Below are positions 1 through 14,338 of a DNA stretch of 14,338 bases, one piece after another. The number at the start of each line of letters is the position of its first letter. The first letter of the stretch is position 1. The notes beneath the pieces are model-generated. The model was not told the origin of the DNA and did no database searches. It worked only from the letters and a program-made list of their open reading frames with translations. Source of the stretch: Campylobacterota bacterium (GTDB lineage Bacteria; Campylobacterota; Campylobacteria; Campylobacterales; Sulfurimonadaceae); the NCBI GenBank assembly GCA_034717975.1, contig JAYEMF010000078.1, positions 1 through 14,338 on the forward strand. Direction: 5' to 3'. A program made the translations under genes and the position numbers.

Positions 1-235
1 GGCAGGTTCTTGTCAGCGTAGCAGGGCTACGGTGGCAAGGTTCTAACGCAGACTCACGGACATGTATGTAACGCCCTTCGGGAGGGCAAATAAGGCACAA
101 TCTTCCGTCCTAAAATCTCTTGCACCCCAAGGGCAGGCTTCGCACATTTACCTATGGGTAGTCCTTCAAGATTTTAAAACGAAATCTTGCACCTTCTTTG
201 CCCTCTGATGATATCCAGGGTTTTTAGAGGTGCCC
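1..235. mobile_element. Probable MITE/REP-like non-autonomous palindromic element, truncated by the left window edge
   Basis: Non-coding stretch packed with nested inverted repeats: 9-22/26-39 (12 of 14 match), GCCCT/AGGGC at 73-87, and 82-118/169-205. It ends in GGGTTTTTAGAGGTGCCC (218-235), which from memory resembles the terminal inverted repeat of IS-derived MITEs. The partner TIR and any target-site duplication are not visible in the window. Confidence 0.45.
82..205 (-). repeat. 37-bp imperfect inverted repeat (long hairpin)
   Basis: Left arm 82-118 is GAGGGCAAATAAGGCACAATCTTCCGTCCTAAAATCT; the reverse complement of right arm 169-205 is GAGGGCAAAGAAGGTGCAAGATTTCGTTTTAAAATCT. 29 of 37 positions are identical, and 5 of the 8 mismatches become G-U/G-T pairs on the minus strand. 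Confidence 0.85.
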
Positions 236-256
236 TTTATAGAACACGGAGTAATT

Positions 257-673
257 ATGCAAACTACTACAGAGTTATTAAAATCTTATGAACTGAAAGT
301 AACGCCACAGCGTATGGCTATTGTGGAAGAGTTGGCTTCATTTGGTCATCTTGGCATTGATGAGCTCTATCAGAAGCTGACCAAACGTTTTCCGACGATC
401 TCTTTGGCAACCATCTATAAAAACACCAATGCTATGGTGGAGAAGCTTTTTGTGCAGGAGGTCAAGCTCCCTAATCAAAAATCAAAATATGAACTGGTTA
501 AAGCTGAACATGCGCATGTGATCTGCGGTGTATGCGGCAGAGTCGAAGATATCACTCTTGACACCGAGTCAATGGTCGATGAAGTGAGCCGTATCAGCCA
601 CTATAAGATAGAGCGGGATGATCTGGTCTTTAGCGGAATCTGTCCTGCATGTATGGAAAAAGAGAGCGCCTGA
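257..673 (+). CDS. perR: Fur-family transcriptional regulator, PerR-like (138 aa)
   Basis: LKVTPQR, H..IDELY and ISLATIYKN winged-helix motifs; HAHVICGVCG and C-terminal CPAC (two CxxC zinc sites). Closely resembles Campylobacter PerR. The ATG at 257 with GGAG at 248-251 is preferred over the GTG at 230. Confidence 0.88.
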   Translation: MQTTTELLKSYELKVTPQRMAIVEELASFGHLGIDELYQKLTKRFPTISLATIYKNTNAMVEKLFVQEVKLPNQKSKYELVKAEHAHVICGVCGRVEDITLDTESMVDEVSRISHYKIERDDLVFSGICPACMEKESA

Positions 674-1615
674 TCAGGCTGCTTTCCCCATCAAAAGGAT
701 CAATTTGTTCACGAGTTTCATATCGAGTTGATCTTTCATCGTGACTTTCATAGTCTTGAAGCAGGTGAAGTGTGATTCAGCCTGTTTATAAGTCCGGTTG
801 GTAGACAGGGCATCAAAAATATCGGCGATGGTTACAATCTGAATCTCCAGTTCGATCTGCTCTTTGGTCAATCCTTTACAGTAACCGCTGCCATCGAGTT
901 TTTCATGATGATGGCGTACAATATTTAAGATGTTCTCATCGGTCTCACCCATCATCTTCAAGATATCATAGCCCAAGTCAGGGTGGTTTTTAATCGTCTC
1001 AAACTCATCAAGTGTCAAACGCCCCGGCTTGTTGATAATACGCAGATCGATTTTGCTTTTACCTATGTCATGGAGCAGGGCACCGGCCCCGAGTTGTACA
1101 AGTTCATGCTCTTTGAGACCAATTTCCCTGCCCAGAGCCAATGCATAGATGGCGACGTTCACACAGTGGGAGTAGGTGTCGAAATCACGTGATGTGAGTT
1201 TGAGAAGTGCTTCGGTGTGGACACGGTTGTTGACGATCTCGGTGACCATGGATTTAATGTACTCTTTTGACTGGATGATGGCAGTTTGGGAGATGCCGCC
1301 GTCAAACATGTGCTGCATCTGATCATGTATGGAGCTGTGCAGAAGCTGAGCACGCTCATCTGAACGCATTTCCGGGTTTTTAAGCAGCTCATGGATGGTT
1401 CTGGCATGATACTCAAGCAGTTTTTTCTCATCATCACTGCGGATATAGAGTGCTTCTACACGATTGTTGATCAGTTCATTGCGTTTTTGTTCACTAAAGT
1501 GCATACCGGCTTTTGTAAAGACCGCTACCTGACCGTTTTTATATTGTAAAAAAAGATCAAAACTGACCGGATGATCAACAAGCAGTTGATTAAGCGGTAA
1601 AGATGTATAACTCAT
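674..1615 (-). CDS. HD-GYP domain protein (putative cyclic-dinucleotide phosphodiesterase)
   Basis: Motifs TYSHCVNVA, LLHDIGK, IINKPGRLT..EF..IK.HP, HHHEKLDGSGYCKGL and IADIFDAL...R.YK. The GYP motif is present as GYC. Confidence 0.9.
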   Translation of the reverse strand: MSYTSLPLNQLLVDHPVSFDLFLQYKNGQVAVFTKAGMHFSEQKRNELINNRVEALYIRSDDEKKLLEYHARTIHELLKNPEMRSDERAQLLHSSIHDQMQHMFDGGISQTAIIQSKEYIKSMVTEIVNNRVHTEALLKLTSRDFDTYSHCVNVAIYALALGREIGLKEHELVQLGAGALLHDIGKSKIDLRIINKPGRLTLDEFETIKNHPDLGYDILKMMGETDENILNIVRHHHEKLDGSGYCKGLTKEQIELEIQIVTIADIFDALSTNRTYKQAESHFTCFKTMKVTMKDQLDMKLVNKLILLMGKAA

Positions 1616-1621
1616 GCGGGA

Positions 1622-1627
1622 ATTTTA
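1622..1627 (-). promoter_or_regulatory. Putative sigma70 -10 box (TAAAAT) for the HD-GYP gene
   Basis: Minus strand reads TAAAAT-tcccgc-ATG, with AT-rich sequence upstream and no Shine-Dalgarno. Confidence 0.5.
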
Positions 1628-1692
1628 ATTTAAATAAGCTGATTTTATGCTTTTTGATCGTTCTTTTTACCTTCAACATACATAGCTTTTCA

Positions 1693-1698
1693 TATAAT
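1693..1698 (+). promoter_or_regulatory. Putative sigma70 -10 box (TATAAT) for the ABC transporter gene
   Basis: Perfect TATAAT followed by cgtgc-ATG. Periodic T-tracts upstream are typical of Campylobacterota promoters. No Shine-Dalgarno. Confidence 0.55.
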
Positions 1699-1703
1699 CG
1701 TGC

Positions 1704-3476
1704 ATGCAGACAATAACCTGGCGTACCCTTTTACAAGAGACCAAGCCTTTTCGCAAAAAGATCATCATCGGACAACTGATTGCAGTAGTGGCAGTTATTG
1801 TGAGTCTGCCGATCCCGCTGATGTTTCCGTTGCTGATCGACCAGGTACTGCTTGATCAGCCGGCATGGCTGGTCCGTACGCTTGAACGGCTTTTTCATCC
1901 GGATGAGCCTTATATATATATTCTGATTGTACTCTTCACGACACTCTTTTTACGCTTTGGTTTTTCCACTCTCAATATTTTGCAGTCCCGTCTGTTTACC
2001 ATCGTTTCCAAGAGTATGGTCTTTTTTATAAGAAAGCGCATTCTTGAACATCTGAAAAAGGTCTCTGTTGCCGAGTATGAAGCGCTTGGCGGGGGCGGCG
2101 TAAGTGCGAAACTGGTGACAGATATCGATACGGTTGACACCTTTGTCGGGGTAAGTATCGGGCGATTTATTGTCTCATCACTCTCCATGATCGGAATTGC
2201 CGGGGTGCTGCTTTACATTAACTGGCAGTTGGCATTGATTATTCTGATCATGAACCCGTTGGTCGTGACGGTCACGGTGATGCTTGGACGTCGCATACGC
2301 AAATTGAAACGTACGGAGAACCAGAAGATCGAGTCGTTTCAGAACAAGCTCTCCGAGACACTTGATCTGTTTGTGCAGATCAGGACGCATAATCAGGAGG
2401 AGCGTTACATCGCTTCAATGATCGAGAATGCTGAAGATATAAGAAAAGCGTCAAGTAGCTTTGGCTGGAAAAGTGACGGGGCCTCTCAGCTCTCCGGCTT
2501 TATCTTTCTGACTGGGTTTGAATTTGCCCGGGCGGCAGCGATGATCCTGGTACTCTTCTCCAACCTCTCTATCGGTGAGATGTTTGCCGTGATGGGCTAC
2601 CTCTGGTTTATGGTGACACCGCTGCAGGACCTGCTTCAGATCATCTTCTCCTACCAGAATGCCACCAGTGCCCTTGAACGTCTCAATGCGCTTCTTTTAC
2701 TGAAACAGGAGCCGGAGTATCCGCATCTGCATAATCCTTTTGAGGTAAACAGTACCAATACCATTGAACTGGAGAATGTCAGCTTCGCTTACAGTGAAAA
2801 AGAGGTGCTGCATAATGTCACCATAAAGATTCCAAAAGGTAAAACTGTCGCCCTGCTTGGGCATAGCGGCAGCGGTAAGACAACACTGGCACATGTCATT
2901 CTCGGACTCTATCCTGCATCTTCCGGAGAGATACTTATTGATGGGATTCCTATGACACAGATAGGGCTTGATCGATTGCGTGAACATATAGCCCTTGTTC
3001 TGCAGACACCGCGAATGTTCAATGATACCCTTCGTCACAATCTCACACTGGGGCGTGATATTCCTGATGCTACACTGTATGAAGCACTGCATGTGGCGCA
3101 ATTGGGTGAAGTGGTGGAAAAACTGACCGATGGTCTTGATACGCTTATCGGCAAAGAGGGAATCCGCCTCTCGGGCGGTGAGCGTCAGCGGCTGGCTATT
3201 GCCCGGATGCTGGTCTCTGAACCCAATGTGATCATTCTGGATGAGTCGACATCGGCACTCGATATCCACACTGAAAATGATCTCTTCAGATCGCTCAGAG
3301 GCTATTTGGAAGGCAAAACAATGCTGATCATCGCACACAGGCTCAGTACTATCGAACATGCCGATCTGGTCTATGTGATGAAAGAGGGAAGGGTGATCGA
3401 GTCGGGTACGCCTGCCGAGCTACTGGGGCTGGGCGGTCACTATCACGCTTTTGTCAATGACCAGAAACGCAGTTAA
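1704..3476 (+). CDS. ABC exporter, fused permease/ATP-binding subunit (MsbA/Sav1866-like half transporter)
   Basis: N-terminal multi-TM domain; Walker A GHSGSGKT, Q-loop LVLQ, signature LSGGERQR, Walker B IILDESTSALD, H-loop IAHRLST. No C39 peptidase domain. Confidence 0.95.
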   Translation: MQTITWRTLLQETKPFRKKIIIGQLIAVVAVIVSLPIPLMFPLLIDQVLLDQPAWLVRTLERLFHPDEPYIYILIVLFTTLFLRFGFSTLNILQSRLFTIVSKSMVFFIRKRILEHLKKVSVAEYEALGGGGVSAKLVTDIDTVDTFVGVSIGRFIVSSLSMIGIAGVLLYINWQLALIILIMNPLVVTVTVMLGRRIRKLKRTENQKIESFQNKLSETLDLFVQIRTHNQEERYIASMIENAEDIRKASSSFGWKSDGASQLSGFIFLTGFEFARAAAMILVLFSNLSIGEMFAVMGYLWFMVTPLQDLLQIIFSYQNATSALERLNALLLLKQEPEYPHLHNPFEVNSTNTIELENVSFAYSEKEVLHNVTIKIPKGKTVALLGHSGSGKTTLAHVILGLYPASSGEILIDGIPMTQIGLDRLREHIALVLQTPRMFNDTLRHNLTLGRDIPDATLYEALHVAQLGEVVEKLTDGLDTLIGKEGIRLSGGERQRLAIARMLVSEPNVIILDESTSALDIHTENDLFRSLRGYLEGKTMLIIAHRLSTIEHADLVYVMKEGRVIESGTPAELLGLGGHYHAFVNDQKRS

Positions 3477-3760
3477 GCTATTCTGACATTAAAGACATTG
3501 ACAAGGTTTAGATCTTTAAGGATACCGTAGAGACGCTCATCCGATACTTTCATGGAGACACGGACACCATCTTTTTGAATGACTTTGTTGATATAGCCGA
3601 TGACCGACGAGGTCATGGACATGGAGTTGTCAAGGATGAACTCGACACTGTTCCCGGTAGTGGTAATTGTATCGACCGCGTTTTTGATCTCCTGAAAGTC
3701 CTGAATACTTTTAATGTTTCCATCTATGGTGATGGTTGAACCGCTTCTTGTCAGTGTCAT
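3473..3760 (-). CDS. Stand-alone STAS-like protein (anti-sigma-factor antagonist family)
   Basis: 95 aa with a STAS-like pattern: ITIDGNI, SMTSSVIG (equivalent to FMDSSGLG, candidate phospho-Ser51) and ILKDLNLVNVFNV. AAGGA RBS at 3770-3774; ATGA overlap with the upstream gene. Confidence 0.75.
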   Translation of the reverse strand: MTLTRSGSTITIDGNIKSIQDFQEIKNAVDTITTTGNSVEFILDNSMSMTSSVIGYINKVIQKDGVRVSMKVSDERLYGILKDLNLVNVFNVRIA

Positions 3761-5817
3761 GTTGTTGATTCCTTTTGTTTAGATGTAGTTGAGATTTTGT
3801 TAATGGTAAAGACGCTGTTCCCTTTGGCATTGTAGTAGATACCGTTGGAAGACCTTCTGCTGATGTAAACTCCCCTTCCGTTAAAGTTGTTGGCCCGGTA
3901 GAAGATGTCGTGAAGCAGCTGGGTGTCAAAGCCTTCTCCTTCATCGGTGATCATCGTGACAAGATAGTTATGACCAAGATGATCGATATTATAGAGGTTG
4001 ATGAGGGTCTGTTTATCACACTCCTGCTCTCTTTCACCCAAAACGTCCCAGTAGTCACCGCTTTCGATCAGATGATGTTTCTCTCTACCGGTAATCCCAA
4101 GGTTACCGTGCTCGTAGGCATTGAGCAGGAGCTCGGTGAAGGCATATCCGGCATGATCAAGCAGCTCCTGGTTATGGTAGTAGGAATCCAGCTGCTCGGC
4201 ATACCACTGATCGGCTTCGCCGAGCGCACTCATGGAGCAGGAGATGGATTTTGTTGCAATAAGGTGCTTTTCAAATTCGAATTTGCTCAGAAAAATAAAG
4301 GTCATATCATCTTCCTGGGGACCAAGCCTCTCTTCAATTGCACGGTGCATGTCATCACGGGTCAGGGCTTTTGAAAAGTCTTCTTCGATATAGCTCATAT
4401 AGAGATCATCGGTATCTTTTAGACTGTTTTCAACCAATCCGTCACTGTAGATCAGTGTCTGTCTGATCATTTTCCCATTCAACTGATCTATCTTGAAATC
4501 GCTTCCGTATTTGCTGATAGGTGGATTGTTGGAAGGGGTTTTGTGAATGTTGCCTTTATAATCGAGTGTCAGGATGGCAGGCATGGAGAAGCTGGCATAC
4601 TCGAAGAGGTGATTTGGACGGTCCACCCTGATGAAATGGGCAGAGACGATCTCATCTTCAAGTAGAATGGGGCGAATATAGGCAAGGGCTTGAGTGATGA
4701 TGGGATCTAGCGACAGCGGTTTGTTATGGTGAAGTGCCTGATCGATCGTGTGATTGATATAGGCAGTAAGGAGCATGGCAGTCAATGAAGCTGAGACGCC
4801 TTTACCCATACCGTCGATGATCATATAAAAGTTTATATCATCCCCAAGACGGCGAATGCTGTATGTGTCACCACATAAGATATCTAAGGGTTTATAGTAG
4901 GAGTCGATGAGGCATACACCGTCTCTGATCTCATCATCACATAGTTTATAGTAGTAGTCATTGCGGATGATGTTAAGCTGCTTTTTAAAGGCAAGCTCCT
5001 CCTGATAGGAACTGTACTCTTTGTGTTTTTCAAGCCGTTCGCGTTCCACTTCCCGTTCGGTCACATCATAACGTATCGAGATAAATTCGATGACCTCGCC
5101 GCTGGTATCTAAAATAGGGATGATGGTCGAATCAGCAATGAAAGAAGAGCCTGATTTTGTCTGGTTCTTAATGATGCCGTGCCAGTGCTCTTTGTTCTGA
5201 ATAGTCTGCCACATTGCTTTGAATGTCTCTTGTGGTGTATCGGGGTGACGAACGATATTGTGCTGTCTGCCGATCAGCTCCTCGTGCGAGAAACCGCTAA
5301 TCTCACAAAAGGCATCATTGGCATAGGTGATGATGCCTTTTGGATCCGTCTTGGTTACCATAGAACTGACATCGACAACCGCTTTGTACTCATTGAGGAG
5401 ATGTCGGCTCTTTTTGAGCTCTTTTTGCAGGAGGATCTTCTCACTGACTCTCTTGAATGTATCATTAAGTTCGGTCATATTGACCGGTTTTAAAAGATAG
5501 TAGTGAATTCCACTTCGAATAGCCTCATGCAGATACTCGCTTTCGTTAAAGGCTGATGAGATAATGATGGGTGTGTCGGGATTTAGTTTCTGAATCGCCC
5601 GACTCATTGTCAGACCGTCCATACGCGGCATCTGGATATCGGTCAGCACTATGTCTGGATGATGCTCTTTGTAGAGGGTTAGCCCCTCTTCACCATCAGA
5701 GGCAATGAAAAGTTTTTGGCAGAGAGGTTTAAAGATCTCTGCAATAATTTCCTGGGTATGAGGGTCATCTTCCACATAGAGCAGTGTTAGTTCCTTCAAA
5801 GAGGGAAGTTCTGACAA
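3757..5817 (-). CDS. Hybrid response regulator: REC-PAS-PP2C(SpoIIE) phosphatase-GHKL (RsbW-like) Ser kinase
   Basis: REC: YVEDD, LTDIQMP (D60), LLKP. PAS: TDPKGIITYANDAFCEISGFS..ELIG..HNIVRHPD. PP2C: CGDTY, IDGMGKG, YSDGLVE, EDDMT. GHKL: FTELLLNAYEHG, ITDEGEGFD, GRGVY. The TTG start lies 3 nt after the MCP stop. Confidence 0.88.
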   Translation of the reverse strand: MSELPSLKELTLLYVEDDPHTQEIIAEIFKPLCQKLFIASDGEEGLTLYKEHHPDIVLTDIQMPRMDGLTMSRAIQKLNPDTPIIISSAFNESEYLHEAIRSGIHYYLLKPVNMTELNDTFKRVSEKILLQKELKKSRHLLNEYKAVVDVSSMVTKTDPKGIITYANDAFCEISGFSHEELIGRQHNIVRHPDTPQETFKAMWQTIQNKEHWHGIIKNQTKSGSSFIADSTIIPILDTSGEVIEFISIRYDVTEREVERERLEKHKEYSSYQEELAFKKQLNIIRNDYYYKLCDDEIRDGVCLIDSYYKPLDILCGDTYSIRRLGDDINFYMIIDGMGKGVSASLTAMLLTAYINHTIDQALHHNKPLSLDPIITQALAYIRPILLEDEIVSAHFIRVDRPNHLFEYASFSMPAILTLDYKGNIHKTPSNNPPISKYGSDFKIDQLNGKMIRQTLIYSDGLVENSLKDTDDLYMSYIEEDFSKALTRDDMHRAIEERLGPQEDDMTFIFLSKFEFEKHLIATKSISCSMSALGEADQWYAEQLDSYYHNQELLDHAGYAFTELLLNAYEHGNLGITGREKHHLIESGDYWDVLGEREQECDKQTLINLYNIDHLGHNYLVTMITDEGEGFDTQLLHDIFYRANNFNGRGVYISRRSSNGIYYNAKGNSVFTINKISTTSKQKESTT

Positions 5818-5820
5818 CGG

Positions 5821-7800
5821 TTATACTTTAAACTGGTTCAGCTCTTGTTTGAGCTCATTGGATGAGTTGGCAAGTTCAGTCGATATATGTTCTACGGTAC
5901 GGCCCAACTCTTCATTATCGCTGGCTGCAGAGACAATGGCTTCCATGGCTGTAATGAGCTCTTTTGTACGGGTTGCAATATAGGTACTTTTTGTCATGAC
6001 AGCGGTTGACTTTTCACTGGTGACACCAAGTTTTTCTTTGGTGTCCTGGGCATCAGAACTGAGAGTCTGTGCTGATGATGAGATCTGATTCATATCTTGG
6101 GATGTGTGCTCCGTATCACTTGAGATCTCATGAATGTTTTGAGTGATAAGGTTGACATTGGCGCTGATCTCGCTCAGGCTTTTTTGTGTGCGTTCTGCCA
6201 GTTTTCTGACCTCATCGGCAACAACGGCGAAGCCGCGTCCATGTTCACCTGCACGGGCCGCTTCAATAGCTGCATTGAGGGCCAGGAGATTGGTCTGGTC
6301 GGCAATATCACCGATGATGGTAAGAACTTCCTGAATATTTTTGGCCTGTTCCGTCAATGAGTTTACTTTGGTGACAAGATCGTGCTGGCGGTTGGTTCCC
6401 TCTTCGATGCTGTTAACGACATTGTCCAGTTGACTGACAAAAGAGTCGAGTGTGTCTACCGTGATTTCAAGATCTTCTACCGTCGTGATCGATGCTTCTT
6501 CAACACTGTTTAGTTGTGCGCCTACATCGGTAACGAGGGTGTCGACACTGGCGATCTCATTTTTTTGATTTTGGATATTTGCAACAAGATTGTCAATGAT
6601 CTCATCCAGTTTGGTACTTTGCTGTGCGGTAGAGTGGGAAACAGTTGTAGAAGCTTGAATGCTCTGCTGGAAGGCGGCGATCATCTCATTGACTGCGAGG
6701 GCGATATGTGCCAACTCATCCTGCTCATTATGGGTGTCGATCGGAGCAGAGAGATCTTTGGTCGAGGCGATGGTCTGGATCTGTCTGAGGCTGTCAGCCA
6801 CCGAACTGTTGATGCCACGTCTGACCCAGAGAAGGATACCGATCAGGGCAACACCAAATACGATAGAGAAGAGGAGCATTGTAGCCGCTTCAGTATTGGC
6901 CTGAGAGTTGAGTTTTTCAATAGTCTCATCATTGATCTCGGCAATGGTGTCATCAATTCCTTTGAGGACATTGATCTTTTTGGTGATCGTTTTGAACCAG
7001 TGTACGGCATCGGTGTTGAACCCACCGCTGATGGCATTCTCCCGGGCGACCGTTCGCATCGCATCAACCGCACTGACACTCGGGTCTTTCATCCCATTGT
7101 TAAACGAAGCAAGCATCTTCTTATCAGCCAGTGCAACAAAGGAGTCGGCATAACTTACCTGTTCGGCAACAAGGGTGATCCATTTGGCGAACATGCCCGG
7201 TCCGAAAGAGTCCTGGGCAAAGGTTCCGCTCAGTACGGCACGCTCGATCCCTGCACGCTCTTTAGATTTCAGGAAATTGGTATAGGCCGAGAGGGATTTG
7301 ACCAGTTCCGCATTTTGGCTCAGCTTGGCATTGAGACCGGCCACATTAAGGATGTGGCGGTTCATAGTAGTATAGAAGACGACCGCATCTTTGACAGAGG
7401 CTTTGAGTGATTTGACATCGGAGCGCATGGCCTCAATTCTGGAGAGGTAGTTGTTTACTTCATTGATCTCTTTTTGGAGCTCGCCGGAAAAATCATTTAA
7501 ATCCATTGTGTTCAAATAACTTTTATACTCATTGTGGCGTTTATCGGTACTGCTGTGCTGTGCAGGGAGGATATCAACGAACTTTGTCCCTTTTGAACCG
7601 ATGAAACCGGCACTGGCACCGCGCTCTTTTTGCGTTTCGTGGATAAGAAGGCTCAGTTTTTTGGAGAGTCCATTGAGGACAGAGATCTCTTGAAGCTGCT
7701 GTTTTTCTGTTACGGCAGTATAAACAGTTTTACCAATGTTCAGCACAACAAAGATAGAAATGAGTAGAACCATCAGGTTCAGCTTTTGTTTGATCGTCAT
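5821..7800 (-). CDS. Methyl-accepting chemotaxis protein with periplasmic NIT (nitrate/nitrite-sensing) domain
   Basis: Two TM segments flank a sensor domain carrying the NIT-type motifs HETQKERG and [15 protein letters not shown] ([13 protein letters not shown]) and signalling hairpin [46 protein letters not shown] at 7809-7813. Confidence 0.93.
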
Positions 7801-7905
7801 ATTTAATGTCCTTCGAACGCTTAAAGCGGTGATTTCTTTTTGCTTATATTTCCAATTTAATTACTTTAGCCGTTAGCATCTTAAAAAATACTATATCTTC
7901 GGTGC

Positions 7906-8388
7906 CTATAGGCCTAAAAGCTCTTTTGACACGGTTATGATACCATCACCATCTGCCAGGAGATAGTCACCGTTTCGAAAGGTGACATTTCCAAAGCTGA
8001 GTTCAATGTCCCGTTCACCCGGCTTTTTATCGTGGCTTTTGCGTGGACAGGTGCCCAGCGCCCAGAGTCCGACCGGAATGGTGGAGGTGATATGCGTATC
8101 ACGGACATAGCCGTTGATGATGATACCGGCCCAGTTGTTGTCCCGGGCAAACTTCATCAGGTTTTCGCCCACAACGGCATAATAGGCCGTATTGACGTCA
8201 ACCACAGCGATACGTCCGTTTCCGGGTTCTTTGAGCATGGTAATAAGATCAGTGTTCTCATCATTCAGTTTAAGTGTCGCGACGGGACCGTAACATTTTT
8301 CAGCCCCTCCATAGGATTTATATTCAGGTGTTAAAACCTGTACCTTTTCGCGATGTTCATCACAGATGTCTGCAGTGAAAAATTTCAT
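7906..8388 (-). CDS. rraA: RraA-family protein (RNase E inhibitor / HMG aldolase-oxaloacetate decarboxylase fold)
   Basis: Motifs TADICD, YGG...C.GPVATLK, PGNGRIAVVDV, AVVGEN, WAGIIINGYVRD and GDYLLADGDGII; 160 aa. AAGGA RBS at 8394-8398. Confidence 0.9.
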   Translation of the reverse strand: MKFFTADICDEHREKVQVLTPEYKSYGGAEKCYGPVATLKLNDENTDLITMLKEPGNGRIAVVDVNTAYYAVVGENLMKFARDNNWAGIIINGYVRDTHITSTIPVGLWALGTCPRKSHDKKPGERDIELSFGNVTFRNGDYLLADGDGIITVSKELLGL

Positions 8389-8403
8389 ATTTTTCCTTAT
8401 TTT

Positions 8404-8483
8404 GGGAAGAGGGAAGGGGGAAGAGGAAAGAGGCTGAGGCGTACGCTCTTTTTTCTCTTCCCACTTTCCCCTTTCCTCTTCAC
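8404..8483. repeat. Heptamer-built purine/pyrimidine inverted repeat
   Basis: Left arm 8404-8432 is GGGAAGA GGGAAGG GGGAAGA GGAAAGA G; the reverse complement of right arm 8455-8483 is GTGAAGA GGAAAGG GGAAAGT GGGAAGA G (24 of 29 match). A perfect GCGTACGC palindrome sits in the loop (8439-8446). Confidence 0.85.
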
Positions 8484-8494
8484 TTTATTGAGGG

Positions 8495-8500
8495 ATTATA
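8495..8500 (-). promoter_or_regulatory. Putative -10 box (TATAAT) for rraA
   Basis: Minus strand reads ttttttctgTATAAT just upstream of the heptamer hairpin. Confidence 0.5.
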
Positions 8501-8520
8501 CAGAAAAAAATCTACGATTG

Positions 8521-8528
8521 GATAGAAT
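8521..8528 (+). promoter_or_regulatory. Putative extended -10 box (GaTAGAAT) for the glutamate mutase operon
   Basis: Matches the Campylobacterota gnTAnaAT pattern and ends 28 nt before the glmS ATG; back-to-back with the rraA promoter. Confidence 0.5.
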
Positions 8529-8556
8529 TACGGACATATTAAGTTAAAGTAGTTGA

Positions 8557-8961
8557 ATGAAAGTTGTAACAGGCGTAGTCGGTAACGATATCCACGTTGT
8601 CGCCAACAGGCTGATCGATATCTCGCTTGAAGAGCGCGGATTTGAGGTCTTTAATCTTGGGGTAAACACCTACCTTGAGGAGTTTATGGATGCGGTGATC
8701 GAGACCGATGCGGATGTACTGCTGATCTCGTCACTCAATGGTGAAGCAGAGGGTTGGTGCCGTGACCTTCAGATACTCAAAAATCAATACGATTTTCGTG
8801 ATGTCGTCTTTATGATCGGCGGTAATCTTGGTGTGGGTGAGATGGACTCGGAAACGCTGGTGCCAAAATTTCAGAATTATGGCTTTGACCTGGTCTTTCA
8901 CCAGGTCGATCTAAATGAAGGGCTGGACCAGCTTGAAGCCTTTTTGGAGGCGCGCCGATGA
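8557..8961 (+). CDS. glmS: Glutamate mutase (methylaspartate mutase) sigma subunit, B12-binding
   Basis: 134 aa; base-off/His-on motif DIHVVA (DxHxxG variant), SSLNG and IGGNL, as in clostridial GlmS/MutS/MamA. ATGA overlap with glmE. Confidence 0.92.
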   Translation: MKVVTGVVGNDIHVVANRLIDISLEERGFEVFNLGVNTYLEEFMDAVIETDADVLLISSLNGEAEGWCRDLQILKNQYDFRDVVFMIGGNLGVGEMDSETLVPKFQNYGFDLVFHQVDLNEGLDQLEAFLEARR

Positions 8962-10319
8962 GCCTGCTGCAGCGCGAACGCGAGATTATTGTCAATAACG
9001 AATATATTGACAATTTTGATTTCGACGAGGTCAAAGCCTTTATCAAGGGGGCGAGCAAAGACCTCTTTATCTCCCATAAATTTAAAACCTCCAACGAGAT
9101 GCTGGTCCAGCCGCGCGGCGGTTTTCCGACCTATGAGAAGGTGTTTCAGCTTTACAAAGAGTTCAAAGAGGCCAATGTCGATGTCCTTCCGTTGACCATC
9201 GACTCCAACACCCGCCTCAACGACTATGCCAGTGCCAAAAAGATGCTGGCCCTCTCCGAAGAGAATGATGTCGATATGCTAAACGGCTACCCGCTGGTCA
9301 ATCACGGCTACCGTACTACGCGCAAGATGATCACGCATTACAATACTCCGGTGAGTCTGCGTCACGGTACGCCGGATGCTCGTCTGCTGGTCGAGACGGC
9401 GCTCGCTTCGGGGATCTTCGAGATCGAAGGCGGTCCGATCACCTACCTGCTGCCATACTCCAAAAACTTCCCGATGGACAAGGCCTTTTTGTACTGGAAG
9501 TATGTCGAGCGTGTCTGTGCCGCTTACTCTGACCTGAATGAACCGATCAACCGTGAGTCATTCGGACCACTCAGTGCGACACTTCAGCCGCCTGCCATTG
9601 TCATTGTCATTCAGCTTCTTGAGATGCTCCTTTCACTCGAAGAGGGGGTCAAGTCCTTCTCGGTCAGCTTTTCACAGACCGGTTCGATGACGCAGGACAT
9701 TGTCTCCTCCATCGTGATCAAAAAACTCGCACGTAAATATGCCGACAGGTTCGGTCATGAAGATGCGACGATCAACCTTGTCTATCATCAGTGGATGGGA
9801 GCCTTCCCTTACAATAAAGAGTATTCGGATTCACTCATCAACACCTCGACGGTCATTGCCGCGATGGTCGGTGCCGACAAGATCATCACCAAGACCCGTA
9901 ACGAAGCTTTCGGTATTCCGACCAAAGAGGCCAATGCGATGGCGGTCGCCAATGTCAAGTACACACTGGGGATGCTTAAAGGGCTGCCGGTAGTGGGTGA
10001 TGAGGAGGAAGAGGAGAACCTCACCAATGAAGTCGATGAGATCCTCGAAGCGGTCTTTAACGACGGTGCCGATACCCTCTGGCGGCAGGTGTTCAATGCG
10101 ATTAAAAAGGGGTACATCGATATCCCGTTCTCGCCTCATATCATCAATGCCAACGAAGTGATCACTATTCGTGACCCTGAGAGCAACATTCGCATCCTTA
10201 AAAAAGGAAACCTTCCGATCTCAGATAAAAGTTTCGCCTTTGAGCAGTCCAAAATCAAACTGGCTGAAGGTGAACGCGTGGTGGATAAGATTATAAAAGA
10301 TATAGGGATCATGTTATGA
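8958..10319 (+). CDS. glmE: Glutamate mutase (methylaspartate mutase) epsilon subunit
   Basis: Motifs QPRGG, LPLTIDSNTR, LNGYPLVNHG, RHGTPDARLL, EGGPITYLLPY, NRESFGPL, HQWMGAFP and ITKTRNEA match GlmE/MutE/MamB, including the three substrate-binding Arg and the catalytic Glu. Confidence 0.95.
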   Translation: MSLLQREREIIVNNEYIDNFDFDEVKAFIKGASKDLFISHKFKTSNEMLVQPRGGFPTYEKVFQLYKEFKEANVDVLPLTIDSNTRLNDYASAKKMLALSEENDVDMLNGYPLVNHGYRTTRKMITHYNTPVSLRHGTPDARLLVETALASGIFEIEGGPITYLLPYSKNFPMDKAFLYWKYVERVCAAYSDLNEPINRESFGPLSATLQPPAIVIVIQLLEMLLSLEEGVKSFSVSFSQTGSMTQDIVSSIVIKKLARKYADRFGHEDATINLVYHQWMGAFPYNKEYSDSLINTSTVIAAMVGADKIITKTRNEAFGIPTKEANAMAVANVKYTLGMLKGLPVVGDEEEEENLTNEVDEILEAVFNDGADTLWRQVFNAIKKGYIDIPFSPHIINANEVITIRDPESNIRILKKGNLPISDKSFAFEQSKIKLAEGERVVDKIIKDIGIML

Positions 10320-11497
10320 GTAAACTGTTTATAGACATCGGCAGTACCTACTTCAAAGTGGCTGAGAACGGTACTATCAAGCAGTATTTCAGAGACTTCA
10401 ATAAAAACATTTTCGATGATCTGAACAGCAGATGTGCGGATGTCGTCAGCCGTTATGCCAAAGAGGATATCCATATCTGTAGTTCGGCCAACGGCGGTCT
10501 GAGTACGCTGATCGTCGGACTCACCAACTCGTTCAGCCTCAAATATGCAATCAATATTGCGTTTAACTCGGGAATCAATATCATCGATACGGTGCTCTAC
10601 CCGAAGATCGAGAGTTATACACCGCCGATGGAGATGATCGATGTTGTCATCGTTGTCGGAGGGATTGACAGTGTCGAGAACGTTTTTGACGTTAAGTTGC
10701 TGAACTATCTTGAAGGTGTGAATTATCAGAATATAGTCTATGTCGGCAGTGAAAAGAACCGAGCCTTTCTTCAGGATAATCTTGAAAACCTCGTGGTACT
10801 TGAAAATATCATCGACGATAAACTGAAAATTCGCGAAGAGGCACTGAAGCATTACCTGACCGATCTCTATCAGGCCGATATTGTGGGGAAAGAGGATATC
10901 AAGCAGCTCTATGCGATCACCTCCAACCAGATATTCTCGACCCCTTACATCGTCAACCGCTCTCTGCCGAAGATCAATGAACGTCTAGATGTCGTCGATC
11001 CGTTTATCGTGGTGGACATCGGCGGAGCGACGACAGACATTCACTACAGCCGCGACCTGGTGAATGACAATATCCTCACCGAGAGCGGGTACGACCGCCT
11101 GGTCTTTAAAAAACTGGGAGTCTATAAATCACGCGAAAGCCTGGTGCATACGGCGAAGCACAATGAATTTGTCTATGAACTGCTGGGGCATCTGAATGTA
11201 ACCGAGAACATTCTCGAAGAGCAGAGTGAAAAAGCGACGCGCATCCTCATGCAGCTATCTATCTTTTTGGTACTTTACAAAGTCTCCAAGCATCATGCCG
11301 CCTACATCGAGCTCAATCTCGACATCCTCAACAGTATTGTCCTGACCGGCGGAATTACGAAAGTGTTGAGTTCTGAGGAAGTGCATGAGATCATCCTCTT
11401 CTTCTACAAGAAGATTCTTCATTTCCATCACACACCGACAATCCTGCTTGACAGTGATTATGAGATCTGGACCTATGGAATTAAAGATGATGTTTAA
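10316..11497 (+). CDS. glmL: Glutamate mutase L protein (ASKHA-type ATPase, putative mutase reactivase/chaperone)
   Basis: IDIGSTYFK, CSSANGGL, VGGID and VVDIGGATTDIH motifs of GlmL (clostridial MutL, unrelated to mismatch-repair MutL). ATGA overlap with glmE. Confidence 0.88.
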   Translation: MSKLFIDIGSTYFKVAENGTIKQYFRDFNKNIFDDLNSRCADVVSRYAKEDIHICSSANGGLSTLIVGLTNSFSLKYAINIAFNSGINIIDTVLYPKIESYTPPMEMIDVVIVVGGIDSVENVFDVKLLNYLEGVNYQNIVYVGSEKNRAFLQDNLENLVVLENIIDDKLKIREEALKHYLTDLYQADIVGKEDIKQLYAITSNQIFSTPYIVNRSLPKINERLDVVDPFIVVDIGGATTDIHYSRDLVNDNILTESGYDRLVFKKLGVYKSRESLVHTAKHNEFVYELLGHLNVTENILEEQSEKATRILMQLSIFLVLYKVSKHHAAYIELNLDILNSIVLTGGITKVLSSEEVHEIILFFYKKILHFHHTPTILLDSDYEIWTYGIKDDV

Positions 11498-11504
11498 TAC
11501 GCAA

Positions 11505-11580
11505 ATCGCACTGGTGCGATGGGCTTTCCGCCGAGGAAAACCAAGTGTTAACGTAGATCAAAACATTTATTTTTTTGATC
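11505..11580 (+). promoter_or_regulatory. Three consecutive short inverted repeats in the glmL-ligase spacer
   Basis: ATCGCA-ctgg-TGCGAT (11505-11520), TTTCC-gccga-GGAAA (11525-11539) and GATCAAAA-N9-TTTTGATC (11556-11580). Function unknown. Confidence 0.4.
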
Positions 11581-11612
11581 GTGTCCAAATGAATGGTATC
11601 AAGGAGTAAATT

Positions 11613-13187
11613 ATGTCAGTAAACAGTATTCGAAACTTATTGGAAATTGCCGCTCAAACAGAGCCAGAGAAGATTGGACTTATCCACGGAACCGAGAGAT
11701 ACAGCTATGCGGAACTCCTGAGCAAAGTCAATCAGATCGCACACTACCTTACGACGATCGGTCTGAAAAAAGGGAGTCGCATCGGCATCTACTCCAACAA
11801 GAGCACCCAATCCGTTATTGCGATCCTTGCTGTTCTCTCGACTGAGTATGTCTTTGTTCCGATTACCAGACTGCTCAAACCTGAGCAGGTCAAGCACATC
11901 ATCGATGATTGCGGTATCGAATGTCTGATTACTGACAAGGCGAAGATAGAGAGCATCAAAGCGATCGATTTTAAGGCCAAGATCATCTCTTATGAAGCGA
12001 CAGATGAGAGTGATGTCTCTTTTGAAGAGATTTACAAGTGCTATACCGGTGAGATTGAGTCTGAGATCAAAGGGCATGACAATGCGGCGATTACCTACAG
12101 TTTCGGTTCGACGGGGAACCCGAAAGGGATCGTGATCGACCATCGCGCGCTCATTGACGGAGCACGCATTGTCTCAAAGTACCTCGATATCAAAAGTGAT
12201 GATGTTATCTCCGGCATACTCTCCTTTAACCTTGATTACGGACTCAATCAGATCTTTACGACGCTCTATAAAAAAGCGACACTGGCCATTCATAAATTTG
12301 TCTTGCCAAGCGACTTTTTCACCCATCTCATCAATGACAAGATCACAGTACTGCCGCTGATGCCGATCCACATCACACAGATGTTCGATGAAGACCCTCA
12401 TCGAATCCCTCAGCCAGAACACTTTAAAAACCTGCGGACCATTACATCATCGGGCGGCAATATCACCCCGCTGATGATCAAAAATATTACGACCCATTTC
12501 CAAGATGCCAGTTTCTACTCGATGCATGGTCTGACCGAGGCGTTTCGTTCAGCCTATCTTGACCCAGGCCAGATCCATATCCGTCCCAACTCAATCGGTA
12601 AAGCGATCCCCGATGTAGAGCTCTATATTGTCAACGAAGCGGGCGAAGCGTGCAAACCGCGTGAGGTTGGCGAGCTGATCCATCGTGGTGCCTGTATCTA
12701 TAAAGGGTACTGGAATGCACCGGAAGAGACGGCGCAGCGTTTTAAAAGTATCGGCATCCTCGACAAGGTGATTCATCCGGAAGGGCAGTTAACCGATGAG
12801 ATCGTCATCGCAAGCGGTGATTATGTCTATGCCGATGAAGAGGGTTATATCTACTTCGTTTCGCGTAAGGACGATATGATCAAAACCCAGGGCTTCCGTG
12901 TCAGCCCGCACGAGATAGAGAGTGTTGTCTATGCGAACATCCAGGCGATCACCGAGTGTGCCGTCTTCTCTGTACCGAATGAGGAGATCGAAGAGGAGAT
13001 CGTCATGGTCTATGGAGCCAAGAGTGAACTGGCACGCAACGAGATCCTTTTTGAACTGAAAAAACATCTGCCAAACTATATGCTTCCTGAGCAGATCATC
13101 TATAAAAAAAGTATGCCGCTTAAATCGCTGCATGAGAAGCAGGTCGATAAAGAGGCGTTGCGAAAAGAGTTTCTGGAAATTCTTTAG
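11613..13187 (+). CDS. AMP-forming adenylation enzyme (ANL superfamily; resembles exosortase-associated acyl-CoA ligase / stand-alone amino-acid adenylation enzymes)
   Basis: P-loop YSFGSTGNPKG, A4 NLDYGLNQ, A5 SMHGLTEAFRS, SIGKAIP, GELIHRG...KGYW, SGDYV, RKDDMIKTQGFRVSPHEIE, LPNYMLP. Strong AAGGAG RBS at 11601-11606. Confidence 0.9.
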   Translation: MSVNSIRNLLEIAAQTEPEKIGLIHGTERYSYAELLSKVNQIAHYLTTIGLKKGSRIGIYSNKSTQSVIAILAVLSTEYVFVPITRLLKPEQVKHIIDDCGIECLITDKAKIESIKAIDFKAKIISYEATDESDVSFEEIYKCYTGEIESEIKGHDNAAITYSFGSTGNPKGIVIDHRALIDGARIVSKYLDIKSDDVISGILSFNLDYGLNQIFTTLYKKATLAIHKFVLPSDFFTHLINDKITVLPLMPIHITQMFDEDPHRIPQPEHFKNLRTITSSGGNITPLMIKNITTHFQDASFYSMHGLTEAFRSAYLDPGQIHIRPNSIGKAIPDVELYIVNEAGEACKPREVGELIHRGACIYKGYWNAPEETAQRFKSIGILDKVIHPEGQLTDEIVIASGDYVYADEEGYIYFVSRKDDMIKTQGFRVSPHEIESVVYANIQAITECAVFSVPNEEIEEEIVMVYGAKSELARNEILFELKKHLPNYMLPEQIIYKKSMPLKSLHEKQVDKEALRKEFLEIL

Positions 13188-13189
13188 CC

Positions 13190-14143
13190 ATGCGGCTTTT
13201 TAAAGCAGCTCTGAGCGGCCTTTTTGCTGCTTTCTTGACAGTGCTGCTGATCTTTGGCAGCTGGGTACTCTGGGAGCGAAACCGTGACCCATTTGTCGCC
13301 GTTGACTTTTACCCCGGAAAAGTGAGCCTCTCTGATGACACCTCCTACACCATAGCATTTTCTGATCTCCGCAACAGATCATACCGTCACATCATTTTGT
13401 CAACGGAGCATCTGGGCGATATTGAAGCATTTATCTCTCAGCCAAAGGTGATTCCTCCCAATGGGCTTCCTATCGTTATTATTATGGGTGGTCTCGAGGT
13501 AGGCAGGGATGACTTCAAGCTCATTCCCGATCCCGGAGAAAATATCTATATTATCTTTAAATACCCCTATACTCCGGAGTACTGGTATGAAGGGGCGCCT
13601 CTTGTCGAGATTCCCGTGATCAGAAAATCGGTTTTAAGTGTGCCTTCCCAGGCATTGACGCTATACAGATGGGCCTCTGAGCAGCCGTGGGCAGAAGAGA
13701 GGCGGGTGTTATTTACCGGTTTCAGCTTCGGTGCGATGTTCCTGCCTGCCATTTATCATCTTGCTGCAGGACATGATGAAGCGCTCAATCCAGGTGTCAT
13801 CGCCTATGCGGGGGTGGATATATCGGATATTCTCTATACTAATCTGGAGGAACTTGAAACACCATGGCGCTCACTGGCGGCATGGCTGGGTGAAACGGCT
13901 ATCTATGGCGTTGAACCGGCACGCCATCTGCCCTATACCAAAAATGATTTTTTGCTTATCAACGGGACAAAAGATCATCAGATATCACCCTACAGCTGGA
14001 AAAGACTGCATCAATTGACACCTGATCCAAAAACAGTCGTGATTCTCAACGAGGGGCATATGCATCCCCGTAAACCTGAATTGACCAGAAAACTGGTCAA
14101 AATCAGCAGGGAGTGGCTGCTGGAACGAGGATTGGTTAATTAA
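13190..14143 (+). CDS. Membrane-anchored or exported alpha/beta hydrolase
   Basis: Hydrophobic N-terminal helix (about aa 6-28), oxyanion-like MGGL, nucleophile elbow GFSFG (S179), NGTKD (D262) and EGHMHP (H290). Starts 2 nt after the ligase stop. Confidence 0.8.
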   Translation: MRLFKAALSGLFAAFLTVLLIFGSWVLWERNRDPFVAVDFYPGKVSLSDDTSYTIAFSDLRNRSYRHIILSTEHLGDIEAFISQPKVIPPNGLPIVIIMGGLEVGRDDFKLIPDPGENIYIIFKYPYTPEYWYEGAPLVEIPVIRKSVLSVPSQALTLYRWASEQPWAEERRVLFTGFSFGAMFLPAIYHLAAGHDEALNPGVIAYAGVDISDILYTNLEELETPWRSLAAWLGETAIYGVEPARHLPYTKNDFLLINGTKDHQISPYSWKRLHQLTPDPKTVVILNEGHMHPRKPELTRKLVKISREWLLERGLVN

Positions 14144-14277
14144 GGGTTTTTCTTTTCAGCCCGCTCTTTTTTCTTATAGAGTTTCAGATCTTTTTTTACC
14201 TGTTGACGCAGCTCTTTTTTAAGCATATTCTTGAGCTCTTTTTTTACGAACTTGTTCAGCTTTTTCTTGTCAATCAT
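14140..14277 (-). CDS. Small lysine-rich hypothetical protein (45 aa), not in the ORF track
   Basis: Hand translation: MIDKKKLNKFVKKELKNMLKKELRQQVKKDLKLYKKKERAEKKNP*. Preceded by AAGGA-tcagtt-ATG; its stop overlaps the hydrolase stop (TTAA at 14140-14143). Confidence 0.65.
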   Translation of the reverse strand: MIDKKKLNKFVKKELKNMLKKELRQQVKKDLKLYKKKERAEKKNP

Positions 14278-14338
14278 AACTGATCCTTTTTTTTGAGGTT
14301 AACCTATGATAGATCAAATGAACTTATCAGTTAATTAA

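Follow-up and report, generated by a model that had tools for sequence, protein, structure and literature searches.

A glutamate mutase gene unit with a VinN-like adenylation enzyme in Campylobacterales, and its predicted role in activating 3-methylaspartate

Gene content of the locus

The window analyzed in this study is the whole of contig JAYEMF010000078.1 (14,338 nt), which ends 195 bases past the hydrolase gene. Its relevant features are the following:

7906–8388, minus strand: gene for an RraA-like protein of 160 aa, in divergent orientation to glmS; the module's fifth conserved member
8557–8961, plus strand: glmS, encoding the sigma (B12-binding) subunit of glutamate mutase, 134 aa
8958–10319, plus strand: glmE, encoding the epsilon (catalytic) subunit of glutamate mutase, 453 aa
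10316–11497, plus strand: a comparatively short and divergent ATPase of the glmL/mutL type (393 aa)
11498–11612, plus strand: glmL–ligase spacer (115 bases), unusually long for the module
11613–13187, plus strand: stand-alone adenylation enzyme (ANL ligase, 524 aa) with a VinN-like pocket, predicted to activate 3-methylaspartate
13190–14143, plus strand: membrane-anchored alpha/beta hydrolase (317 aa), adjoining the ligase here only; not a conserved member

The sequence-only reading had placed glmS, glmE, glmL, an ANL ligase and a hydrolase on one strand, and the ORFs are indeed found at these positions, all on the plus strand. According to the ORF coordinates, the glmS/glmE and glmE/glmL junctions each overlap by 4 bases, in agreement with the translational coupling claimed for these genes, and 2 bases separate the ligase stop from the hydrolase start. 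The accompanying claim of intact active-site motifs stands with one qualification, in that the DxHxxG motif of GlmS reads D-I-H-V-V-A. The glmL–ligase spacer carries AAGGAG upstream of the ligase ATG, as well as a stretch of 36 bases that recurs on contigs C86 and C111; in relatives, the corresponding gap is mostly about 5–25 bases by locus coordinates.

Conservation and membership of the module

The genes glmS, glmE, glmL and the ligase are collinear in all 36 other GlmE-bearing Campylobacterota genomes (20/20 and 16/16 loci), a recurrence that places this arrangement far beyond chance. When loci were seeded with the ligase, glmL was located upstream in 64 of the 67 with enough upstream DNA, and all three glm genes were present in 52/58, while two to six ligase-seeded loci (L115, L122, L079, L080, L129 and L139) are without some or all glm genes. 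The synteny that the sequence-only reading had proposed to examine across Campylobacterota is thus conserved. Across the 98 loci compared, the five genes of the module are the only ones that recur (in 90, 83, 74, 66 and 57 loci), and the next neighbour family appears in 9. The module occurs in 17 or more genera of Campylobacterales from vents, seeps and brines, with hosts that belong mostly to chemolithoautotrophic lineages. The source genome, that of a sulfur-oxidising bacterium, belongs to family f1, yet its GlmE is 94% identical to that of f4 genomes versus 72–80% to that of other f1 genomes, which speaks for mobility of the module. A literature search found no description of the module, Campylobacterota included, in line with the earlier statement that no such pathway was known for this phylum.

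The divergent RraA-like gene is a member of the module that the sequence-only reading overlooked. Its product is a full-length family match (PF03737, 125 bits; NF006875, 157 bits), and the gene is present in 37/37 GlmE genomes versus 2/364 others, adjoins the module in 31 of the 36 fetched loci, and has a distribution that tracks the mutase module rather than the species tree. Relative to the RraA/HMG-CHA aldolase family (E. coli RraA 1Q5X, T. thermophilus 1J3L), the match extends over the full length and the protein retains the catalytic Arg-Asp pair found in class II pyruvate aldolase/oxaloacetate decarboxylase relatives: Arg96-Asp97 aligns with the RD of 1j3l, 2pcn, 1nxj and 3c8o, whereas E. 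coli RraA has Arg-Gln (RQ) at this place. R96, D97 and K117 are invariant in 7/7 aligned orthologues. According to PMC5065237, members of the RraA family that carry the RD pair are likely class II pyruvate aldolases, and, in the P. putida enzyme, Arg-123 is catalytic and Asp-124 metal-binding; of the acidic metal ligands, one, Asp97, is assigned in the RraA-like protein. A further difference from E. coli RraA lies in the genomic setting, since a search for RNase E/G (PF10150) gave no match in the source genome (G000, 99.9% complete), although the same search was positive in six control genomes; the role of an E. coli-type RNase regulator therefore cannot apply. Given the retained RD pair and the lack of RNase E, we read the RraA-like protein as a keto-acid enzyme and not as an RNase regulator.

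The hydrolase, in contrast, is a local addition of the source genome and stands outside the pathway to which the sequence-only reading had assigned it. It is not found beside the module in any of the 36 other module genomes (0/20 and 0/16) or in the 67 ligase-seeded loci, and it occurs in 1 of 401 sampled genomes. Its sequence gives a weak Peptidase_S9 match (19.9 bits), and its family comprises about 110 clusters without names, with relatives in unrelated phyla that are without the module. That it nevertheless serves the module, for example by releasing or transferring an activated 3-methylaspartyl group, is very unlikely. Its place on the strand of the ligase, whose stop lies 2 bases before the hydrolase start, the contigs from four runs of one study that bridge the ligase–hydrolase junction, and its serine-nucleophile elbow (G-F-S-F-G) speak for such a role; against it are its absence from the loci of relatives, the module-free phyla in which its own relatives occur, and an N-terminal membrane helix, which suggests a domain outside the cytoplasm.

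Mutase subunits and adenylation enzyme

Glutamate mutase (EC 5.4.99.1) is known in two settings, in the breakdown of glutamate together with an ammonia-lyase, and in large actinomycete antibiotic clusters, to which it supplies 3-methylaspartate. The GlmE of the module passes the Pfam cut-off for PF06368 (396 bits, cut-off 26.6), falls just under the NCBIfam equivalog cut-off of TIGR01503 (381.7 bits, cut-off 390.1), and matches PDB chains 6h9e_B and 1cb7_B at 282 bits. In C. cochlearium GlmE, the residues that hold glutamate are Arg66, Arg100, Arg149, Glu171, Tyr177 and Tyr181; a phmmer alignment to 6h9e_B shows that the equivalents of all six are identical, and these positions form invariant or near-invariant columns among 75 orthologues. 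With this full glutamate-binding site, the mutase should interconvert L-glutamate and (2S,3S)-3-methylaspartate. GlmS scores above the cut-off of NF002612 (166.5 bits, cut-off 110), and its closest PDB chains are those of GlmS/MutS, 1be1 and 1i9c. Within the B12 signature DxHxxG...SxL...GG, the Asp, His, SxL and GG elements are kept and the Gly of the first element is replaced by Ala, a form that is invariant in 73 orthologues. The GlmL-like protein matches PF13941 with 94 bits over residues 4–298 and NF040745 with 77 bits, below the cut-off of 475, and in relatives its gene keeps its place between glmE and the ligase gene.

The ligase belongs to the ANL superfamily by its match to PF00501 (217 bits) and by its AF2 model (pLDDT 81), which has the ANL fold. 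Among curated families, TIGR03098 (acyl-CoA ligase, AMP-forming, exosortase A system-associated) is by far the best, yet its 480.4 bits are below the cut-off of 592.35; the next family reaches 257 bits. Over its full length, the PDB matches are led by NRPS A domains, with VinN about tenth and at low identity. VinN (PDB 3WV4/3WV5/3WVN) is the 3-methylaspartate adenylation enzyme of the vicenistatin starter-unit pathway in Streptomyces halstedii, which also comprises the mutase VinH/VinI, the ACP VinL and the PLP decarboxylase VinO (PMC11284099, PMC11253843). When the pocket region of the ligase (residues 190–335) was searched by itself against 177,635 PDB sequences, the VinN chains were the sole matches at E<=0.001; this restriction of the match to VinN, within all solved structures, is a new observation of this study. 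D208, Y209, S280 and R312 of the ligase align with D230, F231, S299 and R331 of VinN, at the same spacing after the TE motif and in an alignment without gaps from the TE motif through RPxSxG, around both motifs. Thus, four of the five VinN substrate-contact residues are identical or conservatively replaced, the Asp and Arg among them. The roles of D230, F231, S299 and R331 in VinN are described in the review PMC11253843; K330 and a shortened beta13-beta14 loop also characterize the VinN pocket. The fifth position, K330, is Phe311 in the ligase, so the two pockets differ, and L-aspartate or a different acidic amino acid is also a possible substrate. D208, Y209, S280, F311 and R312 are invariant in 26/26 orthologues. 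The A10 catalytic lysine is found at a non-canonical place (K-Q-V-D-K), and in a few orthologues both candidate positions lack a Lys.

The VinN-only match of the pocket region supports an assignment of the ligase to the amino-acid type, neither fatty nor aryl; an enzyme restricted to fatty or aryl acids, an outcome that the sequence-only reading had regarded as fatal to its proposal, is not what the comparison with PDB sequences suggests. Another reading is that the ligase acts as a CoA ligase on another acid or on one without an amino group, such as a methyl-branched dicarboxylate in the manner of MatB, or that the mutase works on a glutamate analogue, in which case the product would be something other than activated 3-methylaspartate. 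The family name of TIGR03098, the high Foldseek ranks of malonyl-CoA synthetase MatB and benzoate-CoA ligase as structural matches of the ligase model, the position of GlmE just under the equivalog cut-off and the divergence of GlmL are consistent with this reading. We consider it improbable, however, as the amino-group-binding Asp is invariant, the pocket matches VinN alone, the full-length sequence matches are led by NRPS A domains, and GlmE keeps all of its glutamate-contact residues.

Proposed pathway, fate of 3-methylaspartate and cofactor supply

The claim that the mutase stands apart from the fermentation pathway is borne out: methylaspartate ammonia-lyase is absent from the window, and the search of the 99.9%-complete source genome proposed earlier (PF07476, TIGR01502) returned no gene beyond a partial weak match at the end of contig C16 (44/37 bits; TIGR01502 cut-off 286). 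Neither mal nor mesaconase genes are carried by the module at any of the 98 loci. Compared with clostridial glutamate fermentation (glmS-glmL-glmE-mal), homologues of GlmS, GlmE and GlmL with identical substrate-binding residues are shared, whereas the order in the module is S-E-L, the ligase takes the place of the lyase and the ammonia-lyase is not found genome-wide. Kinship of the mutase with the clostridial enzyme, which is of the same family, is what would favour a modified form of catabolic glutamate fermentation or of the methylaspartate cycle with its missing steps encoded elsewhere; against these absences and the mostly chemolithoautotrophic character of the hosts, we judge such a variant exceedingly improbable.

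We consider it probable, from the sequence comparisons above, that the divergent RraA-like gene followed by glmS-glmE-glmL and the adenylation enzyme constitutes, in Campylobacterales, a self-contained unit of five genes that moves laterally, converts glutamate to 3-methylaspartate and activates it with ATP through the VinN-like ligase. The mutase would interconvert L-glutamate and (2S,3S)-3-methylaspartate, and the ligase would bind the latter in the fashion of VinN: handled as a beta-amino acid, the substrate would be held at its amino group by Asp208 and at its free alpha-carboxylate by Arg312. The reaction with ATP would then yield the C4 acyl-adenylate, and the mutase equilibrium would thereby be pulled from glutamate. 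The sequence-only reading had also pointed to ACP/PCP and PLP decarboxylase genes, of which we found neither a dedicated carrier nor a VinO-type decarboxylase. No carrier protein, decarboxylase, transferase or aminotransferase recurs with the module at the 98 loci, the ACPs of the source genome are located in other clusters away from it, and no orthologue of the TIGR03099 decarboxylase was found in that genome, where the best match (216 bits, cut-off 478) is probably LysA. This also separates the unit from TIGR03098 systems, whose members presumably adjoin a TIGR03099 decarboxylase and an ACP. Since no carrier, decarboxylase or transferase accompanies the unit, the acyl group may be accepted by CoA, by an amine, or by a carrier that is a housekeeping protein or is encoded far from the unit, and the RraA-like protein may act on a keto-acid derived from the pathway.

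A different use of 3-methylaspartate would lead to 2-oxobutyrate for isoleucine or propionyl units, by way of 3-methyloxaloacetate formed by a general aminotransferase and then decarboxylated by the RraA-like protein, leaving the ligase a side or salvage role. The co-occurrence of the RraA-like gene with the mutase and the aldolase description of RD-pair relatives (PMC5065237) fit this route, and, according to bioRxiv 10.1101/2025.08.26.672309, a 2-ketobutyrate-auxotrophic E. coli is rescued by methylaspartate, presumably via transamination and beta-keto-acid decarboxylation. The same study reports the decarboxylation as spontaneous, however, and no aminotransferase recurs with the module at the 98 loci. 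Moreover, the source genome encodes a full threonine dehydratase (TIGR01127, 535.7 bits, above cut-off), so the route is unneeded for isoleucine, and it gives no role to the VinN-like ligase, the most tightly linked gene. We therefore regard it as unlikely.

The reading of the unit as a 3-methylaspartate-activating pathway can be extended, more tentatively, to a complete portable pathway for an undescribed 3-methylaspartate product in free-living, mostly chemolithoautotrophic Campylobacterales. The C4-adenylate might then be passed to CoA, an amine or a macromolecule without a dedicated carrier, and the RraA-like protein might be a new pathway enzyme. With the vicenistatin system, the module shares a B12 glutamate mutase beside a stand-alone adenylation enzyme; it differs in being without the ACP, PLP decarboxylase, second adenylation enzyme, acyltransferase and PKS, in adding the RraA-like gene and glmL, and in forming a portable five-gene set in Campylobacterales instead of a large cluster. 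The mutase, the VinN-like enzyme and the RraA-like protein thus represent a minimal unit from which the usual downstream machinery is absent. Knowing what it makes would extend the fates of 3-methylaspartate by a new one and supply a first function for an RraA-like protein among bacteria without RNase E, a question that is directly testable because the ligase is small, soluble-looking and easily assayed.

Cofactor supply is a further aspect of this unit. The source genome possesses corrinoid uptake genes and CobU/CobS/CobC-like genes for remodelling, and neither of the corrinoid adenosyltransferase families PF01923 and PF02572 was found in it, which leaves the AdoCbl source of the mutase unexplained. 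Across five complete module genomes, PF01923 occurs in 0/5 and PF02572 in 1/5, so that four are without any recognised adenosyltransferase. Given this lack in most carriers, the short GlmL-like ATPase or the RraA-like protein may also take part in the loading or recycling of the adenosyl cofactor, a role that belongs to the same tentative extension, and identification of the product would explain why B12 scavengers keep an AdoCbl enzyme without a known adenosyltransferase.

Composition, conservation and boundaries of the module

The source assembly (2.52 Mb, 149 contigs, 99.9% complete) carries, on the contig that is the entire window (C78), a unit made up of a divergent RraA-like gene, the glutamate mutase genes glmS-glmE-glmL and an ANL-superfamily ligase. 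The genes of this module and the hydrolase beside it are the following:

7906-8388, minus strand (divergent from glmS): RraA-family gene, by family match
8557-8961, plus strand: glmS, an ORF
8958-10319, plus strand: glmE, an ORF
10316-11497, plus strand: glmL, an ORF
11613-13187, plus strand: ANL-superfamily ligase, an ORF
13190-14143, plus strand: alpha/beta hydrolase, an ORF

Four-base overlaps join glmS to glmE and glmE to glmL. The ligase is preceded by a spacer of 115 bases (11498-11612) with a good Shine-Dalgarno sequence, whereas the corresponding spacer in relatives is mostly about 5-25 bases long. A 36-base piece of the spacer also occurs on contigs C86 and C111, and another strain from the same metagenome samples has a short glmL-ligase junction (loose end at 11613). 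An Rfam scan of the window (E<=1) gave no riboswitch or other known RNA, and the counts from a promoter and terminator scan were not above those of shuffled sequence. Between the RraA-like gene and glmS (8403-8485) lies an 80-base purine-rich/pyrimidine-rich hairpin (RNA fold -58 kcal/mol, z -4.4). The miRNA-like Rfam matches there are spurious and reflect the long hairpin; since its GA-rich arms turn up again on many other contigs, the element resembles an intergenic repeat dispersed through the genome.

The sequence-only reading had joined the ligase to the mutase, and this linkage is borne out by relatives. Of the 401 genomes sampled from the phylum, 37 have GlmE; they represent 17 of 64 genera and a single order, and no GlmE was found in the two largest families, with 276 genomes between them. 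The other 36 carriers all show the collinear order glmS-glmE-glmL-ligase (20/20 and 16/16). A second sample, of 78 loci, was seeded with the ligase; their record titles either point to Campylobacterota lineages or are silent on phylum. Of the 67 loci that have sufficient DNA, 64 carry glmL upstream; the complete trio of glm genes was counted in 52 of 58, and the RraA-like gene, divergent, in 41 of 50. When all ORFs of 98 loci were clustered, only five gene families recurred (90, 83, 74, 66 and 57 loci), the next commonest neighbour family after the module's five appearing in nine. The flanks vary between lineages. Upstream in the window (3473-7800, minus strand) are a NIT-domain chemoreceptor, a response-regulator/PAS/PP2C(SpoIIE)/HATPase-like protein and a 95-aa ORF; a matching trio lies beside the module in one Sulfurimonadaceae MAG (L091:494-4817), where no RraA-like gene adjoins it.

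There are exceptions to this arrangement. Two loci have the ligase without other module genes, AAA_15 (OLD-like) ATPase genes stand between glmL and the ligase, with glmS and glmE lost, in loci L079, L080 and L139, and a 4.5-kb insertion separates glmE from glmL in two loci; the module is an insertion target. In one genome, an ankyrin-repeat protein and a RelE-like toxin pair sit between glmE and glmL (L044:9379-13583, same record as L086). GlmE of the source genome is 94% identical to that of genomes of another family, as against only 72-80% to the four other carriers in its own, consistent with the unit having moved laterally.

The alpha/beta hydrolase, which had been counted as a third component, proved not to belong: it is present at none of 67 ligase-seeded loci, and the source genome is its sole carrier among the 401. 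The protein, with a membrane helix at its N-terminus and a serine elbow, falls in a small unnamed family. Its start follows the ligase stop by two bases, and 195 bases separate it from the contig end. No RNA run is listed for the stretch; it is contained in four DNA runs only, all from one brine-metagenome study, whose contigs cover the ligase-hydrolase junction and the remainder of 10300-14338, one of them extending past the window end; the junction is real in the sampled population. A very lysine-rich 45-codon ORF (14140-14277, minus strand) is convergent with the hydrolase, with a four-base overlap at the hydrolase stop.

Glutamate mutase, its cofactor and the RraA-like protein

GlmS scores above its NCBIfam equivalog cut-off, GlmE matches its Pfam family at 396 bits and falls slightly below the TIGR01503 cut-off, and GlmL is short and divergent. 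Aligned to the epsilon subunit of Clostridium cochlearium, GlmE is identical at every residue that holds glutamate there, namely the three arginines, Glu171, Tyr177 and Tyr181. The B12 motif of GlmS keeps its aspartate and histidine and reads DxHxxA rather than DxHxxG; the alanine, invariant in the 73 orthologues compared, is a clade marker. We read the enzyme as a true glutamate mutase belonging to a separate clade. The earlier proposal that this mutase is not tied to fermentation held when the whole genome was searched with two models of methylaspartate ammonia-lyase, which gave only a weak partial match at a contig end.

For the cofactor, the genome has B12 uptake genes (contig C148), with a TonB-dependent receptor and BtuF/BtuC-like genes, as well as CobU, CobS and a CobC-like gene. 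It gave no match to the corrinoid adenosyltransferase families PF01923 (PduO/EutT-type) or PF02572 (CobA-type); among five complete carrier genomes PF01923 was matched in none and PF02572 in one, and neither was found in four of the five (G364, G291, G191 and G324). Besides GlmS, B12-binding domains occur in a MetH-sized protein, two small corrinoid-type proteins and a 509-aa protein.

The RraA-like gene belongs to the module: the protein occurs in 39 of the 401 genomes, namely all 37 GlmE carriers and only two genomes without GlmE. It has retained an Arg-Asp pair at the site of Arg-Gln in E. coli RraA, which is non-catalytic, and seven orthologues show no variation at R96, D97 or K117; in the Pseudomonas putida aldolase, as described in PMC5065237, the arginine stabilises the pyruvate enolate and the aspartate binds the metal. 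A whole-genome search did not find RNase E/G. A rival reading, with isoleucine as the end, takes 3-methylaspartate through 3-methyloxaloacetate to 2-oxobutyrate, a route known from feeding experiments in bioRxiv 10.1101/2025.08.26.672309. The RraA-like protein would have a function in such a route, but the ligase would be left without explanation, and the idea is weakened by a bona fide threonine dehydratase, IlvA, in the genome. With the model for citramalate synthase, the genome yielded no more than a LeuA-like match of 80 bits. Complex prediction for the ligase with the RraA-like protein returned a score of 0.00, which weighs neither for nor against their pairing.

The ligase pocket and candidate partners

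Public annotations name the ligase merely 'AMP-binding protein', and literature searches gave no paper that connects glutamate mutase with these bacteria or with a set of RraA-like protein and adenylation enzyme. The best curated family for the ligase is TIGR03098 (exosortase-A-associated ligase; 480 bits, below cut-off), and Haft 2006 makes no mention of the ligase/decarboxylase context. The AF2 model (pLDDT 81) has the ANL fold, which Foldseek supported without resolving adenylation (A) domains from CoA ligases. Whole-length PDB matches begin with NRPS adenylation domains and reach VinN, the 3-methylaspartate adenylation enzyme of the vicenistatin pathway, at about tenth place. VinN was likewise not top in a PDB profile search with the ligase alignment, but a search with the pocket sub-region placed it first: with residues 190-335, the specificity pocket, as query, no PDB sequences other than VinN chains 3wv4/3wv5/3wvn match at E<=0.001. 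Between the TE motif and RPxSxG the alignment of the two proteins is ungapped, so the ligase has VinN's short loop as well. The pocket residues pair as follows.

Pocket residues of VinN and of the ligase (pocket alignment; chain numbering offset of 16)
VinN D230: ligase D208
VinN F231: ligase Y209
VinN S299: ligase S280
VinN K330: ligase F311 (not kept)
VinN R331: ligase R312

In VinN these five residues allow (2S,3S)-3-methylaspartate to bind as a beta-amino acid, as PMC11253843 describes, and 26/26 orthologues keep the ligase residue at all five positions. The aspartate with which A domains bind the amino group of the substrate is kept in the ligase and invariant; the A10 lysine is displaced. 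Giant NRPSs dominated the matches listed for a representative-library search with the ligase, among which a single further stand-alone cluster, from Arcobacteraceae, appeared at 60% identity.

In vicenistatin biosynthesis, according to PMC11284099, VinN loads the ACP VinL and the PLP enzyme VinO decarboxylates the tethered amino acid; the module, in contrast, has no accompanying ACP or decarboxylase across the 98 loci. The only DAP-decarboxylase-type matches in the source genome look like housekeeping enzymes. PP-binding matches number five: the protein on contig C91 is probably the housekeeping AcpP, and the other four lie in a pyruvate dehydrogenase island, a ketosynthase pair, an Aas-like fusion and an aryl-polyene-like cluster. 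This last cluster (contig C139, 17300-28200; L169) encodes an aromatic amino-acid ammonia-lyase, a ketosynthase, an ACP, a ketoreductase and acyltransferases, together with a truncated-looking AMP-binding protein and a lipid A-type acyltransferase, and it adjoins the only AcpS-type phosphopantetheinyl transferase seen.
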